NCBI GenBank assembly: GCA_963666515.2 | Contig: OY762897.2 | Span: forward strand, 3,008,001-3,072,000 | Length of the DNA: 64,000 bases | Direction: 5' to 3' | Source: Candidatus Binatia bacterium | GTDB taxonomy: Bacteria > Desulfobacterota > Binatia > UBA9968 > JAJDTQ01 | Part shown: positions 1 to 64,000 of the stretch, piece after piece | How the letters are laid out: each line of letters opens with the position of its first letter | Numbering within the stretch: position 1 is the stretch's first letter | Program-made: the position numbers and the translations under genes | The notes under the pieces: generated by a model | What the model saw: only the letters and a program-made list of their open reading frames with translations | Told to the model about the DNA's origin: nothing | Databases searched by the model: none

Positions 1-89
1 GCCGGGCGGCGGCGCGCGGGCGGGTTTGAAACCGCCCGCTGCACCCGTTATCATCCCGTGGCTGAAACCACCCGTTTCAGAAGCCACCC

Positions 90-1211
90 ATGTCGAACCC
101 GCAGCCCATGCCCACCGCGGCGCCCTCCGGCGACGTCTCCGCGGCGGTCTCCTGGCAGGACGTCCTCACCAGCCTCGAGGACGCCGTCATGGTGGTGGAC
201 TGCTCGCGCGGCGTCTCTTTCGTGAACCAGGCGGCCGAGACCCTCACCGGGCTGTCGGCCCGGAAGTTGCGGGCGCGGACTTCCGGCGACCTCTTTCGCG
301 CCAACCGGTGGCTGCTGGACATGATCGACAAGAGCCTCGGGCCGGACGAGAGCACCAGCCGCGCGGAGAGCGAGTTTCTCAAGCCGCGCGGCAAGAGCGT
401 GCCGGTGAGCGCCCTGGTCTCGCCTCTCCGCGACCAGGACGGACGGGTCGCCGGCAGCGTGCTGCTCCTGCGCGACCGCACCCTGAGGCAGGCCCTGGAG
501 GAGGACCTGAGGCGGTCGGACCGGCTGGCCCTGCTGGGCAAGCTGGCGGCCGCCCTGGCCCACGAGATCAAGAACCCGCTGGGCGGCATCAAGGGGGCGG
601 CCCAGCTCATCCGCGCCGAGGTGGCGCACGACCCGTCGCTGCTGGAGAACACCGACATCATGATCCGGGAGGTGGACCGGGTCAATCAACTGCTGGACCA
701 GCTCCTGGACCTGGCGCGCCCGGCGGGCCTCCACCTGGAGCCGCTGAACGTCCACGAGCTGCTGGAGCACGTCCTGGGCCTGGAGGCGCATAACGCGGCC
801 GCGGCAAGGGTGCGCATCCTGCGCTCGTTCGACCCCAGCCTGCCGCCGATCACCGGCGACCGCAGCCGGCTGGTTCAGGTGTTCCTCAACCTGATGGAGA
901 ACGCGCTGCAGGCCGGGCCCACCTGCATGACCGTCACCACCCGCATCGAAACGGACTTCTCCCTGCGCACCGGGCGTTCGAGCGCCACCAGGTTCGTCAG
1001 CGTGGACGTCCGCGACGACGGCGCCGGCATCGACGAGGACGACCTGCCCGACATCTTCGCGCCCTTCTTCACCCGCAAGCGCCGCGGCACCGGCCTCGGG
1101 CTGGCCATCTGCGACCGCACCATCAAGGAGCACGGGGGCCGCCTGGGCGTCGAGAGCCGGCTCGGCGAAGGATCGGTGTTCCGGGTGTCGCTGCCCGCCC
1201 GACAGGACTAG
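90..1211 (+). CDS. ntrB: PAS-domain sensor histidine kinase, NtrB/GlnL-like
   Basis: PAS region, H-box [10 protein letters not shown]-box [21 protein letters not shown]; directly upstream of a sigma54 response regulator. Confidence 0.8.
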
Positions 1212-1216
1212 CCGCC

Positions 1217-2655
<1,439 letters not shown>

Positions 2656-2659
<4 letters not shown>

Positions 2660-3285
2660 GCCGTCTGCCTTCGCGACTGTACGCCATCGTGGATCCGGCC
2701 CAGACCGGCGGCCGTCCGCTGGCCTCGGTGATCGACGCCATGCTGGCGGGCGGCGTGTCGGCGCTCCAGTTGCGGGTGAAGGACCGGCCCGCGGACGAGT
2801 TCCTGCGCATGGCCCTGAGCGCCCGCGAACGCACCGCCCGCGCCGGCTGCCTCTTCATCGTCAACGACCGCGTGGACATCGCCCTGGCCGCCGGCGCCGA
2901 CGGCGTGCACCTGGGACAGGAGGACCTGCCGCTGGAGGCCGCGCGGCCCCTCGTGGGAGACATGCTGATCGGCGTCTCCACCCACAGCCTGGAACAGGCG
3001 GAAGCCGCGGAGCGGGGCGGCGCCGACTACATCGGCTTCGGCCCCATGTTCCCCACTCAGACCAAGGAGACGGGCTACGGTTCCCGCGGCCTCTCGATGC
3101 TGGCGTCGGTGCGGCGCCGGGTGCGCGTCCCCATCGTCGCCATCGGCGGCATCACCGCGGAGAACGTCGCGCGGACGTGGCGCGCCGGAGCGGACGCCGC
3201 CGCCATGATCAGCTACCTGACCCGGGGCGGTGACGTGACGGCGCGGGTCAGGGAGATTCTGGCCATCCGGCAAGAGCCGCGGTAG
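2656..3285 (+). CDS. thiE: Thiamine phosphate synthase
   Basis: [35 protein letters not shown] motifs; GTGA overlap with ntrC stop. Confidence 0.93.
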
Positions 3286-3305
3286 GGGCGACCCGCGGTC
3301 GCCCT
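3282..3305 (+). repeat. GTAG-type REP-like palindrome (family A)
   Basis: GTAGGGGCGACCCGCGGTCGCCCT between convergent thiE and dnaB; related copies at ~43182-43205, 60494-60517, 60539-60563 and 63919-63942. Confidence 0.8.
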
Positions 3306-4680
3306 AGTAGGCCTCCGCGTCCGTATAGCCTTCCTCGCCGCGCTCGGTGTAGTCCTCGAAACGGGTGTATTCCTTCAGGAAGGTCAGCTTCCGGGTGCCC
3401 ACCGGGCCGTTGCGCTGCTTCTCGACGATGATCTCCGCGACGTTCGTGTGCTTCGTCACGTCCTTTTCGTAGGCATCCTCGCGGTAGACGAACATGATCA
3501 CGTCGGCGTCCTGCTCGATGGCGCCGGACTCCCGCAGGTCCGCCATCTGGGGACGCTTGCCGGTCCTTTCCTCCACCCGCCGGTTGAGTTGCGAGAGGGC
3601 CACCACCGGAACGTTCAACTCCTTGGCGAGGGCCTTGAGTGAGCGCGATATCTCCGAGATCTCCTGCTCGCGGCTCGGCGAATCCCGGTAGCCGCGCATG
3701 AGCTGCAGGTAGTCGATGACCACCATGCCGATGTTCCGGGCGCGGTCCCGCAGGAGCCGCCGGGTCTTGGCCCGCACTTCCAGCACCGTCAGCGCCGCGG
3801 TATCGTCGATGTAGATGGGCGCCTTCGCCAGCCGCGCCGTCGTGGCCACCAGCCTTCCCGATTCCTCGTCCCTTAGATAGCCGGTGCGGAGCCTGGAATA
3901 GTCCACGCGCGCCTCGGAGCAGAGCATCCGCAGCACGAGCTGCTCCTTGGCCATCTCCAGGGAGAAGACGGCCACGCCGATCCCATTGAACGCGGCGTTG
4001 ACCGCCACGTTGAGGGCGAACGCGGTCTTGCCCATGCCCGGCCGGCCGGCGACGATGAGCAGGTCCGAGGGCTGGAAGCCGGCGGTCAACTGGTCGAGGT
4101 CGTGGTAGCCCGTGGCCACGCCGGTCACCATCCCCTTGCGCTGGGACAGCTCCGCGAGCTTCTTCATGGTGTCGTTCATCAGGTCGCCGACCCACACGAA
4201 CGACGCGTTGATGCGCTTTTCCGAGATGTCGAAGATGGCGCGCTCGGCGTCATCCAGGAAGGTGTCGACGTCGCCCCGCTCGTCCAGCCCGCGGGAGGCG
4301 ATATCGGTGGAGGTGCGGATCAGGTGGCGGAGAATGGCCTTCTCCCGCACGATCCGCGCGTAGTGGCCGATGTTGGCCGCGGTGGGAACCTGGCTCGCAA
4401 GCTCCGCGAGATACGCGGAGCCGCCCACGTCTTCCAGCTCCCCCTTGCTCTTGAGATGGTCGCTCAGGGTGATGAGGTCCACCGGCTCGTTCCGGTCCCA
4501 CAGTTCCACCATGGCCCGGTAGATCTTGCGGTGCGACTCGCGGTAGAGGTCGTCGGAGTTGACCAGCTCGACGACCGTGTTGATGGCGTCGTTCTCCAGC
4601 AGCACGCCGCCCAGGATCGACGCCTCCGCCTCCAGGTTCTGGGGCGGAAGGCGGTGAAGGGTTTCGGTCACGTCCGCCAT
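3304..4680 (-). CDS. dnaB: Replicative DNA helicase
   Basis: PPQNLEAEASILG N-terminus, GRPGMGKT, FSLEM, IDYLQLM, LSQLNR, DLRESGAIEQDAD, KQRNGP. Confidence 0.98.
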   Translation of the reverse strand: MADVTETLHRLPPQNLEAEASILGGVLLENDAINTVVELVNSDDLYRESHRKIYRAMVELWDRNEPVDLITLSDHLKSKGELEDVGGSAYLAELASQVPTAANIGHYARIVREKAILRHLIRTSTDIASRGLDERGDVDTFLDDAERAIFDISEKRINASFVWVGDLMNDTMKKLAELSQRKGMVTGVATGYHDLDQLTAGFQPSDLLIVAGRPGMGKTAFALNVAVNAAFNGIGVAVFSLEMAKEQLVLRMLCSEARVDYSRLRTGYLRDEESGRLVATTARLAKAPIYIDDTAALTVLEVRAKTRRLLRDRARNIGMVVIDYLQLMRGYRDSPSREQEISEISRSLKALAKELNVPVVALSQLNRRVEERTGKRPQMADLRESGAIEQDADVIMFVYREDAYEKDVTKHTNVAEIIVEKQRNGPVGTRKLTFLKEYTRFEDYTERGEEGYTDAEAY

Positions 4681-4683
4681 GGT

Positions 4684-5052
4684 TCACCCGCCGCCGGGCG
4701 CGGCGCCGTGCTCCGCGGTCACCACCGTGTGGATGCCACCGCGGACGTTGAAATCGCCCTCGACGCTCATGTACTTGGGCGAGCAGGCCTCCACCAGGTC
4801 GTCCAGGATGCGGTTGACCACGTCTTCGTGAAAGGCGCCCTCCTCACGGTACGACCAGAGGTAGAGCTTGAGAGACAGCAGCTCGACGCACCGCGGCCCG
4901 GGCACGTAACGGACCCGGATGGTGGCGAAGTCCGGCTGTCCGGTCTTGGGACACACGCAGGTGAACTCCGGACACTCCATTGCCACCTCGTAATCGCGAT
5001 CCTGCCGTGGATTGGGTATGGTCTCGATCCGCCTGCTGGGTCGGGTCGGCAC
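4684..5052 (-). CDS. queF: NADPH-dependent 7-cyano-7-deazaguanine reductase (type I QueF)
   Basis: [31 protein letters not shown] motifs; 122 aa. Confidence 0.92.
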
Positions 5053-5173
5053 GGTGCCTGCCTTTCATCCGGGACGCGGCGCCCGGCCCTCCGCCGCGGT
5101 ACGCCCGCGGCCCGCGACGTCCACGCCGAGGGCGCCTTGACTTGACGCCGTGCGGACGCCAGACTGACGCCGC

Positions 5174-5422
5174 ATGAAACTCGACATCCACGTACCATCC
5201 ATCGACGGCGTCGTCAGGGTCGAGATCCGGTCGGTCGAAGAGGACGGCTCCTGGTCGGCCTACCCCGTCCTCATCGGCGGCGCCGCCCTCGATGATGCCT
5301 GTCTCGTGCTGGCGCGGTCGAGCCGGCCGCTCCGTTTCAGCGGCAACACGGCCGAAGCCGCGGAGACCCGGGCCAAGGAATACGTCCAGGCCCACTACCG
5401 GGTCCAACGCATGATCTGGTGA
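5174..5422 (+). CDS. Hypothetical protein (82 aa)
   Basis: ATG start, GC3-rich codon usage, fills the gap between queF and the agmatine deiminase. Confidence 0.6.
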   Translation: MKLDIHVPSIDGVVRVEIRSVEEDGSWSAYPVLIGGAALDDACLVLARSSRPLRFSGNTAEAAETRAKEYVQAHYRVQRMIW

Positions 5423-5442
5423 AATAACACCCGCGCGGCCCT

Positions 5443-6561
5443 TCAAGTCAAGGGCTGCTGCTGGGTGACGCAGTGGATGCCGCCGAGGCCGAGGATAAGC
5501 GTGCGGGCGTCGATGCCGACGACCCGTCGGCCCGGAAACAGGTCTGCCAGCGTGTCCCGTGCGATCCGGTCCTTGGGACCGCCGTAGAACGGCGCCAGCA
5601 CCACCCCGTTGGCGATGTAGAAGTTGGCGTAGCTCGCCGGCAGCCGCGAACCGCCCGCGGTCACCGGGTCGGGCTGCGGTAGCGGCACCACCCGCAGCCA
5701 GCGGCCGCCCGAGTCCCTGGCGGACATGAGACAGCGGTAGTTCTCCTGGAGCGCATGGTAGTTTTCGTCCCGCGTATCCCGCTCCACCACGCACACGACG
5801 GTGCCGGCGTCCACGAAACGCGCAAGGTTGTCCACGTGGCCGTCGGTATCGTCGCCCGCCATGCCCGCAGGGAGCCACAGGACGCGGCGGACCCCCAGGG
5901 CCGATTGCAGCACCCCCTCGATGTCCTCCCGGGTGCGGCTGCTGTTGCGGTTGGGATTGAGCAGGCACTCCTTGGTCACCAAGCAGAGGCCGGCGCCGTT
6001 CACGTCGATGGAGCCTCCCTCCAGCACGATTCCCGGCGTGAACGCCGGCAGGGCCAGGGACTCGTTGATCCGCAGCGGCACGGCGTCGTCGGCCACGTAC
6101 TCGGGGTACTTCATCCCCCAGGCGTTGAAGCGCCAGTTCACCAGCGCCAACGCCTCGGACGGGCCCGCACGGATGATAAAGGTCGGCCCGTAGTCCCGTA
6201 TCCACACGTCGACGGTGGGGATGCGGTGGAACGCCACGCCGCCGGCATCGAGGCCGCCGCGCCGCAGAGCCGCGGCGGCCTCGGCCTCGGAAGCGGCGTC
6301 GTTGACCAGGAGATCGACCCTTTCGCTGCCCGCAAGCGCCCGGATCATCTCCACCCACGTCTGCCGCACCCGCTCCAGGCCGTCCGGCCACGTGTCCGCG
6401 TTGTGCGGCCACGCGAGCCACGTGGCGGCGTGGGGCTCCCATTCCGCGGGCATCCGGTAACCTGCGCCCCGCGGGTCCGCCAGTCGGGCGAACGTGGATC
6501 GCTGGTCTTCGCCGGCCAGGCTTTCCCCGCGACCGCTTACCGCGTCGCCCGCACCCGCCAT
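5443..6561 (-). CDS. aguA: Agmatine deiminase family protein
   Basis: RMPAEWEPH, WIRDYGP, LEGGSIDVNG, DTDGHVD, GGIHCVTQQQP; start trimmed to ATG 6561, just after the upstream gene. Confidence 0.92.
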   Translation of the reverse strand: MAGAGDAVSGRGESLAGEDQRSTFARLADPRGAGYRMPAEWEPHAATWLAWPHNADTWPDGLERVRQTWVEMIRALAGSERVDLLVNDAASEAEAAAALRRGGLDAGGVAFHRIPTVDVWIRDYGPTFIIRAGPSEALALVNWRFNAWGMKYPEYVADDAVPLRINESLALPAFTPGIVLEGGSIDVNGAGLCLVTKECLLNPNRNSSRTREDIEGVLQSALGVRRVLWLPAGMAGDDTDGHVDNLARFVDAGTVVCVVERDTRDENYHALQENYRCLMSARDSGGRWLRVVPLPQPDPVTAGGSRLPASYANFYIANGVVLAPFYGGPKDRIARDTLADLFPGRRVVGIDARTLILGLGGIHCVTQQQPLT

Positions 6562-6566
6562 GCCGC

Positions 6567-7457
6567 TCAATCCGACGGGTCGTCGACGAGGTGGCCGGTG
6601 AGGCCGTCGTAGGCGTCGATGCGCCGGTCCCGCAGGAACGGCCAGTTGTGACGTGCTTCCGCGATGGCCCCGAGGTCGCAGTCCAGCAGCAGGGTCTCGG
6701 GCCTGCTCCTGCCGGCCCGGGCAAGCACCCGGCCCGAAGGATCTGCGGCGAAGGAGTTGCCCCAGAACGTGATCGTCCCCTCGCGGCCCACCCGGTTGAC
6801 CGCGGCCACGTAGACGCCGTTGGTAACGGCGTGGGAGCGCTGCACCAGTTCCCAGGCTTCGAGCTGCGCTTGTCGCGCGGCCCGGGTCTCTCCGGCACCC
6901 CAGCCGATGGCGGTGGGATAGAAGATGATCTCGGCCCCGCCCAGGGCCGCCAGCCGCGCCGCCTCCGGAAACCACTGGTCCCAGCAGATCAGCACCCCCA
7001 CGTGAGCGTAGCGGGTAGGGAAGGTACGGAACCCCAGGTCGCCGGGGGTGAAGTAGAACTTCTCGAAGAAGCCGGGGTCGTCGGGGATGTGCATCTTGCG
7101 GTACCGGCCCGCGATCTCCCCGTCGGCGTCGATGACCAGGGCGGTGTTGTGGTACACGCCGGGGGCGCGGGCCTCGAACACCGAGGCCACGATCACCACC
7201 TCCAGCTCCCGCGCCAGGGGACACAGACGCTCGGTGGTGGGGCCGGGAACGGGTTCCGCCAGGGCGAAGGCTCCCGTGTCCTCGGCCTGCGGGAAATACC
7301 GCGAGCGGAACAGCTCTTGCAGGCAAACGATCCCGGCTCCCGCCTCGGCCGCGAGCCGTATCCGGCGCGCCGCGGCCGCGAGGTTGCGCTCCGGGTCCAG
7401 GGAGGCCCTGGACTGAATGAGCCCCAAGGTCACCGAGTGTTTGGGGGTCGGCGGCAT
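6567..7457 (-). CDS. aguB: Carbon-nitrogen hydrolase, N-carbamoylputrescine amidase-like
   Basis: Catalytic E (CLQELF), K (YRKMHIP) and C (ICWDQWFPE); EKFYFTPGDLGF; adjacent to agmatine deiminase. Confidence 0.85.
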   Translation of the reverse strand: MPPTPKHSVTLGLIQSRASLDPERNLAAAARRIRLAAEAGAGIVCLQELFRSRYFPQAEDTGAFALAEPVPGPTTERLCPLARELEVVIVASVFEARAPGVYHNTALVIDADGEIAGRYRKMHIPDDPGFFEKFYFTPGDLGFRTFPTRYAHVGVLICWDQWFPEAARLAALGGAEIIFYPTAIGWGAGETRAARQAQLEAWELVQRSHAVTNGVYVAAVNRVGREGTITFWGNSFAADPSGRVLARAGRSRPETLLLDCDLGAIAEARHNWPFLRDRRIDAYDGLTGHLVDDPSD

Positions 7458-7574
7458 GGTCAAGTCAATCAAGAACGCCGAGCGGGTGGGTCACCGGCAC
7501 GCCTGTGGGCTTGAAGCGGCGGAAGGTCGCCACGACCGGACCCTGCTTGATCGCAGTGGCCGCGGTCCGTGCCC

Positions 7575-8870
<1,296 letters not shown>

Positions 8871-8907
8871 ACGTCATTCCTCTCGATTCGCGATTTGGAA
8901 AGTAGCA

Positions 8908-8936
8908 CTCTTAGACCATCCCCGGTGAGGGGTCAA
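8908..8936 (-). promoter_or_regulatory. Possible sigma70 promoter of gltA
   Basis: Minus strand TTGACC-17 nt-TAAGAG; the -10 match is weak. Confidence 0.3.
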
Positions 8937-9066
8937 CCCATATCCAGGGGCCGTTCCGCTTGACATTTCGGGTCGAATTCGTTCTCCGAAACCGCCCCGG
9001 AACGGGTCCTGGAGGGGCCTCCGTCCCTTGAATCGAGGGTCGGGCCGGACCCTTCGGAGCTTGGGC

Positions 9067-9819
9067 TCACGCCCCGGTCAGGCGCATGCCGCCGTCCACC
9101 GGCAGGATGGCGGCGGTGACGTGGGAGGCGGCGTCCGATGCCAGGTAGACGGCCGCCGCGGCCACGTCCTCCGGCTCTCCGATGCGCCCCAGCGGCACCC
9201 GGGTGGCGTAGCGGGCGAGCTTTTCCGGCGTCGAGGTGTCCACCATGGGAGTCCGGTTGGGCCCGGGGCAGATGCAGTTGACCCGGATGTTCTGGCGCGC
9301 GTGGTCCTCGGCCATGGCCTCGGTCAATCGCACCATGCCGCCCTTGGAGGCGCAGTAGGCGGCGCGCCCCGCCTGGCCCTGAATGCCCGACCGGGCGGCG
9401 ATGTTGATGATGACCCCGCCGCCGCGCCTGACCATCTCGGGGATGGCGTGGCGGCACACGTTGAAAACGCCCTTCAGGTTGGTGTCGAGGGTCCGGTCCC
9501 AGTCCTCCTCTGTGATCTCCGTCACCGCGCCGTTGGTGCGGACACCGGCGCTGTGGACCACGATGTCCAGGCCGCCGTAGCGCTCCACCGCGGCCGCCAC
9601 CACCGCGGCCATCTCGTCGTGCCGCCGGACGTCCGCGGCCGTGAACATGGCGTCGCCACCGTCGGCCTCGATGAGCGCGCGGGTTTCTTCGCCCTTGCTC
9701 GCGGTGCTGGAGGTCCCCGCGACGGCGCAGCCCTCCCGGACGAAGGCTACCGCGATGGCGCGCCCCAGGCCCGAGCCGAATCCCGTCACCAGAGCCACCT
9801 TGCCTTCGAGTTGATGCAT
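9067..9819 (-). CDS. SDR family oxidoreductase
   Basis: VTGFGSGLG, YCASKGG, NIRVNCICPG, VDGG. Confidence 0.92.
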   Translation of the reverse strand: MHQLEGKVALVTGFGSGLGRAIAVAFVREGCAVAGTSSTASKGEETRALIEADGGDAMFTAADVRRHDEMAAVVAAAVERYGGLDIVVHSAGVRTNGAVTEITEEDWDRTLDTNLKGVFNVCRHAIPEMVRRGGGVIINIAARSGIQGQAGRAAYCASKGGMVRLTEAMAEDHARQNIRVNCICPGPNRTPMVDTSTPEKLARYATRVPLGRIGEPEDVAAAAVYLASDAASHVTAAILPVDGGMRLTGA

Positions 9820-9836
9820 CGGTTGTTCCTTCCACC

Positions 9837-9889
9837 CCTGGATTCCGGCCCCGTATCGAGTACGGGGCAGGCTTTTCGCCGGAATGACG
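9837..9889. repeat. CTGGATTCC...GGAATGAC palindromic repeat (family B) with inserted hairpin
   Basis: CCTGGATTCCGG-[CCCCGTATCGAGTACGGGGC]-AGGCTTTTCGCCGGAATGACG; related copies at 45332-45361, 45386-45416, 59181-59211 and 61531-61560. Confidence 0.75.
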
Positions 9890-9992
9890 ATTCGAGTGTC
9901 GTCGCCTTACGGCACGCAGAACGGAGTTTGACGCGGTGACACAGCCTGTTGCGCGGGAATGACGGTACGTGGGTTACTGCCATTCCCGGCGT

Positions 9993-11117
9993 TCAGTTCC
10001 GGGCATACTCCTGCACCGCGTCCTCGTTCAGCACCATCCCGTGTCCGGGGGTCTCCGGCAGCGCGACCCAGCCGTCCTCGGGCTCGGGCGGGTCCTTGTA
10101 GAGAGTCCTGGCCATGTGCCAGTCGTTCACGTGGAACTCGGTGCGCCAGCCGTTGGGCACCGCCGCGTGCAGGTTCATGTCGTAGTAGGCGCCGTTGCCG
10201 ATGGGCAGGTCGAAGGCCTGGGCCACCGCCGCGGCCTTCATGCCCATGGTGAAGCCGCCCACGGAGCCCACCTGGATGTTGAGGAAGTCCACGGCCCCGG
10301 CCCGCGCCAGACCCGCCAGCCCGTAGAAGTCCTCCCATTGGCCGGCGGCGATGGGAATGGAAGTCTGACGCCGTAGCGCCGCCAGCTTGGCCGGGTCGTT
10401 GCGCAGGATGGGCTCCTCGAACCACATCAGGTTGTAGGGCTCCAGCCGCTTGCACCAGCGGAGCGCCGCGTCGTAGCGCAAGAGGCAGGCGGCGTCCACC
10501 ATCAGCTCTACCTCGTCTCCCACCGCCTCCCGCACCGCCCGGACCCGGCGCTCATCCTCGGACGGGTCGTCTTCGCGGTGCGCTCCGCTGGCGCCGCGCA
10601 TGTCGATCTCGCCGCGCATGTTGAGGCGTCCGACCATCAGCTTGAGGCGCTTGTGGCCGCGCTCCACCCAGTGACGGGCCGCTTCCACCAAGGCGTCCAG
10701 GCCATAGCTCCTGACGCCGAACGTGAAGTAGCACGGGACGGCCCCCTGCGCCCCTCCCAACAGACGCCACACCGGCAGATCGTAGAGCTTGCCCCTGATG
10801 TCCCACAGCGCCACGTCGATGGCGCTGACCGCGGCGTTCCAGACACCGGGTTCGGCCCGGGGGTTGAAGCGCCAGCGCATCTCGTGCATGAGGCGCTCGT
10901 TCTCCAGCGGGTCCTTGCCCAGCAGGAAGGGAGTCAGGTCGGCTTCGATAAACCGCAGGATGGCGGACCCCGGACCGTGGCCGATCTCGGCGGTGCCGGT
11001 GAGGCCCTGGTCGGTCTCCACCCACACCAAGTCCACGGAGGCGGTCCGGCGTTCGTGGAACGGCAGGTCCAGGGGAATGTTCGTGAGCCGCCGAGTCTTG
11101 ATGGCGCTGATCTTCAT
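9993..11117 (-). CDS. Mandelate racemase/muconate lactonizing enzyme family protein
   Basis: AVSAIDVALWDIRGK, LMVDA, WFEEP, PGHG. Confidence 0.9.
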   Translation of the reverse strand: MKISAIKTRRLTNIPLDLPFHERRTASVDLVWVETDQGLTGTAEIGHGPGSAILRFIEADLTPFLLGKDPLENERLMHEMRWRFNPRAEPGVWNAAVSAIDVALWDIRGKLYDLPVWRLLGGAQGAVPCYFTFGVRSYGLDALVEAARHWVERGHKRLKLMVGRLNMRGEIDMRGASGAHREDDPSEDERRVRAVREAVGDEVELMVDAACLLRYDAALRWCKRLEPYNLMWFEEPILRNDPAKLAALRRQTSIPIAAGQWEDFYGLAGLARAGAVDFLNIQVGSVGGFTMGMKAAAVAQAFDLPIGNGAYYDMNLHAAVPNGWRTEFHVNDWHMARTLYKDPPEPEDGWVALPETPGHGMVLNEDAVQEYARN

Positions 11118-11132
11118 GGTGTGGAGTCTCCG

Positions 11133-11699
11133 TCAGTTTGTGGCGAAAGCCTGATGACGCACGAACACCTCCGCGTCCCGTGGCAGGAAGAACACCAGCC
11201 GGACTTCCCGGATCGAGGGATGGGAACGGAGGGCGTCCTCAATGGCCCGGGACGATACCGCGGCCGCCTCGTCCATCGGGTATCCGTAGACGCCGGTGGA
11301 GATGGCCGGGAAGGCCACCGTGGCCAAGCCCTCCTCCGCGGCGATTCCAAGGGAGTTGCGGTAACAGTCGGCCAGCTTCTCCACCTTGTCCGCGCCGCCG
11401 CTGCCGTACACCGGACCCACAGTGTGGATCACGTGGCGCGCCGGCATGTTCCCGGCCGTGGTCAGGACCGCGCTGCCGGTGGGAAGCCCGTCGGGGTAAC
11501 GAGTGGCACGGATGCTCTTGCACTCCTCCAGGATGGCCGGGCCGCCGGCCCGGTGGACCGCGCCGTCCACGCCGCCGCCGCCCATCAGCGTGCCGTTGGC
11601 GGCGTTCACCACCGCGTCCACCGCCTCCCGGGTGATGTCTCCCACCTTGACGGCCACGCGGCCGTCGAGGAAGCTGGGGAAGTTCGTAGAATCGCTCAT
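11133..11699 (-). CDS. Macrodomain protein, O-acetyl-ADP-ribose deacetylase (YmdB-like)
   Basis: GDIT, VNAAN, GGGGVDGAVH, VIHTVGP, FPAISTGVYGYP; ATG 11699 preceded by AGGAG. Confidence 0.93.
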   Translation of the reverse strand: MSDSTNFPSFLDGRVAVKVGDITREAVDAVVNAANGTLMGGGGVDGAVHRAGGPAILEECKSIRATRYPDGLPTGSAVLTTAGNMPARHVIHTVGPVYGSGGADKVEKLADCYRNSLGIAAEEGLATVAFPAISTGVYGYPMDEAAAVSSRAIEDALRSHPSIREVRLVFFLPRDAEVFVRHQAFATN

Positions 11700-11781
11700 G
11701 TATCCTACTCCTGCGGGCATGGACACGGGTAAACTGAAACGCGCCTCTGCGTCTCCCGCTTACCGACAACGATCCTGTGCC

Positions 11782-12927
11782 TCATCCCCACACCTGCCGC
11801 GCGGTCTCCACCACCCGCTCCAGCTTCCGCTTCTGGTCGTCCGGCGTCACGAGATTGCCCACCGCGTCCGAAGAGAAGCCGCACTGGGGGCTGATGGCCA
11901 GTTGCTCCAGCGGCAGGAACCGGGCGGCGTCATCAATGCGCCGTTTCAGATCGTCCACGCTCTCCAGCTCCGGCACCTTGGTGCTCACCAGCCCCAGCAC
12001 CACCACCGTGCCCTTGGGCACGAACCGCAACGGCTCGAACCCGCCGGCCCGTTCCGAGTCGTACTCCAGCAGCAGCCGGCGGTGCTTCAACCCCCCGAAC
12101 AGCCGCTCCGCCACCGCATCGTAGGCCCCCTCCCGGTGCCACATGCTGCGCTGGTTGCCGCGGCAGAGATGGATGCCGGAGACGGCGTCGCCGAAGGCTT
12201 CGAGGATCGCGTTGTCGGCGGCGATGGAGCGGTCCAGGTTCGCGTCCGGATCCTCGCCGCGCTGCCGCATGGCCTCCAGCGACGGCTCGTCCACGTAGGC
12301 CGTGTAGCCGGGGGCGTCGATCTGCACGTAGCGGCAGCCGGCCTCCACCAGGGCCGCCACCATAGTCCTCTCGATGGTCACGACGTCTGCCAGGAAATCG
12401 TCCACGGTGGGATAGACGGCGCGCGAGTTCTCGTGGTCGAAGCGCTGGCTGATGCGGTCCGGGCCCACGAGCGCGACCTTGGCCGGAGTGCGGGTCGCGG
12501 CGCTGAGGAAGCGGTATTCTTCGAGCGGCAGGTTCCGCGCCAGGCGCAGGCGCTCCACCGCCGGCAGCCGGTGCCAGACCGGCACCTCGGGGTTCACGTC
12601 GCGCTGAACGTCCCAGCGCCGCAGCGCCGTCCCGCCGCGGGACTGCCGCTCCAGGATATCCATTCGCGCCGCCCCCGCGCGAAACCCTTCCACGCAGGCG
12701 CCGAAGCTGTCCTGGAAGTTGAGCCTGCGGAACTCCCCGTCGGTGACCACGCCCAGGCCCAGTCCCTCCTGCAGCGCCACCGCTTCCCGGATCGCCTCAT
12801 CCTCGGCTTGGCGCAGCCCGCCGGCGTCCAGCTCGCCGGCCTCGAACCGCCGCCGCGCCTGCTTGAGCCCCTCGGGGCGCAGCAGGCTTCCCACCACATC
12901 GGTTCTCATGGTTGCCAGGTCGTTCAT
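11782..12927 (-). CDS. Cobalamin-independent methionine synthase II family protein
   Basis: VVGSLLRP, TDGEFRR, Zn ligands HLCRGN / LEYD / SPQCGF. Confidence 0.88.
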   Translation of the reverse strand: MNDLATMRTDVVGSLLRPEGLKQARRRFEAGELDAGGLRQAEDEAIREAVALQEGLGLGVVTDGEFRRLNFQDSFGACVEGFRAGAARMDILERQSRGGTALRRWDVQRDVNPEVPVWHRLPAVERLRLARNLPLEEYRFLSAATRTPAKVALVGPDRISQRFDHENSRAVYPTVDDFLADVVTIERTMVAALVEAGCRYVQIDAPGYTAYVDEPSLEAMRQRGEDPDANLDRSIAADNAILEAFGDAVSGIHLCRGNQRSMWHREGAYDAVAERLFGGLKHRRLLLEYDSERAGGFEPLRFVPKGTVVVLGLVSTKVPELESVDDLKRRIDDAARFLPLEQLAISPQCGFSSDAVGNLVTPDDQKRKLERVVETARQVWG

Positions 12928-12958
12928 GGCCGTCTTTCCTCGATGGGGCCGTTTCCCC

Positions 12959-14512
12959 TCATTCCGTTGGCGACGGTGAAAGGCCGGCGTCGTAGATCGC
13001 GCGCACCGTCTCGATGGTGTCCGCCTGCTCCGCGCGCTTGTCGGGCCGGTAACGTTTTACGCGGGCGAAGCGCAGGGCCAGACCTGCGGGATACTGCGGG
13101 CTCGCCTGAAGGTCGTTGAAGGCCACCTCCACCACCGCCTCCGGCCGCACGTACACGGTGTGCCGGTCCCGGGCGGTCTCCAGCCGCTGCAACAACTCCG
13201 TCTGCTCCATGAGCATGGCGTCTGTCAAGCCCTTGAAGGTCTTGCCGAGCATGACGAACGGGCCGCCGGACGGGTCCCGGGCGCCCAGGTGCAGGTTGCT
13301 GAGCCAGCCCCGCCGGCGGCCGTGGCCCCACTCCGCGGCCAGCACCACCAGGTCCAGGGTGTGCACGCGCTTGATCTTGAGCCAGTTGCGGCTGCGCTCG
13401 CCGGCCTCGTACAGAGCGTCCGGGGCCTTGGCCATGACCCCCTCGTGGCCCGCGGCCACGGCCGCGGCGAAGAACTCCCCGGCCGCGGCCGCACTGTCGG
13501 TGACCATCCGCGGCATCCGCAGGGCGGCCGGGACGGTGGCGGCCAGGGCGCGGACACGCTCCCGGCCGGCAGCGTCGATGAGGGTCTCGCCGTCGAGGTA
13601 GAGGCAGTCGAAGAAGTACGGGGTCAGGGGCAGCTCGCGGCGCAGCCCGGTCAGGTCGAGCTTGCGGCCGAACCGCCGCATGGTGGTCTGGAACGGATGG
13701 GGCTTGCCGTCCTGCCGGAAGGCCAGCACCTCGCCGTCCAGGATGGCTTCGCGCGCATCGAGCGTGCTGACCAACTCGACCAGCTCGGGCGCCGCTCCGG
13801 CCACGTCCCTGAGCCCCCGGCTGAACACCGCCACCTCCGACCCCACCTTGTGGACCTGCACGCGCGCGCCGTCCATCTTGTATTCGAGCGCCGCGGTGCC
13901 GAGCTGCCGCATGGCCTCGGCGACGTCGTCACAGGGCTGCGCCAGGGCCGGCAGGATGGGCCGCCCCGGCGCGAGCTGAAATCCGCTCAGCCCCACTTCA
14001 CCGTGAGTGAGGGCGACCGCGGCCACCTGTCCCAGGGATCCCGTGATGAAATAGGCCCGGCGCACGGCGCGGGACGGCAGCCCGGATGCCTTGGCCACGG
14101 CCTCCATCATGACGCCCTCCAGGGCGCCGTGACGCATCTCCCCCAGCACGAGGCGTTGGAGAAAGTCCCGCTCGGATTCCGAGGCCCGCCCCATCAGTCC
14201 GGCGAACTGCTCGGCCCGCCGCCGGCTCGATCCCGACCCGGTGGTCCGGCGCATGCTCTCGAAGCACGCATCGGTCTCGGCAAGAGTCAGGACCGGGCCG
14301 TCCGAAGCCGGCTCCGCGAGGGCATCCTTCAGCATGGACCAGCCGATGCCGATCCTGCCCTGGGGCAGCTCGCCGCACAGGTAGGCCACCGCGATGGGGA
14401 CCTCCGGCGGCTCCAGGCGACGCAGACAGTCGGCCAAGTGCCCGATCTTGGCGAGGCGGCTCGCGTTGCGCGTGACCTGCCCGGAAGTCTCGGCAAGCTC
14501 GTGCAGCTTCAT
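12959..14512 (-). CDS. ATP-dependent DNA ligase (LigB-like)
   Basis: EYKMDGARVQVH, LDGE, FFDCLY, EGVMAK, WLKIK, ALRFARV. Confidence 0.95.
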   Translation of the reverse strand: MKLHELAETSGQVTRNASRLAKIGHLADCLRRLEPPEVPIAVAYLCGELPQGRIGIGWSMLKDALAEPASDGPVLTLAETDACFESMRRTTGSGSSRRRAEQFAGLMGRASESERDFLQRLVLGEMRHGALEGVMMEAVAKASGLPSRAVRRAYFITGSLGQVAAVALTHGEVGLSGFQLAPGRPILPALAQPCDDVAEAMRQLGTAALEYKMDGARVQVHKVGSEVAVFSRGLRDVAGAAPELVELVSTLDAREAILDGEVLAFRQDGKPHPFQTTMRRFGRKLDLTGLRRELPLTPYFFDCLYLDGETLIDAAGRERVRALAATVPAALRMPRMVTDSAAAAGEFFAAAVAAGHEGVMAKAPDALYEAGERSRNWLKIKRVHTLDLVVLAAEWGHGRRRGWLSNLHLGARDPSGGPFVMLGKTFKGLTDAMLMEQTELLQRLETARDRHTVYVRPEAVVEVAFNDLQASPQYPAGLALRFARVKRYRPDKRAEQADTIETVRAIYDAGLSPSPTE

Positions 14513-14527
14513 GAAGAGGCCTCCGGA

Positions 14528-15754
14528 CTACAAGCGCAAAGCGTACAGCGGCACGTACACTTCATCGGACGACAACCCGCCATGGTTGCCCTTGTGGACC
14601 GGGGCCTTGGTCAAGGCAGCGGTCACCCGAAAGGCGTAGTCGTCCCGGGCGAGCAGAACATGATCGCCGACCCGGCCGCGCAGGGAGGGGTGCTGCCGGC
14701 CCGGCCCCAGGAGCCCGCTCTCGATCAGCTCTTCTCCCGTAATGCACACGCACGAGTCCCCCAGGCGCCGGGCCACCACGTCGTGGAAGCGCTCCACACG
14801 CCCCGGACGGACGAAACACGAGACTTGGCGGGCATCGCCGGAGGGGAGCAGCGCGAGGCAGTCGAGCAGGCCCGGGACTTCGGTCAGCTCGACCCGCTTG
14901 GGCGGCGGCGCGTCCACCACGCCGTGGTCCGCGGTGACCAGGAGCAAAGTCCCGGTCCCGGCCAGCCGGTCCGCCAGGCGCCCGAGGTACCGGTCGATCT
15001 CGGCCAGGTGCCGCCGCGTTTCCCTGGCCTGAACGCCCTTGTCGTGACAGAGGGTGTCGTAGAGAGGCCAGTAGACATACGCGAGGCCGCCGCGTGCGCC
15101 CTGACGGGCGAAGCGCGCGATCTGCCGCTCCATGCCCGTCAGGGTCTTGAAGGCGCCGTAGCCGTTCCAGCGGGTGCCCGCGTTGGAATAGGCGCTCCGG
15201 CCCAGGGCGCCGAACGACAGCAGCCGCTTGTGCCGGCGCACCGACGACAGGTACGAGGGCAGCCCCAGGTAGCGCCGCAGGTTGAAATCGTCCCGGGTCA
15301 TCGGGCTGCCCGTGAGGGTCCGCCCCGGCAGCACCGCGCCGACGAGGCCCAGGTCGTGCAGGTGCAGATGCCAGCTCAGCACGCCGTGCTCGGCCGGCGT
15401 GGCGCCCGTCGAGAAGGTCGTCACCGCCGCCGCGGTGGTGCTGGGAAAGACCGTGGTGATGCGCTCGCAGGGGTGCCTGGAAAAGAAACGGCCGCCGCCC
15501 CCGGCAGCCGTGAACCGGCGCAGTTGATTGTACCCCACGCCGTCGAGCAGCAGGCAGACGGTGCGCGAGACGCCGTCGAACAACCGCGTATCCGGGACCT
15601 TGAGCCTGGGATGAGGAGAGGCGCCGCCCAGCGCGTGAACGACGGACGAGAGCAGGTTCACGATGGAGCCGCCGTCGTAGTCGGGGAAGTGGAACCCGCC
15701 CGCGGTCTTCAGGCGCTGGAGGACTCGGGCGTTGCCGCCGTGAGACTGGTTCAT
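14528..15754 (-). CDS. Alkaline phosphatase superfamily / nucleotide pyrophosphatase
   Basis: LLDGVG, TVFPSTTAAA, DTLCH, TADHG, HGGLS; start chosen at ATG 15754 (uncertain). Confidence 0.85.
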   Translation of the reverse strand: MNQSHGGNARVLQRLKTAGGFHFPDYDGGSIVNLLSSVVHALGGASPHPRLKVPDTRLFDGVSRTVCLLLDGVGYNQLRRFTAAGGGGRFFSRHPCERITTVFPSTTAAAVTTFSTGATPAEHGVLSWHLHLHDLGLVGAVLPGRTLTGSPMTRDDFNLRRYLGLPSYLSSVRRHKRLLSFGALGRSAYSNAGTRWNGYGAFKTLTGMERQIARFARQGARGGLAYVYWPLYDTLCHDKGVQARETRRHLAEIDRYLGRLADRLAGTGTLLLVTADHGVVDAPPPKRVELTEVPGLLDCLALLPSGDARQVSCFVRPGRVERFHDVVARRLGDSCVCITGEELIESGLLGPGRQHPSLRGRVGDHVLLARDDYAFRVTAALTKAPVHKGNHGGLSSDEVYVPLYALRL

Positions 15755-15863
15755 GGGCGATGTCACGATTCCGGCCATGCGGCCGTCTTGAACGATAGAA
15801 CAGCACCGGTGGTCGAGCAACCGTTCCTGACCCTTGACTCGTGGAAAGGGAATCTGAGAAGAA

Positions 15864-17837
15864 ATGTACGACCCTCCTGAACGGTGGCCCTGCGACGTGA
15901 ACGAAACCCAAAGCGGATCCGAGACCTCCGGCAACCCGACCGTGATCCGGCTCCTGATCGTCGGCTTGTCGTTGTTCCTCGCCCTTTTCCACCTGTACAC
16001 CGGCGTGTTCGGCACTCTGAATGCGATGCTACAACGCAGCATTCATTTAGGGGTCGCCCTGGTGCTGGTCTTCCTGATTTATCCCTCAAAAAGGGGGAGC
16101 AAGGGCACGCCGGGCGTCTCCAATTACATTTTCCTGGCGCTCACGATCGTGTCGATGGGCTATCTCTATTGGAATGCCGAGTATCTGACCCAAGAGCGCA
16201 TCTCCATGTTGACACCGGCCACGTTGATCGAGACGGCTCTTGGCATTTGCCTGATATCGGTCGTTCTCGAAGGCGTGCGAAGAACGCTCGGTATGCCTCT
16301 GGCCGTCGTCGTTGCCGTGTTCATCCTCTACTACGTCGTCGGCCCGTATTTCCCGTCCGACGGCATCGGCTATGCGGCGCTCGGCTACGAAGTCTTTATC
16401 GACAATCAATACCTGTCGCTGGCCGGCATGTTCGGCCTGGCGCTGGGCATCTCGGCCACGTTCCTGCCGCTGTTCATCATCTTCGGACGCATCATGCACG
16501 CCACCGGTTTCGGCGGCTTCCTGACGGACTTCGCCATGGGCGTCGCGGGGCGGACCCGGGGCGGGCCGGCGAAAGTTGCGATCATTTCCAGCGCGCTCTT
16601 CGGCACCATCAACGGCAGCGCCACGGCGAATGCGCTGACCACGGGCAATTTCACCATCCCGCTGATGAAGCGGTCCGGCTACTCGAATCACTTTTCCGCC
16701 GGGGTCGAGGCATCCGCCTCGACCGGCGGCCAGATAATGCCGCCGATCATGGGAGCGGCCGCCTTCCTGATGGCCGAGTTCGCCAGGATTCCCTACGTCA
16801 CCATCATGCAGTACGCGATCTTTCCGGCGATCCTCTTCTTCCTGGGCATCTTCGTCACGGTCGACCTGGAGGCCAAGAAGCTGCGGCTCAAGGGCCTCGA
16901 CAGCGACGAACTGCCGGACTGGAAATCCCAGGTTCCGAAATATCTTCATTTGCTGGTGCCCATCGGAATCCTGATCTGGCTGATCGTCCAGAACCGCTCG
17001 CTGATGTATTCGATAACGGTCTCGATCATCGCCTTGTTCGTCTTCGCCTATTTGCGCAGCGCCACCCGCATGAACTGGCGGGCGCTGTTCGACGCCCTGG
17101 TGGCGTCGAGCCGCGACATTCTCGGAGTCGCCATGGCGACGGCGGCGGTCGGCATCATCGTCGGGATCGTCGGTCTGACGGGGCTGGGGATCAAGCTCTC
17201 TTCCCTGATGGTGGACCTCAGCGTCGGCAACCTGCTGGCGTCGCTGCTGCTTGCGTTCCTGGGCGCGATGGTCCTCGGAATGACCATGAACACCTCGGCG
17301 GTCTATCTGCTGCTGGTGGCGCTGATCATACCGGGGCTGCTCAAGGTCGGTCTGGCGGTGCCGCAGGCGCACTTCTTCGGCTTCTACTTCGGCGTGCTGG
17401 CCCAGGTCACCCCTCCGGTGGCCGTGACCGCCTACGCGGCTGCGGGGCTTGCCCAGGCCGACCTGAACAAGACGGGCTATGCCGCGGTCAAGCTGTGCGC
17501 GTCGGGCTTCGTGGTCCCGTTCATGTTCGCGTACTCGCCCGAATTGATGTTGATCGGCTCCTGGCAGGACATCGCCATCGCCGTACCGTCCGCCTTGATC
17601 GGCGTCTACGTGGTGTCGGTGGTGGCGTCGGCGTACTGGCTGACGCGGATGCGCTGGTATGAACGCCTGGTGGCGCTGGGTGGCGCCCTTCTGAGCATTT
17701 TCCCGGGAATCTGGTCCGATATCACCGGCCTCGCGCTGATCGCGCTCGTGTTGGCCAGCCAGTTCAAGCGCGTCCGGGACGAAGACGGGCGCGCAGGGAT
17801 CCGCGAGTATGACGTTGATGCAGGTGTCACGAAGTGA
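15864..17837 (+). CDS. TRAP transporter fused 4TM/12TM permease
   Basis: Many TM segments; GGPAKVA, VEASASTGGQIMPPIMGAAAFLMAE, VTPPVA. Confidence 0.93.
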   Translation: MYDPPERWPCDVNETQSGSETSGNPTVIRLLIVGLSLFLALFHLYTGVFGTLNAMLQRSIHLGVALVLVFLIYPSKRGSKGTPGVSNYIFLALTIVSMGYLYWNAEYLTQERISMLTPATLIETALGICLISVVLEGVRRTLGMPLAVVVAVFILYYVVGPYFPSDGIGYAALGYEVFIDNQYLSLAGMFGLALGISATFLPLFIIFGRIMHATGFGGFLTDFAMGVAGRTRGGPAKVAIISSALFGTINGSATANALTTGNFTIPLMKRSGYSNHFSAGVEASASTGGQIMPPIMGAAAFLMAEFARIPYVTIMQYAIFPAILFFLGIFVTVDLEAKKLRLKGLDSDELPDWKSQVPKYLHLLVPIGILIWLIVQNRSLMYSITVSIIALFVFAYLRSATRMNWRALFDALVASSRDILGVAMATAAVGIIVGIVGLTGLGIKLSSLMVDLSVGNLLASLLLAFLGAMVLGMTMNTSAVYLLLVALIIPGLLKVGLAVPQAHFFGFYFGVLAQVTPPVAVTAYAAAGLAQADLNKTGYAAVKLCASGFVVPFMFAYSPELMLIGSWQDIAIAVPSALIGVYVVSVVASAYWLTRMRWYERLVALGGALLSIFPGIWSDITGLALIALVLASQFKRVRDEDGRAGIREYDVDAGVTK

Positions 17838-17923
17838 GAAAGGAGGACAATAGCCAGGCCCTTTGGAATGCGTTCAACAACACGGCCCTATCCGCTGACC
17901 GTCAATACCAAGGAGGAAATGTC

Positions 17924-18901
17924 ATGAACAAAGGGAAATCGGCGGCGCTCTTCGCCGCGGCTGTCCTGATCTCGATTTCGGTCGCGTTCTCCGGCATCCC
18001 GAACGCGGCCGCCCAGAGCAAGACGGTTGACTTTTTCCTGGCCACCTCCGGGCCGGGCAGTTCGTTCTATCCGCTTTCGGTGGCTCTCGCGGAGGTGTGG
18101 AAGAAAAACATTCCCGGACTCAACGTCAGCCTGGCGCCGGGCGGCGGTGTCGGATCGGTGGTCGCCACCGGCACGGCCAAGGCTCATGTGGGCATGACGC
18201 TCTCCAGCGCCGCGGTGGACGGGATCAAGGGCAGACCTCCCTTTCCGCAACCGCATCCGGACGTGCGCGCCCTGGCATCGCTCGACCCGCAAGCCTTCCA
18301 GTTCCTTGCCTACAAGCGGTCGGGGCTCACCAAGCTTGAAGATCTGGCCGGCAAGCGTGTCTATGTCAAGCCGAAGAGATTCGCCGCCCATGCCATCAAT
18401 CTTCTGGTGCTGAAGGTTCACGGAATGACGCTCGACAGCCTCTCGAAGGCCGAGACGGTGTCCAAGCCCGACGCGGTCAACCTGTTCAAGGACGGCCACG
18501 TCGATGCGATGCTGTGGATGGGGCCGGTTCCGGACTCGCTGATCATGAACGCCTCGCTCAACCGTCCCATCAATCTTCTGCGGATATCCGATGCGAAGAA
18601 GCAGGAGCTTCGGAAGATCAACCCGGGCATCGTTCCGCTGGTGCTGCCCAAGGGGCTTTACCCCGGCGTGGATGCGGATTTCCAAACCCTGTCCGTGCCG
18701 CGCGTGCTGGTCATGAGCAAGAACGTTTCGGACGACAAGGCCTACAGCCTGGCGAAGACCCTGGTGGAGAAATGGGAAGACCTGAAACTGGCGGATCCCG
18801 GGCTCAAGCTGGTGAAGGTCGAGAGCACCGCCACCGACTTCGGCGTCACCTATCATCCGGGCGCCGCCAAGTACTACAAGGAACGAGGGTGGATGAAATA
18901 G
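17924..18901 (+). CDS. TAXI family TRAP solute-binding protein
   Basis: AGGAGG RBS, signal peptide, ATSGPGSSFY, DGHVDA, HPGAAKYYKERG. Confidence 0.9.
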   Translation: MNKGKSAALFAAAVLISISVAFSGIPNAAAQSKTVDFFLATSGPGSSFYPLSVALAEVWKKNIPGLNVSLAPGGGVGSVVATGTAKAHVGMTLSSAAVDGIKGRPPFPQPHPDVRALASLDPQAFQFLAYKRSGLTKLEDLAGKRVYVKPKRFAAHAINLLVLKVHGMTLDSLSKAETVSKPDAVNLFKDGHVDAMLWMGPVPDSLIMNASLNRPINLLRISDAKKQELRKINPGIVPLVLPKGLYPGVDADFQTLSVPRVLVMSKNVSDDKAYSLAKTLVEKWEDLKLADPGLKLVKVESTATDFGVTYHPGAAKYYKERGWMK

Positions 18902-18994
18902 GGCTACCGGGTGGACGAAGGGATCGATCCCGTTCGCCGGGTCCCCGCCCGGCGACGCGGGGTCGGTCCCGCTTCGTCGCCTGCGTCAACCAGA

Positions 18995-20041
18995 ATGAAG
19001 GGGAAGACATTGCCGGCACTTGAGTCCACGAAGGACAGATTCGAACGAATGCTCCTGATCCGGCGGTTCGAGGAAGGCATGTTGCGCCTGCACGGGCGGG
19101 GCATCCTGCCGTGCCACTTTCACGTCTCGATCGGGCAGGAAGCCACCGCGGTCGCGGTCTGCGGCGCCGCGGAGGAGCATGACGTGCTCTTTACCAATCA
19201 CCGGAGCAACGGCCACCTGATCGCCCGCGGCGCCGATCCGGGATGGATGTTCGCTGAGCAGTTGGGCCGCGTCGGCGGCAACACCAACGGCAAAGGCGGA
19301 ACGCTGCACATGATCGCGCCCGAGCTGGGGATGCCCTGGACCACTTCGCTGGTCGGATGCAGCGTCCCGATGGCGGTGGGCGCGGCCCTGATCCACAAGC
19401 AGCAGCGCCGGCCCGGCGTCGTCATCGCCTTCTTCGGTGACGGCGTGATGGAGGAGGGCGCCTTTTACGAGGGGATCAACCTGGCCGCCTTGTGGCACGT
19501 GCCGCTTGTTTGTGTCTGCGAGAACAACGGCGTGCCGACCGAGCTGCGAAAGCTCGACACCACGCAGCCCTCCACGTTTCTGGCCAGACGCCTCGCCGAC
19601 ATTCCGTCCGCGTTCGGCATCCCCTGCGCCACCATCGACGGCGCCGACGTGGAGGGGCTGTTCGACCTGATGACGGAGGTGGTGGGCACGGTTCGGCGCG
19701 ACCTGGCGCCGTATTTCGTCGAGGTCCGCACGACGCGCTATCCGGGCAACCGGGCCCTGTGGCCGGAGCTGGCGGGGGCGGAAACCGACCTCGCCTGGGC
19801 CTGGGACGAAGGTGAACCGCCCGAGCAACTGGCCGCCTGGAGCCGGGACAGCGATCCGCTGATGGGCTTTGTTCGGAGGCTGCTGGCCCAGGGCGCGGTC
19901 TCCCGCGATGACGTAACCCGGATCGATGCCGCCATCGCCGCGCGGATCGATGAGGCGATGGAGTCCGCCATCCGCAGCCCGCAGCCGCCGCCCGATAGCG
20001 CTTACGGGGATGTCTGGGCCGCTCGGGAGGGCTCGTCATGA
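18995..20041 (+). CDS. ThDP-dependent dehydrogenase E1 alpha-like subunit
   Basis: IRRFEE, GQEA, NHR, GKGGTLH, ThDP motif FGDG...CENN; start uncertain. Confidence 0.88.
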   Translation: MKGKTLPALESTKDRFERMLLIRRFEEGMLRLHGRGILPCHFHVSIGQEATAVAVCGAAEEHDVLFTNHRSNGHLIARGADPGWMFAEQLGRVGGNTNGKGGTLHMIAPELGMPWTTSLVGCSVPMAVGAALIHKQQRRPGVVIAFFGDGVMEEGAFYEGINLAALWHVPLVCVCENNGVPTELRKLDTTQPSTFLARRLADIPSAFGIPCATIDGADVEGLFDLMTEVVGTVRRDLAPYFVEVRTTRYPGNRALWPELAGAETDLAWAWDEGEPPEQLAAWSRDSDPLMGFVRRLLAQGAVSRDDVTRIDAAIAARIDEAMESAIRSPQPPPDSAYGDVWAAREGSS

Positions 20042-21036
20042 AGATGTCGTACTTGAAGGGCCTTGCGCTCGCCATCGACGAAGCCATGGCGGCTGAGCCC
20101 CGGGTCATTCTGATGGGCTCTCGCATGGGCGGCCACCTCACCGCGCAGGAAAACGAGGCATTCGCCGGCGTGCTGGATCGCTACGCGGAGCGAATTTTCA
20201 TGAACGTGCCCATCGCCGAATTCGGGCTCGCCGGCGCCGCGGTCGGCGCCTCCCTGGCGGGCGGCCGGCCGCTCCTGAGCTTCAACATCGGCAGTTTCAT
20301 GCTGCATGGCTTCCCGCCGATCGTGAACGAGGCTCCCAACGTACACTACACCACCGGAGGACGGTGCAGCGCGCCGGTCACGTATTACGCGCTGGGCGGC
20401 ATCCGGGGGGGCGGTTCGTCCCAGCATTCGCATCGGTTGCAGGCGATGCTGGGCAACGTTCCGGGGCTGCAGATACTTGCGCCGGCAACGGCCGGCGACG
20501 CCTATGGACTGCTCAAATGGTGCCTGCTCGAGAGCCGGAACCCGACGGTCTTCTTCGCGCACACCGATTTGCTCCTGTCCGAGGACGAGGCCGATGGGGC
20601 GTCGCCGTTGTTGCCCGTCGGGTCGGCCCGCATCAGCCGGGCCGGACACGACATCACCCTGATCGCGCATTCCGTGACGGTGCCGAGGGCCCTCGCCGCG
20701 GCGGACGCCCTGGCGGCGGATCACGGCGTTTCCGCCGAAGTGATCGACCTGCGGACGCTGGCGCCGCTCGACGCGGCGACCGTGGTCGACTCCGTACGAA
20801 AGACCGGACACGCGGTGGTCGTCGACGAGTGCCACAAGAGCTTCGGCGTCAACGCCGAAATCGCGGCCACGCTGGCGGAAGCGGCCTTGTCCCATCTGAA
20901 GGCGCCCATTGGCCGTGTGGCCACGGCCGACGTGCCGATCCCCTACAACCTGAGCCTGGAGCGCGAGATCAGCGTGACCCCGGACAAGATCGTCCAGGGA
21001 GCGCTGTCAACGCTGGAGGGTCGAGCGTCGTGTTGA
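20038..21036 (+). CDS. ThDP-dependent dehydrogenase E1 beta-like subunit
   Basis: PIAEFG, QHS, EVIDLRTLAPLD, SVRKTG; ATGA overlap with the alpha subunit. Confidence 0.88.
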   Translation: MKMSYLKGLALAIDEAMAAEPRVILMGSRMGGHLTAQENEAFAGVLDRYAERIFMNVPIAEFGLAGAAVGASLAGGRPLLSFNIGSFMLHGFPPIVNEAPNVHYTTGGRCSAPVTYYALGGIRGGGSSQHSHRLQAMLGNVPGLQILAPATAGDAYGLLKWCLLESRNPTVFFAHTDLLLSEDEADGASPLLPVGSARISRAGHDITLIAHSVTVPRALAAADALAADHGVSAEVIDLRTLAPLDAATVVDSVRKTGHAVVVDECHKSFGVNAEIAATLAEAALSHLKAPIGRVATADVPIPYNLSLEREISVTPDKIVQGALSTLEGRASC

Positions 21037-21076
21037 CGGAAACACGAGACACCCGTGTTCGGATGAGGTGCCGGAC

Positions 21077-22057
21077 ATGAAGGCGATGGTCGTTGTCCAG
21101 AGGAACGGACGCGGAGAGCTGGTGCTGCAAGATGTTCCCGAACCCGTTGCGGGCGAGGGCCAGGTAGCGATCCGCATGGAGGGGACCGCCGTCAGTTTCG
21201 GCGACATCGAGATGCGCAAGGGCGATTACCATACCCCTCGCAAGCCGCCGGTCATCCCGGGACACGACGTCGCCGGCACCTTGGCGGCCCTGGGGCCAGG
21301 GACGACCGGGTTCCGCGTCGGCGAGCGGGTCACGGCGATCTCGCTCACCGGGACCTACGCCGACATCGTCGTGGCGCCCGCGGCCATAACATGGTCGCTG
21401 CCGGACGAGATCGACATCATCTCGGCCGCGGCCTTGCCGACCAATGGCGTAACGTCCTACAACCTGCTCACCATGGCCGGACGCTTGGCCGCGGGCGAAA
21501 CGGTGTTGATCCACGCCGCCGCGGGCGGCGTAGGGACAACCACCTGCCAGTTGGCCAAGCTGCTCGGCGCCGGCACGGTCATCGGCACCGTCGGTGACGA
21601 ATCCAAGGCCGATCTGGCCCGAAGCCTCGGCTGCGACCACGTCATCCTGTACCGGACGGAACCCATCGCTTCCCGGGTCATGTCCATCACGGGGGGCAAG
21701 GGGGCCGATGTGATTCTCGATTCGATAGGGGGCTCGGTCACCGAGCAGAACCTCGCCTGCCTGGCCCCCTGGGGCCGCATTGTCGCCTGTGGCAAGTCAA
21801 GCGGGACTGCCGGGCAGATCCCGACCGACCTCCTGCACGCCGGAAACAAGGCCGCGATCGGGTACAGCACCGGCGGGCACCGCTACGAAAGGCCGGAAGC
21901 GTTGCGGCCGGCCGGCGACACGGTGCTCGGCTACCTGCGCTCGAAGCAACTGAAAATCGTGGTGAGCGCCCAATTTCCCCTCACCGAGGCCAACGCGGCA
22001 CTGGACCTAGTGGCAAGCCGCAAGAGCACCGGAAGGGTCGTCCTGACCAACTCCTGA
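21077..22057 (+). CDS. NADPH:quinone oxidoreductase (MDR family)
   Basis: PVIPGHDVAG, IHAAAGGVG, KGADVILDSIGG, STGRVVL. Confidence 0.9.
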   Translation: MKAMVVVQRNGRGELVLQDVPEPVAGEGQVAIRMEGTAVSFGDIEMRKGDYHTPRKPPVIPGHDVAGTLAALGPGTTGFRVGERVTAISLTGTYADIVVAPAAITWSLPDEIDIISAAALPTNGVTSYNLLTMAGRLAAGETVLIHAAAGGVGTTTCQLAKLLGAGTVIGTVGDESKADLARSLGCDHVILYRTEPIASRVMSITGGKGADVILDSIGGSVTEQNLACLAPWGRIVACGKSSGTAGQIPTDLLHAGNKAAIGYSTGGHRYERPEALRPAGDTVLGYLRSKQLKIVVSAQFPLTEANAALDLVASRKSTGRVVLTNS

Positions 22058-22147
22058 CGGTCTGCCGACGCAACACTCAGGCCGAGCAATGATGCGAGTT
22101 TCCACCAACGCCGCTACAAGAGGCCATCGTAGCCAAGGAGGTCCTGG

Positions 22148-24355
22148 ATGCTTCCCATAGCTGCTTACGCCGACCGCTACTCGGTAGCCCCCGGAGAGAC
22201 CATCGCGTTCAAGGTGAGCTCGGCCGCATCCGAGGACTACGAGGCGCGCCTGGTACGCGTCATCAGCGGCGACCCCAACCCGGACGGGCCGGGCATCCGG
22301 GAGGAACCTGTGGACGCCGCCTTCGCCGGGCGTTACCCGTCGCGGGTGCAGCCGATCCACAGCGGCTCCTATGTCCGGGTTCCCGGCGCCGCGCCCCTGG
22401 ACCTCCTTCGGAGCTTCACGGTGACGGCCGTCATCTGGCCGGCCCTGCCGGTCCTCCCCCGCCGGCAGGCGCTCGCGTCACGGGTCGACGCCGCCACCGG
22501 CGCGGGCTTCACCCTCGATATCGACGAGGAGGGCTCGCTCGCCGCCACCCTGAGCGACGGCACAACGACGAACAGCGCAAGCGTCGGCAAGGAGCTGCGC
22601 GCCCGTGCCTGGTACCGGGTCTTCCTCAGCTACGACGCGGACAAGGGCGAACTGACGCTCGGCCAGCAGCCATTCGCGCCGACAATGATGATCGACGACT
22701 CGGGCGCCGTCACCACAGCCGCCGCGTTCACGGGAAGCTGCACGGGGAGCGGCGACCTCCTGTTCGCGGCGCGCGCGGGCTCGCCTCCTTGCGACCACTA
22801 CAACGGCAAGCTGGAAGCGCCGCGGGTGCTGGCCGCGGCGCTGGACCTGGACGCGGCGTTCCGGGCCGCGGGCGAGGCTCCCGGCTCCGGCGCGGCGGTG
22901 GTCGGAGCCTGGGACTTCTCCCGCGAGATGCCGTCGAAGCGCATCATCGACACCGGCCCCCACGCCATGCACGGCGAGACCGTCAACCTGCCGGCGCGGG
23001 CCATGAAAGGCTCAGGCTGGACGGGCGAGGAGATGTGCTGGCGCCACGCCCCGGAGCACTACGGCGCCATCTACTTCCACGACGACGACCTCTACGACTG
23101 CGGCTGGGAGACCGACTTCAGCTTCGAGGTGCCCGAGGACTTCAGGAGCGGCGTGTACGCGGTGCGCCTGCGCGCGGGCGAGGACGAGGACATGGCGCCG
23201 TTCTTCGTGCGCGCGGCCCCGGGGCGGGCCCAGTCGAGCGCCTGCGTGCTCATCCCCACCTTCACCTACATCGTCTATGCCAACTCCGTCCGCGACAGGG
23301 CCAACGACGCCTACCGCGAGCACGTGGCGCGCTGGGGGGCGCGCCCCTGGACGCCGGACGAGCATCCCGAGTACGGCATCTCCACCTACAACCACCATCC
23401 CGACGGGAGCGGGGTGAGCTATTCGTCGCGGCTCCGTCCCATCCTGAACCAGCGCTCCGGCTACTTGTCCTACGCGGACCCCAAGGCCGGTTCCGGCCTG
23501 CGCCATTTCCCCGCCGACACCCACCTGCTGGCGTGGCTGGAGGCGCTGGGCCACGACTTCGACGTCATCACCGACGAGGACCTCGACGCCGACGGCGTCG
23601 AAGCCATCGCGCCGTACAAGGTGGTGATGACGACCACGCACCCCGAGTACCACACCCCGCGCTCGCTCGACGCCCTCACCGGCTACACCGAGCAGGGCGG
23701 GCGCCTGATGTACCTGGGCGGCAACGGCTTCTACTGGCGCGTGGCGGTCAGTCCGGAGTTCCCCGGCGCGGTGGAGATCCGCCGGGGCGAGACCGGCATC
23801 CGCGCGTGGGCGGCGGAACCCGGTGAGTACTACAACGCCTTCGACGGCTGCTACGGCGGACTGTGGCGGAGCAGCGGCCGCGCCCCCCAGCGCCTGGCGG
23901 GAGTGGGGTTCATATCACAGGGCGACTTTCGCGGCGCCTGTTACCGGCGCCTGCCCGCTTCCCACGATTCCCGCGCCGCCTGGATCTTCGATGGCATCGA
24001 CGACGAGGTCCTCGGCGACTTCGGACTGAGCGGCGGGGGCGCGGCCGGCTTCGAGCTCGACCGGCTGGACACGAAACTGGGGTCGCCTTCCCACGCCCTC
24101 GTGCTCGCCCGCTCGGAGGAGCCGGACGACAGCTTCACGCTGGTCCCGGAGGAGATCGTGGCCCTTTACCGGAGACGTCCCCACCTCGTGCGGGAGCTCC
24201 TCCGTTCCGAGATCGTGTTTTTCGAGACCCCCAACGGCGGCGCCGTGTTCTCGGTGGGCTCGATCACCTTCTGCGGCAGCCTCCCGCACAACGACTTCGA
24301 CAACAACATCTCGCGCATGGTGGACAACGTGCTGCGCCGTTTCCGCACCGACTGA
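22148..24355 (+). CDS. N,N-dimethylformamidase large-subunit family protein
   Basis: LamG-like insert, PTFTYIVYAN, HPEYHT, YLGGNGFYW, GAVFSVGSITFCGSL. Confidence 0.85.
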   Translation: MLPIAAYADRYSVAPGETIAFKVSSAASEDYEARLVRVISGDPNPDGPGIREEPVDAAFAGRYPSRVQPIHSGSYVRVPGAAPLDLLRSFTVTAVIWPALPVLPRRQALASRVDAATGAGFTLDIDEEGSLAATLSDGTTTNSASVGKELRARAWYRVFLSYDADKGELTLGQQPFAPTMMIDDSGAVTTAAAFTGSCTGSGDLLFAARAGSPPCDHYNGKLEAPRVLAAALDLDAAFRAAGEAPGSGAAVVGAWDFSREMPSKRIIDTGPHAMHGETVNLPARAMKGSGWTGEEMCWRHAPEHYGAIYFHDDDLYDCGWETDFSFEVPEDFRSGVYAVRLRAGEDEDMAPFFVRAAPGRAQSSACVLIPTFTYIVYANSVRDRANDAYREHVARWGARPWTPDEHPEYGISTYNHHPDGSGVSYSSRLRPILNQRSGYLSYADPKAGSGLRHFPADTHLLAWLEALGHDFDVITDEDLDADGVEAIAPYKVVMTTTHPEYHTPRSLDALTGYTEQGGRLMYLGGNGFYWRVAVSPEFPGAVEIRRGETGIRAWAAEPGEYYNAFDGCYGGLWRSSGRAPQRLAGVGFISQGDFRGACYRRLPASHDSRAAWIFDGIDDEVLGDFGLSGGGAAGFELDRLDTKLGSPSHALVLARSEEPDDSFTLVPEEIVALYRRRPHLVRELLRSEIVFFETPNGGAVFSVGSITFCGSLPHNDFDNNISRMVDNVLRRFRTD

Positions 24356-24503
24356 ACGACGGGTAGGTCGGCTCAAGGTCGCGAAGCAGATGGAACAGTA
24401 ACGACAACCGGACAACCACAGTTCCACGGTGAACCATCACCCTTGACGCCCCGCAGAAAAATTTGAGATGAGAAAACAGTCCCGGGACAAAGGAGGATCC
24501 GCC

Positions 24504-25322
24504 ATGGTCATACGGGAAGCCGGTGACGGCTCCACCTACGTGAGCACGCAGGAAGAGCACGCCGAGTTGTCGGCGCAGTTCGCGGCCCATTGGGGCAACG
24601 ACCGGTTCGCGCAGCTCCGGCCTTACGACACCATGGTCTTTGCCACCACGTACCACGACAGCGGCTACCGGGAGTGGGAAGGGTTGCCGCGCATGAACGT
24701 GGAGAAAGGCCGGCCCTACGGGCACCGCGAGCGAATCCCGGGGTTCGAGGACACCGAACTGGCAGCCTACCGGCGAAACGTGGACTGGGTTCGAGGGCAT
24801 GACCTCTACGCCGGGACGCTGGTCTCGATGCACCGCACCGGCTTGTGGCGCGGCCGCTACGACGTCCTCACCAGTCCCAGGCCGAGAATCCGGGACCTCA
24901 GCGGCGGGGTCAAGGCCGTGCTGACCGAACTCGAGGACCAGCAAAAAGAGGACAAGAGCGGGCTCGCCGCCGCAAACCCCGGCTTCGAAGAGGAGCTGTG
25001 GATCAACTACCGGATGCTTCAGCTCTTTGACCTGCTGTCGCTCTACTTCTGTTGCGACGGCTACGGCGACGACGGCTTCAAGGAGGAGTGTCTGGCGCCC
25101 ATCCCCGACGGCTACTCGCCCGACCGCGGCGTCGAGCTGCGCATTACGCCCAACTCCGACGGCTCCGTGAAGATGGCGCCCTACCCCTTCGACGTCGCGC
25201 CGCTCCGAGTCTCGGTGCGCACGCGGCGGATGGAACCCGGGGAGTATGCGTCGGAAGCGGACTGCCGCGAAGCCTACTACAAGACGCCGTCGACGCTGCT
25301 GAACTTCGATATCACGGACTGA
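24504..25322 (+). CDS. DUF3891-like protein
   Basis: QEEHAELSAQFAAHWGN, HDSGY, LVSMH, FDLLSLYFC, PYPF; AGGAGG RBS. Confidence 0.7.
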   Translation: MVIREAGDGSTYVSTQEEHAELSAQFAAHWGNDRFAQLRPYDTMVFATTYHDSGYREWEGLPRMNVEKGRPYGHRERIPGFEDTELAAYRRNVDWVRGHDLYAGTLVSMHRTGLWRGRYDVLTSPRPRIRDLSGGVKAVLTELEDQQKEDKSGLAAANPGFEEELWINYRMLQLFDLLSLYFCCDGYGDDGFKEECLAPIPDGYSPDRGVELRITPNSDGSVKMAPYPFDVAPLRVSVRTRRMEPGEYASEADCREAYYKTPSTLLNFDITD

Positions 25323-25343
25323 CAACGCCTGGGCTTACCGGGT

Positions 25344-27035
25344 TCACGCCTTCACCAGCCGCTCGGCCTTCACCGTCTCCTTCCGCCGGGGCTCCGGGAA
25401 CACGTCCGGGCTGCACAGCACGTCCACCAGCACCGGTTGGTTCCGGCCCACGCGCAGGGCCTCCGCGAAGGCGTCCTCCAACTCCGCCGGATCGGCGACC
25501 CGCAGGCCGGCGGCGCCGAAGAGCCGGGCGTACTCGTCGAAGGGCGGGTTGCCGATGGCGTCGCCGATGTAGCGCTCGTCGTAGTAGAACTTCTGGTAGG
25601 CGCGTTCTGAGCCGTAGTTGAAGTTGTTGAGGACGATGCAGGTGGTGGGGATGCCTTCGCGTACCGCGGTCTCCAGCTCGGCGCCGTTGTAGAGGAAGGA
25701 GCCGTCGCCGCTCAGGGTAACCACCGGACGCTCGGGCGCGGCGAGCTTGGCGCCGAGGCCCACGGGGTAGCCGACGCCGATGGCGGCGAGTCCCTGGGGC
25801 GCCAGCAGGCTCCGGGGACGCTCGAAGGTCTGGTACTCGTAGACGTAGCCGGGGCCGACGCCGGCGTCGATGGTAATGATGGCGTCCCTGGGCAGGACCT
25901 TGCGCAGGGCGGCGTGGGCGCGCCGGGGGTCGATGGGCCGGCCGTTGTAGCCGGCGGCCTTGTTCCGGTGCCGTTCCTGCGCGGACCGCACCTTGGCGGC
26001 CTTCTTCAGCCAGCTCGGTTGGCCGGTTCCTTTCCGTTTCACCGACCGCAGCAACACCTTGAGCGCGGCTCGCGCGTCCGCGTTGATGCCGACCTCCGCG
26101 GGATAGACGCGGCCGATGTTGTTCCGGTCCTGGGCGACGTGGATCAGTTTCGTCTTCGGAGCGAAGAAATCGGGACGCCAGAACGTGGTCGTGTGACCCA
26201 GGCTGGTGCCCACGGCCAGCACCAAGTCGGCTTCCTTGAAGAAGGCCTGGGCCTCGGGCAGCGCGCCCCTGCCGATGGTGCCGAGGTAGAGTGGGTATGA
26301 ATGAGGGGCCACGTCGTCCCGGCCGGTGGAAGACATGATGGGAGCATCGAGGCGCTTCGACAACGCGACGAGATCGCCGCCGGCCCCAGACCAGAGCACG
26401 CCGCCGCCGGCCACCAGCACCGGGCGGCGCGCCTTCTCCAGGAGACGGACGGCCGCCGCCACGGCCGCCGTGTCGGGGGCCGGCGCGGCCACCTCGCTCC
26501 GGATCAGCCGCGCCATGTCCGGCGCCTCCACGGTCTCGTTCAGCACGTCCCGCGGCAGGTCCAGGTGCACCGGCCCAGGGACGCCCGTCATCGTGCGCTG
26601 GTAGGCTTCCCAGGTCAGCGCCGCGGCCAGCTCGGGCTTGCGTACCTGCACCGACCACTTGACCACCGGCCGGAACATGGCCTGCTGGTCGATCTCCTGG
26701 CTCGAATCCCGGAACATGTCCTTCATCATCGGCGCGCCGGTGATGACCAGAACCGGGCTCTGGGCGTGGAAGGCATTGGCCACCCCGGTCAACAGGTTGG
26801 TGGCGCCGGGGCCGTTGGTGGCGATGCAGACGCCGGGCCTGCCGGCGATGCGGGCGAAGCCGTCGGCCATGAGCGCCGCGGCCTGTTCATGGCGGGTGGA
26901 GAGGAACCGGATGTCGTCCCGGCCGTACATGCCGTCGAGGATCTCCAGCATGCACGAGCCGACGACGCCGATTACCTTGCGGACGCCGAGTTGCGCCAGG
27001 ACTTCGGCCACGGCATGGCCCGCGGTCATTTGCAT
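25344..27035 (-). CDS. ThDP-binding enzyme, sulfoacetaldehyde acetyltransferase / acetolactate synthase-like
   Basis: RHEQAAALMADG, NGPGATN, QEIDQ, GPVHLDLPRD, GDG...NN; GVVGS and YGSERAYQ resemble Xsc. Confidence 0.85.
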   Translation of the reverse strand: MQMTAGHAVAEVLAQLGVRKVIGVVGSCMLEILDGMYGRDDIRFLSTRHEQAAALMADGFARIAGRPGVCIATNGPGATNLLTGVANAFHAQSPVLVITGAPMMKDMFRDSSQEIDQQAMFRPVVKWSVQVRKPELAAALTWEAYQRTMTGVPGPVHLDLPRDVLNETVEAPDMARLIRSEVAAPAPDTAAVAAAVRLLEKARRPVLVAGGGVLWSGAGGDLVALSKRLDAPIMSSTGRDDVAPHSYPLYLGTIGRGALPEAQAFFKEADLVLAVGTSLGHTTTFWRPDFFAPKTKLIHVAQDRNNIGRVYPAEVGINADARAALKVLLRSVKRKGTGQPSWLKKAAKVRSAQERHRNKAAGYNGRPIDPRRAHAALRKVLPRDAIITIDAGVGPGYVYEYQTFERPRSLLAPQGLAAIGVGYPVGLGAKLAAPERPVVTLSGDGSFLYNGAELETAVREGIPTTCIVLNNFNYGSERAYQKFYYDERYIGDAIGNPPFDEYARLFGAAGLRVADPAELEDAFAEALRVGRNQPVLVDVLCSPDVFPEPRRKETVKAERLVKA

Positions 27036-27246
27036 GGTGGTTTTCCTCCGGGCTGTATCGGGAGCGTGAAACGCTACGCACGTGCTGTGCGAACCGTAAA
27101 GGAGGCGGGCGGGCAACACAAGGGTTGGCGGTTCAAGGGCGAAACCGTCATGGCATCCGCCGGGAGCGTCTGGTAATATCCGGGGGCTGTCGCGCACCGG
27201 AAGCGATTCCGGTATCGCACGAGCCTCCCTGACGAGAGGAGCAGCC

Positions 27247-28254
27247 ATGGAGCCCAGCGGCATCATTTTCACGGAGCGCCGAGAGCAGCCCATCAAGCAG
27301 TGGCCGTTCCAGGACAAGAAGGTAGGCCAGACAAGAAAGGCCCAGCGTCACCCGCTGACGCGCCGGTACATGTTCATGCGGGAGGACCACGACCGCCGCA
27401 ACCTGCACGACGGCCCGGTGAACTCCGACCGCCTGGAGACCGAGGACTGGGCCGGGGTCACCCGCACCATGAAGAAGGCGGCGCTGGACATGGGCGCCGA
27501 CATCGTCGGCGTGGCGCCCATCGACGAGTTCGACTACGTGCGCGGCACCAAGCCGCCCGAAGGGCACAAGGTCGCCATCTCCTTCGCCATCCACATGAGC
27601 TTCGAGGAGATGAAGCGACTGGGCCCTCTCGCCCAGACCGAGGTGCACAAGGTCTACTACCTGCTGTCCGACGTCACCGTCCGCCTGGCGCAGTACATCC
27701 GCTCCTACGGCTATCACGCGGTGGGCTATCCCAACGAGGGCGACCTGCTCTTCATTCCGGTGGCCTGGAAGGCCGGACTCGGCGAGCTGGGACGTCACGG
27801 CTCCCTCATCACGAAGAAGTTCGGCCCCAGCGTGCGGCTGGGCGCGGTCACGACTGAAATGCCTCTGATCCCCGAGGCGCAACCTACCGATTTCGGCTTC
27901 GACGACTTCTGCCTGCGCTGCAACGCGTGCACGAACTTCTGCCCGGGCGAGTCGATCATCCCGAAGAAGCAGGAAATCTTCGGCACCGTGCGCTGGCACG
28001 TGGACACGCCCACCTGCCGTCCTTTCTTCGAGCAGTACGAGGGCTGCAAGGTCTGCCTCACGGTCTGTCCGATCAACGCCCAGACCCCGGTCGCGCCCAT
28101 GTACAAAGACCTCATGAAGGGACTCATGCGGCGCAAGATCCCCGTGCGGCAGCTCATCGACGAGTGGCGGGCGGAAGGCATCCAGGAGGCCGAGGAGTTC
28201 GGCGAAGGATGGGTCCCGGAATCCGAGGAGAACGGCTCCGGCGACGGGGAGTGA
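27247..28254 (+). CDS. Cobalamin/2x[4Fe-4S] protein of the reductive dehalogenase-QueG superfamily
   Basis: GADIVGVA, AGLGELGRHGSLITKKFGPSVRL, FCLRCNACTNFCP, C-x9-CKVCLTVCP; no TAT signal. Confidence 0.78.
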   Translation: MEPSGIIFTERREQPIKQWPFQDKKVGQTRKAQRHPLTRRYMFMREDHDRRNLHDGPVNSDRLETEDWAGVTRTMKKAALDMGADIVGVAPIDEFDYVRGTKPPEGHKVAISFAIHMSFEEMKRLGPLAQTEVHKVYYLLSDVTVRLAQYIRSYGYHAVGYPNEGDLLFIPVAWKAGLGELGRHGSLITKKFGPSVRLGAVTTEMPLIPEAQPTDFGFDDFCLRCNACTNFCPGESIIPKKQEIFGTVRWHVDTPTCRPFFEQYEGCKVCLTVCPINAQTPVAPMYKDLMKGLMRRKIPVRQLIDEWRAEGIQEAEEFGEGWVPESEENGSGDGE

Positions 28255-28297
28255 ATCCGCCGCCTGGCCTTAAGACAGCGACATCGAGGAGAATCCC

Positions 28298-28618
28298 ATG
28301 TTCTTTGAATTGCGCCAGTACAAGACCAGGCCCGGCAAGCGCGACGCCTGGGTCAAGACCATGGAGGAGAAGATCATCCCGTTCCACGCCTCCAACGGCG
28401 TGGTGGTCTCCGGCAGCTTCACCGGCCGGGATGACGACGACACCTACATCTGGCTGCGCCGCTTCGACAGCCAGGAGCAGAAGGAAGCGTTCGCCAAGAC
28501 CATCGCGGAGAGCGACTACTGGAAGAGCGAGGTGGTCCCGGACATCCAGGAGATGCTGGACCGGGAAGCCATGGTGGTGACGGCGCTCGAAGCGACGGCG
28601 TTGTCGGTCATAAGCTGA
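28298..28618 (+). CDS. NIPSNAP family protein
   Basis: FFELRQYKTRPGK, YIWLRRFDS; GAGGAG RBS. Confidence 0.8.
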   Translation: MFFELRQYKTRPGKRDAWVKTMEEKIIPFHASNGVVVSGSFTGRDDDDTYIWLRRFDSQEQKEAFAKTIAESDYWKSEVVPDIQEMLDREAMVVTALEATALSVIS

Positions 28619-28668
28619 GCAGTGGGTCCGCGAGTCCTGGCTCGTGGGAGCAAAGGGCTTCCATGCTG

Positions 28669-28750
28669 GAATTGGCCCGAATTGGCCCGAATTGGCCCGA
28701 ATTGGCCCGAATGAGCCGGAATTGGCCGGAATGAGCCGGAATTGGCCAGA
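28669..28750 (+). repeat. Tandem array of eight 10-bp units (ATTGGCCCGA consensus)
   Basis: 4x ATTGGCCCGA, then ATGAGCCGGA, ATTGGCCGGA, ATGAGCCGGA, ATTGGCCAGA. Confidence 0.95.
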
Positions 28751-28996
28751 ACTGGGGCCCTATAGTCGCTTCCAGCGAGCACCTCCACCACGACCTGTTG
28801 TTGCTACAAATGGGAGATTTACAGTTGTCAGCAACAGCAACACAAAGGGGAAGGGAGAACAGACGTGGACGGAAACTAAAGAAATACAGCGCAATGCCGA
28901 TAGAAGATTATAGAAGGTGGCGTCCACACTATGGATCACCTTGGCCGGATTACATTAAACCCTGTGGCGAGTATTGACTTCCTGACCCGTAAAGAT

Positions 28997-29009
28997 GACT
29001 ATAAGTAGC
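28997..29009. promoter_or_regulatory. Single C-box upstream of the methyltransferase
   Basis: GACTATAAGTAGC, reverse complement GCTACTTATAGTC, nearly identical to the first operator upstream of the C gene (GCTACTCAGAGTC). Confidence 0.6.
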
Positions 29010-29051
29010 GTCCTGAGGTCCAGTTTCTCAAGTCATAGAGGCGAAACACAC

Positions 29052-30794
29052 ATGGAAGCCCTCCGCGAGACGCGCTTTACCAAACGCTATGGTACCGTCA
29101 CCAAAGAAAAGGCTGGTGGCGCAGTTTACACACCAAGAACGCTGGCCAACTTTGTTTCACAAAAAATCGCGGAAGCGGTGGAGAAACAGGCTACTGGACA
29201 TTTGCTTCGCATCCTCGACCCTGCGATTGGCCATGGAGAGCTTCTTGTCAGTCTTCTTGAGCGTCTTTCTGGACGGCAAAAGTCCAAGATCGAAGTCTAT
29301 GGCTTTGAGACCAACCCCGAAGCTCTCAATATTGCTAGGGAACGACTTGAGCAACAATTCCCCAGCGTCTCCGTTCATTTCGAGTCGGACAACTTTCTTG
29401 AATTTGTTCTCCAACACTTCGGACCTGGCGGTCATGGCAATCTTTTTCGCTCTACCACTCCCGAAACCTATGACTTCATCATTGCGAACCCCCCCTATGT
29501 TCGTACGCAGATCATGGGTGCGAAGCAGACGAAACTACTCTCAGAGAAGTTCGGCCTCTCAGGCCGTATCGACCTCTATTACGCTTTCGTTGTTGGCATC
29601 TCTCAAGTACTCAAGCCACAGGGCATCGCCGGAATCATCGTTTCCAACCGTTTCATGACGACCAAGTCCGGCGCGCCCATCCGGCAGGCTCTCCTTGATC
29701 GATTCAATATCTGGCATGCTTGGGACTTGGGCGATACCAAGCTGTTCGAGGCTGCCGTCCTACCTGCTGTCTTGGTCGTTCAGGGAAAAAACGGTCACAA
29801 GCTGGAAACCCCGGCGTTCACGTCCATCTACCAAACCAGGGAACCCGCAACCGTGTCCGCCACTGACCCGATAACCGCCCTCAACGAAGAAGGCGTCGTC
29901 AAGATTGACGACGGACGGCACTTCCACGTCCAGCACGGGAGACTAGACACGAACGGTAGGTCGGATGGTGTTTGGCGCATTGCCACCGAAGCCGGTGACA
30001 CTTGGCTGAAGACCGTAGAAGCGCATAGCTGGGGGACCTTCCGCGATATCGGAAAGATCCGCGTTGGCGTCAAAACCTGCGCAGACAAGATATTCATTCG
30101 TAGAGACTGGCAGGACATGGCCGAGACTGATCGGCCGGAGCTTATCAGACCGCTCACCACTCACCATGTGGCCCGACGATTCAAACCCCTGTCCTCGGAA
30201 CGGCCAAGTCACATTCTCTATCCACACGAGGTCGTAGGAGGCCGGCGCCGCGCTGTTGACCTAGCCCGCTACCCTCGCAGCCAAGCCTATCTCACGGCGC
30301 ATCGACCGGTTCTGGAACGTCGCAAGTACGTCATCGAGGCGGGCCGCCAGTGGTATGAAATTTGGGTCCCGCAAGACCCGAGGGCTTGGGATCAACCCAA
30401 GCTCGTGTTCCGCGATATTGTAGATGAGCCGACGTTCTGGATCGACCTGGATGGTTCCGTTGTGAACGGGGACTGCTATTGGCTTGTCGCCCATAACTCC
30501 GCCAATATAGACCTCCTTTGGCTCGCAGCCGCCACCGCTAACTCCACATTCATTGAGCGCTTTTATGATCTCCGCTTCCACAATAAGCTTTATGCAGGCC
30601 GTCGGCGGTTCATCACGCAGTACGTCGAGAACTTCCCCCTTCCCGATCCACACAGCTCCCTCAGCAAGTCCATCGTTTCCAAGGCGAAGCGGATACACAC
30701 GCTTACGCCTTCCCCACGTGCTGAGCTGCTTCAGCAAGAGCTGAACGCCATGGTCTGGGAAGCTTTTACCGGCTATAGCCTCCCGTCAAGCTAG
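29052..30794 (+). CDS. Type II N6-adenine DNA methyltransferase, gamma class, M.BseCI/BanIII (ClaI-type)-like
   Basis: ILDPAIGHG, IANPPYVRTQ, DLY, DLGDTKLFEAAVLP, WYEIWVP, NKLYAGRRRF; 580 aa; similarity to M.BseCI is from recall. Confidence 0.9.
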   Translation: MEALRETRFTKRYGTVTKEKAGGAVYTPRTLANFVSQKIAEAVEKQATGHLLRILDPAIGHGELLVSLLERLSGRQKSKIEVYGFETNPEALNIARERLEQQFPSVSVHFESDNFLEFVLQHFGPGGHGNLFRSTTPETYDFIIANPPYVRTQIMGAKQTKLLSEKFGLSGRIDLYYAFVVGISQVLKPQGIAGIIVSNRFMTTKSGAPIRQALLDRFNIWHAWDLGDTKLFEAAVLPAVLVVQGKNGHKLETPAFTSIYQTREPATVSATDPITALNEEGVVKIDDGRHFHVQHGRLDTNGRSDGVWRIATEAGDTWLKTVEAHSWGTFRDIGKIRVGVKTCADKIFIRRDWQDMAETDRPELIRPLTTHHVARRFKPLSSERPSHILYPHEVVGGRRRAVDLARYPRSQAYLTAHRPVLERRKYVIEAGRQWYEIWVPQDPRAWDQPKLVFRDIVDEPTFWIDLDGSVVNGDCYWLVAHNSANIDLLWLAAATANSTFIERFYDLRFHNKLYAGRRRFITQYVENFPLPDPHSSLSKSIVSKAKRIHTLTPSPRAELLQQELNAMVWEAFTGYSLPSS

Positions 30795-30810
30795 AGGGTT
30801 CCTGCCGTCT

Positions 30811-31860
30811 TCAGTCGAAGAAGTCGCGGGGCAAGGGTATCTGAAGTTTCCTGTTCAGTACCTTGCCTTGAAATTGCGGGAACCGTGTAAAGAACCTCTC
30901 GCCGGTGGTGAGGAACAGATGCGTCAAAGTCACGCGCTTCCCGTCTGTCTCAGCGTAGAACAGTGCATAGCGGACATCGCAATGCCGTATTTGTCTGCCT
31001 TCGATCCTCGGGACGTCCAATGCTTCCTCACTATTCGGACGCACTAAGCCCAGATCAATAGTCGGCGACGTTTGCAGCTTCACTTCCAACAGTTGGTGCC
31101 GAACGTCTGGAAATTGGCCATCATCCCGGCAGTCCGTGTATCCCAAGTGTTGGCACACGAGCCTGTGCAACAACGCGCCTCGATTGCGTTCTTGGTCGTA
31201 CCCGATGTCTGCGAATGATTCGCCGACAAGAGGTTGAAGGCGATCGAAAATCTCCACGATCGACAGCAATTGTGCTGTCCGCGGAGCGTCCACCGGGCTC
31301 ACCCCGACCGCTAGGTCGGCAGCCGTCCCTACAGACGCACGGAGTGTCTCCGTGTCCTCATCAGTAACCAACTCGGCATTTGCTCCACCCGGAATCAGGC
31401 GGGCTTGATATTTCTGGGTCAGAGTACCTGTCGAGTCCAGCAACGCCAGTGTGTTGCCCGTGACCACCTTAATCTTGGTAATCACGTCTTCCCTCCCAAC
31501 CCGGATAATCGCGTAGCGCCGCGTCGGTTCTAGTTCTTCATTCCAGACCTGGAGGTTGTTCGACTTCTGCACAAAGGTGTCGAAGAATTGACCCGGAAAG
31601 CGCGGCTGCGTTCTCTTGAAGCTACGCGGCACCGGGTAGCCAAGCGACCGACAAACATGTTCCTTGACCACTTTCGAGCGGGTTCGTAGCGGAAGTCCGG
31701 CGAGTGAAACGCCGGACATGGCAGCGTTGAGTAGCTTCTCTAACTCCAGCGTCGGAATCCAAAGCTCCGGATCACCGATCTCGATACGGTCATAGATCGA
31801 CAATCCCTTCCGACGGATTGCCTCAACGTATCGCTCGGGGCCACTACCGTCAGCGGTCAT
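30811..31860 (-). CDS. Type II restriction endonuclease
   Basis: PD-(D/E)xK motif QFPDVRHQLLEVKLQTSPT; convergent with the MTase and overlapping the C gene. Confidence 0.82.
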   Translation of the reverse strand: MTADGSGPERYVEAIRRKGLSIYDRIEIGDPELWIPTLELEKLLNAAMSGVSLAGLPLRTRSKVVKEHVCRSLGYPVPRSFKRTQPRFPGQFFDTFVQKSNNLQVWNEELEPTRRYAIIRVGREDVITKIKVVTGNTLALLDSTGTLTQKYQARLIPGGANAELVTDEDTETLRASVGTAADLAVGVSPVDAPRTAQLLSIVEIFDRLQPLVGESFADIGYDQERNRGALLHRLVCQHLGYTDCRDDGQFPDVRHQLLEVKLQTSPTIDLGLVRPNSEEALDVPRIEGRQIRHCDVRYALFYAETDGKRVTLTHLFLTTGERFFTRFPQFQGKVLNRKLQIPLPRDFFD

Positions 31861-32107
31861 CCTCAAAGGCCCTTTTGGTCAGGAGCTCCGGGACACTCAC
31901 ACCCAGTGCAGCGGCCAAAGTTTCTAGCGTCTTGAGCGTCACGTTACGCTCACCCCTCTCCACCGACCCCACGTATGTCCGGTGCAGATTGCATATGCCA
32001 GCGAGTTCTTCCTGAGAAATCTGTTTCGTCCTTCTGTAGGCACGGATGTTGTCAGCAAGAATCCGGGTCAACTGTCGGCTGGGTTTGTTCAGCTGCTCGT
32101 CGGCCAT
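31850..32107 (-). CDS. R-M controller (C) protein, XRE HTH
   Basis: SQEELAGICNLHRTYVGSVERGERNVTL signature; directly upstream of the REase. Confidence 0.9.
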   Translation of the reverse strand: MADEQLNKPSRQLTRILADNIRAYRRTKQISQEELAGICNLHRTYVGSVERGERNVTLKTLETLAAALGVSVPELLTKRAFEDDR

Positions 32108-32147
32108 ATGCCCCTCGCACGGAGATCAGGACACCTTCAGTGAACGC

Positions 32148-32176
32148 GACTTTTAAGTCTACAGACTCTGAGTAGC
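32148..32176 (-). promoter_or_regulatory. Double C-box operator
   Basis: Minus strand GCTACTCAGAGTC-TGTA-GACTTAAAAGTC, the PvuII-type pattern of two ACT-N-AGT dyads around TGTA. Confidence 0.8.
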
Positions 32177-32300
32177 ACGCGGTTTCCTTCAGGAAGACTT
32201 GGCCTGCGTCAGACGCCGTGAACACGTCGCTGCGTTGCGAGACTCTGGCGGGGCCTGCCGCGCACGGCGGCACGTCTTTGGGCGGGCGGGGCGACGCCGG

Positions 32301-32605
32301 ATTCCTTGCGGCCGGTGCCATGCGCTGGTGACGGTGCTGAGCTACTCGCGATGTTGTGGCTGCGCTTCTACCGCCGGCAGACGATGGCGGTGCTGATAGA
32401 AGGGCTGGAGAGCGCCTTCGAGTGGTTCGGCGGGATACCGCAGGAACTGTTGTTCAATCAGATGCGGACGATGGTGCTGTCGGAGGGCCGCGTGGGCGGG
32501 GCGAGTTGGTGCTGAACGCGGACTTCCTGCGGTTCGCCGCCGACTGGGGGTTCCAGCCGCCAGGGGTGCCGGCCGTACCTTGCCCGGACCAAGGGCAAGG
32601 TGGAG
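32301..32605 (+). pseudogene. IS21-family transposase (IstA) remnant
   Basis: Frameshifted core: VLSYSR / LWLRFYRRQTM...AFEWFGGIPQELLFNQM / FLRFAADWGF / CRPYLARTKGKVE. Confidence 0.82.
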
Positions 32606-32708
32606 TTCAACAGCACCGCGCCCGCCTAGTTGGCGTTCCGGACTGCTCGGAGAACCACAGTCCCTCGACCGCTCACCTATGGGCAGTTCCATGTAGAGAA
32701 GTCATAGC

Positions 32709-33833
32709 TCAGGAAAACCTCTCCCGAAAAACAAATCGACTTGGAAGACGCGTCGCCAGGGTTGCACTTGCAACCTCGAATCCATGCCGACGCAGTCGCG
32801 TAAACTCCACTTGCGTTAGGCGCCGCAGAGTGGTGGGGAAGGTGGCGGCCTTCTTCGTTTCCTCCGCACTCAGATGGTCTCCCGATGGCGCGGTACGTTC
32901 GACCGCTGAATAGATTTGCTCGACCGTATTCCCCATCCTGAGGTATACCCCTGTGTCCACCGCGCGCACGAGCTCCGCAACAACCGCCCTTGAACGAAGA
33001 CCCCGGATCTGGTCCGTGGCGATATCGATCAGCCTATGTACGCGGTGCCCTGGCTTCTTCATGCGCCTGAGCGTGCGAGGAGAGAACTCCAACGGAGCCG
33101 AGGCGTCGCTCACGACCACCATGTCGAACCCATCACGGAACCCGCCGCTCGGCTTGAACAGGGGCTCTATCCCCAAGTTGTCGTAAACACCCCCATCCCA
33201 AAGCTCATACCGCTTGGCCGGCGTTGTTGTCGGCACCAACTCCCCACCTTCGTACCGATGCCACGCATAACGGCTCGATCGAACCACTAAGGGTCCAATC
33301 AGTCCCGGAACCGCGGCCGACGCTGCGATCGCATCTGTGATCGCCACATCGGGATTCCGGACGTAGCCGGTAAGGTAGTCACCCATACGCGACTGACCGA
33401 AGCGCCAGTTCTTGCCCGTTTCGTAGCAGGTTGCGTTGATAATCCACCGGGGCGTGGCCGGGAGTTGCTGCAACGATCCTTCAATCCCCCATTGCGCTTC
33501 CAACTGCTTGGCCAGGATCCGCGCTCGCCCGCGTGCCAAGCGCCACGGCAGCGCAAGCGACCGCCACACGTACGACCACTGCAAAGTCGTCGTAGTCAGA
33601 CGCTCGGTCACCTGAGGTAAGACTGTGTCGAGGAACTCTTTGCTACCTGGCCATCGATGACCATTGCGGCAAAGTATCAAACCCGTGACAAGACTCCCGC
33701 CAGATACAGTCGACACGAATGTTGTCTGCTCCAATAGTCCATCCAAGGCCAAGCGCTGCAAGACGCCGCAGTGGAAGACCGCGGCGCGCACACCACCTCC
33801 AGAGAGGGCAAGGGCGAGCCTCATCGATTCCAT
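32709..33833 (-). CDS. Patatin-like phospholipase
   Basis: LSGGGVRA, nucleophile STVSGGS, ASAAVPG, DGGVYDNLG; start overlaps the JAB gene end. Confidence 0.9.
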   Translation of the reverse strand: MESMRLALALSGGGVRAAVFHCGVLQRLALDGLLEQTTFVSTVSGGSLVTGLILCRNGHRWPGSKEFLDTVLPQVTERLTTTTLQWSYVWRSLALPWRLARGRARILAKQLEAQWGIEGSLQQLPATPRWIINATCYETGKNWRFGQSRMGDYLTGYVRNPDVAITDAIAASAAVPGLIGPLVVRSSRYAWHRYEGGELVPTTTPAKRYELWDGGVYDNLGIEPLFKPSGGFRDGFDMVVVSDASAPLEFSPRTLRRMKKPGHRVHRLIDIATDQIRGLRSRAVVAELVRAVDTGVYLRMGNTVEQIYSAVERTAPSGDHLSAEETKKAATFPTTLRRLTQVEFTRLRRHGFEVASATLATRLPSRFVFRERFS

Positions 33834-35344
33834 GCCGCTCGCGTGTAGAACGCGAAATTCCGGTCCGCGCCGACGATCATCACTACCCCGGGCCAGCCGT
33901 CGACACGCACTTCGTTCGCGACCGTTTGAAGCAGTTCTTCATCGTCGCTGCTCATGGCAACACCCGCGTTGTCTGGATGGGAGTGCCACTCGCCGACATA
34001 ACCCACCTGGCCTCCCGTCCGACCTTCGATGGCATCGAGCTGTTTGCGAAGATCCGCATACCCCCGGATAAACGCATCGCGGTGCTCCTCGCTGTCGGCC
34101 GGCGCCGGCAAGACATCCACCAAGTACACGTGGCGGTTCAGAACATCAAAGTAGCCAATCAGTACACCGCCCGTCTCCCTCGGCAGCTTCCCCCGTCGCA
34201 GGGAGACCACGCGGTCGAGGAGACCGCGGTCCAACACGAAGACCCAGCCGTCACATTCCCGACGAATGACTTCAAAAAGGGGAACTTCAACCCGCTGGAC
34301 TGTACCGTCCTGCTCCTGCTGCCAGATCGCGCCCATGGCCGCGTCGTGAGCAGTGCGAACCTGTCGCGCCAGCAGGGCACTCGCAAGGGCCACGTCGTCT
34401 TGGCCGATCCGCGCCGTTACGTCCCTGCAGCCGACGCTGTACCGGACATATCCCTCGCGCCTGATATGCCCTTCGAGCCGGGGATCAGTGAGGACCGCCC
34501 GATAGTATTGGGCCTCAAGCGTATCCAGAGTCCACGACCTCTCGGCATCCTCCATCAGCATGACCGCATCACGGCCGTCGGGACTCAAGAACAGGGTCGT
34601 GCGTCGAGCCGTAACGTCCAGCGTCCGGCCGAGAAAGCGCGCAGCCGCAATGGAGGTCGACACGTCGAGAATCAGGTCCGCATCACGGAAAGTCGAAAGC
34701 ATCCTCTCGTTGCCCTCGACCGACAACACGTCCTCGGCGAAAGCGTGCTCCACGGGATTGTGGGGGGTCGCAAAGCGGCTATAGCGTTCTAACGCAGGTG
34801 CCTTCAGTTGACCGACTGCAAACTCACCGAGACGGTGCCGCACAACGTTGTGTGGTGAGAGAGTGTCTTCATCGACAATTGTCCAATGTCCCCACCCCAT
34901 TCGCGATAAGTGGTCGTGCAACTGGGAGCCAAGCGCGCCTGCGCCGACCAACACAACCTTCGGATCGGCTAGGCCCGGTTCCATTCCGCTGAAGTATTTC
35001 GCGGCCCCGCGGTCGAGGGCTCGTTCCGGGCGCAGGACATCGACGGGCACTGCACGAGCCCGTTCCGGATCGAACTGCGACCCCAAGAGCCAGCCCAATT
35101 GCTCGTGGGGACCAGAGGAAGCAAAGCCACCTGTGGCAATTGCAGCATCTCGGATCGACTGCATGGCGAACGCGCAATACTGCACCTGCTCGATCGGACC
35201 GCGCGACTGGCGCTTCCGAGGTAACTTCGCCAAAACAATGAGACCATCCCCATCCCGTGGAACACGCTCCCCGTCGTACAGTCGCTTCAGTTCTTCCACC
35301 AGCACATCCACGAGGGCAATCCCAGCGTGAGCCAAGAGGCCCAC
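33821..35344 (-). CDS. ThiF/E1-like adenylation domain + JAB/Mov34 isopeptidase (3' part of an E2-E1-JAB gene)
   Basis: VGAGALGS, DEDTLSPHNVVRH, candidate catalytic Cys YSVGC; JAB ETGGVLIG...GEWHSHP...SSDD. Confidence 0.87.
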   Translation of the reverse strand: MGLLAHAGIALVDVLVEELKRLYDGERVPRDGDGLIVLAKLPRKRQSRGPIEQVQYCAFAMQSIRDAAIATGGFASSGPHEQLGWLLGSQFDPERARAVPVDVLRPERALDRGAAKYFSGMEPGLADPKVVLVGAGALGSQLHDHLSRMGWGHWTIVDEDTLSPHNVVRHRLGEFAVGQLKAPALERYSRFATPHNPVEHAFAEDVLSVEGNERMLSTFRDADLILDVSTSIAAARFLGRTLDVTARRTTLFLSPDGRDAVMLMEDAERSWTLDTLEAQYYRAVLTDPRLEGHIRREGYVRYSVGCRDVTARIGQDDVALASALLARQVRTAHDAAMGAIWQQEQDGTVQRVEVPLFEVIRRECDGWVFVLDRGLLDRVVSLRRGKLPRETGGVLIGYFDVLNRHVYLVDVLPAPADSEEHRDAFIRGYADLRKQLDAIEGRTGGQVGYVGEWHSHPDNAGVAMSSDDEELLQTVANEVRVDGWPGVVMIVGADRNFAFYTRAAWNR

Positions 35345-35359
35345 TAGGTCCTTCAGGTT

Positions 35360-36055
35360 CTACGGACTGTCGTGTATCGCACCGTGTACAGTCGGCTGGC
35401 CCACCACCACCACCACATACATACGGTTCGCTTCCGATGGTTGGTTCTCGTCGGCGGCCTCCAGTTTAAACGTAACGGGTCTGTCTGGCCGTTCAGCGAC
35501 GCCGGTCGCCACGTATAGCCTTGGCGGCGAGTCCTCGGCGAACACGGCCTCCGGAAAGACCACAACGTCCAGACCGCTCAGGAGAAAGGGTTCCAGGGGC
35601 TGGTCAGCGCCGTGCAACTCCCCGACAGCCGTGCGCGAGAGCCACTGTGCAATGTCGCGGAGAAATCCAGCGCCGCTCCAACGAAGGCGAACCTCGGCCC
35701 ACGGGTCTTCGTAGAGGCACAGCCACCTGGGTTCCCCCGTAGGAGTGCTGTACAAGTGCGGCACATGCGGAAAATCGATCCGAAGCGCGAGGACCCTAGG
35801 GCAACGTCGGTCGCCACGCTCGAAACCGAGCGCCAACCGCTCTTGCGAGCGGATATCGTGGACAAGGTCTTGAGGAAGCTCCGGTGCGATTTCGACCACG
35901 AGAACCTCTTCGTACCGATCCCCCGACGCCCACTGCCTTGTTTCGATCAAGCGGGTGCACGGACTCCAAGCCAACGCTTCGCGCACTTCCTGAGCACGGT
36001 CCAGCACAAGTGCCTCCGGTTCCATTGAATCACCGGGGGCTGGGAACCAAGTCAT
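35360..36055 (-). CDS. Prokaryotic E2-like domain (5' part of an E2-E1-JAB gene, ends at in-frame TAG)
   Basis: P-x-V-x-ALR-x-DFPHVPHL...LCLY; same frame as the downstream E1-JAB ORF (DSP*NLKDLVGLL). Confidence 0.8.
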   Translation of the reverse strand: MTWFPAPGDSMEPEALVLDRAQEVREALAWSPCTRLIETRQWASGDRYEEVLVVEIAPELPQDLVHDIRSQERLALGFERGDRRCPRVLALRIDFPHVPHLYSTPTGEPRWLCLYEDPWAEVRLRWSGAGFLRDIAQWLSRTAVGELHGADQPLEPFLLSGLDVVVFPEAVFAEDSPPRLYVATGVAERPDRPVTFKLEAADENQPSEANRMYVVVVVGQPTVHGAIHDSP

Positions 36056-37170
36056 CTCCTGCTGCCAGCCCTGGGGGCGCGGCTACTCGTTACGGCCGAC
36101 ACCCCCACCGCTCCAGCCTGCATGAGAGTCACGCCACGGGCACCGACACTGATTTCGAGAACTTTCGGCCGTTGCGTGCTGAGGTGTTCCATCGTCACCG
36201 CGAATTTCCGGCCCTGATTGTCCACAATAGCCTTCCTGTACGTCGCTGCGGCCTGCCGGTGGGGCGGGTCGTTCGTGTCTTCTCTGGGAATGGGATCCGA
36301 CGAGGACACTGCAATACCGCCCTGCTGGCACTGATTGAGCAGCCACTTCACGTTCGCCACCGGCTTGGTGTAGTCCTTGCCTTTCTCGGGGCCGAGGGCA
36401 AGGTAACTACAGTGGTGCGGCACGTTGTAGAGGTCCCACCGCAGTCGAATGTCGCGGCTCCGGGCACGCGTGATATCAACAATCTCCTCAAGAATCTCCC
36501 ACGAGGAATCGCCCACCATCAGGTACCGCGTCTTGCGACCCGAGACGTCGAAGGTTGCGTGCAGGATGAGGGCGCTCTCGTTCCGTAGCACGGTGCCGCC
36601 GTCGGCGTGCTTCGCGAAGGGCGAATGCACGAAGAACTCGACACCATCACGCTCGCAAGTAAACCCGGGAACGAGCCGGCCCGCATCGGTGATCAAATGA
36701 CGTCGCTGCTCCAACGAAAGACCTTCGGACTCGAGCCAGTCGGCGAGCTTCGACGGTTTCGAGAAGACACGGATTCCCTTGCCCTCCTTGAGTCGGTGCC
36801 GTGCCTCGCTGCGCCACACGGCCGCTTCGCCGGTAAGGCCCTTCTCGAGGATGGCTGCAGCGGGTACCCACAGTTCCCCGATCCGCTTCCGCCACGCGCT
36901 CTGGTACTTCTTCGCGTGTTCCAAGAAGAAAAACTCGGTGCTGTTCGCGATGTGGTCATCGTCGAGGTGCGTGAGCGCGACGACATCGAATCCAGTCCGC
37001 TTCGCGGCTGTGAGCTCATCGCTGAGCGCCTTATGAAGGTCGATCCGCGGATCGTCCTTGTCTTCGGCCTTGCGCCGGTGGCAGTAGTCGAAGAGAAGCC
37101 GCTTCTGGTTCGCCAAAATGATCTGGCTACAGTCGCCGTTTCCAACGGGATAGAACTTGACCTTGACCAT
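36052..37170 (-). CDS. Metallo-beta-lactamase-fold (ComEC-like) hydrolase
   Basis: FYPVGNGD, LFD, THLDDDH, NESA, GD, PHHCS; C-terminus ...APRAGSRR; ATGA overlap with E2. Confidence 0.87.
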   Translation of the reverse strand: MVKVKFYPVGNGDCSQIILANQKRLLFDYCHRRKAEDKDDPRIDLHKALSDELTAAKRTGFDVVALTHLDDDHIANSTEFFFLEHAKKYQSAWRKRIGELWVPAAAILEKGLTGEAAVWRSEARHRLKEGKGIRVFSKPSKLADWLESEGLSLEQRRHLITDAGRLVPGFTCERDGVEFFVHSPFAKHADGGTVLRNESALILHATFDVSGRKTRYLMVGDSSWEILEEIVDITRARSRDIRLRWDLYNVPHHCSYLALGPEKGKDYTKPVANVKWLLNQCQQGGIAVSSSDPIPREDTNDPPHRQAAATYRKAIVDNQGRKFAVTMEHLSTQRPKVLEISVGARGVTLMQAGAVGVSAVTSSRAPRAGSRR

Positions 37171-37244
37171 AGTTTTCAATCCTCCGTTCCGAGTGTTTCA
37201 CTGCGTGCCAGTCTTGACCGACACCGCCGAACCTGACAAACTGC

Positions 37245-37288
37245 GTCTCACTTCTGAAACATAACGCAGGCTGTTTCATATGTCAAAC
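37245..37288 (-). promoter_or_regulatory. Sigma70 promoter of the MBL operon overlapped by two palindromic operators
   Basis: Minus strand TTGACA-17-TATGTT; dyads GTCTCA-N4-TGAAAC (37245-37260) and GTTTCA-N4-TCAAAC (37273-37288). Confidence 0.65.
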
Positions 37289-37316
37289 ACTTCGAATCAC
37301 CGAGGGAGGATCGCCC

Positions 37317-37658
37317 ATGCGGACATCAAATTCGCTCGAATCGCTCGGCTCGCTGGTCTCGGAGAAGCGCGGGAAGGTCGGCGTGAGAGCAACGGCAGCC
37401 GCGATCGGGATCTCGCCGGCCACGCTGTCCCGGGTGGAGAACGGACACCTTCCGGACCTCGCCAATTTTCAGAAGATTTGCCAGTGGCTGCAGATTGATC
37501 CTGCGACCGTCCTGAATGTCGACACCGAATCAATGAACCGACCATTGGTCGCGGTCCACTTCCGCGGATCCAGCACAATGGCCCCTGCGACCAGTTCCGC
37601 ACTCGCGGAGATGATCCAGGCCGCTCACGATGCGCTGATCGCACAAGAAGCCAAGTGA
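37317..37658 (+). CDS. XRE HTH repressor, CapH-like
   Basis: GVRATAAAIGISPATLSRVENG HTH; C-terminal VHFR followed by a helix; GGAGG RBS. Confidence 0.85.
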   Translation: MRTSNSLESLGSLVSEKRGKVGVRATAAAIGISPATLSRVENGHLPDLANFQKICQWLQIDPATVLNVDTESMNRPLVAVHFRGSSTMAPATSSALAEMIQAAHDALIAQEAK

Positions 37659-37662
37659 TTCA

Positions 37663-38244
37663 ATGCGGCGCGGTTTCAAGTCATGGTGCGAAAACACCGC
37701 TGCCGAGTATAGGTTGCACTTGGGGCTGAGCGGAGACGCCCCGCTTGATCCTCGTGCCCTTGCTGACTACCTCGGGGTCCAGGTCTGGACGCCACGCGAC
37801 GTAACCGGACTCTCGGACGAGAGCATCAAGCAGCTGACGGAAATCGATCCCAGTAGCTGGTCCGCCGTGACGATCGCCTCGAACGGCCAATACCTCGTGA
37901 TCCTCAACTCCGCGCATGCACGTACCCGGCAGCAAAGCAGCCTTGCGCACGAACTCGCCCACCTCATATTGAACCATCGTCCCGCTCGTACCACCGTCTC
38001 TGACGAGGGGTACTTATTCAGTGACCGCTATGACGCGGAGCAGGAAGAGGAGGCCAACTGGCTCGCTGGTGCGCTACTGCTGCCGAGGGAAGGGTTGTTA
38101 GACGTCTATCGACGAACGCGGTCATCAGCGGTGATCGCGAAGGAATTTGGGGTCAGCACCAAGCTGGTCGACTGGCGCCTGCGCATGACGGGCATTCTCA
38201 TGCAGGTTAAACGCGGCGCTCAGTGGCGCCGGCGTACTGGTTGA
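37663..38244 (+). CDS. ImmA/IrrE family Zn metallopeptidase, CapP-like
   Basis: LAHELAH (HExxH), EEEANWLAGALLLP, C-terminal HTH-like FGVS. Confidence 0.88.
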   Translation: MRRGFKSWCENTAAEYRLHLGLSGDAPLDPRALADYLGVQVWTPRDVTGLSDESIKQLTEIDPSSWSAVTIASNGQYLVILNSAHARTRQQSSLAHELAHLILNHRPARTTVSDEGYLFSDRYDAEQEEEANWLAGALLLPREGLLDVYRRTRSSAVIAKEFGVSTKLVDWRLRMTGILMQVKRGAQWRRRTG

Positions 38245-38536
38245 ACATACAGCCCCCGCCTTGCCATCCGTGGTAGTCCAGGATATCGACGTCATCCGCT
38301 CGGCGATACCGCCATTCCTGGTGCCCCCGGCGGATGGCATCCCGGCACGCATCGCTTATCCTCGCTTCGAATTGTCCCCAGGCCAGGACAAAGTATGCTT
38401 GTTCGTTGAGCCTCTGTTGGCGTGCGACGCTGTCGCGATCCTCGGTCTCACTGGCAGCATCGTACCGGTCGCGTAAGCCTTCAAGATAGTTGTCGACCTG
38501 TTGGTACAGGGCTGCGATGGCACCGAGGTCGCTCAT
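38207..38536 (-). pseudogene. Probably truncated helical (HEPN-like) protein
   Basis: ATGA-coupled to the upstream gene; AYFVLAWGQFEARI helix; the 3' end runs into the CapP-like gene and no RxxxxH motif remains. Confidence 0.4.
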
Positions 38537-38970
38537 CGAAGGACGCGCCTCAACCAGTCTTCGGTGACCGCCTCCCGGTCGCATCGCCGTTCGGCAGGAG
38601 CCACCTGCCAATCCGGCGCTTCGAAATTCTCCGACATGTCGACGATGAGGTAGCGCCGACCGTCCCGCTTCAGATCGATACGGCCATTGCCGCCGATGAT
38701 CCATAGCCCACGCGGCTCCAGTCTGGCCGCGTCGTCTCCCTGCCCAAGCAGCATGAGCGTCGGAATCTCTATTCGTTCAACGCCGAACTTCCGCATGAGC
38801 TCTTCTTGCATGAGTATGGGCTCACCCTCGCAGGTTCGCCAACCGTCCGGCAACCAGCCGCCGATCGTGGCGTAGAGGTCTTTCACGCGCCTCGCCCAGT
38901 CATCCACGCGTCGCTTGATGTGCTCCGCGTCAATTGTTTCGCTTGTAACGTCTTCGAGAACCGTCCCCAT
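38533..38970 (-). CDS. Hypothetical protein (145 aa)
   Basis: Clean ORF with purine-rich RBS; LEPRGLWIIGGNGRIDL. Confidence 0.7.
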   Translation of the reverse strand: MGTVLEDVTSETIDAEHIKRRVDDWARRVKDLYATIGGWLPDGWRTCEGEPILMQEELMRKFGVERIEIPTLMLLGQGDDAARLEPRGLWIIGGNGRIDLKRDGRRYLIVDMSENFEAPDWQVAPAERRCDREAVTEDWLRRVLR

Positions 38971-38995
38971 CGAACCGTTCCCCCTTCCCGTTTGG

Positions 38996-40360
38996 TCAGG
39001 ATGTCTCCGAGCAGTTCAGAACTTCACAAAGTTCCCGAATGCTTTCCAGGCCATCCAGCCCGCCAATGAGGTCGGCGACTTGCCGGCTCCGCTTCAGGTC
39101 CAGCGCCCTGGCGGCGCAGGCATCGAACTTCTCGCGCAGTTCCGCCGGGGTCAGGGGCTTTTCGGGCCGGCCCCGTGAGTGGTCCACCCGTCGGCGCAGT
39201 TCGCCGCCGTCCTTGAGACGGACCGTCACGTCGGCGGGACGGGCGCCGTCCGCGGTTTCCACGAGGCCGGTATCCAGCTCCATGACGATGGTTTCCGCGA
39301 TGCGCCGGACCGCGGGGTCCGCCGCGGCCTCGTCCGTGAACGTATCCAGCACCAGCGCCCCGTCCACGAGCGCCCTCGCCAGGATGTAGGGCATGCTGAA
39401 CTTGGACTCTATGCCGTTGGCCGGCAGCGCGTTCATGATCCGGTCGAAGACCTGCGAGGTCACCCCCACCCGCATGGAATCCACCTGGTCCGGCCGAAGA
39501 CCTTCCTGACGCAGCTCCAGCACGGCGTCCACGGCGGAGTGGGTCAGGCCGCCGCAGGGATACGGCTTGACGCTGACCCCGATGGCCGTCAAGTCGAAGG
39601 TGCTGCCGAGGTCCTCGAACGGCGTCGCGTCGCATTCGAGCCCGCGGCCGAAGCAGTCGAACAGCCCCTTCCCTTCCTCCAGCGCCGCCGGACTGGAAGT
39701 GAAGCCTTGTGCGGCCAGGCGCGCCGCCACCACCCCGTTCTGGGCCGCCAGGCCCGAGTGCAGCGGCTTGGTCATGGTGGCGAAGTTCCACACCATGCCC
39801 GATGCCATCGAAGCGGCGATGCCCAGAGCGTTGCGGGTGGCGCCGGCGTCAAGACCCGCCAGCCGTGCGCAGCAGGCCGCGGCGCCCACCGTTCCGAAGC
39901 TCGATGTCGCGTGCCAGTGGCCATGAGTGGAGAGCTGCGGCATGGAACGGGCCAGCCGGGAAACCACCTCGAAGCCGGCCACGTAGGCGGCGAGGACGTT
40001 CCTGCCGCTTGCGCCTGTCGCTTCTCCCATGGTCAGCACCGCCGGGATCAGGCCGGCGGTGGGTTGACCCATGAGATAGCTGTGATCGAAGTCCAAGGCG
40101 TGGGCCGAGGTGCCGTTGCACAGCGCCGCCAACGTGGTCGAGGTCTTGAATCCCTGTCCGATGACCGTGGCCTCCGCGGCTCGGGATTCCTGCTGCGCCA
40201 GCGCGGCGCAGATCCGTGCGCTGTCCTCGTCCGAGCCCGCCAGCGCGACGCCGACGCAGTCGAGGACCGCCGCCTTGGCGGCCTCGACCACATCCGGCGG
40301 GAGCTTGTCGAAGTCGTTGCCGACGACGAATTCCGAAACCTTCTCTGCAAGCCCTGCCAT
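38996..40360 (-). CDS. MmgE/PrpD family protein
   Basis: LDCVGVALAG, NGTSAHALDFD, WHAT, KPYPC, KFSMPY, GRPEKP. Confidence 0.92.
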   Translation of the reverse strand: MAGLAEKVSEFVVGNDFDKLPPDVVEAAKAAVLDCVGVALAGSDEDSARICAALAQQESRAAEATVIGQGFKTSTTLAALCNGTSAHALDFDHSYLMGQPTAGLIPAVLTMGEATGASGRNVLAAYVAGFEVVSRLARSMPQLSTHGHWHATSSFGTVGAAACCARLAGLDAGATRNALGIAASMASGMVWNFATMTKPLHSGLAAQNGVVAARLAAQGFTSSPAALEEGKGLFDCFGRGLECDATPFEDLGSTFDLTAIGVSVKPYPCGGLTHSAVDAVLELRQEGLRPDQVDSMRVGVTSQVFDRIMNALPANGIESKFSMPYILARALVDGALVLDTFTDEAAADPAVRRIAETIVMELDTGLVETADGARPADVTVRLKDGGELRRRVDHSRGRPEKPLTPAELREKFDACAARALDLKRSRQVADLIGGLDGLESIRELCEVLNCSETS

Positions 40361-40410
40361 AGAGTGTTCCTTTCAAAGTGCGGCGGCCGGCAGGTCCGCG
40401 AATGCCGTCG

Positions 40411-40704
40411 TCACAGCCAACCGAGGAACCGGAACAGACCGGGGCGGTCGGCGAACTCGTCGATGGGGAGACGTTCCAGGTAGAGAATCCCATCGGCGGT
40501 TACGGGAGGGACCTGGGATCGCACCGCGTAGGATCCGCCGGCTTCGGTGAGGCGAAAGCCGTCGTTGGCGAGGTCCACCAGCCCATCCGCCGATAGCGCA
40601 TCGAGGATGGCACGGTCCGCCTCATCGAAGCGCATCTCGATGTCCCCTGCCCTGAACGCGCGCACCAAGCCCGCCAGCAATGTCACCGCCTTGGGATCTT
40701 CCAT
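40411..40704 (-). CDS. Hypothetical protein (97 aa)
   Basis: Co-oriented between SPFH and PrpD genes; coding-like codon usage; GLV...FRLTEAG looks like a winged-helix wing. Confidence 0.55.
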   Translation of the reverse strand: MEDPKAVTLLAGLVRAFRAGDIEMRFDEADRAILDALSADGLVDLANDGFRLTEAGGSYAVRSQVPPVTADGILYLERLPIDEFADRPGLFRFLGWL

Positions 40705-40737
40705 CGCGGCCCTGGCCTCATGGAGTCACCAGGGCGC

Positions 40738-41697
40738 CTATCCGCTCTGCCCCGGCTCCTGGTTGCCGCGCCTCGCGGTGTGGCCCAGCACCGTGGTGGC
40801 GGCGCCGATCATGGAGGTGAGGTCGCTCAGGTTGGCGGGGACGATGAGGGTGTTGCCTTCCTTGGCGAGGTTGCCGAAGCGCTCCAGGTAGTTCTCGGCG
40901 ACGCGAAGCTGCATGGCCTTGTCACCGCCTTCCGAGTCCAGCGCCTCCGCCACCTTCTTGAGCCCTTCGGCGGTCGCTCCGGCCACCGCGAGAATGGCCG
41001 CGGCCTCGCCTTCGGCCTCGTTGATCTGCCGCTGCTTGGCGGCCTCCGAAGCCTTGATGACCTGCTGCTTCTCGCCTTCGGCCTCGTTGATCTTGGCGTC
41101 GCGTTCGCCCTCGGACGACAGCACGGTGGCGCGCTTCTCCCGCTCCGCCCGCATCTGTTTCTCCATGGCCGACAACACGTCCGACGGCGGATTGATGTTC
41201 TTGATCTCGTAGCGCAGCACCTTGACGCCCCACGGATCGGACGCCTTGTCCAACTCCTCGACGACGCTCTGGTTGATGTGGCCTCGCTCCTCGAAGGTCC
41301 GGTCCAGCTCGATCTTGCCGATCTCGCTGCGCAGCGTGGTCTGGGCGAGCTGGGAGATGGCGAACACGTAGTTGCCGATGCCGTAGGACGCCCTTTCCGG
41401 GTCCACCACCTGGAGGTAAAGCACGCCGTCCACCCCCACCTGGACGTTGTCCGAGGTGATGCAGACCTGTTCCTCGATGTCCATGGCGTGCTCCTTGAGG
41501 CTGTGCCGGTAGGCCACCCGCTCCAGGAACGGCACCAGGATGTTGAATCCCGGCTTGAGCGTGCGCGAGTACTTGCCGAGGTTCTCGATGACGTAGGCGT
41601 TCTGCTGAGGCACCACCACTGCGGTCTTGATGAGAACGATGAGCACGACGAGGGCGATGACGCCCGCGGTGATCAGGAAACCCAGATTCGCATCCAT
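40738..41697 (-). CDS. SPFH/stomatin-like protein (QmcA-like)
   Basis: CITSDNV, QLAQTTLRSEIG, WGVKVLRYEIK, MEKQMRAEREKRA. Confidence 0.94.
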   Translation of the reverse strand: MDANLGFLITAGVIALVVLIVLIKTAVVVPQQNAYVIENLGKYSRTLKPGFNILVPFLERVAYRHSLKEHAMDIEEQVCITSDNVQVGVDGVLYLQVVDPERASYGIGNYVFAISQLAQTTLRSEIGKIELDRTFEERGHINQSVVEELDKASDPWGVKVLRYEIKNINPPSDVLSAMEKQMRAEREKRATVLSSEGERDAKINEAEGEKQQVIKASEAAKQRQINEAEGEAAAILAVAGATAEGLKKVAEALDSEGGDKAMQLRVAENYLERFGNLAKEGNTLIVPANLSDLTSMIGAATTVLGHTARRGNQEPGQSG

Positions 41698-42165
41698 TTA
41701 CTTGCCCCTTTCGGATTCGTTCACGATGTCGTCCGCCAAGCCCTCAATGGAAAGGTTCACGCTGTCCCGTCCCACCACCCGCGCACGGGCGCCCGCGGTG
41801 ATCGGCGCCGTGCCCACGTTGACCGCGGTCCATTGCGTCCCTTGCAGGATGACCCGGGTCTCTCCGCCGCGCGGCACGTCTTCACCGACCGATACGATCC
41901 GTCCGGCCACCTTGTACTCGAAACCCGGGAGCCCGCCGCGAATCCGGTCGTAGAGCCTCCCCCGGAACAGCACCATGGACGCGACCGCGAGAACCGCGAA
42001 GGCCAACAATTGACCCCACACGGGCAGCTCCACTCCAGCCAGCCCGATGATCCCCACGCAGACCGCGGCGGCGCCGACGAAGATAAGATAGAACGCGGCG
42101 TCGACCGCGGTCAGCTCCAGCCCCATCAAGATGATACCGATGCTCACCCAACCCCACCAAGGCAT
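41698..42165 (-). CDS. NfeD family membrane protein
   Basis: N-terminal TM helices and C-terminal OB-like GTQWTA; paired with SPFH. Confidence 0.88.
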   Translation of the reverse strand: MPWWGWVSIGIILMGLELTAVDAAFYLIFVGAAAVCVGIIGLAGVELPVWGQLLAFAVLAVASMVLFRGRLYDRIRGGLPGFEYKVAGRIVSVGEDVPRGGETRVILQGTQWTAVNVGTAPITAGARARVVGRDSVNLSIEGLADDIVNESERGK

Positions 42166-42315
42166 GCCCCTGCTCCTTCAACTTTGGACCGCCGGCTTCC
42201 TCACCGGTTGCTTCAATGACCCGCCATGACGGTTTCCGCCGGTATTGGTTTACCCGGCCGGTACGAGTATGCTGAATTACACGGGCTGGATCAATCCCGC
42301 CAAGGAGGTGCCGCC

Positions 42316-43086
42316 GTGACCTCGCCGGATCAATTCATCGTCGAACTGTGGGAGTACGCAAACCAGGTGCCAATGGTGGAGCACCCCTGGTTCAAGGGCA
42401 TCGTCGACCACCGCTGGAGCCGGGAACAGATCGTCCTGGGCGAGGTGCAGCACTATCTCCGGGTGCGCACCAACCCCATCTACTTCGGCTACATGGCGGT
42501 CAACGCGGTGGCGAACCGGGAACAGGGGCTGGCGGACGTGGTGCTGGAGAACTTCATGGAAGAGCTGTCGGGCGACCGCAGCCACGTGGACATCATGTAC
42601 CAGTTTCTGGAAGAAGCCGGGATCTCGCGCGAGGATGCGGACAATGCCGAGCCCACGCCCGGCACGCTGGCGGCCATCGAGATGATCATCGGCTGCTGCC
42701 AGCGAAGGTCGGCGCTGGAAGGCGTGGCCATGCTCGCCTTCGTCGAGAGCCAGCACGGCGGGCCCGACGGCGCGGCCGCGCGGGTCTACAAGGAACTGGT
42801 GGGGCACTACGGCTTCTCGGAACGGCAGGTGGAAACGTACCGCATTCACGCGGAACAGGACGTGGGCCACGGCTCCCGGCAGATCGACACCCTCCGCCGG
42901 GCCGCCGCCGATCCCGAAACCCGCGAAAAGATCCGCGGCGCCGTGAAGCTCGGCATCACCGCCTTCACCCTGGAGTGGGACGGCCACGTGCAGGCCATGA
43001 CCGGCCGGCGGGACTTCTGGCCCGGGGTCCGGCCCTTCGACCCGCGTCAGGCCGAGACGAGCCTGCCGGAGACGCGGCAGGCGTAA
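42316..43086 (+). CDS. Heme-oxygenase-like diiron protein (PqqC/CADD/TenA family)
   Basis: HPWF, EE-x6-H (MEELSGDRSH), VESQ, HAEQDVGH; AGGAGG before GTG 42316. Confidence 0.78.
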   Translation: MTSPDQFIVELWEYANQVPMVEHPWFKGIVDHRWSREQIVLGEVQHYLRVRTNPIYFGYMAVNAVANREQGLADVVLENFMEELSGDRSHVDIMYQFLEEAGISREDADNAEPTPGTLAAIEMIIGCCQRRSALEGVAMLAFVESQHGGPDGAAARVYKELVGHYGFSERQVETYRIHAEQDVGHGSRQIDTLRRAAADPETREKIRGAVKLGITAFTLEWDGHVQAMTGRRDFWPGVRPFDPRQAETSLPETRQA

Positions 43087-43159
43087 GAAGCCCGCACCCC
43101 GGCGCCGGGGCAACGATGGCGCCCGACGTGACGGTGCGATCGTCCGGCCGGGGGCCGTC

Positions 43160-43205
43160 TGCATACCCGGCAATGAACCCCGCAGGGGCGACCCACGATC
43201 GCCCT
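43160..43205 (+). repeat. Degenerate REP family A copy with shared flank
   Basis: CATACCCGGCAATGAACCCCGCAGGGGCGACCCACGATCGCCCT versus 60519-60563 CATACCCAGCGATGAACCCCGTAGGGGCGACCCCGCGGTCGCCCT. Confidence 0.7.
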
Positions 43206-43419
43206 AGAACGGCCAGTCGTCCGGCAGCGGCGCGCGCAGCTTCTGGTACTCGGGGTCCTCGCCGCAGGTCTCACCGACGCGTTTCAGCGTCGCGACGAGG
43301 TCGTCGAGTTCCATGTCAAGGGTGTTGGAGACCATACCCGCGGTCTCTTCGAAGCCGAGGCCTCAATTGCCGTATCAGCCACCCATGCGCTTGAAGATGT
43401 ACTTCTCCCGTTCGGTCAT
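43204..43419 (-). CDS. Candidate 71-aa selenoprotein with two in-frame UGA codons (UxxxU)
   Basis: GGAGG RBS 5 nt before ATG; MTEREKYIFKRMGG-TGA-YGN-TGA-GLGFEETAGMVSNTLDMELDDLVATLKRVGETCGEDPEYQKLRAPLPDDWPF-TAG; GC3-rich codons on both sides; downstream hairpin. Confidence 0.65.
43328..43347 (-). promoter_or_regulatory. Candidate SECIS hairpin for the double-UGA gene
   Basis: GAGACCG-CGGGUA-UGGUCUC; the loop starts 23 nt after the second and 35 nt after the first UGA. Confidence 0.45.
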
Positions 43420-43474
43420 GCTTTCCTCCGGGCACTTACCAAGTGCGTTCGAGCGTCATTTTTGACGTCAACCG

Positions 43475-43897
43475 TCAGGCCATCGACGCCTTCTCTCGAC
43501 TTCCGGGCTCTGAGAACCCCACACGCTGAACCGTCACGAGTTCCGTGGTCGCCGCGGGCGACCCGTCCGCCCCGAAACGCACGGTCATGCGCACCAGGAT
43601 CCGCCAATGGATCTTCCGCCATTCGACGGTGGAGATCAAGAAGGTATTCTCCACTACCTCGCCGGCCCGGCCACGGCAGGCAACCACGGCCTCCAGGTCC
43701 GTGCTGGCGGACGGCGCGACTCGGACGTCCGCAAGCTCCCGCAGGCCGCTACGGAACCGCCCGTGCGGGAACCGCGCGTCCAGAAACCGCATGTCGGATG
43801 CGGTGAGGTTGTCGATGCGCCAGGCCACGCGCCAATCCTCGCCGCACCGGACGCAGGATATCTGCGTCGCCCGGACCCGCGGCTCTTCCACTTTCAA
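43475..43897 (-). CDS. Hypothetical protein (140 aa)
   Basis: TTGA overlap with the UbiD stop; ARFPHGRFRS and VVENTFLI motifs; beta-rich. Confidence 0.65.
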   Translation of the reverse strand: MKVEEPRVRATQISCVRCGEDWRVAWRIDNLTASDMRFLDARFPHGRFRSGLRELADVRVAPSASTDLEAVVACRGRAGEVVENTFLISTVEWRKIHWRILVRMTVRFGADGSPAATTELVTVQRVGFSEPGSREKASMA

Positions 43898-45258
43898 TCC
43901 TCCGCGCGCTTCGGACGGTACTCGGCCGCGGCGATGCGGTCGGGGAACTCGATGTCCTCGTTACGGCAGGCGTCGATGATGAGCTTCGAGCCCCAGTCCT
44001 TGCCCGGATGCACCGGATCCAGACGGCTGCCCTTGACGCGGTCGATGATGGAGATGTCGGTGGCGGCGTCCACCCGGGTGGCAACGGCCCACAGCACCTC
44101 TTCCTCGTCGTACACATCGATGTCGGCGTCCACGACGACGACGTGCTTCAGCAACTCCGAGCCCGTGAACGCGGCCATGGCCGCCAGCTTGGCTTCGCCC
44201 TCGCAACGCTTGTCGATGCTGATGTAGCAGTGGAAACGGCCGGCGCCGCTCAGGGGCAGGCACACCGAACGCACCGTGGGCACCACCGCCTGGACCTTGC
44301 GGTAGATGCTGCCTTCCTTGGGCACGGCGCCCAGCAGGCGGTGGTCCCGGTGGCCCGCCAGGATGTCCATGCACCAGGCGTCGCGGCGGTGGGTGATGGC
44401 GGTGACCTCCACCACCGGCGATTCCCCCGCGGGACCGTACAGACCGGTGAAGTCTCCGAAGGGTCCCTCCACCTCCCGCTGGTGCGGCAGCACCCAGCCC
44501 TCGATGACCATCTCGGCGTCCGCGGGCACCAGCAATTCGTCGCCGAAGGTCTCGGACGGCACCAGCCGCAACGGCTCGCCCATCAACCCGCCGATGCTCT
44601 CGTACTCGTCGTCGGCGATGCCGTTCAGGATGCAGTTGCCGAGGTAGTAGGCCGGATGGTGGCCGACGACGCAGGCCACCGGCAGCGCCTCGCCGCGCTC
44701 CTCCGCGCGCATGAAGTAGTCCCAGAGATGCCGGCGCTCGAAGAACATGACGAGGTGGTTGGGGTCGCGCACGTAGCACCGGTGGAACGAGGAGTTGTAG
44801 ACGCCGGTGTCCGGGTCCCTGGCGCACCAGGTCATGGTCAGGTAGGGGCCGAGATCAGCCACGTGATGGGTCAGCACCGGCAGAAAGTGTAGGTTAGGGT
44901 CCATCCTGACCTGCTTGACCGGCGCGTCCGCGGCGTCCACCACCACGGGTTTTTCCCGCCGCGCCTCCCGGGCCTGGAACTCCAGCATCAGCTCCCGCCC
45001 GGCCTGCTCCGGCGGCAGGTCGAGCGCCACCGCGCAGGCCGCGCGCGACGCGAACACGTTCATCAGCAGAGGGAACTCCGAGGGCTCGCCGCTCAGGTTG
45101 TCGATGTTGGAGAAGAGCACCAGCGGCTCCTGTTTCCGCTTCTCCAGGTCGGCGATCATGGCGCACACTTCCAGGTTGATGTCGTGCTTGTCCGTGACCT
45201 CCAGCAGGCGCTCGGGGGCAAGGCGCCTGACGGACTCGACGTAGCTTCTCAGGTCCAT
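43894..45258 (-). CDS. UbiD family decarboxylase
   Basis: MDLRSYV, YNSSFHR, VPADAEMVIEG, EGPFGDFTG, VVVDADID, VLWAVATR, KLIIDA; start trimmed to ATG 45258. Confidence 0.93.
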   Translation of the reverse strand: MDLRSYVESVRRLAPERLLEVTDKHDINLEVCAMIADLEKRKQEPLVLFSNIDNLSGEPSEFPLLMNVFASRAACAVALDLPPEQAGRELMLEFQAREARREKPVVVDAADAPVKQVRMDPNLHFLPVLTHHVADLGPYLTMTWCARDPDTGVYNSSFHRCYVRDPNHLVMFFERRHLWDYFMRAEERGEALPVACVVGHHPAYYLGNCILNGIADDEYESIGGLMGEPLRLVPSETFGDELLVPADAEMVIEGWVLPHQREVEGPFGDFTGLYGPAGESPVVEVTAITHRRDAWCMDILAGHRDHRLLGAVPKEGSIYRKVQAVVPTVRSVCLPLSGAGRFHCYISIDKRCEGEAKLAAMAAFTGSELLKHVVVVDADIDVYDEEEVLWAVATRVDAATDISIIDRVKGSRLDPVHPGKDWGSKLIIDACRNEDIEFPDRIAAAEYRPKRAED

Positions 45259-45331
45259 CGCCAGAGTGTACGGTCCGGCAACGTGCCCGTCAACGTCGAG
45301 CGGGCGAGGACCGGATTCCGGCGCCCCTTCT

Positions 45332-45416
45332 CTGGACCCCGGATCAAGTCCGGGGTGACGGTGCGGGAGTTCGGGGTGACGCTTTCCGTCATTCCGGGCT
45401 TGACCCGGAATCCAGG
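45332..45416. repeat. Inverted pair of family B palindromes
   Basis: CTGGACCCCGGATCAAGTCCGGGGTGACGG ... CCGTCATTCCGGGCTTGACCCGGAATCCAGG; the second copy is the exact reverse complement of 59181-59211. Confidence 0.8.
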
Positions 45417-45504
45417 TGGGGCGGTCCGTTGCAATCGCTCCAGGAAAGGAACAGTCTTGAGTTTCGCCCCTCCATCCGACCAGAGGGATTAGAGCTTCGG
45501 CCCC

Positions 45505-46473
45505 ATGAGCACGACCACTAACGATCGGAACCACACGATCCACCTGACCGTCCCGCAAATGCTCCACGGTAAACGGCTGGATGCTACCCTCGCCGCACTG
45601 TTGCCCGACTACTCACGATCGAGGCTCCAGCGGCTGGTCCGGGAGGGGTACGTCCGGATCGACGGCCGTGCGCCGGAGTGCTCCGACAAGGTCGCGGCCG
45701 GAGCCTCTATTGAGCTGGAGTTGCCGGAGCCCGCCGAGGTCTCCTGGAAGGCGCAGCCCATCCCGCTTGAAATCATCCATGAAGACGAAGCCCTGCTGGT
45801 GATCAACAAGCCACCGGGCATGGTGGTCCATCCCGGCGCGGGCAATCCCGAGGGCACGCTGCTGAACGCGGTCATGCACCACGCGCCGGCGCTCGAGGCC
45901 GTCCCCAGGGCCGGCATCGTCCACCGGCTCGACAAGGACACATCGGGCCTGCTGGTGGTGGCCAAGACCGATGTCGTGCGGCTTAGGCTGGTGCGGGAGC
46001 TGCAGGCGCGGCGCATCAAGCGGGAATACCTGGCGCTGGTGCGCGGCGTCCTCCGCGCCGGCGGCTCCGTCACCGCCCCCATCGGACGGCACCCGGTTCA
46101 CCGCACCCGCATGTCGGTGCAACGGCGCGGCAAGGAGGCCACCAGCCACTACAGCGTGAAGGCGGCGTACCGGAACCACACCATGCTGAGGGTCCGGCTG
46201 GAATCCGGACGCACCCACCAGATCCGGGTGCACATGGCGCATATCGGACACCCCGTGGTGGGCGATCCGGTGTACGGCGGCCGGAGCGCCGCCGGCAAGG
46301 GTCAGGGGACAAGGCTCACGGAGTCGTTGCGCGGCTTCCGGCGTCAGGCGCTGCACGCCGAGCGGCTGGGGCTGAGCCACCCCGAGACCGGCGAGTCCAT
46401 GAAATGGACGGCGCCCATGCCTCCGGACATGCGGGCGCTCGTGGAGGCGCTCGCGGAAGACGCGCGTTCATGA
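45505..46473 (+). CDS. rluD: 23S rRNA pseudouridine synthase RluD
   Basis: S4 domain RLDATLA, VINKPPGMVVHPGAG, GIVHRLDKDTSG, GRTHQIRVH, GDPVYG, RQALHA. Confidence 0.95.
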   Translation: MSTTTNDRNHTIHLTVPQMLHGKRLDATLAALLPDYSRSRLQRLVREGYVRIDGRAPECSDKVAAGASIELELPEPAEVSWKAQPIPLEIIHEDEALLVINKPPGMVVHPGAGNPEGTLLNAVMHHAPALEAVPRAGIVHRLDKDTSGLLVVAKTDVVRLRLVRELQARRIKREYLALVRGVLRAGGSVTAPIGRHPVHRTRMSVQRRGKEATSHYSVKAAYRNHTMLRVRLESGRTHQIRVHMAHIGHPVVGDPVYGGRSAAGKGQGTRLTESLRGFRRQALHAERLGLSHPETGESMKWTAPMPPDMRALVEALAEDARS

Positions 46474-46614
46474 CGCCGTGGCTTCGGCGACGTCTCGATT
46501 TGGAGACATGACCCGGGTTCCCTTATTCCGTCTTTTGGTAGTAGTTTAGGGGTAGTAGAATCGTGCGACTCGGACGGGCCGCCCGGCAACCCCACAAAGC
46601 AAAGGAGTCCATCA

Positions 46615-47319
46615 ATGGGTCAACCAGTCAGCGCCTACAACTACGAAACCTTCAACCGATCGGAGAGTTCGGCCAAGGCGGGTGAGTTCGCTGCGCGCCT
46701 GCGTGCGGGCGAGGAGGCGCCCGACTTCAGCCTCCCCACCCTTGACGGCGAGACGGTCCGGCTCTCCGGGTTCAAGGGCAGCAAGCACGTGCTGCTGGAG
46801 TTCGGAAGCATCACCTGACCGCCGTTCGTGGGCGAGGTCTCGCCCCTGAACGAGATGTACCGGACCTATCGGGACAAGGGCTTCGAGTTCCTGACCATCT
46901 ACGTGCGCGAGCCCCATCCGGGAGAGCACTACGGCCCGCACAAGGATTTCGAGCAGAAGGTGGAATACGCCCGCCATTGCCGGGACCAGGACGGCATCGA
47001 GAACCCGCTGCTCGTGGACGACCTCGACGGCACCGTGCACCAGCTCTACGGCGTGCTCCCCAACATGGTCTACATCGTCAGCAAGGAAGGCCGCATCGTC
47101 TACAAGGCCATGTGGACCGACCACGACGAGATCCGGGTGGTGCTGGACAACCTGGTCATGGCCGACGAACTGCGCGCCGAGGGCGTGCGCCTGAAGCCGT
47201 CCCTCACCGAGAAGATCAACTTCATCCCCGCCCAGTACGCCGGCGGCGTCCGCGAGAAGGTCTTCGACCGGGCGGGACCGAAGGCCTGGGAGGACTACCG
47301 GAGCACCTTCGGGGAGTAG
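46615..47319 (+). CDS. Selenocysteine-containing thioredoxin-fold protein, iodothyronine deiodinase-like
   Basis: ORFs 46615-46818 and 46828-47319 are one frame joined by TGA 46816-46818: APDFSL...LLEFGSIT-U-PPF...IYVREPHP...YGVLPN; SECIS follows. Confidence 0.88.
46823..46852 (+). promoter_or_regulatory. Bacterial SECIS element
   Basis: CGUUC-gu-GGGCGA-GGUC-UCGCCC-cu-GAACG; GGUC apical loop begins 18 nt after UGA and resembles the E. coli fdhF AGGUCU loop. Confidence 0.8.
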
Positions 47320-47335
47320 CGACCGCATCTACGAC

Positions 47336-48088
47336 ATGACCGATCCGCTGACGGTGGCCGCGGTGTTCGCGGTCTTCCTGGTGGCGGGAGGGATCAAGGG
47401 CTTGGTGGGCTTCGGCCTGCCCACCGTGAGCTTGGCCTTGCTGACCATGACCCTCGACCTGACGACGGCCATGGTCCTGCTGCTGGCGCCTTCCTTCGCC
47501 ACCAACGTCTGGCAGGCGCTGGCGGGCGGCAACGGCCGCGCCATCGTGACTCGAATCTGGCCGTTTCTCGCCACGGCGACGGCCACCGTGTGGCTGGGAG
47601 CGCTGGTGCTCGTGCGGGTGCACGTGGCATGGCTCTCTGGGCTGCTGGGCCTCCTGCTCGTCACCTACTCGGCGCTGAACCTCGGCGGCGTCCGTTTCGC
47701 GCTTTCAGCGCGGCAGGAGGCCTGGGCCGGTCCCGTGCTCGGCGCCGTCAACGGTGTCCTGACCGGCATGACCGGCACCTTCGTGTTTCCCGGCGTCCTG
47801 TTCCTTCAGGCCATCGGCCTGTCGCGCGACATGCTGGTCCAGGCCCTGGGAATGCTCTTCACCCTGTCCACCGCCGCCCTCGCCCTGGCGCTGTACGGCA
47901 ACGGGCTGCTGCACGTCTCCCTCGGCTCCCTGTCGGCCGCCGCTCTGGTTCCGGCGGCCATCGGCATGGGTCTCGGACAACGCATCCGCAAGCGCCTCTC
48001 CGAGGAAAGGTTTCGCCGGATCCTCTTCATCGCTCTGCTGCTGTTGGGCGTGTACATCGTCATCCGCTCGGTGCGGGCCTTGGCGTAG
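47336..48088 (+). CDS. TauE/SafE (TSUP) family exporter
   Basis: AGGIKGLVGFG, repeated G-x3-GVLTGMTG, about 8 TM helices. Confidence 0.88.
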   Translation: MTDPLTVAAVFAVFLVAGGIKGLVGFGLPTVSLALLTMTLDLTTAMVLLLAPSFATNVWQALAGGNGRAIVTRIWPFLATATATVWLGALVLVRVHVAWLSGLLGLLLVTYSALNLGGVRFALSARQEAWAGPVLGAVNGVLTGMTGTFVFPGVLFLQAIGLSRDMLVQALGMLFTLSTAALALALYGNGLLHVSLGSLSAAALVPAAIGMGLGQRIRKRLSEERFRRILFIALLLLGVYIVIRSVRALA

Positions 48089-48181
48089 TCGGCAGGCGGG
48101 CGGTCCGGGCGTGCCGGCCGCGGTCGCTGATGGACGCAGGTAGAAAAAGGCCCAATCCAAGGAAGGCCTGTTGGACGGCTA

Positions 48182-48199
48182 TTGAGTAAAATTACTCAA
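48182..48199. promoter_or_regulatory. AT-rich inverted repeat, putative operator
   Basis: TTGAGTAA-AA-TTACTCAA ending 17 nt before the ATG of the AAA14 gene. Confidence 0.55.
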
Positions 48200-48216
48200 G
48201 AAGGTAAATTATCTTT

Positions 48217-49482
48217 ATGGGCCTGTTCGAACGCAGACAACTCGCCACTCTGATCGAACGCCTCAACGAGCCTCCGCGCCGTTTGATTTGGCTGACGGGA
48301 CCGCGGCAAGTCGGCAAGACCACCATGATCCGGCAGGCGCGGGACAGGCTCCGCCGCCCCTTTCACCTCGTTCCGGTGGACCAACCCGAGCCGGAGACCT
48401 CGTCGCGCGGCAGGATACTACCGCCTGACGATACCGCCGTAACCACTTTGCGCGAACCGTCCCAACGGGACATCCGATGGCTGGTGCGTGTGTGGGAGCA
48501 AGCCCGGCTGGAGGCGGACCGCTCGGAGCAGGGAAGCGTGCTGGCCCTCGACGAAATCCAGAAAATCCCGAACTGGTCCGAAGCGGTAAAGGGACTGTGG
48601 GACGCGGATCGCCACGAGCGGCGTCGCTTGCATGTGATCCTGTCAGGCTCTGCGCCGCTCCTGATGCAGAGTGGTCTGACCGAAAGCCTCGCCGGGCGCT
48701 TCGAGCCCATTCAACTCAGGCACTGGGCCTTTACGGAAATGTCCGAGGCGTTCGGGTTTGACCTTGGGAAATATGTGTACTTCGGGGGTTATCCGGGTGC
48801 TGCGAAATTCATCGGAGATCACGACCGCTGGCGCGGCTACGTATTGCGCGCGCTGATAGAGCCAAACATCGAGCGCGACATTCTGGCCATGCAAAGGGTC
48901 GACAAGCCCGCCTTGTTGAAGCGGTTGTTCGAGGTCAGTGCCGAGTCTTCCGGGCAGATTCTGGCCTACACCAAGATGCTGGGCCAACTCCAGGACGCGG
49001 GCAACACCACGACCTTGGCCCGATATCTCGACCTGCTGGAGAGGGTCGGGCTGGTGGCCGGGCTTCAGAACTACAGCGGCGGCATCGTGCGCCGCCGGGC
49101 CTCCAAACCGAAACTCAATGTGCTCAACACCGCCTTGATGTCAGCCCAGTCCAGCTATGACTTCAAGGATGCACAGGCAGACCGGACGTTCTGGGGACGT
49201 CTGGTCGAAAGCGCCGCAGGCGCGCATCTGTGGAACACGGCGACCGGGGGAGCCCGCCTGTGGTACTGGCGGCGAAACCCGGACGAGGTGGACTTCGTCC
49301 TGGAACGGGGACCACACTTGGTCGCCTTCGAGGTCAAGAGCCACGAGCGGCAGGCTGACCGCCGTGGGCTCGAAGAGTTCCGCAAGCAATTCCCCCGAGC
49401 GCGGACCGAGCTCGTAGGCGGCGACGGCGTGCCTTTGGCGGAGTTCTTTTCAACTCCGGCAAACGACTGGCTCAAGAACTAA
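48217..49482 (+). CDS. AAA_14 ATPase with C-terminal DUF4143 (PD-(D/E)xK-like) domain
   Basis: GPRQVGKTT, LDEIQ, SGS, ESLAGR, GGYP, YWR...EVDFV...FEVKS. Confidence 0.92.
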   Translation: MGLFERRQLATLIERLNEPPRRLIWLTGPRQVGKTTMIRQARDRLRRPFHLVPVDQPEPETSSRGRILPPDDTAVTTLREPSQRDIRWLVRVWEQARLEADRSEQGSVLALDEIQKIPNWSEAVKGLWDADRHERRRLHVILSGSAPLLMQSGLTESLAGRFEPIQLRHWAFTEMSEAFGFDLGKYVYFGGYPGAAKFIGDHDRWRGYVLRALIEPNIERDILAMQRVDKPALLKRLFEVSAESSGQILAYTKMLGQLQDAGNTTTLARYLDLLERVGLVAGLQNYSGGIVRRRASKPKLNVLNTALMSAQSSYDFKDAQADRTFWGRLVESAAGAHLWNTATGGARLWYWRRNPDEVDFVLERGPHLVAFEVKSHERQADRRGLEEFRKQFPRARTELVGGDGVPLAEFFSTPANDWLKN

Positions 49483-52400
49483 TGGACAAACCGTTCAAAT
49501 ACGTGGAGCGCACCTGCACCGAAGTTACGGAGAATCCTGGTGGCGCGGACCGAACCGAAGATCGGACCGAATCCAGACCTCTTTCGCACTACCGCGATCA
49601 GGGTGCCTACGTACTGTTGGGAGCGCCCGGTGCCGGCAAGACGGAGGCGTTCAGGCATGAAGCCGGAGAGCGAGGATTCTGTGACGCGCGAGATTTCACG
49701 ACGTTGCGCCACGAGCGCTGGTCGAACGTGACCACCCTCTTCATCGACGGTCTGGACGAAATGCGGGCCGGAACGACCGACGGGCGAACCCCGCTCAACG
49801 CGATTCTATGGAATCTGGACCAGTTGAGGGGTCGCCGATTCCGATTGTCCTGCCGTGAAGCCGATTGGTTCGGCGCGGCTGACCGGAAGCGCCTCAATTC
49901 GGTATCGCCCGACGGCGTTGTCAAAGTCTTACGGCTGGATCCGTTGACCGACGAAGACATCCGAACGATCCTGGACACCTATCCCCAAATTGACGATGCC
50001 GATGAGTTCGTCGCCCAGGCCCATGGCAGAGGTCTGGACAGCCTGCTCAACAACCCTAAATGCCTTGAGATGCTAGTGCGAGCGGTCTCGGCGCAGCACG
50101 ACGGCGCGTGGCCGGATACACGGACCGAGGCATTCGACCTTGCCTGTCGAGCACTCGTTCAGGAACACAACGACGAGCACAATCTCGCGGAACGGGACCA
50201 TCGCGACATCTCCGGTCTGCTCGATACGGCGGGACGGCTATGCGTCGTTCAACTGCTGACCGGCAGCGCAGGATACCACAGGATCGGCAACCAACCAGCA
50301 ACCGACTACATCGCGTTGTATAACCTTCCGAATGCGAACACTCTTCGCGTCGAACTTGGCAGCAAGCTCTTCCGGTCGCCAGCCGATGATCGCGTGGTCC
50401 CGGTCCACAGGCACGTCGCCGAGTTTCTCGCCGGGCGCTACCTTTCCAGACTCATCGACGACGGTCTCCCCGTGCAACGAGTGCTCGCCCTCGTGACTGG
50501 AGAGGACGGCCGCACGGTCTCAGCGCTACGGGGCTTGGCGGCTTGGTTTGCCGCCCACTGCAAGGCCGCCCGCCAGGAGATCGTCGAACGGGATCCACTC
50601 GGCGCTATCCTTTACGGTGACGTCAGGAGTTTCTCCGTGGAGGAGAAAAGCTTCCTGCTGACGTGCCTGGAACAAAGCGCCGCGCGCGACCCGCGGTTGT
50701 TCGGAGCCATGCTTGATCTGGATTCTCGATGGGAGGACCTTGCCACCCCCGACATGGAAAAGACGTTTAGGGATATCTTGACAGCACCGCAAGGAAGCCA
50801 AGGAGAACAGACGGTGGTGTTGGCGGTGCTTCAATCGCTTCAGCGTGGCTCGACTATTTCCCACCTGACGTCCATGTTGCTGGACATCGCCAGAAACGGA
50901 GCGTGCTGGTCCCAAGTGAGAGACACCGCGCTCACAGCCTACATCCGACAATCGGACGACCCGGACAAGCGGGATCGTGAATTGAAAGCACTGTTAACCG
51001 AGGTTCATGAGGGCTCCGTATCCGATCCTGACGACCAACTGCTTGGGTACTTGCTGAGGGAACTCTATCCACGAACAGTGCCGTCGGCAGAAGTGTGCCG
51101 CTACTTGCGGGAACCGAGGATGGAGAGCCTCATAGGATGGTACTCGTTTTTCTGGGAGGAAGATGTTGCGGAACAATCGACGGACCACCAACTGGCCGAG
51201 GTGCTCGACTCTCTCGTGGAAACCTATCGTGAGCGGGGATGGACAGGCGACGCCAGCGGGGCATTGTCTTACTGGTTGCGCACAATCCCGGCTAATCTTC
51301 TGGCCGCTTTCATGGAGCGATCACCTGAGGTTGACAACGAGAGATTGTTTGCCTGGCTCGGCTTGACAGCGCAGTACACCAGTGCAGACCACAGGGTCAA
51401 CAACTGGCTTAGCGATAATCCAGATTCCTGCAAGCAATTGGTCCGTCTAGCTGCGGATCGCTATCCCGACCCATCCCAACTTGATCACGAAATTTTCATC
51501 CGCCTGCTCTACGCCGTTGAGCCGCCAGACTTCGGTGCATGGTGCCTCGCCCAAGCGGCAAAAACGGAAACGAACACGGAGGCGGCGAAGGAGTTTTTCC
51601 TGCGCCAAGTCATCGCCCGGCAAGATCAAGAAGGAATCTCCGACGAAGTCGTGGAACACCGTTTGGCCCATGAACCAAGCCTCGTGGCGCAGCACAAGGA
51701 GCAGCGACAAAACCGCGAACACGAAACGTCCAGGATCACGTCCAAGCGAACTGAACTGGAACAGCGGCGAGAGACCGAAGCAAGACAACGGCGGAGGGAA
51801 TGGCGCGACTTGGTCAAGGTTCACGAATTCGAATTGCAAGAGAACCGGGCAGCCCCTGTGCTCTTGCACCGCTTGGCGTCTGTCTACATCGGACAGTTTG
51901 TCGACGTACAGGGTCCCGCAGGGCAGTCTCGCCTTTACAACCTCTTGGGTGACGACGATCTAGTTGAACTGGTCATCGAGGCGTTTCGTGCCTCTACCAC
52001 GCGAGCGGATTTGCCCGACGCAACCGAGATCTTTCGTCTCGCAGACGATCAGAAACATCATTTCCTGATGTTGCCGTTCCTGGTGGGCCTCAATGAGATA
52101 CCCTCATCTCGTCCCGGCAAGGCTCCGCTGGACGAACAGGGAATGCGCCGCGCGCTGGCGTTTCGCTTCAATGCGCCTGACTTCTGGAACCAGGAACCAG
52201 AGTGGTACCGGGCCGTACTGAAGTCCCGCCCCGAGCTTGTTGCCGACATCCTGGTTCGAGCCGTTCGCGCCGATCTGCGACGGGGTGCGAATTCAGGTCT
52301 CGGTCTTCATGAACTGAGTCACGACAACAACTACTTACCGGTTGCGGAAATTGCAGTGACGCCGCTGCTGGAATCCTTCCCAACCCGTCTCAAGGTCGGG

Positions 52401-53588
52401 CAACTGCACGTATTGAAGGTGTTGCTCCAGGTCGCGTCTCGTCAAATCAACCGCCACGACCTATTGAGGATTGTTGAGAGCAAACTGGCCCTTCGCAGCA
52501 TGGACGTCGCACAGCAAATGTACTGGACTTGTGCGGGTCTGCTCTTGAAACCAGCACTCTTCACTGACCGGTTGCGGAAGAAACTGGCCGGTCGAGGCCA
52601 CGAACGTCGTGTCAGACACATTGCGGAGTTCCTTTACGACCGCAACAACTCCTCCATTGAGGAGCTCAGCGTTCCGGTCGTTCCGTCAATAGAGGCACTT
52701 GACGTCCCCGCGCTGGAACTCCTAATCAAGTCCCTCGGCAACTCTTACTGGCCTTATGGTTGGGCTGACGACAATACTGCGGTGGCACAAACCACGACTC
52801 ACAAGAATACGGACCATACAAGTTTCGTTGTTGACGGGCTCATCAACACCTTGGCTTCAGAGACCTCCCACGACGCTACGAAAGTGCTCGAACGCCTGTC
52901 CGCAGACGCCACGCTACGGCCTTGGCGTTTCACGCTACAGGACGCGTTGAGCCGGCAACGCGAAGTGCGCCGGGAAGCCGACTTCCGCCACCCGACTGTC
53001 GAACAGGTGCAGGAGACCCTCGACAACCGCCGGCCCGCCAATGTCGCGGATCTGGCGGCGCTCGCCATGGATGTTCTGGACGATTTGGCAAGGAACATAC
53101 GCCACGGGAACACTTCGGATTGGCGGCAGTACTGGAACGTGGATTCGTACAATCGTGCGCAGGACCCAAAGCCGGAGGACGCCTGCCGCGATGCGCTACT
53201 TTCTGACCTGAAGGCACGACTCGCTCCCTTAGGCGTCGACGCCCAGCCCGAAGGTACTTACGCCGACGACAAGAGAGCGGACATTCGCGTCTCGTGCGAC
53301 GGATTCAACGTGCCGATCGAGATCAAGAAGAGCACCCACGACGATCTGTGGAGGTCCATCCGCGACCAACTGATCGCCAAGTACACACGCGATCCGGACT
53401 GCGACGGTCACGGCATCTACCTCGTCTTCTGGTTCGACCGCAACCCGTGCAAACGCCCGCCAACCGGGCCGGTGCCGGAGACTCCTGACGCTCTGCGCGG
53501 CCAACTGCTCGCAACGGCTAACTTCTCCACTGAGGAACGCCAGAAGATTTCCATCGTCGTCATCGACGTGTCCAACCCAGAGCGCTAG
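49482..53588 (+). CDS. Large STAND/NACHT-like NTPase with C-terminal PD-(D/E)xK nuclease
   Basis: LLGAPGAGKT, LFIDGLDE, LSCR, NNPKCL, HRHVAEFLAG; long helical middle; C-terminal KRADI...PIEIK...QL-x3-Y...GIYLVFWF. Confidence 0.8.
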   Translation: MDKPFKYVERTCTEVTENPGGADRTEDRTESRPLSHYRDQGAYVLLGAPGAGKTEAFRHEAGERGFCDARDFTTLRHERWSNVTTLFIDGLDEMRAGTTDGRTPLNAILWNLDQLRGRRFRLSCREADWFGAADRKRLNSVSPDGVVKVLRLDPLTDEDIRTILDTYPQIDDADEFVAQAHGRGLDSLLNNPKCLEMLVRAVSAQHDGAWPDTRTEAFDLACRALVQEHNDEHNLAERDHRDISGLLDTAGRLCVVQLLTGSAGYHRIGNQPATDYIALYNLPNANTLRVELGSKLFRSPADDRVVPVHRHVAEFLAGRYLSRLIDDGLPVQRVLALVTGEDGRTVSALRGLAAWFAAHCKAARQEIVERDPLGAILYGDVRSFSVEEKSFLLTCLEQSAARDPRLFGAMLDLDSRWEDLATPDMEKTFRDILTAPQGSQGEQTVVLAVLQSLQRGSTISHLTSMLLDIARNGACWSQVRDTALTAYIRQSDDPDKRDRELKALLTEVHEGSVSDPDDQLLGYLLRELYPRTVPSAEVCRYLREPRMESLIGWYSFFWEEDVAEQSTDHQLAEVLDSLVETYRERGWTGDASGALSYWLRTIPANLLAAFMERSPEVDNERLFAWLGLTAQYTSADHRVNNWLSDNPDSCKQLVRLAADRYPDPSQLDHEIFIRLLYAVEPPDFGAWCLAQAAKTETNTEAAKEFFLRQVIARQDQEGISDEVVEHRLAHEPSLVAQHKEQRQNREHETSRITSKRTELEQRRETEARQRRREWRDLVKVHEFELQENRAAPVLLHRLASVYIGQFVDVQGPAGQSRLYNLLGDDDLVELVIEAFRASTTRADLPDATEIFRLADDQKHHFLMLPFLVGLNEIPSSRPGKAPLDEQGMRRALAFRFNAPDFWNQEPEWYRAVLKSRPELVADILVRAVRADLRRGANSGLGLHELSHDNNYLPVAEIAVTPLLESFPTRLKVGQLHVLKVLLQVASRQINRHDLLRIVESKLALRSMDVAQQMYWTCAGLLLKPALFTDRLRKKLAGRGHERRVRHIAEFLYDRNNSSIEELSVPVVPSIEALDVPALELLIKSLGNSYWPYGWADDNTAVAQTTTHKNTDHTSFVVDGLINTLASETSHDATKVLERLSADATLRPWRFTLQDALSRQREVRREADFRHPTVEQVQETLDNRRPANVADLAALAMDVLDDLARNIRHGNTSDWRQYWNVDSYNRAQDPKPEDACRDALLSDLKARLAPLGVDAQPEGTYADDKRADIRVSCDGFNVPIEIKKSTHDDLWRSIRDQLIAKYTRDPDCDGHGIYLVFWFDRNPCKRPPTGPVPETPDALRGQLLATANFSTEERQKISIVVIDVSNPER

Positions 53589-53624
53589 GCTGGCGCCTTG
53601 GCGTCCTATTCGGGAAGACTTAGA

Positions 53625-53653
53625 TTGACAGCATTTAGATAAACTGCTAGCAT
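53625..53653 (+). promoter_or_regulatory. Sigma70 promoter and operator of the TA operon
   Basis: TTGACA-17-TAGCAT overlapped by TGACAGCA-N11-TGCTAGCA. Confidence 0.65.
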
Positions 53654-53683
53654 TCATGCCGGTCAAGAGGATGGGAGGGGCGC

Positions 53684-53941
53684 ATGGCGAGTTTGAGCAT
53701 ACGTCGCCTGGACGATGAAATCGTGATGCGGCTGAAGATTCGCGCGCAACGTGAGAAGGCGTCGCTGGAGGAGACCGTGCGGCGCATCCTTCGCACGGCG
53801 GTCGTGGACGAAGAGCCGGTGGGTACGATGATTCGCCGGATCGTGGGAAATGACGGCTACGACCTTGAACTGCCCGAACGCGAATTCGACGAAGCCATCG
53901 ACTTCACGTCGGCCGACTACGGCCGTGACGACTCCCAATGA
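53684..53941 (+). CDS. FitA-like ribbon-helix-helix antitoxin
   Basis: MASLSIRRLDDE...LKIRA...SLEETVRRIL; acidic tail; ATGA overlap with the toxin. Confidence 0.85.
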   Translation: MASLSIRRLDDEIVMRLKIRAQREKASLEETVRRILRTAVVDEEPVGTMIRRIVGNDGYDLELPEREFDEAIDFTSADYGRDDSQ

Positions 53942-54348
53942 TTCTGCTGGACACCAATGTCGTATCGGAAAGCATGCGCGTGGAACCGGACAGGCGCATC
54001 ATCCAGTGGTTGGATCGGCAGCCTACATCCGGGTTGTTCATTTCCGCCATCACCGTAGACGAAATCACCTTCGGAATTGCGATACTGCCATCCGGACGAA
54101 GGCGCAGGCGGTTGGCCGATGTGTTCGCACGAATCATGGATGTCTTTGCGGAGCGAACCCTGTCGTTCGACGCCGCGGCGGCTGCCGAAAGCGCGAAGTT
54201 TCGGGCGCAACGGCGCCTGAATGGCAAACCCATGAGCCTTCCCGATTCGCAAATCGCGGGCGTGGCCAAAAGCAACGGTTTTGCCTTGGCGACGCTGGAC
54301 ATCCAGGACTTCCAGGGAATCGACCTCACGGTGCTGGAGCCACGTTGA
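53938..54348 (+). CDS. vapC: VapC/FitB PIN-domain toxin
   Basis: ILLDTNVVSE, SAITVDEI, DSQIAG, LATLDIQDF. Confidence 0.92.
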   Translation: MILLDTNVVSESMRVEPDRRIIQWLDRQPTSGLFISAITVDEITFGIAILPSGRRRRRLADVFARIMDVFAERTLSFDAAAAAESAKFRAQRRLNGKPMSLPDSQIAGVAKSNGFALATLDIQDFQGIDLTVLEPR

Positions 54349-54400
54349 GTCCGCTCATCGACGTGTCGAAGCCTGGGCCGCAATCTGATAGCCTGCTCTC

Positions 54401-56737
54401 ATGACCGAGAAGATCCGCACCTACTGCGCCATGAGCAAGTCCCGGTGCGGGGTGGTGGCGACGGTGGAGGACGGGCGCTTCGTGCGGCTGGAGCCGGACG
54501 CGGACCATCCCAACCGGGGCATCTGCATCAAGGGGCAGGCGGCGCCGGAGCTGGTGTACGACCCGGAGCGGCTGCGTTATCCGTTGCGGCGCACGACTCC
54601 CAAGAGCGACCCTGACCCGCGCTGGGAGAGGGTGGGCTGGGACGAGGCCATGGGGGAGATCGCGGAGCGGCTGGGAGCGCTACGGGACCGCTACGGCGCG
54701 GAGTCGGTGTTCTTCTACCGGGGTGCGTCGGGCGGGAGCGCGTCCGCGGAGTACGAACCGTGGCTGATCCGTTTCGCCAGCCTGTTCGGAAGCCCCAACA
54801 CGGTGTCCACCGGGCACATCTGCAGTTGGCACAAGGACAACGGGTCCCGTTACACGTACGGAACCGGCATTCCGAATCCCGACTTCGAGAACACGGCCTG
54901 CATCCTGCTGTGGGGACACAACCCCAACGCCTCCTGGCCCACCCAGGCCATCCGCATTGCCGCGGCGCGCAAGCGCAGCGCCCGGCTCATCGTCATCGAC
55001 CCGCGGGCGATCCCGCTGGCGCGGAAGGCGGACCTCTGGCTCAAGGTGCGTCCGGGCACCGACGGGCTGCTGGCGTTGAGCTTCCTCAACGTGATGCTCG
55101 CGGAGAAGCTGTACGACGAGGACTTCGTGCGCGACTGGACCAATGCGCGGCTGCTGGTGCGGGAAGGCACGGGAGAGGTGCTGACCCAGGACATGGTGAC
55201 ACGCGGAGGGTCCCCGAAACGGTACGGCTTCCGTAACGCCGATGAAAACGAGGTGGCGTTCCATGACGCCGCGAACCCGCAGCCGGTTTCCCATCCGGCC
55301 CTCGAAGGCGCCTTCGAGATCGCGTTTGCGAACGGAGCGGTCGAGCGGGTCACGCCGGTGTTCGAGCTGCTGAAACGTCACCTGAGCCAGTACACGCCCG
55401 AAGCGACCGCTGCCACCACCGGGATCGATCCGGACCTCGCCCGCCGCGCGGTGCGCCTGTTCTGCGCCACGCCGCCGGCCTGCTACTACAGCTACAACGG
55501 CCTGGAGCAGCACGCCAACGCCATGCAGACCAACCGCGCCGTGTGCCTGTTCTACAGCTTCACCGGCAACCTCGACCGGCCCGGCGGCAACGTCCGGTTC
55601 GCCAAGACCCCGGTCAACGGCATGGATGGACGCAAGTTCCTCTCCGCGGAGCAGGAACGGAAGCGACTCGGCCTGGATGCCCGACCCCTGGGGCCCGTGG
55701 CCACCGGCCGGGTGCAGGCATACGAAGTGTATCGTGCGGTGCTGGAGGGCAAGCCCTACGCGGTCAAGGGCTTCCTCAGCTTCGGCGGCGACATCATCAT
55801 GGCCAACGGCGACACGCTCCAGGGACGGCGCGCGCTCCAGCAGCTCGACCTGTACGTGCAGACCGACTTCTACGAGACCCCGGCCGGTCGTTACGCCGAC
55901 TTCCTCCTGCCCGCGGCGACCTCGTGGGAGGACTGGCACGTGAAGGCATCCTTCGACCAGGGGGCCGCCACCAGCACCTGGCTGCAGCACCGGGCGCCGG
56001 TGGTGGAGCCGCAGTTCGAATGCCGCTCCGACGCCGGCATCCTGTTCGACCTGGCGGGCAGGATGGGCTTCGACGAGCAGTTCTGGCGCGGCGACCGGGA
56101 AGCGGCCCTGGACGACATGCTGGCGCCCTCCGGCGTCACCGTGGCCGAGTTGAAGAAACATCCGGGCGGCTTGTCGATGCCGCGGGAGACGCGCTACCGC
56201 AAGTACCTGGAGAAGGGATTCGATACGCGCACGGGGCTGGTGGAGATCTACTCCGTCCCGTTTCAGGAGCACGGCTACGCGCCCTTGCCGGACTACACTC
56301 CGAGCGAAACCGGGTTCGGCGCCGAGGTGGTGCGGGACTACCCCTTCACCCTGACCACGGCCAAGGCCATCCACTTCTGCCACGGACAGCACCGGTCGCT
56401 GCCGTCGCTCCGGGCGAAGACGCCCGAGCCTCTGGTGGAGATCAACCCCGAGGACGCGGAGAGTCTCGGCATCCCGGCGCAGGCGCCGGTGCGCGTGGAG
56501 ACCAGGGTCGCCGCGGTTACCATGACGGCGCAACTCAATCCCGAGCTTCCCCGCAGGGTCGCCCGTGTCATGCACGGCTGGTGGCAGGGCTGTCCCGACC
56601 TCGACCTCCCCGGCTACGATCCGTTCAGCGCCGACGGCGCCAACGTCAACCTCATCATCGACAACGACGTCATCGACCCCATCACAGGATCGGTGCCGCA
56701 TCGCTCCTACCCCTGCCGGATCGGCCTCGCGGGATAG
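54401..56737 (+). CDS. Molybdopterin-dependent oxidoreductase (DMSO reductase family)
   Basis: C-x2-S-x3-C...CIKG, RLRYPLRR, GHIC ligand region, WGHNP, VIDPR, RPGTD, ADFLLPA, VEINPEDA. Confidence 0.92.
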   Translation: MTEKIRTYCAMSKSRCGVVATVEDGRFVRLEPDADHPNRGICIKGQAAPELVYDPERLRYPLRRTTPKSDPDPRWERVGWDEAMGEIAERLGALRDRYGAESVFFYRGASGGSASAEYEPWLIRFASLFGSPNTVSTGHICSWHKDNGSRYTYGTGIPNPDFENTACILLWGHNPNASWPTQAIRIAAARKRSARLIVIDPRAIPLARKADLWLKVRPGTDGLLALSFLNVMLAEKLYDEDFVRDWTNARLLVREGTGEVLTQDMVTRGGSPKRYGFRNADENEVAFHDAANPQPVSHPALEGAFEIAFANGAVERVTPVFELLKRHLSQYTPEATAATTGIDPDLARRAVRLFCATPPACYYSYNGLEQHANAMQTNRAVCLFYSFTGNLDRPGGNVRFAKTPVNGMDGRKFLSAEQERKRLGLDARPLGPVATGRVQAYEVYRAVLEGKPYAVKGFLSFGGDIIMANGDTLQGRRALQQLDLYVQTDFYETPAGRYADFLLPAATSWEDWHVKASFDQGAATSTWLQHRAPVVEPQFECRSDAGILFDLAGRMGFDEQFWRGDREAALDDMLAPSGVTVAELKKHPGGLSMPRETRYRKYLEKGFDTRTGLVEIYSVPFQEHGYAPLPDYTPSETGFGAEVVRDYPFTLTTAKAIHFCHGQHRSLPSLRAKTPEPLVEINPEDAESLGIPAQAPVRVETRVAAVTMTAQLNPELPRRVARVMHGWWQGCPDLDLPGYDPFSADGANVNLIIDNDVIDPITGSVPHRSYPCRIGLAG

Positions 56738-56833
56738 CGGTGGCGCCGGCAGCCATACTTTCACCGCGCGCGAACGCGCGTTAACCTGTTCCCAAGGGCA
56801 GCCTCGCACCCCTTGAAGGAAGGAGGACCTCCA

Positions 56834-57265
56834 ATGACGCCCCGAAAGACTCTGAAGACTGCGGTCGCCGCGGCTGGACTGTTCGCCCTGAGCCTGCTCG
56901 GAACCCAGTTGCTCCCGGATGCGTCCCAAGTCCACGGCCAGGAGGCGGCCAAGAGCCGGCCCGCCGTGAAGTACGTTTTCACGGTGGACTATCCCCTGGA
57001 CGGCAAGGACAAGTATATCGCCTGGGTGAAGAGCGTCGCCAAGGGCCTCACGGCTCCCGCGGAAGTGCGGCGCATCACCTCCTACGACAGCTATTTCGGC
57101 GCATCGCCGCACCGCGTCGTGGAGTTCGAGTTCGACAGCATGGAAGACGCCGGCAAATATTGGGCGAACGAGAAGGTCAAGGCCGTCTTCGAGAACGTAA
57201 CCGAGTACGGCCTCAACGGAAGACTCCAGGTATTGATATTGCGGAGCGACTACTTGCCCAAGTAG
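56834..57265 (+). CDS. Exported hypothetical protein, dimeric alpha-beta barrel (EthD/DUF1330-like)
   Basis: AGGAGG RBS, signal peptide, RVVEFEFDSMEDAGKYW. Confidence 0.65.
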   Translation: MTPRKTLKTAVAAAGLFALSLLGTQLLPDASQVHGQEAAKSRPAVKYVFTVDYPLDGKDKYIAWVKSVAKGLTAPAEVRRITSYDSYFGASPHRVVEFEFDSMEDAGKYWANEKVKAVFENVTEYGLNGRLQVLILRSDYLPK

Positions 57266-57284
57266 CGCCCCAAATGCCGGCGGA

Positions 57285-57554
57285 TCAGAACGGCAGGCTG
57301 TGCGTCCTGGCGCTGTTGCAGGGCTTGCAACTCGGGACGACGTTGCCCTTGGTGCTCCTGCCGCCGCGTATGATGGGCACGAGATGGTCCATGGTCAACT
57401 CGCGGGCCGGAAACCGCCCGCCGCAGTGAGCGCACACCCCTTTGCCGGTCCGGTTCTTCCACCACTGGCTGTCACGCAGCTCCCGGGCCTTGCGGCGCTC
57501 GCGGCGAATGTCTTCCTCGGATACCGATACGAGGAAAGAGTCGTCCGAGGTCAT
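57285..57554 (-). CDS. Small HNH endonuclease
   Basis: SQWWK, CAHC, TMDHLVP, GG-x-STKGNVVPSCKPCN. Confidence 0.88.
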   Translation of the reverse strand: MTSDDSFLVSVSEEDIRRERRKARELRDSQWWKNRTGKGVCAHCGGRFPARELTMDHLVPIIRGGRSTKGNVVPSCKPCNSARTHSLPF

Positions 57555-57555
57555 G

Positions 57556-57747
57556 CTAGAGGACCTTGTTCCTGAGGGACCGGAAATAGACCGCGAAGCC
57601 CACGGCGACACCGAGGTACAGTACGCTCCGGGCCAGCGCCCAGCCTTCGCCGGCGCCGAAGTAATTCGTCAGCTCCCATCCGCTGAAGAAGATGAAGAAG
57701 GCGATGGACGTCCCGATGAGTATCCTGTGGGCGGTCATCAGTCTCAT
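57556..57747 (-). CDS. Small two-TM membrane protein
   Basis: GGAGG RBS, two hydrophobic helices, 63 aa, ends just before the HNH start. Confidence 0.65.
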   Translation of the reverse strand: MRLMTAHRILIGTSIAFFIFFSGWELTNYFGAGEGWALARSVLYLGVAVGFAVYFRSLRNKVL

Positions 57748-57833
57748 GGCTCATGCCTCCCGGTACAAGTGTACCCTCATCGTCCTGTTTCTAGTAGATT
57801 TCGGGGAATTCCAACAGGCTGCAAGGAGACAAC

Positions 57834-58214
57834 ATGACCATGGAAGTGATTCAAACCAACAAGGCGCCCGCCCCCGTCGGCCCCTACGAGCAGGCCATCA
57901 GGGCCAACGGGTTCGTGTACACCGCGGGGCAGATCGGACTGGAGCCGGAGTCCGGCGAACTGGTTGCCGGCGGCGTCGAGGAACAGGCGCGCCGGGTGCT
58001 GGACAACGTCACCGCGGTCCTGGAGGCGGCCGGCACGTCCTGGGACCGGGTCGTCAAGACGACCATCTACCTGAACGACATGGCGGACTTCGGCGCGGTC
58101 AACGTCATCTACGAGGGCTACCTGGGGTCCCCCAAGCCCGCCCGCACCACGGTGGCGGTTGCCGCGCTGCCGAAAGGAGCGCTGGTGGAGGTGGACGTGG
58201 TGGCGCTGGCGTAG
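57834..58214 (+). CDS. RidA family enamine/imine deaminase
   Basis: APAPVGPYEQA, AGQIG, VVKTT, PART, LPKGALVE. Confidence 0.93.
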   Translation: MTMEVIQTNKAPAPVGPYEQAIRANGFVYTAGQIGLEPESGELVAGGVEEQARRVLDNVTAVLEAAGTSWDRVVKTTIYLNDMADFGAVNVIYEGYLGSPKPARTTVAVAALPKGALVEVDVVALA

Positions 58215-58228
58215 CAGCCTGTCCCGGC

Positions 58229-59137
58229 TCATTCTTTGCCGAGCTGCGGGTCGTTCCGGTCGCCGGCGGCGATGCCCTTCTTCGGGGTGCCGTCCGGGTC
58301 GAGGTAGTCCTGCCATACGTGCGCGGCCTCGAACCCCAGCACCCTGGCTGCCTTGGTCACGTCGAGGCCGCCCCAGTGTCCTGAATAGCCCTCCCTGATC
58401 CTGGTGCCGGGGATGTATCGCCGGACCAGGTCGCCGGTGGGCTCCGGATACCGGCTGGTGGCCGCGGCGATGTTGAAGACCTCGTGTCCCGAGAGCGGCG
58501 TTTCGATGGCCAAGCGGCACGCGACCGCGGCGTCCCGGGCATCCACGTAGCTCCAGAACGTGCCCATCTTCGCCCCGGGGTCGGCCCATCGCTCCGGCAG
58601 CGTGGCGTAGGTCGGGTCGAAGTTCACGCCGCTGAACCGAAGGCTGACCACCGTGACATCGCTGTACCGCGTAACCGAGTCGGCAAGCTGCTCGCCGAAC
58701 ACCTTGGACAGCGCGTACGGGTCCTGGGGCCGGCAGGGGTACACCTCGTCCAGGGGCAGGTAGTCGGGCTCCCAAATCGTGGGAGCATAAAGGAACCCGT
58801 AGGCAGCGATGCTGGAAGCGCACACGACGCGCGGAACGCCCAGGTCCACCGCGGCCTTGAGCACGTTGTAGGTGGCGGTGACGTTATTGCCGAAGGTCTC
58901 GCAGTCGGGCGCCAGGTTGGGGGCCTGATACGCGCCGAGATGCACGACGGCGCCCGCGCCCCTGAAGGCCTCGTAGAGGTCGCCCGGGCGGCATAGGTCG
59001 CAGAGCCATGAATCGCACAGCCTGCTTGGCGGCGGCACGATGTCCAGGCTCAGCACCTCGTAACTGTGCTCGAGAAGGTGGCCGATGGCCTGCTGTCCGA
59101 GGAGGCCGCTGCCGCCGGTGACTACGACCTTTGGCAT
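58229..59137 (-). CDS. NAD-dependent epimerase/dehydratase
   Basis: VTGGSGLLG, VVHLGA, ASS, YALSK, YVDARD; start trimmed to ATG 59137. Confidence 0.9.
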   Translation of the reverse strand: MPKVVVTGGSGLLGQQAIGHLLEHSYEVLSLDIVPPPSRLCDSWLCDLCRPGDLYEAFRGAGAVVHLGAYQAPNLAPDCETFGNNVTATYNVLKAAVDLGVPRVVCASSIAAYGFLYAPTIWEPDYLPLDEVYPCRPQDPYALSKVFGEQLADSVTRYSDVTVVSLRFSGVNFDPTYATLPERWADPGAKMGTFWSYVDARDAAVACRLAIETPLSGHEVFNIAAATSRYPEPTGDLVRRYIPGTRIREGYSGHWGGLDVTKAARVLGFEAAHVWQDYLDPDGTPKKGIAAGDRNDPQLGKE

Positions 59138-59180
59138 CTGTGAGGTATCCACATACGAACCCGTCGGACCCCTCTCCCCG

Positions 59181-59211
59181 CCTGGATTCCGGGTCAAGCC
59201 CGGAATGACGG
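59181..59211. repeat. Family B palindrome
   Basis: CCTGGATTCCGGGTCAAGCCCGGAATGACGG. Confidence 0.8.
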
Positions 59212-59235
59212 ACAGGAGGGAGGACCCGCGTCGCA

Positions 59236-60462
59236 TCACCGGAACGTTTGCAACTCTTTGGGCCTTACTCCGACGAAGGAGTCCAGCTTCACCAATCCTT
59301 CCGCGTTTTCTTCGAGCCGCAACGCCTTGGGCTCACGGCCCGCGGCCACGGCGTCGATGGCGTCGCGGACCATGCGGCGCAGCATGATGACGCCGCGGTC
59401 GGAGGTGCCCAGGCGCTCCTCACGCTCTCCCAGCAGCCGCTGGGTGCCCTGGGTGACGATGTCCTCCTGGCGGATGTTGCCGCGGAACGGCATGAGCGGG
59501 CGCTGGTCGTAGGGCTTCACGTCCCCCTTGGGGGTCTCGCGCTTCCGCATCTTCCCCAGCCGCTCGAAGATGTCCGGGTCCGGGCCGGTGTAGTAGTCCA
59601 CGGTGAACAGCATGAAGTGGTCGTCGTCGTTGGGGGTGAGGAACATGAAGTGCTCGTAGTTGGAGCCCACCTTCTCCAGCACCTCCGGCTCCACCCGCGC
59701 GTGCACGAACTCGGTGTCGCCCACCTGGAGGATGCTCGGCAGCCCCAGGCTCATCTCGTCGACGAACTCGGTGCCTTCCGACGGACCCGGCTTGGACATG
59801 ACCATCTTCATGCCGTAGGGGGTTTCCACGGGCTCGTAGTCCGGCGGGCTCTTGGCGCTGAAGAACTCGCCGCCCCAGGTCTGTTCGCCGTAGGCGCTGC
59901 GGCTGTGGAGGATCCAAACGTGGCAGGGGTCGGCGCTGTTCTCGTAGAAGTTGAACCAGTTGTAGTCGAAGTGCCGCGTGCTCTCCACCAGCCGCTGCCC
60001 GCCGTGGTCCACCAGCGGCGAATAGTTGGGCAGGGGCGGCGGATCATCGGGGTCCGGCCCCATGTAGGCGAAGATCAGTCCGCCCAGCGTCCGCACCGGA
60101 TAGGCCGGATGCTTCACCTTGGCGCAGAAGGCGGTCTCGGGCGGCTCGGAGGGCTGCTCCAGGCAGTGGCCCGCCACGTCGTAGAGCCAGCCGTGGTAGG
60201 GGCAGCGGATGCCGCGCTCCTCGATGTCGCCGTACTCCAGGGACGAGCCGCGGTGGGAGCAGTCCCGGCCGACGAGCCCCAGGCGGCCCCTGAGGTCGCG
60301 GAACAGCACCAGGTCCTCGCCCAGCACCCGCACGGCCCGGGGGACGTCGTGCAGTTCCGCCTCGGTGCCCACCGCGAGCCAGTAGCGCCGCAGCCACTCT
60401 CCGCCCGGCGTGCCCCGCCCCACGCGCGGGATGTCCTTGTTGGTGCTTCTGAACGTGTCCAC
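59236..60462 (-). CDS. Rieske non-heme iron oxygenase alpha subunit (phthalate 4,5-dioxygenase-like)
   Basis: CSHRG...CPYHGW Rieske motif; ENSADPCH-x4-H; QED. Confidence 0.9.
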   Translation of the reverse strand: MDTFRSTNKDIPRVGRGTPGGEWLRRYWLAVGTEAELHDVPRAVRVLGEDLVLFRDLRGRLGLVGRDCSHRGSSLEYGDIEERGIRCPYHGWLYDVAGHCLEQPSEPPETAFCAKVKHPAYPVRTLGGLIFAYMGPDPDDPPPLPNYSPLVDHGGQRLVESTRHFDYNWFNFYENSADPCHVWILHSRSAYGEQTWGGEFFSAKSPPDYEPVETPYGMKMVMSKPGPSEGTEFVDEMSLGLPSILQVGDTEFVHARVEPEVLEKVGSNYEHFMFLTPNDDDHFMLFTVDYYTGPDPDIFERLGKMRKRETPKGDVKPYDQRPLMPFRGNIRQEDIVTQGTQRLLGEREERLGTSDRGVIMLRRMVRDAIDAVAAGREPKALRLEENAEGLVKLDSFVGVRPKELQTFR

Positions 60463-60493
60463 GAAAAATCCCGGTTGGTTTCCCGTGCGCTCC

Positions 60494-60563
60494 AGGGCGA
60501 CCGCGGGTCGCCCCTACACATACCCAGCGATGAACCCCGTAGGGGCGACCCCGCGGTCGCCCT
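60494..60563. repeat. Inverted REP doublet (BIME-like, family A)
   Basis: AGGGCGACCGCGGGTCGCCCCTAC-21 nt-GTAGGGGCGACCCCGCGGTCGCCCT. Confidence 0.85.
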
Positions 60564-60566
60564 GGT

Positions 60567-61457
60567 TCAATCCAAAAAGCCGCCGCGGCTCAACTCCCGG
60601 TGCACCGAGTCCCGCGCCTCCGGCGGCAGCGGCTTGGTCTCCCACTTGGGGAAGCGCTTGATATCGAAGCCGCGCATCCGGTACATCTCGGCCACCACGG
60701 CCCGGCCGTGGCGCTTGATCTGCCCAATGATGACCGCGCTGACGTCGTTGACCCGCCGTTGCAGTTGCACCGCCTCCCCGTAGTCCTCCCGCTCCAGCGC
60801 GCGCCACAGCTCGACGCACAGTTCGGGAAGGCAGCTCGTGGGCGGATTGATCATGCCGGCCACCCCGAACGGCACCAGCCCAAAGATGTCCGCGTTGCCG
60901 GTGAACACCGACACGTCCGGCGGGAACAGCCGCACGTAGTCCAGCATGGCGCCGGCGCCGTAGGCCACCTTGATGCCGCGGATGGTGGGGATCTCCTCCT
61001 TCATGCGCTGGGCGAAGGGCGGCGCGATGGAGATGCCCGAGTACTTGGGGTTCTCGTAGATGAAGATGGGCAGCGGCACGGCGTCCGCCACCGCCCGGAA
61101 ATGGGCCATGATCTCGAACTCCGAGTGGTCGGAGTAGTAGTACGGCGGGATCACGCCGATGCCGTCGGCGCCGTGCTCCGCGGCGTGGCGCGCCAACTCC
61201 ACCGTGGTCTCGGCATCCGCGGTCCCCACGTGCACGATGAGGGGCGCGCGGCCGGCGTTCTGCTCGATGGCGACCTCGGCGGTCCGTTTTCGCTGGGCCA
61301 TGGACATGGCCGGCCCCTGGCCCGAGGAGCCCAGCATGAACAGTCCCTGGACCTCCGCGCCGACATAGAAGTCCACGAGCTTCCGCAGCATCGGCTCGTC
61401 CACCGAGGCGTCGTGCTCGAACGGCGTGATGACGGGAATGACGATGCCCTTGATCAT
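60567..61457 (-). CDS. DapA/NanA family class I aldolase
   Basis: PVITPF, GSSGQG, PPYY, IYENP, Schiff-base GIK. Confidence 0.9.
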   Translation of the reverse strand: MIKGIVIPVITPFEHDASVDEPMLRKLVDFYVGAEVQGLFMLGSSGQGPAMSMAQRKRTAEVAIEQNAGRAPLIVHVGTADAETTVELARHAAEHGADGIGVIPPYYYSDHSEFEIMAHFRAVADAVPLPIFIYENPKYSGISIAPPFAQRMKEEIPTIRGIKVAYGAGAMLDYVRLFPPDVSVFTGNADIFGLVPFGVAGMINPPTSCLPELCVELWRALEREDYGEAVQLQRRVNDVSAVIIGQIKRHGRAVVAEMYRMRGFDIKRFPKWETKPLPPEARDSVHRELSRGGFLD

Positions 61458-61530
61458 GGTCCTGTTCCTCCCGTGGTCATGAGATAGCCCTTGGGTGTTG
61501 GCGGCGTCAAGCCGGAATGCCCCCTCCTCC

Positions 61531-61560
61531 CCTGGATTCCGGCTTTCGCCGGAATGACGG
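61531..61560. repeat. Family B palindrome
   Basis: CCTGGATTCCGGCTTTCGCCGGAATGACGG. Confidence 0.8.
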
Positions 61561-61580
61561 GATCGGGCATCGACAGGCTC

Positions 61581-62306
61581 TCAGGAGCTTGCCAGCAGGC
61601 GCATGAGCCGCCCGTAGCCGTCGATCTTCTCGCGCATGCTGATGGCCTTGAAGGCCACGTAGAGCTGGGAGGTCATGTTGGCGATGACCGGCAGCCCGAG
61701 GTCGGTCTCGATGTCTTCGATGACGTCCACCACCGGGAAATTGGCGCACGGGATATAGATGGCGTCCGGATTGTCGGCTTCCCGCACCGCCCGCTTGGCT
61801 GCCTGGTAGATGTCCCCTACCGAAACCGCGCTCGAGGTGGTGAAGTCCGTCGTCAGGGAAACCAGCGAGCGCGCCTCGAATCCCCATGCCTTGAGATAGC
61901 TCACCACCTTCTCGTTCAGGTCGGGCGGATACGGGTCGACGACGGCCAGACGAGACACCCCGAGGTCCCGGAAGGCATCCAGGGCGGCAACGATGCTGGT
62001 GGTGCAGGGCGCCCCGGTGATGGACTCGAGCTGTTCGATGAGCTTCGTCTCGAACCCCTTGCCCTGGCTCAGCACCAGGGGCGAGCCGCCGTGGATGATG
62101 TAGTCGCAAGAGCGTCGTTTCAACTCGTGCGCACATGCCTCCACCTGCTTCAGCGCCTCCTTGTAAGCCTCCTCCTTCCAGCCGCCCACCATGCATGCCA
62201 CACCGATGAAGCCCACTCCGTGGGGCACGATGCGGTAGAAGTCATAGGCGTTTAGCTCGATGATCGAGGGTGAGATGTAGCCGATTCTGGCGCGGTACCC
62301 GAACAT
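61581..62306 (-). CDS. Maleate isomerase / arylmalonate decarboxylase (Asp/Glu racemase) family
   Basis: GYRARIGYISPS, LGVSRLAVVDPY, DAIYIPCANF, DLGLPVI. Confidence 0.85.
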   Translation of the reverse strand: MFGYRARIGYISPSIIELNAYDFYRIVPHGVGFIGVACMVGGWKEEAYKEALKQVEACAHELKRRSCDYIIHGGSPLVLSQGKGFETKLIEQLESITGAPCTTSIVAALDAFRDLGVSRLAVVDPYPPDLNEKVVSYLKAWGFEARSLVSLTTDFTTSSAVSVGDIYQAAKRAVREADNPDAIYIPCANFPVVDVIEDIETDLGLPVIANMTSQLYVAFKAISMREKIDGYGRLMRLLASS

Positions 62307-62343
62307 GGGCTGCTCCTTTCGTGACCAGGCGAGTCAAGCAACG

Positions 62344-63867
62344 TCAGCCAGCGTCGTTGAACTTGTAGAAAGGTTCCACCGGATGCTCTTCGTGGGATTC
62401 GAGGAAGTCCCGCACTCGTGGGAGAAGGCGGGCCTCCAGGCCGGCGGCGTTTCTTCGGCGCGCCGGCGTAATCTTCTGCCGGATCTCCTTGAGCAGAGCC
62501 TTCTCGTCCAGCCGCACGTGCTTGCCGCGGTGATAGAGGATCTCGCCGTCCACCATCACGGTATCGACAGCCCCGGCGCCGCCGCGATAGACCAGCGCGT
62601 CCACCGGCGTTTGATGCCTTGCGAGATAGGGCTCGACGATGGGGCGCGAGTCCACCAGCACCAGGTCGGCGCGCTTCCCCGGCTCCAAAGTGCCGCAGGT
62701 CGCGCCCCAGCCCAGGATATCCGCCCCGTCCGCCGTGGCCGCCCGGAAGATATCGGCCAGCGGCATGAGACCCGGACCGGCGCCCGGAACGCGCTGGAGG
62801 TTGGCCGCCAGGCGCATCTCCTGCAGCATGTCGGGCCGATCGTTCAGCGGGCTGCTGTCGAGCCCCATGCCCAGGCGCACGCCCGCGGCGTGGAAGTGCA
62901 TCAGCGGAGCGATGCCGCTGCGCAGGCGCAGGTTGGAGCTGGGGTTGTGCACCACCGCGGCTCCGCTGGCCGCCACGGTTCGGATGTCCTCGCGGTTGAG
63001 CCACACGCCGTGAGCGAGGCTCACGTCGGGCGCCAGGAAGTCCAGGCCCGCCAGCCACTGCACCGCGCTCTGGCGGTATTCGCGAAGAAAATACGACCGC
63101 TGATACTTCGTCTCCAGAACGTGTATCTGGATGCCGAGGCCACGCTCGGTGGACTCCCGCCGGATGGCGCGCAGGAGATCCTCGGTGCACCACTGGGGCC
63201 CCGCAGGGGTCAGGAACAGCCGTGCCCGGACGTTGTCACCGTTCATCTGATCCGCGAGCCTGCGGGCGACGCGGAAGTAGTCATCCGGCGCCGCGGTCCG
63301 CGACTCACTGTAGCGTGCCGCCGCCTCTTCCCGGAGCGACGGCGGCAGCGACGCCAGGAATTCCTCATCGCCGTAGACAATGTGGTTCCGGTCGCGGATA
63401 TCCAGTCCGAAGGAGACGCGCATTCCGGCATCGCGGTAGGCCCTTAGCCGTTCGTCGACGTCAGCCTCGTAGGTCTCCGGCGAGAGGCTGGAATTGTAGT
63501 GCAGGCATGTGGTGATGCCCGACTCGATCATGGTCTTGCAGGCGTAGAGGACGTCCAGGTACGGGTCGAGGGCGCCCCGCGGATTGGCCGCGAACCGGGA
63601 GAGCTCGAAGCAGTCGTCCATTCCTCCGAGTTGGAAGTCCGTGAGTCCCTTGCCGTGCTGGTGCGCGTTGACGAAGCCGGGAACCACCCAGTGGCGCGAT
63701 GAGCCCACTACGGTGGCGGTGGGGTACGAGGGCTTGAGGTCGCGGTACCGACCGACCTCGACGATGTCCCGTCCCGACACCACCACGGCGCCGTCGCGGA
63801 TCACATCGGAGGAACCGTCCCGCGCCGCCATGGTGACGACGAATTTACCTCGAACGAGATAGTCCAT
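62344..63867 (-). CDS. Amidohydrolase (TRZ/ATZ deaminase-like)
   Basis: PGFVNAHQH, HVLET, AHGVW, HNPSSNLRL, GLD, GKRADLV; start trimmed to ATG 63867. Confidence 0.92.
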   Translation of the reverse strand: MDYLVRGKFVVTMAARDGSSDVIRDGAVVVSGRDIVEVGRYRDLKPSYPTATVVGSSRHWVVPGFVNAHQHGKGLTDFQLGGMDDCFELSRFAANPRGALDPYLDVLYACKTMIESGITTCLHYNSSLSPETYEADVDERLRAYRDAGMRVSFGLDIRDRNHIVYGDEEFLASLPPSLREEAAARYSESRTAAPDDYFRVARRLADQMNGDNVRARLFLTPAGPQWCTEDLLRAIRRESTERGLGIQIHVLETKYQRSYFLREYRQSAVQWLAGLDFLAPDVSLAHGVWLNREDIRTVAASGAAVVHNPSSNLRLRSGIAPLMHFHAAGVRLGMGLDSSPLNDRPDMLQEMRLAANLQRVPGAGPGLMPLADIFRAATADGADILGWGATCGTLEPGKRADLVLVDSRPIVEPYLARHQTPVDALVYRGGAGAVDTVMVDGEILYHRGKHVRLDEKALLKEIRQKITPARRRNAAGLEARLLPRVRDFLESHEEHPVEPFYKFNDAG

Positions 63868-63918
63868 CTCAACTCCCTTGTCCGGCACACATCCCGTGCG
63901 CCACCGGGAACCGATCAG

Positions 63919-63942
63919 AGGGCGACCGCGGGTCGCCCCTAC
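63919..63942 (-). repeat. REP family A copy
   Basis: AGGGCGACCGCGGGTCGCCCCTAC, the reverse complement of the 3282-3305 copy. Confidence 0.8.
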
Positions 63943-64000
63943 ATGCAACTGGCACAGCGCGCATCCCGTGCGCGACCGGGTACTCTTCGACGCTTATCCG

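Follow-up and report, generated by a model that had tools for sequence, protein, structure and literature searches.

The locus at positions 32709-38244 of the window (the whole 64,000-nt stretch of Candidatus Binatia DNA that was analysed) is, to judge by its sequence, a copy of the named anti-phage system 6A-MBL, a relative of type II CBASS. We consider it probable that this copy was acquired horizontally, that it stands under a CapH/CapP-type damage switch with a patatin in the effector slot, and that it is most likely disabled. The architecture is not new, being operon type 6a of Iyer 2006.

Organisation and identity of the locus

The operon is read on the minus strand and begins with an MBL-fold protein of 372 aa (36052-37170), which starts at the ATG at 37170 behind a GGAGGA. 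It is succeeded by the E2 part of cap2_3 (35363-36055, 231 codons, or 35360-36055 with the stop; Pfam Prok-E2_A, 3.5e-19), the E1 (ThiF) and JAB part of the same gene (33821-35344; Pfam ThiF, 4.2e-13, and Prok-JAB, 3.6e-10) and a patatin-like phospholipase, the candidate effector (32709-33833; Pfam PF01734, 1.4e-19). Divergent from the operon on the plus strand are a predicted CapH-like XRE-family HTH repressor of 113 aa (37317-37658; Pfam HTH_3, 3.6e-07) and, after a gap of 4 nt, a CapP-like M78/IrrE zinc peptidase of 193 aa (37663-38244; Pfam Peptidase_M78, 5.4e-21; PADLOC capP, 1.2e-11). Domains, strands and order all agree with the original prediction of an MBL, E2, E1, JAB and patatin operon facing an XRE HTH and IrrE pair. 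Its proposal of translational coupling is borne out by overlaps of 4 nt between the MBL gene and the E2 ORF and of 13 nt between the end of E1-JAB and the start of patatin.

Both core proteins belong to NCBIfam families named 'anti-phage 6A-MBL system'. The MBL protein matched the equivalog NF058524.1 with 387.4 bits (cutoff 220), and the intact E2-E1-JAB protein of the orthologous locus L001 matched NF058523.1 with 583 bits (cutoff 320). Against NF058523 the two pieces in the window occupy abutting ranges, E2 scoring 130 bits over profile positions 1-175 and E1-JAB 430 bits over 185-665. Moreover, the MBL gene is followed by E2-E1-JAB in one operon in 11/11 complete genome loci, the order also seen here. 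The window therefore shares with 6A-MBL (DefenseFinder '6A_MBL') an MBL-fold protein succeeded by E2-E1-JAB, with the MBL protein and the intact orthologue above curated cutoffs; it differs in the TAG that cuts cap2_3 after the E2 domain, and it additionally has CapH/CapP and a patatin gene.

The description of such operons as little characterised did not hold. They had been named as 6a by Iyer 2006, in NCBIfam and, according to citing papers, from van den Berg 2024 onward as a defence system; the association of CapH/CapP with 6a operons was already reported by Lau 2022. Passages of two papers (PMC13276650; 10.1101/2025.09.30.679545) list 6A-MBL among validated or known defences against jumbo phages, and later citing papers place that validation in Pseudomonas aeruginosa. 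A passage of Ye et al. 2024 (PMC11601596) states, alongside type II CBASS, that 'MBL pathways' conjugate their own signalling enzymes; in the passages available, the mechanism of 6A-MBL is argued by analogy with type II CBASS.

A type II R-M block (28995-32107) adjoins the operon, as had been noted earlier. It lies outside the operon and comprises an MTase (28995-30794, plus strand; PADLOC MTase_II, 3.7e-189), an REase (30811-31866, minus strand; REase_II, 5.6e-144) and a small controller-protein-like HTH ORF (31850-32107, minus strand; HTH_3, 1e-13). The lower-GC islet that had been proposed is also evident, GC being 0.53-0.62 across about 28.5-38.5 kb and 0.65-0.70 in the flanks. A search of 30 relatives, of which 18 share the genus, found neither operon nor islet, and the genome that contains the window has the operon once. 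The islet ORFs that were scanned gave no match to a CD-NTase (cGAS/DncV-like; Pfam, PADLOC) and included no beta-grasp protein, in line with the predicted absence of a nucleotidyltransferase and of a beta-grasp Ubl.

The operon might serve in plasmid competition or be a module induced by stress, lying beside the R-M genes by chance and having no part in phage defence in this organism. A total of 123 plasmids do carry homologues, and 93 of these plasmids are conjugative or mobilizable; the cue for CapH/CapP, moreover, is DNA damage as such (Lau 2022). Against this are the anti-phage name in NCBIfam, the citation of the system as validated in the passages mentioned above and the defence-gene neighbours of homologous operons elsewhere (BrxL in locus L007, type I R-M in L098, and WYL regulators), so that we regard this explanation as very improbable and keep to a 6A-MBL defence locus.

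The CapH/CapP-type switch

The HTH and M78 genes are adjacent and divergent from the operon, a layout as in CapH/CapP. In common with CapH/CapP (and DdrO/IrrE), the window has an XRE HTH and an M78 peptidase with an HExxH motif, here HELAH, pointing away from the operon to be regulated. It differs in that the HTH matches Pfam HTH_3 modestly, and damage-triggered cleavage would apply here by analogy with Lau 2022. The pair also stands upstream of 10 homologous operons; in the distinct loci (metagenome part: best 80 of 456 matches) an M78 gene is upstream in 19/59 evaluable cases and a WYL gene in 5/59. The intergenic region (37171-37316) contains TGTTTCA/TGAAACA half-sites, imperfect palindromes and inverted repeats I1-I5, and is a candidate promoter and, putatively, operator. 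The stretch that covers it (37160-37330) is 96% identical to L001, compared with 90-95% for coding regions.

A premature stop in cap2_3

The original prediction listed E2 and E1 as separate genes. The domains were correctly assigned; the two ORFs are abutting halves of one cap2_3 gene, in the same frame, with a single in-frame TAG between them (codon 232; 35360-35362, minus strand). E2 and E1-JAB form one ORF in 56/56 other full-length homologues examined, and where the window has TAG, the orthologue L001 (92% identical) reads CAG. The ligase is otherwise well preserved. The conserved His100 and Cys113 of E2 are present, as are, in read-through numbering, GxGxxG at 371-376, Cys543 and the JAB motif H691-S-H693 ... 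D705 of E1-JAB; all 63 of 63 conserved cap2_3 columns are intact. PADLOC E1-E2 and JAB models match the ligase ORFs in the window, the intact L001 protein matches Cap2 (7to3) with an E value of 1.9e-08, and the match to the Cap3 equivalog reaches 30.7 bits against a cutoff of 200. For all six genes, dN/dS relative to L001 is 0.10-0.25.

The TAG is a genuine feature of the population. It is present in independently assembled Logan contigs of runs X1-X3, from three samples, which match letter for letter over the site (depths 14-43); all three runs belong to a single study, and the source of the window may be among them. CAG-to-TAG ends cap2_3 after E2, and therefore this copy of 6A-MBL has most likely been inactivated, and so recently that no other part of it shows decay.

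Intact sequence downstream of the TAG fits a tolerated split equally well as a recent inactivation. The E2 protein (231 aa) and an E1-JAB protein begun at the GTG at 35344 could associate and work as separate chains, as in Bil systems. The TAG falls at a variable linker position directly after the conserved Pro231, where other homologues have 16 different residues, and the GTG lies five codons past the stop with an AAGGA upstream. Moreover, the 63 cap2_3 columns are accompanied by equally intact patatin motifs, the TAG allele recurs in runs dated 2023 to 2025, and a comparable split (266 aa and 491 aa) is found in locus L073. However, the AAGGA-GTG spacer is only 4 nt, the gene is fused in all 56 of the other full-length homologues, and it is split in only 2/61 distinct loci (metagenome part: best 80 of 456 matches). 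Both of these may be frameshift errors, since they are single metagenome contigs with the ORFs in different frames. A working split is thus rather unlikely, and we retain the view that this copy is disabled.

The MBL protein and its C-terminal tail

No Pfam family matched the MBL protein. Its AF2 model has an MBL fold (pLDDT 85), with residues 352-372 below 50, and the metal motif H68-x-D70-x-D72-H73 is invariant or nearly so in the family alignment. The nuclease domain of ComEC was the best match both by structure (PDB 9ic4; Foldseek, 5.7e-14) and by profile (1e-4), with G-x-G-D and H-x-D-x-D-H in common. Unlike ComEC 9ic4, with which identity is about 18%, the 6A-MBL protein stands alone in soluble form and has about 100 extra residues and a conjugation-type tail. 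Its N-terminal half also matches MBL-type defence components in PADLOC (LmuA, 1.8e-13; RTasMBL, 9.2e-10; Avs1a, 3e-06).

A motif of the form [RK][AVSG]G lies close to the MBL C-terminus in 114/116 full-length homologues and in 83/84 distinct locus copies (metagenome part: best 80 of 456 matches). The Gly is the last residue in 45 of these 84 copies, the others having 1-6 unconserved residues beyond it. In the window the motif is P366-R367-A368-G369 (codons at 36064-36075, minus strand), with S-R-R and then the stop. The tail, which AF2 models as disordered and in which a near-universal P-R-A-G is followed by 0-6 variable residues, looks like a ubiquitin-like C-terminus.

Complex prediction lends weak support to contact between E1-JAB and MBL, scoring 0.48 against 0.02 for the best control (0.51, 0.48 and 0.16 in three runs), and the score may owe something to the model's memory of solved Cap2 complexes. 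The mark that was used is reached by 58/80 solved complexes and by 2/110 mismatched pairs; at scores of 0.60 or below it is reached by only 7 of the 80 solved complexes and by both mismatches. At least 4% of contacts were shared between the runs, and the pLDDT of the partner was 84 or more. The original prediction had MBL as a conjugated stand-in for the cyclase with patatin as the effector. The family name, the passage of Ye et al. 2024, the P-R-A-G tail and the adjacency of patatin speak for it; conjugation itself and the part played by patatin are what we infer.

A tentative mechanism and the third gene

In common with type II CBASS, 6A-MBL has an E2-E1 homologous to Cap2, a JAB peptidase, a patatin-fold effector candidate, CapH/CapP or WYL regulators and a partner enzyme whose disordered C-terminal tail ends in Gly. 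It differs in having no nucleotidyltransferase, with an MBL-fold hydrolase in that place, in the fusion of JAB to E2-E1, and in most MBL tails extending shortly past the Gly; moreover, at E 0.01 none of the PADLOC models matches the patatin in the window.

We therefore sketch, for intact relatives, the following course of events. The HTH repressor would sit on the palindromic half-sites until DNA damage leads the M78 peptidase to cleave it, turning the operon on. JAB would trim the residues past the conserved MBL Gly (here S-R-R after P-R-A-G369), whereupon E1 could adenylate the Gly and pass it to E1 Cys543, then to E2 Cys113 and to a target. Attachment would prime the MBL protein, as Cap2 primes the cyclase in type II CBASS, and JAB might also reverse the link. 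The MBL protein, as a putative ComEC-like metal-dependent phosphodiesterase, would attack nucleic acid or make a cue for the third-gene product. That product, a patatin in the window and a small multi-pass membrane protein in other loci, would damage the membrane and abort infection. It is possible, and we put it forward tentatively, that 6A-MBL is in this way a three-part CBASS-like signalling system without a cyclase, in which a JAB-trimmed, Cap2_3-primed MBL phosphodiesterase cues an interchangeable membrane effector. Either a product of hydrolysis or the conjugate could serve as the cue, and the effector could be a patatin or a member of one of two families of small multi-pass membrane proteins. 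If so, it would be a hydrolase that generates the signal in an abortive-infection pathway.

The occupants of the third-gene slot bear on this directly. Patatin, whose conservation beside homologous operons was a point of the earlier reading, adjoins the operon in 36/58 evaluable distinct loci; in 29 of them it follows directly on the operon's strand, in 1 it is fused to E2-E1-JAB, in 4 convergent and in 2 upstream. Small multi-pass membrane ORFs take the same slot in 11/58, something else in 8/58 and nothing in 3/58. The metagenome part of these counts is the best 80 of 456 matches, and the sample is therefore skewed to relatives of the window MBL. On the MBL tree the type of third gene changes 19 times, against a shuffled mean of 19.6, and is thus exchanged almost freely.

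A different reading, about which we are equally doubtful, lets the MBL protein do the killing itself, as a DNase or RNase of ComEC type gated by conjugation, with patatin or membrane proteins optional or separate and not downstream of an MBL-made signal. The nearest structure, with its shared H-x-D-x-D-H, the matches to LmuA, RTasMBL and Avs1a, the existence of two-gene operons (Iyer 2006, and the 3/58 loci above, whose metagenome part is likewise the best 80 of 456 matches) and the definition of only two components by NCBIfam all point this way. However, in about four in five evaluable loci of that sample the third gene is membrane-directed (patatin in 36 and multi-pass membrane ORFs in 11 of 58), a fusion of patatin to E2-E1-JAB occurs in one locus, and the operon genes overlap; swapping the cyclase one for one, while effector classes like those of CBASS are retained, points to a sensor or signal role.

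With this locus the 6A-MBL family gains a naturally interrupted example that has CapH/CapP-type regulators and a patatin gene. The comparative results may outweigh the locus itself, because they offer concrete, testable handles on how 6A-MBL works: the P-R-A-G tail with its short removable extensions, the third-gene slot, occupied mostly by patatin or membrane proteins and freely exchanged among close relatives, and the E2-E1-JAB-patatin fusion.

Lastly, patatin may be an accessory rather than the effector, given that NCBIfam models cover just two components, that operon 6a was described as 'usually two genes' (Iyer 2006) and that 3/58 loci have no third gene and 8/58 another one (metagenome part: best 80 of 456 matches). 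NCBIfam release 20 had no model matching patatin or the two membrane-protein examples scanned. The patatin motifs S11-G-G-G-x-R16, V43-S44-G-G and D213-G-G are invariant in alignments of 33 and 20 sequences, and the AF2 model (pLDDT 89) has a patatin fold with Foldseek matches to PlpD, AbCapV and CapE, the likeness to CapV being at the level of the general fold only (TM about 0.55). Annotated patatin-bearing examples are found on Gluconobacter oxydans pGOX1 and on Sphaerotilus plasmids.

Gene content and identity of the operon

The islet carries a 6A-MBL operon, a relative of type II CBASS, in four minus-strand reading frames. These encode an MBL-fold protein (36052-37170; 372 aa, from an ATG behind GGAGGA), the E2 piece of cap2_3 (35360-36055; 231 aa; Pfam Prok-E2_A, 3.5e-19), its E1-JAB piece (33821-35344; 507 aa; Pfam ThiF, 4.2e-13, and Prok-JAB, 3.6e-10) and a patatin (32709-33833; 374 aa; Pfam Patatin, 1.4e-19). 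The MBL and E2 frames overlap by 4 nt and the E1-JAB and patatin frames by 13 nt. Opposite them, on the plus strand, lie genes for an XRE HTH protein (37317-37658; HTH_3, 3.6e-07) and an M78/IrrE peptidase with a HELAH motif (37663-38244; 5.4e-21; PADLOC capP, 1.2e-11). Pfam, PADLOC and GC content thus agree with the original prediction, which had placed these genes beside a restriction-modification (R-M) system in lower-GC DNA. It had also described the operon as lacking a nucleotidyltransferase or beta-grasp ubiquitin-like protein, and neither a CD-NTase nor a beta-grasp protein was found among the islet ORFs scanned with Pfam and PADLOC. Two further ORFs (32342-32692 and 38207-38704) matched nothing in Pfam, PADLOC or NCBIfam and lack a counterpart in 12 genome loci; they were taken to lie outside the system.

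The MBL frame has no Pfam match. Its product belongs to NCBIfam NF058524.1 ('6A-MBL_enzyme, anti-phage 6A-MBL system MBL-fold protein'), scoring 387 bits where the cutoff is 220, and its predicted structure is a confident MBL fold (pLDDT 85). In both structural and profile searches it comes closest to 9ic4, the ComEC beta-lactamase-like nuclease domain (Foldseek 5.7e-14; profile 1e-4), with which it shares the variant metal motif H-x-D-x-D-H. The MBL family is a large one: 8000 scored candidates yielded at least 4420 clusters at E<=1e-5, and members for which the source gives a name are called 'hypothetical protein'.

Iyer, Burroughs and Aravind (2006) had already classed this architecture as operon type 6a, describing it with a 'triple module protein'. 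Lau et al. (2022), in a preprint, list for Methylobacterium oxalidis a 6a system accompanied by CapP-like and CapH-like genes. Ye et al. (2024; PMC11601596) state that 'MBL pathways' conjugate their signalling enzymes. According to a review (PMC13276650), van den Berg et al. (2024) predicted and experimentally confirmed antiphage activity for several Pseudomonas aeruginosa components, including 6A-MBL, which also figures as a known or validated defence against jumbo phages in 10.1101/2025.09.30.679545. For the genome of an Asgard archaeon, '6A_MBL' is given as a putative defence system (PMC13700489). The architecture, the defence role, the kinship with type II CBASS and the CapH/CapP association are therefore already in print, and such operons are not little characterised in the sense of lacking a name, as later literature treats 6A-MBL as a named defence system. 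Within the literature searched, we found no paper on the link between patatin and the operon or on the MBL tail; the tail statistics, third-gene census and fusion described below are likewise absent from it. Any of these may stand in papers or supplements beyond it.

A natural nonsense allele of cap2_3

A single in-frame TAG (35360-35362) separates the E2 and E1-JAB pieces, which lie in the same frame. E2-E1-JAB is one ORF of 739-758 aa in all 11 complete genome loci, and an alignment of 56 distinct full-length homologues has no stop at this position. The pieces fall on abutting ranges of NF058523.1 ('6A-MBL_cap2_3'), with 130 bits for positions 1-175 and 430 bits for 185-665. The intact, 92% identical orthologue in L001, the nearest orthologous locus, scores 583 bits (cutoff 320) and has CAG at the codon in question. 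Logan contigs from three samples of one study, which may include the source of the window, show zero differences over 34800-35900 at depths of 26, 14 and 43. An assembly error is ruled out by the agreement of these three assemblies. An alternative genetic code is likewise ruled out: under table 11 the other genes of both the operon and the window have normal ends, and L001 reads CAG at this codon. The window locus therefore carries a natural nonsense allele of cap2_3.

The cap2_3 of the window keeps every one of the 63 columns with conservation in at least 93% of homologues, including E2 His100 and Cys113, the E1 GxGxxG and Cys543, and the JAB H-S-H and Asp. Moreover, dN/dS against L001 is 0.10-0.25 across all six genes. 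Judged from these intact columns and low ratios, the change from CAG to TAG is either recent or tolerated. Tolerance could mean that E2 and E1-JAB work as split proteins, since a GTG at 35344, five codons past the TAG and behind AAGGA, could restart translation; however, we think this unlikely, given that a split of any kind occurs in only 2 of 61 distinct loci (from the locus set described below). The two are metagenome loci, L073 (8140-10399) and L042 (4916-7224), in which E2-E1-JAB is carried as two ORFs in different frames; the split in L073 lies close to the same E2/E1 boundary as in the window.

The C-terminal tail of the MBL protein

Of 116 full-length MBL homologues (4 short sequences left out), 114 carry the motif [RK][AVSG]G no more than 14 residues from the C-terminus, and 30 of these end exactly at the Gly. 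Among distinct MBL copies from the loci the motif is found in 83/84, as P-R-A-G in 71; the chain stops at the Gly in 45 and runs on for 1-6 unconserved residues in 38. In the AF2 model, residues 352-372 are disordered. Alignments and model together show the features of a ubiquitin-like C-terminus that in some cases is synthesised as a precursor. The tail matches that of the CBASS cyclase, for which a preprint by Ledvina (2022) describes a disordered C-terminal region and a C-terminal glycine.

Complex prediction for E1-JAB with the MBL protein gave a median of 0.48 against 0.02 for the best control, weak support that may also reflect a model remembering solved Cap2 complexes. At least 4% of contacts were common to the runs, and partner pLDDT was at least 84. 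Of 80 solved complexes, 58 attained the score mark, as did 2 of 110 mismatches; with scores of 0.60 or below, only 7 of the 80 did so, along with both mismatches.

Patatin and the third-gene slot

The starting set comprised 92 loci, 12 from genomes and, from metagenomes, the best 80 of 456 matches. Removal of duplicates and of ligase genes at contig ends left 61 distinct loci with a complete E2-E1-JAB, 3 of which had too little downstream DNA, so that 58 could be evaluated for a third gene. Patatin is the next gene on the same strand in 29/58, is fused to E2-E1-JAB in 1/58, and lies convergent in 4/58 and upstream in 2/58. An ORF with at least two hydrophobic 19-mers takes its place in 11/58, other genes (metallophosphatase and second MBL genes included) are found in 8/58, and 3/58 have no third gene. 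Patatin thus accompanies homologous operons in 62% of the evaluable loci of this sample; membrane proteins account for 19%. The same order of a hypothetical (MBL) protein, a ThiF/MPN protein and a patatin-like phospholipase is annotated on a Sphaerotilus plasmid and on pGOX1 of Gluconobacter oxydans, one of the species of Iyer et al. The fusion, in metagenome locus L083 (2450-5947), is a single 1165-aa ORF with Prok-E2_A, ThiF, Prok-JAB and Patatin domains (Pfam), known from a single contig, and may be a sequencing error.

The window patatin keeps the G-G-G-x-R, V-S-G-G and D-G-G motifs. Its model has a patatin fold whose best matches include PlpD, AbCapV and CapE (TM ~0.5-0.55), and no PADLOC model matched it.

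A tree of 57 MBL proteins shows 19 changes of third-gene type, and shuffling gives a mean of 19.6; the slot is therefore swapped freely, as CBASS effector genes are. The membrane ORFs in the slot fall mostly into two families of ~166-192 aa and ~230-280 aa. Two families of small proteins with 3-4 hydrophobic segments replace patatin after E2-E1-JAB in loci L006, L016, L055, L061 and L075, and in L010, L018, L032 and L048. Seven were scanned against Pfam: those of L018, L048 and L061 had no match at E 0.01, and those of L006, L016, L055 and L075 only weak matches under the curated cutoffs. The L006 and L018 proteins had no NCBIfam match.

A second, different MBL-superfamily gene directly follows the operon in L066 (10446-11543), L090 (8394-9818) and L092 (10440-11993), convergent in two of them. 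In two gammaproteobacterial genomes (L002, 3433-6043; L003, 3280-6036) another gene set lies directly upstream of the operon on the same strand. It encodes a ThiF protein, of 339 aa in L003, and two others, one JAB-like (312-313 aa) and one short and MBL-like (277-283 aa).

Regulation and proposed mechanism

The 146-nt spacer between the divergent gene sets holds TGTTTCA/TGAAACA half-sites and imperfect palindromes, and over the aligned stretch containing it (37160-37330) identity with the nearest orthologous locus is 96%. By the seeds used, an M78 gene is present upstream in 19 of the 59 distinct loci that offer at least 1300 nt there, a WYL gene in 5 and neither in 35; an HTH partner is recognisable for 10 of the 19 M78 genes.

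We hypothesise that the operon is de-repressed by CapP-type cleavage following DNA damage. JAB would then trim the MBL tail, and Gly369 would be activated by E1 and E2, attaching the MBL protein to a target. The MBL protein would have phosphodiesterase activity, and patatin would attack the membrane. The MBL protein may make the cue for patatin, or it may itself be the killer, a minority reading to which we give some weight. Its likeness to ComEC and the existence of two-gene operons would fit the latter, whereas the CBASS-like effector slot and the E2-E1-JAB-patatin fusion argue against it.

Genomic surroundings and mobility

Left of the operon lies a type II R-M system with MTase, REase and a small controller-like HTH protein. 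The last (31850-32107, minus strand; 85 aa; HTH_3, 1e-13) looks like an R-M controller (C) protein, and the 3′ end of its gene overlaps the REase start. GC content is 0.53-0.62 over ~28.5-38.5 kb against 0.65-0.70 in the flanks, which carry metabolic genes. Among those to the right is a 499-aa ORF (40720-42219, plus strand) with no Pfam match. Flanking direct repeats, as a sign of integration, were sought, but only short pairs at chance level turned up, and the window contains no tRNA gene. A 10-nt unit (GAATTGGCCC and variants) is repeated in tandem about ten times at 28659-28758, on the left border of the islet and a short way 5′ of the MTase gene.

The operon is single-copy in its own genome and was not found in 30 relatives, 18 of them of the same genus. 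Hosts of the 12 genome loci belong to the phyla Thermodesulfobacteriota, Pseudomonadota, Bacteroidota, Balneolota, Chloroflexota, Abditibacteriota and Binatota. Defence genes neighbour other loci as well, with BrxL in L007 and a type I R-M system in another. Moreover, homologues occur on 123 plasmids, 93 of which are conjugative or mobilizable.

Follow-up and report, generated by a model that had tools for sequence, protein, structure and literature searches.

A conserved small-protein gene with two in-frame UGA codons in Binatia encodes a probable UxxxU selenoprotein

The 71-residue gene with two in-frame selenocysteine (Sec) codons that we describe here is real and conserved, and gene callers overlook it. 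We explain it as a genuine selenoprotein gene with a UxxxU motif, in which both UGA codons are decoded as Sec, which belongs to a module of three genes and whose product would serve the dimetal enzyme encoded in that module. Taken as a whole, this explanation is probably correct.

The gene and its reading frame

The window, the whole 64,000-nucleotide stretch of DNA that we analysed, comes from Candidatus Binatia bacterium. The two-Sec protein is encoded on its minus strand at 43204..43419, from an ATG at 43419-43417 to a TAG at 43206-43204, which gives 71 aa when TGA is translated as U. The two Sec codons, both UGA, are codon 15 (43375..43377, minus strand) and codon 19 (43363..43365, minus strand). 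A first-pass annotation had proposed this gene, and the ATG, both TGA codons and the TAG end are found exactly where it had placed them. So is the strong ribosome-binding site that it had reported: a Shine-Dalgarno motif, GGAGG, can be read from the sequence at 43425..43429 on the minus strand, 5 nt 5' of the ATG. Among the relatives, 45 of the 48 that have the candidate ATG carry a Shine-Dalgarno-like tetramer (from a loose motif set) at most 18 nt away from it.

The annotation had also pointed out that the gene is missing from the ORF track. This is because translation table 11 yields only a 43-aa tail ORF at the locus (43204..43335). A palindrome that had been noted just upstream (43446-43432) is present, but it is not conserved even inside the genus. 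Hence it is probably a product of chance, and we dropped it as a candidate regulatory site.

Contigs from the RNA libraries of three studies cover the two-Sec gene, which is weak evidence. These are assembled contigs of relatives (shares 0.05), which hold no information on transcript ends, strand or expression level and whose uncovered parts carry no meaning.

Conservation of both UGA codons

Of 61 related genomes, 49 contain an orthologue, each with exactly two TGA codons. Both TGAs are retained in all 49 orthologues. A further 59 distant loci comprise 58 with U/U and one C/U variant, which carries TGC at the first Sec site and TGA at the second. Codon 15 is thus TGA in 49/49 relatives and 58/59 distant loci, and codon 19 in 49/49 and 59/59. 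When relatives and distant loci are combined, 107 of 108 loci retain both TGAs together with their frame and spacing, and the two Sec positions are three residues apart in all 108. No indel occurs after the first TGA among the 49 orthologues, and 48 of them have an ATG 14-16 codons 5' of the first TGA. This pattern of TGA conservation is far beyond chance. TGA is also the true stop codon of 18 of the 49 orthologues, which means that TGA is not recoded genome-wide.

The coding signal is the same on both sides of the TGAs. For the 13 codons before them pS is 0.633 and pN 0.320; for the C-terminal part after them pS is 0.641 and pN 0.324. Both parts have a pN/pS of 0.505, while the other two frames of the gene give values of 0.85-1.9. 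The N-terminal codons are thus coding in frame with the rest, a point on which the first-pass annotation had let its proposal depend. At the amino-acid level the best-conserved stretch runs between the TGAs and onward to Met29.

These results bear on another reading of the locus, in which the TGAs are ordinary stops. The gene would then be a decayed pseudogene, or a 14-codon upstream peptide and a 43-aa ORF would lie here as short ORFs with no relation to each other. Public gene calls agree with this in that they show only the 43-aa tail, in 24 of 25 matches of one search and in most of the 125 matches of another, described below. However, this reading has to contend with TGAs, frame and spacing that are kept in all loci but one, with equal pN/pS before and after the TGAs, with amino-acid conservation that is best between the TGAs and up to Met29, and with a natural variant that has Cys at position 15. 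Homologues with Cys at both sites, moreover, are one continuous ORF. We consider a pseudogene or a pair of unrelated ORFs extremely improbable.

A profile search of the family in a 400-genome sample of the phylum matched only the window's own genome. One weak extra match (E 0.0024) has no stops and lies inside a 379-aa open frame, and we took it as spurious.

Homologues with cysteine

When 1.84 billion proteins were searched with a profile, 125 matched, and these were mostly tail ORFs of 41-49 aa. We retrieved 25 of the 125; 22 of these contain CxxxC, and 17 of the 22 are full length. The long repeat proteins P0039 and P0143, which came up in the same search, were rejected as spurious. The Cys forms read through as a single ORF. 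When 16 of these CxxxC proteins are aligned to the window protein, the two Cys do not vary and stand opposite U15 and U19. Invariant in the small-protein family are C, C, F, T, M, L, R, P and P, and a near-invariant Tyr is found in the tail region.

Cys is the hallmark counterpart of Sec in homologues. The first-pass annotation had suggested inspecting the two sites in homologues; they are occupied by TGA or Cys, and never by Trp, Arg or Gly.

Decoding of the UGA codons

The sequence evidence strongly supports a reading in which the ribosome starts at ATG 43419 and SelB and Sec-tRNA read codons 15 and 19 as Sec. As the annotation had supposed, the Sec machinery is present in the genome: selA (587 bits), selB (371), selD (381, itself with one TGA) and tRNA-Sec (73 bits) all score over curated cut-offs. 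Among the 61 relatives, 57 have a selB match over the cut-off. Three of the 49 carriers of the two-Sec gene have no such match, and all three are fragmented assemblies (210-640 contigs). Of the 12 genomes without the two-Sec gene, 11 have selB, which therefore has no discriminating power. The Sec machinery is nearly universal in the order, so its presence does not discriminate.

The SECIS element that we propose to bind SelB is a hairpin at 43328..43347 on the minus strand (hairpin 2), predicted by RNAalifold from 84 distinct sequences. It has a 7-bp stem, GAGACCR/UGGUCUC, and the loop CGGGNA. The hairpin GAGACCG/CGGGUA/UGGUCUC of the first-pass annotation is the same element, located at 43347-43328. 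Across the 84 distinct sequences hairpin 2 is invariant, with 99.8% of cells paired. Its MFE is -8.5 to -9.2 kcal/mol. Even the four-fold sites in its stem are invariant; the stem bases also encode invariant residues (E-T ... V-S).

Codons +5 to +16 stand out at synonymous sites. Their pS is 0.186, compared with 0.63-0.64 in the rest of the gene, and their codon entropy is 0.35 versus 1.28 elsewhere (Mann-Whitney p 1.3e-4). The Cys-form genes, which serve as a control, show no such drop: pS is 0.731 in the SECIS-equivalent codons and 0.71-0.73 in the flanks. Covariation, to which the annotation had looked for confirmation of the hairpin, does not add to this. Compensatory changes occur in 0 of 13 predicted pairs (RNAalifold), and shuffles give the observed values. 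Since no stem pair shows a compensatory change, the hairpin structure is drawn from invariance and energy alone.

In the available portion of PMC13188914 a bacterial SECIS is modelled with a loop of 3-9 nt, a G within the first two loop positions, a distance of 16-37 nt from the UGA and an MFE of at most -7.5. Hairpin 2, with its 6-nt loop CGGGNA, agrees with this model in all four respects for both UGAs. The distance to its loop is 22 nt for UGA2 and 34 nt for UGA1, which makes the earlier suggestion of one SECIS for both UGAs compatible with the published spacing rule. We propose that this one in-frame hairpin (43347-43328) would recruit SelB, with an apical loop close enough to both UGAs to act on them.

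A second conserved hairpin (hairpin 1, 43350..43365, minus strand) was absent from the first-pass annotation. RNAalifold predicts a 6-bp stem that holds the second UGA and a variable 4-nt loop; the MFE is -7.5. In the stem the third positions of the codons do not change, whereas those in the loop vary. One-sided changes preserve the pairing (G-U 69, A-U 14, G-C 1). Each UGA might have a SECIS of its own, hairpin 1 for UGA1 and hairpin 2 for UGA2. However, the loop of hairpin 1 starts 15 nt past UGA1, just outside the 16-37 nt of the model; the 4-nt loop (CUCG) mostly lacks a G in its first two positions; and it has no conserved base for SelB recognition. In most sequences hairpin 1 departs from both the spacing and the loop-G rules of the model, and we find separate elements unlikely. 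With hairpin 2 as the single SECIS, hairpin 1 may instead tune decoding.

The two-Sec gene would depend on the same SelA/SelB/SelD/tRNA-Sec machinery as this genome's selD and a deiodinase/AhpC-like gene (46615-47319). Like canonical genes with an in-frame SECIS, it has a G+C-rich hairpin with a loop G tens of nt past the UGA. Unlike them, it has UGAs that are only 12 nt apart and an extra conserved hairpin that holds the second UGA. Its loop, CGGGNA, also differs from the GGUC in the SECIS of this genome's selD and deiodinase-like gene.

This difference in the loop, together with a hairpin that lacks covariation, would fit read-through of the UGAs without Sec. With a near-cognate or suppressor tRNA, or with a local recoding signal independent of SelB, they would be translated as Trp, Gly or Cys. 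Yet homologues carry Cys at both sites and never Trp or Gly, the genome has the full Sec machinery, TGA terminates 18 of the 49 orthologues, and the hairpin agrees with the bacterial SECIS model in all four respects. Read-through without Sec is highly improbable.

The small protein

Neither the window protein nor ten of its Cys homologues match a Pfam or NCBIfam model over the cut-offs. The model of a Cys homologue is well folded, with four helices, no strand and a pLDDT of 94.7. From this model we infer a compact, acidic domain of four helices for the small protein, in which helix 1 ends with the two Sec, separated by one helical turn. The first-pass annotation had placed the motif in a Gly-rich loop; this does not agree with the model, in which it lies at the end of a predicted helix. 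The window protein contains 14 acidic and 8 basic residues.

Structure searches were of little help in assigning the fold. Foldseek against the PDB gave no match for the small protein at E <= 0.001, VIA-align returned common helical arrangements only (best Z 7.5), and the ESM Atlas, searched with a Cys homologue, offered nothing helpful (best score 0.76). The VIA-align list consists mostly of HTH domains (MntR Z 6.4, GerE 5.7, sigma region 4 Z 5.0-5.6), and one Cys homologue has weak NCBIfam matches to sigma-factor models (E 0.002). The protein could then be a small redox-sensing, HTH-like DNA-binding regulator, whose selenol/diselenide switch controls the neighbouring genes; the adjacency of target genes would fit. 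However, the Z values are under the level that the tool regards as meaningful for helical proteins, and Foldseek remains empty at its threshold. The excess of acidic residues is a poor composition for DNA binding, and the conserved features are the invariant Cys/Sec, Phe, Thr and Met and a Pro-rich C-terminal tail, with no basic recognition helix. A regulator is very unlikely.

Two close Sec in one motif are known from other proteins. Shchedrina et al. are said to have described in 2007 a bacterial SelL gene in which a single in-frame SECIS serves both UGAs. Bacterial UxxU forms include Prx-like proteins and a putative mercuric reductase, according to the available parts of PMC9312934 and PMC2398784. 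Like the window protein, SelL and the Prx-like UxxU proteins have Cys/Cys homologues. They have two residues between the Sec, whereas the window protein has three (UxxxU). The window protein further differs in its predicted four-helix fold, in the motif at a helix end and in its partner, a dimetal oxidase. Neither it nor its Cys homologues match AhpC-TSA, Redoxin or Thioredoxin in Pfam and NCBIfam. We rejected membership in the SelL/Prx-like group, since the predicted fold is not that of a thioredoxin or peroxiredoxin and the spacing is not UxxU.

The two-Sec protein, for which there is no Pfam or NCBIfam model, is rated here as what appears from its sequence to be a new selenoprotein family. 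We found no description of it in the literature, though deep-Sep Table S2 or BSepDB may still list it, and no literature on UxxxU selenoproteins or on selenocysteine in Binatia. There is no mention of a UxxxU family in the available portions of PMC9312934, PMC13188914, PMC12013277, PMC2398784, PMC1976440, PMC9522330, PMC13108848 and PMC11965152.

A module of three genes

The two-Sec gene is a member of a three-gene module with a beta-sandwich protein and a dimetal oxidase, as co-occurrence and gene order show. The beta-sandwich protein (140 aa) is the co-directional upstream partner, at 43475..43897 on the minus strand, and is found in 56/59 distant loci. The oxygen-activating, heme-oxygenase-like and CADD-like dimetal enzyme is the convergent partner, at 42226..43086 on the plus strand, and is found in 52/59. 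The two-Sec gene, the enzyme orthologue and the 140-aa gene occur in an identical set of 49 of the 61 genomes, and none of them occurs in the other 12. Gene order is kept in 52-56 of the 59 distant loci, where the enzyme has about 70% identity. The 12 genomes without the module belong to five genera. The enzyme gene and the two-Sec gene run towards each other and are not co-transcribed.

The first-pass annotation had named a UbiD gene as a neighbour. UbiD is indeed an upstream neighbour in this genus, but it is not a conserved neighbour outside it. We rejected it as a functional partner, with a match in only 12/59 distant loci at about 28% identity.

The AF2 model of the 140-aa protein has eight strands (pLDDT 93.2), and among known folds it comes closest to ApaG (Z 9.9). 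Pfam and NCBIfam gave no match for this protein, and Foldseek against the PDB gave only generic beta-sandwich matches (TM 0.3-0.4). In the ESM Atlas it leads to Chloroflexota and Binatota clusters without names and, at 0.83, to DUF1573 Ig-like domains.

The Cys forms have an operon of their own. It encodes the small CxxxC protein, a zf-C2H2_9 plus TENA/THI-4/PqqC-like protein (PDB 4lqx family) and Ta0938 (PDB 2fqh family). In all 57 Cys-form loci with enough room a heme-oxygenase-like gene lies directly downstream on the same strand. The operon enzyme matches 4lqx at E 1.4e-89, and the zinc-type protein Ta0938 is present in 47/52 loci. These operons share with the window locus the same small-protein family and a partner with a heme-oxygenase fold. 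They differ in having Cys for Sec, in that all genes are co-directional, and in the enzyme subfamily: the neighbours of Sec forms and those of Cys forms come from separate subfamilies, at 23% identity (E 3e-5). Ta0938, for which a literature search gave nothing relevant and of which the window genome has no copy, stands where the Binatia locus has the beta-sandwich gene.

The dimetal enzyme

The match of the neighbour enzyme to Pfam Haem_oxygenas_2 (PF14518, 6.6e-17) places it in the heme-oxygenase-like dimetal oxidase superfamily. Among solved structures its best match is CADD/4-aminobenzoate synthase (E 2e-12 over about 195 residues). E113, H120 and E174 do not vary, conservation of H208, D212 and H215 is 90% or higher, and all six align with CADD. 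We take these six positions to be those of the CADD metal ligands. CADD and the window enzyme thus share conserved metal-ligand positions.

The two enzymes differ at CADD's sacrificial tyrosine and at one further position. CADD consumes its own Tyr27 as substrate, and Y27F abolishes pABA formation, as the available part of PMC9522330 states. In the window enzyme Phe56, invariant in 52 sequences, aligns with CADD Tyr27, and Val187 aligns with CADD Lys152. Against the NCBIfam CADD model the enzyme scores 58.5 bits, with a cut-off of 200. We rejected a CADD-type self-sacrificing 4-aminobenzoate synthase, as the substrate Tyr is absent and the invariant Phe56 is in its place. Unlike CADD, the window enzyme has two companions, a small Sec protein dedicated to it and the beta-sandwich protein.

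What the small protein may do

We infer that the small protein assists the dimetal enzyme as a partner in redox chemistry or metal handling. Its diselenol/diselenide pair would serve the enzyme, most likely by returning electrons to the oxidised metal site. Alternatively, the small protein might handle the enzyme's metal, or the Sec pair might be the residues on which the enzyme acts.

The last option leads to the idea that the enzyme uses the small protein as its substrate. The Sec/Cys pair or a residue close to it would be oxidised, to yield a protein-derived cofactor or product or as a sacrificial donor like CADD Tyr27. The enzyme is nearest to the self-sacrificing CADD and yet has an invariant Phe at the position of Tyr27 (PMC9522330, available part), the three genes strictly co-occur, and the tail region contains the near-invariant Tyr. 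In the available part of PMC13108848, enzymes of the heme-oxygenase-like superfamily are cited for ribosomal peptide modification, and the position of the two-Sec gene next to an enzyme of this superfamily would suit a RiPP precursor. However, the model of the Cys homologue is compact and well folded, unlike typical disordered precursor peptides; the genes are convergent in Binatia; and no modified product is known. A substrate role for the small protein seems improbable, and we prefer that of a redox or metal-handling partner.

A bolder proposal is that the module is a new enzyme system, in which the oxidase acts on or through a protein-borne diselenol. Either the small protein would be a stoichiometric substrate whose U-x-x-x-U site is oxidised to a protein-derived cofactor or small molecule that contains Se, much as CADD uses up its own tyrosine, or it would be the first selenoprotein reductase dedicated to a dimetal oxidase. 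In both cases the soil Cys operons would be the sulfur version. We regard this as conceivable, though rather doubtful.

Public gene calls contain only a 43-residue stub, and the family is mis-annotated. Selenoproteome counts are therefore too low for Binatia and apparently for some Chloroflexota. The motif itself is unusual, with two Sec one helical turn apart in a predicted non-thioredoxin fold. Because both UGAs lie within reach of one hairpin, the gene is a natural test case for SECIS reach and for the decoding of adjacent UGAs. The exact co-occurrence with an orphan dimetal enzyme that lacks CADD's Tyr gives a testable idea of what the enzyme needs. Through the Cys forms the same question extends to the 4lqx and 2fqh families, two structural-genomics proteins without a known function.

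A two-selenocysteine gene missed by standard gene calling

The gene lies at 43419-43204 on the minus strand and consists of 71 codons followed by TAG. A GGAGG motif stands five bases 5' of its ATG. In the window sequence the frame contains two TGAs, at codon 15 (43377-43375, minus strand) and codon 19 (43365-43363, minus strand); the first-pass annotation had placed the ATG, both TGAs and the hairpin that follows them correctly. It had also described the gene as hidden from the ORF track, and the standard code indeed gives a listed ORF for no more than the final 43 codons (43204..43335). A word-indexed protein search with the gene yields 25 relatives, 24 of them 43 amino acids long and one 51. 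Hence, public gene calls catch only the tail of the protein.

A stop-tolerant search of 61 related genomes, from three families of one order, finds a match in 49, each with exactly two in-frame TGAs. The most divergent matches share 43% identity. In all 49 fetched loci the two TGAs keep their register, and the sequence 3' of the first TGA is free of indels; 48 of the loci have an ATG 14-16 codons before that TGA. The true stop codon varies among these orthologues (TAG 23, TGA 18, TAA 8). Since TGA ends 18 of the 49 genes, it remains a stop codon in these organisms. Scanning a single genome for each species gave 160 stretches, and the 80 retained include 59 more distant loci: 58 have TGA at both sites, and one (L099) has a cysteine codon at the first and TGA at the second. 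In one same-genus orthologue (L005:1498-1710) CCC replaces the start ATG and the gene is otherwise intact; alternative ATGs lie 31 or 3 codons upstream of its first TGA.

If the TGAs marked a decayed gene, the codons in front of them should not be conserved together with those behind. Among 94 distinct sequences, the 13 codons that precede the first TGA have a pS of 0.633 and a pN of 0.320, and codons 18-56 after it a pS of 0.641 and a pN of 0.324; pN/pS is 0.505 on both sides. The other two frames give 0.85 to 1.9. This substitution pattern shows that translation runs in one frame through the N-terminal part and the rest. We regard 43419-43204 as a real selenoprotein gene with two selenocysteines, and its family is without a database model. 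The passages of published papers that we covered contain no description of a UxxxU family.

RNA libraries of three studies contain contigs that span the gene and derive from close relatives. A contig of 278 nt (run X1, record 3) matches 43206-43418 with 19 differences. Because DNA carry-over is possible, these contigs argue only weakly for expression. The run X1 contig starts one base inside the start codon and extends to the stop. In run X2, one contig extends upstream into the neighboring 140-aa gene over a divergent spacer.

Decoding machinery and cysteine homologues

The window genome carries all parts of the selenocysteine machinery that the first-pass annotation had wanted confirmed: selA (587 bits), selB (371 bits), selD (381 bits) and tRNA-Sec (73 bits). 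The three protein genes form a single cluster outside the window (G000:C1:4043412-4047708). Its selD has one in-frame TGA with a hairpin downstream, and hence encodes a selenocysteine-containing SelD. The convincing selenoprotein gene noted 3 kb away is of the deiodinase / AhpC-TSA type (46615-47319, plus strand), with TGA at 46816-46818 in the motif GSIT-U-PPF and a GGUC-loop hairpin that begins 11 nt after its UGA.

A profile built from the 49 small proteins has 125 matches among 1.84 billion representatives, mostly tails of 41-49 amino acids. We fetched 25 of them; 22 contain CxxxC, and 17 of these are full length. When 16 such Cys forms are aligned with the window protein, both cysteines are invariant and face U15 and U19. 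F23, T26, M29, L45, R63, P67 and P71 are invariant as well. At the level of sequence, invariant cysteines at both sites together with a natural C/U variant are the classic Sec/Cys signature.

A proposed shared hairpin for two UGAs

Across 84 distinct 81-nt segments the sequence is near-invariant from 10 nt past the second UGA. Codon entropy at codons +5 to +16 is 0.35, compared to 1.28 elsewhere (p 1.3e-4), and the pS of the Sec forms in these codons is 0.186. Four-fold sites within the stems are fixed (ACC 49/49, GTC 48/49); variable positions are the third codon position within the loop and the base immediately beyond the stem. In 67 distinct Cys-form genes, taken as the control, pS is 0.731 at these codons and 0.71-0.73 on either side. 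The frozen synonymous sites therefore accompany the TGAs.

RNAalifold predicts two hairpins in the 84 segments. Hairpin 2 (43347-43328, minus strand; GAGACCR / CGGGNA / UGGUCUC) has 99.8% of its cells paired and an MFE of -8.5 to -9.2 kcal/mol, and its loop starts 22 nt after the second UGA and 34 nt after the first. The bacterial SECIS model, as outlined in PMC13188914, has a loop of 3-9 nt, a G within the first two bases of the loop, a spacing of 16-37 nt and an MFE of at most -7.5. Hairpin 2 falls within all four limits for each UGA. Its CGGGNA loop is related, but not identical, to the GGUC loops of the SECIS elements in this genome's selD and deiodinase-like genes. Covariation had been proposed as a check on the hairpin; among the 84 distinct segments there are zero compensatory changes in the pairs, so the support for the structure comes from its invariance.

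Possibly each UGA has a SECIS element of its own. Hairpin 1 (43365-43350, minus strand), whose stem contains the second UGA, could then serve the first. Its loop begins 15 nt after the first UGA and usually lacks an early G, which makes it the weaker candidate. The best reading is that both UGAs are decoded via the one shared hairpin 2.

A three-gene module

The first-pass annotation had set the gene downstream of a UbiD-family decarboxylase (43894-45567, minus strand). The end of the UbiD gene and the start of the 140-aa gene share 4 nt. This neighborhood is confined to the genus; among the 59 distant loci only 12 have a UbiD match (about 28% identity), and we rejected UbiD as a module member. 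The conserved neighbors are two other genes: the 140-aa gene directly upstream (43475-43897; 56/59 distant loci) and a convergent gene for a heme-oxygenase-like dimetal enzyme (42226-43086; 52/59, about 70% identity).

The enzyme belongs to Pfam PF14518, and its closest solved relatives are CADD/4-aminobenzoate synthases (E 2e-12). It retains conserved residues where CADD has its metal ligands. In contrast to CADD, an invariant Phe faces Tyr27, CADD's substrate tyrosine (PMC9522330), and Val faces Lys152. The window genome has five heme-oxygenase-like paralogues, of which only one is the module enzyme.

All three genes occur in the identical 49 of 61 genomes, and none occurs in the other 12, which take in every sampled member of three genera and some members of two more. 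As relatives, these genomes are not independent samples, yet the pattern implies that the whole gene set was gained or lost several times separately. A few genomes have the genes 2-60 kb from one another, and there too they co-occur. From this co-occurrence, we infer that the small protein would serve the dimetal enzyme as a selenol/diselenide partner or reductant, handle its metal or be its substrate.

On the other side of the enzyme gene lie an SPFH/Band 7 gene and an NfeD-like gene (40738-42165, minus strand), neither conserved in the distant loci. The palindrome reported just upstream of the small gene (GCACTT-ggt-AAGTGC) is present at 43432-43446, between the 140-aa gene and the ribosome-binding site, but is not conserved among the nearest relatives.

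Distribution and the Cys-form operon

Eight loci labelled Chloroflexi or Limnocylindria (L091, L102, L117, L122, L130, L133, L135, L137) share a small-protein signature of their own. The enzyme gene is present in all eight and the 140-aa gene in seven, five times directly upstream and twice about 2 kb away. In four of five non-Binatia-labelled genomes tested (L091, L102, L133 and the Chloroflexota-labelled L129) selB exceeds the cut-off. This suggests that the module is present in a second phylum, possibly through transfer. The exception without a selB match is L099, the C/U case, which reads TGC and then TGA at the two sites (L099:2524-2697) and lies on a 2.9-kb contig of a Nocardioidaceae-labelled MAG. 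Apart from the cysteine its small protein is identical to that of L129, so the contig may be mis-binned.

Cys-form genes at 80 soil-metagenome loci (L139-L218; for example, L214:5043-6410) sit in a co-directional operon, in which the small CxxxC protein is followed by a zf-C2H2_9 + TENA/THI-4/PqqC-like protein and that in turn by a Ta0938 protein. The downstream enzyme gene is present in 57/57 loci with enough room, and Ta0938 comes next in 47/52. In the window genome Ta0938 was not found. Structural-genomics relatives are 4lqx for the TENA/THI-4/PqqC-like protein (E 1.4e-89) and 2fqh for Ta0938 (E 1.8e-22). The heme-oxygenase-like enzymes of Sec and Cys forms are only 23% identical, which ties the small protein to the fold rather than to one subfamily. 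DUF169 or ThyX genes are often found upstream of the operon.

Predicted folds

The Cys homologue closest to the Sec forms (P0027) is predicted to form four helices (pLDDT 94.7), with both cysteines at the end of helix 1. Foldseek with this model gives no match at E <= 0.001. A wide structural search returns a designed protein (Z 7.5) and many helix-turn-helix domains (Z 5-6.4, below the guide value for helical proteins). With 14 acidic and 8 basic residues, the window protein has a composition that counts against DNA binding. The 140-aa protein is modelled as an eight-strand beta sandwich (pLDDT 93.2), with ApaG as the closest fold (Z 9.9, rmsd 2.8 over 106 residues).
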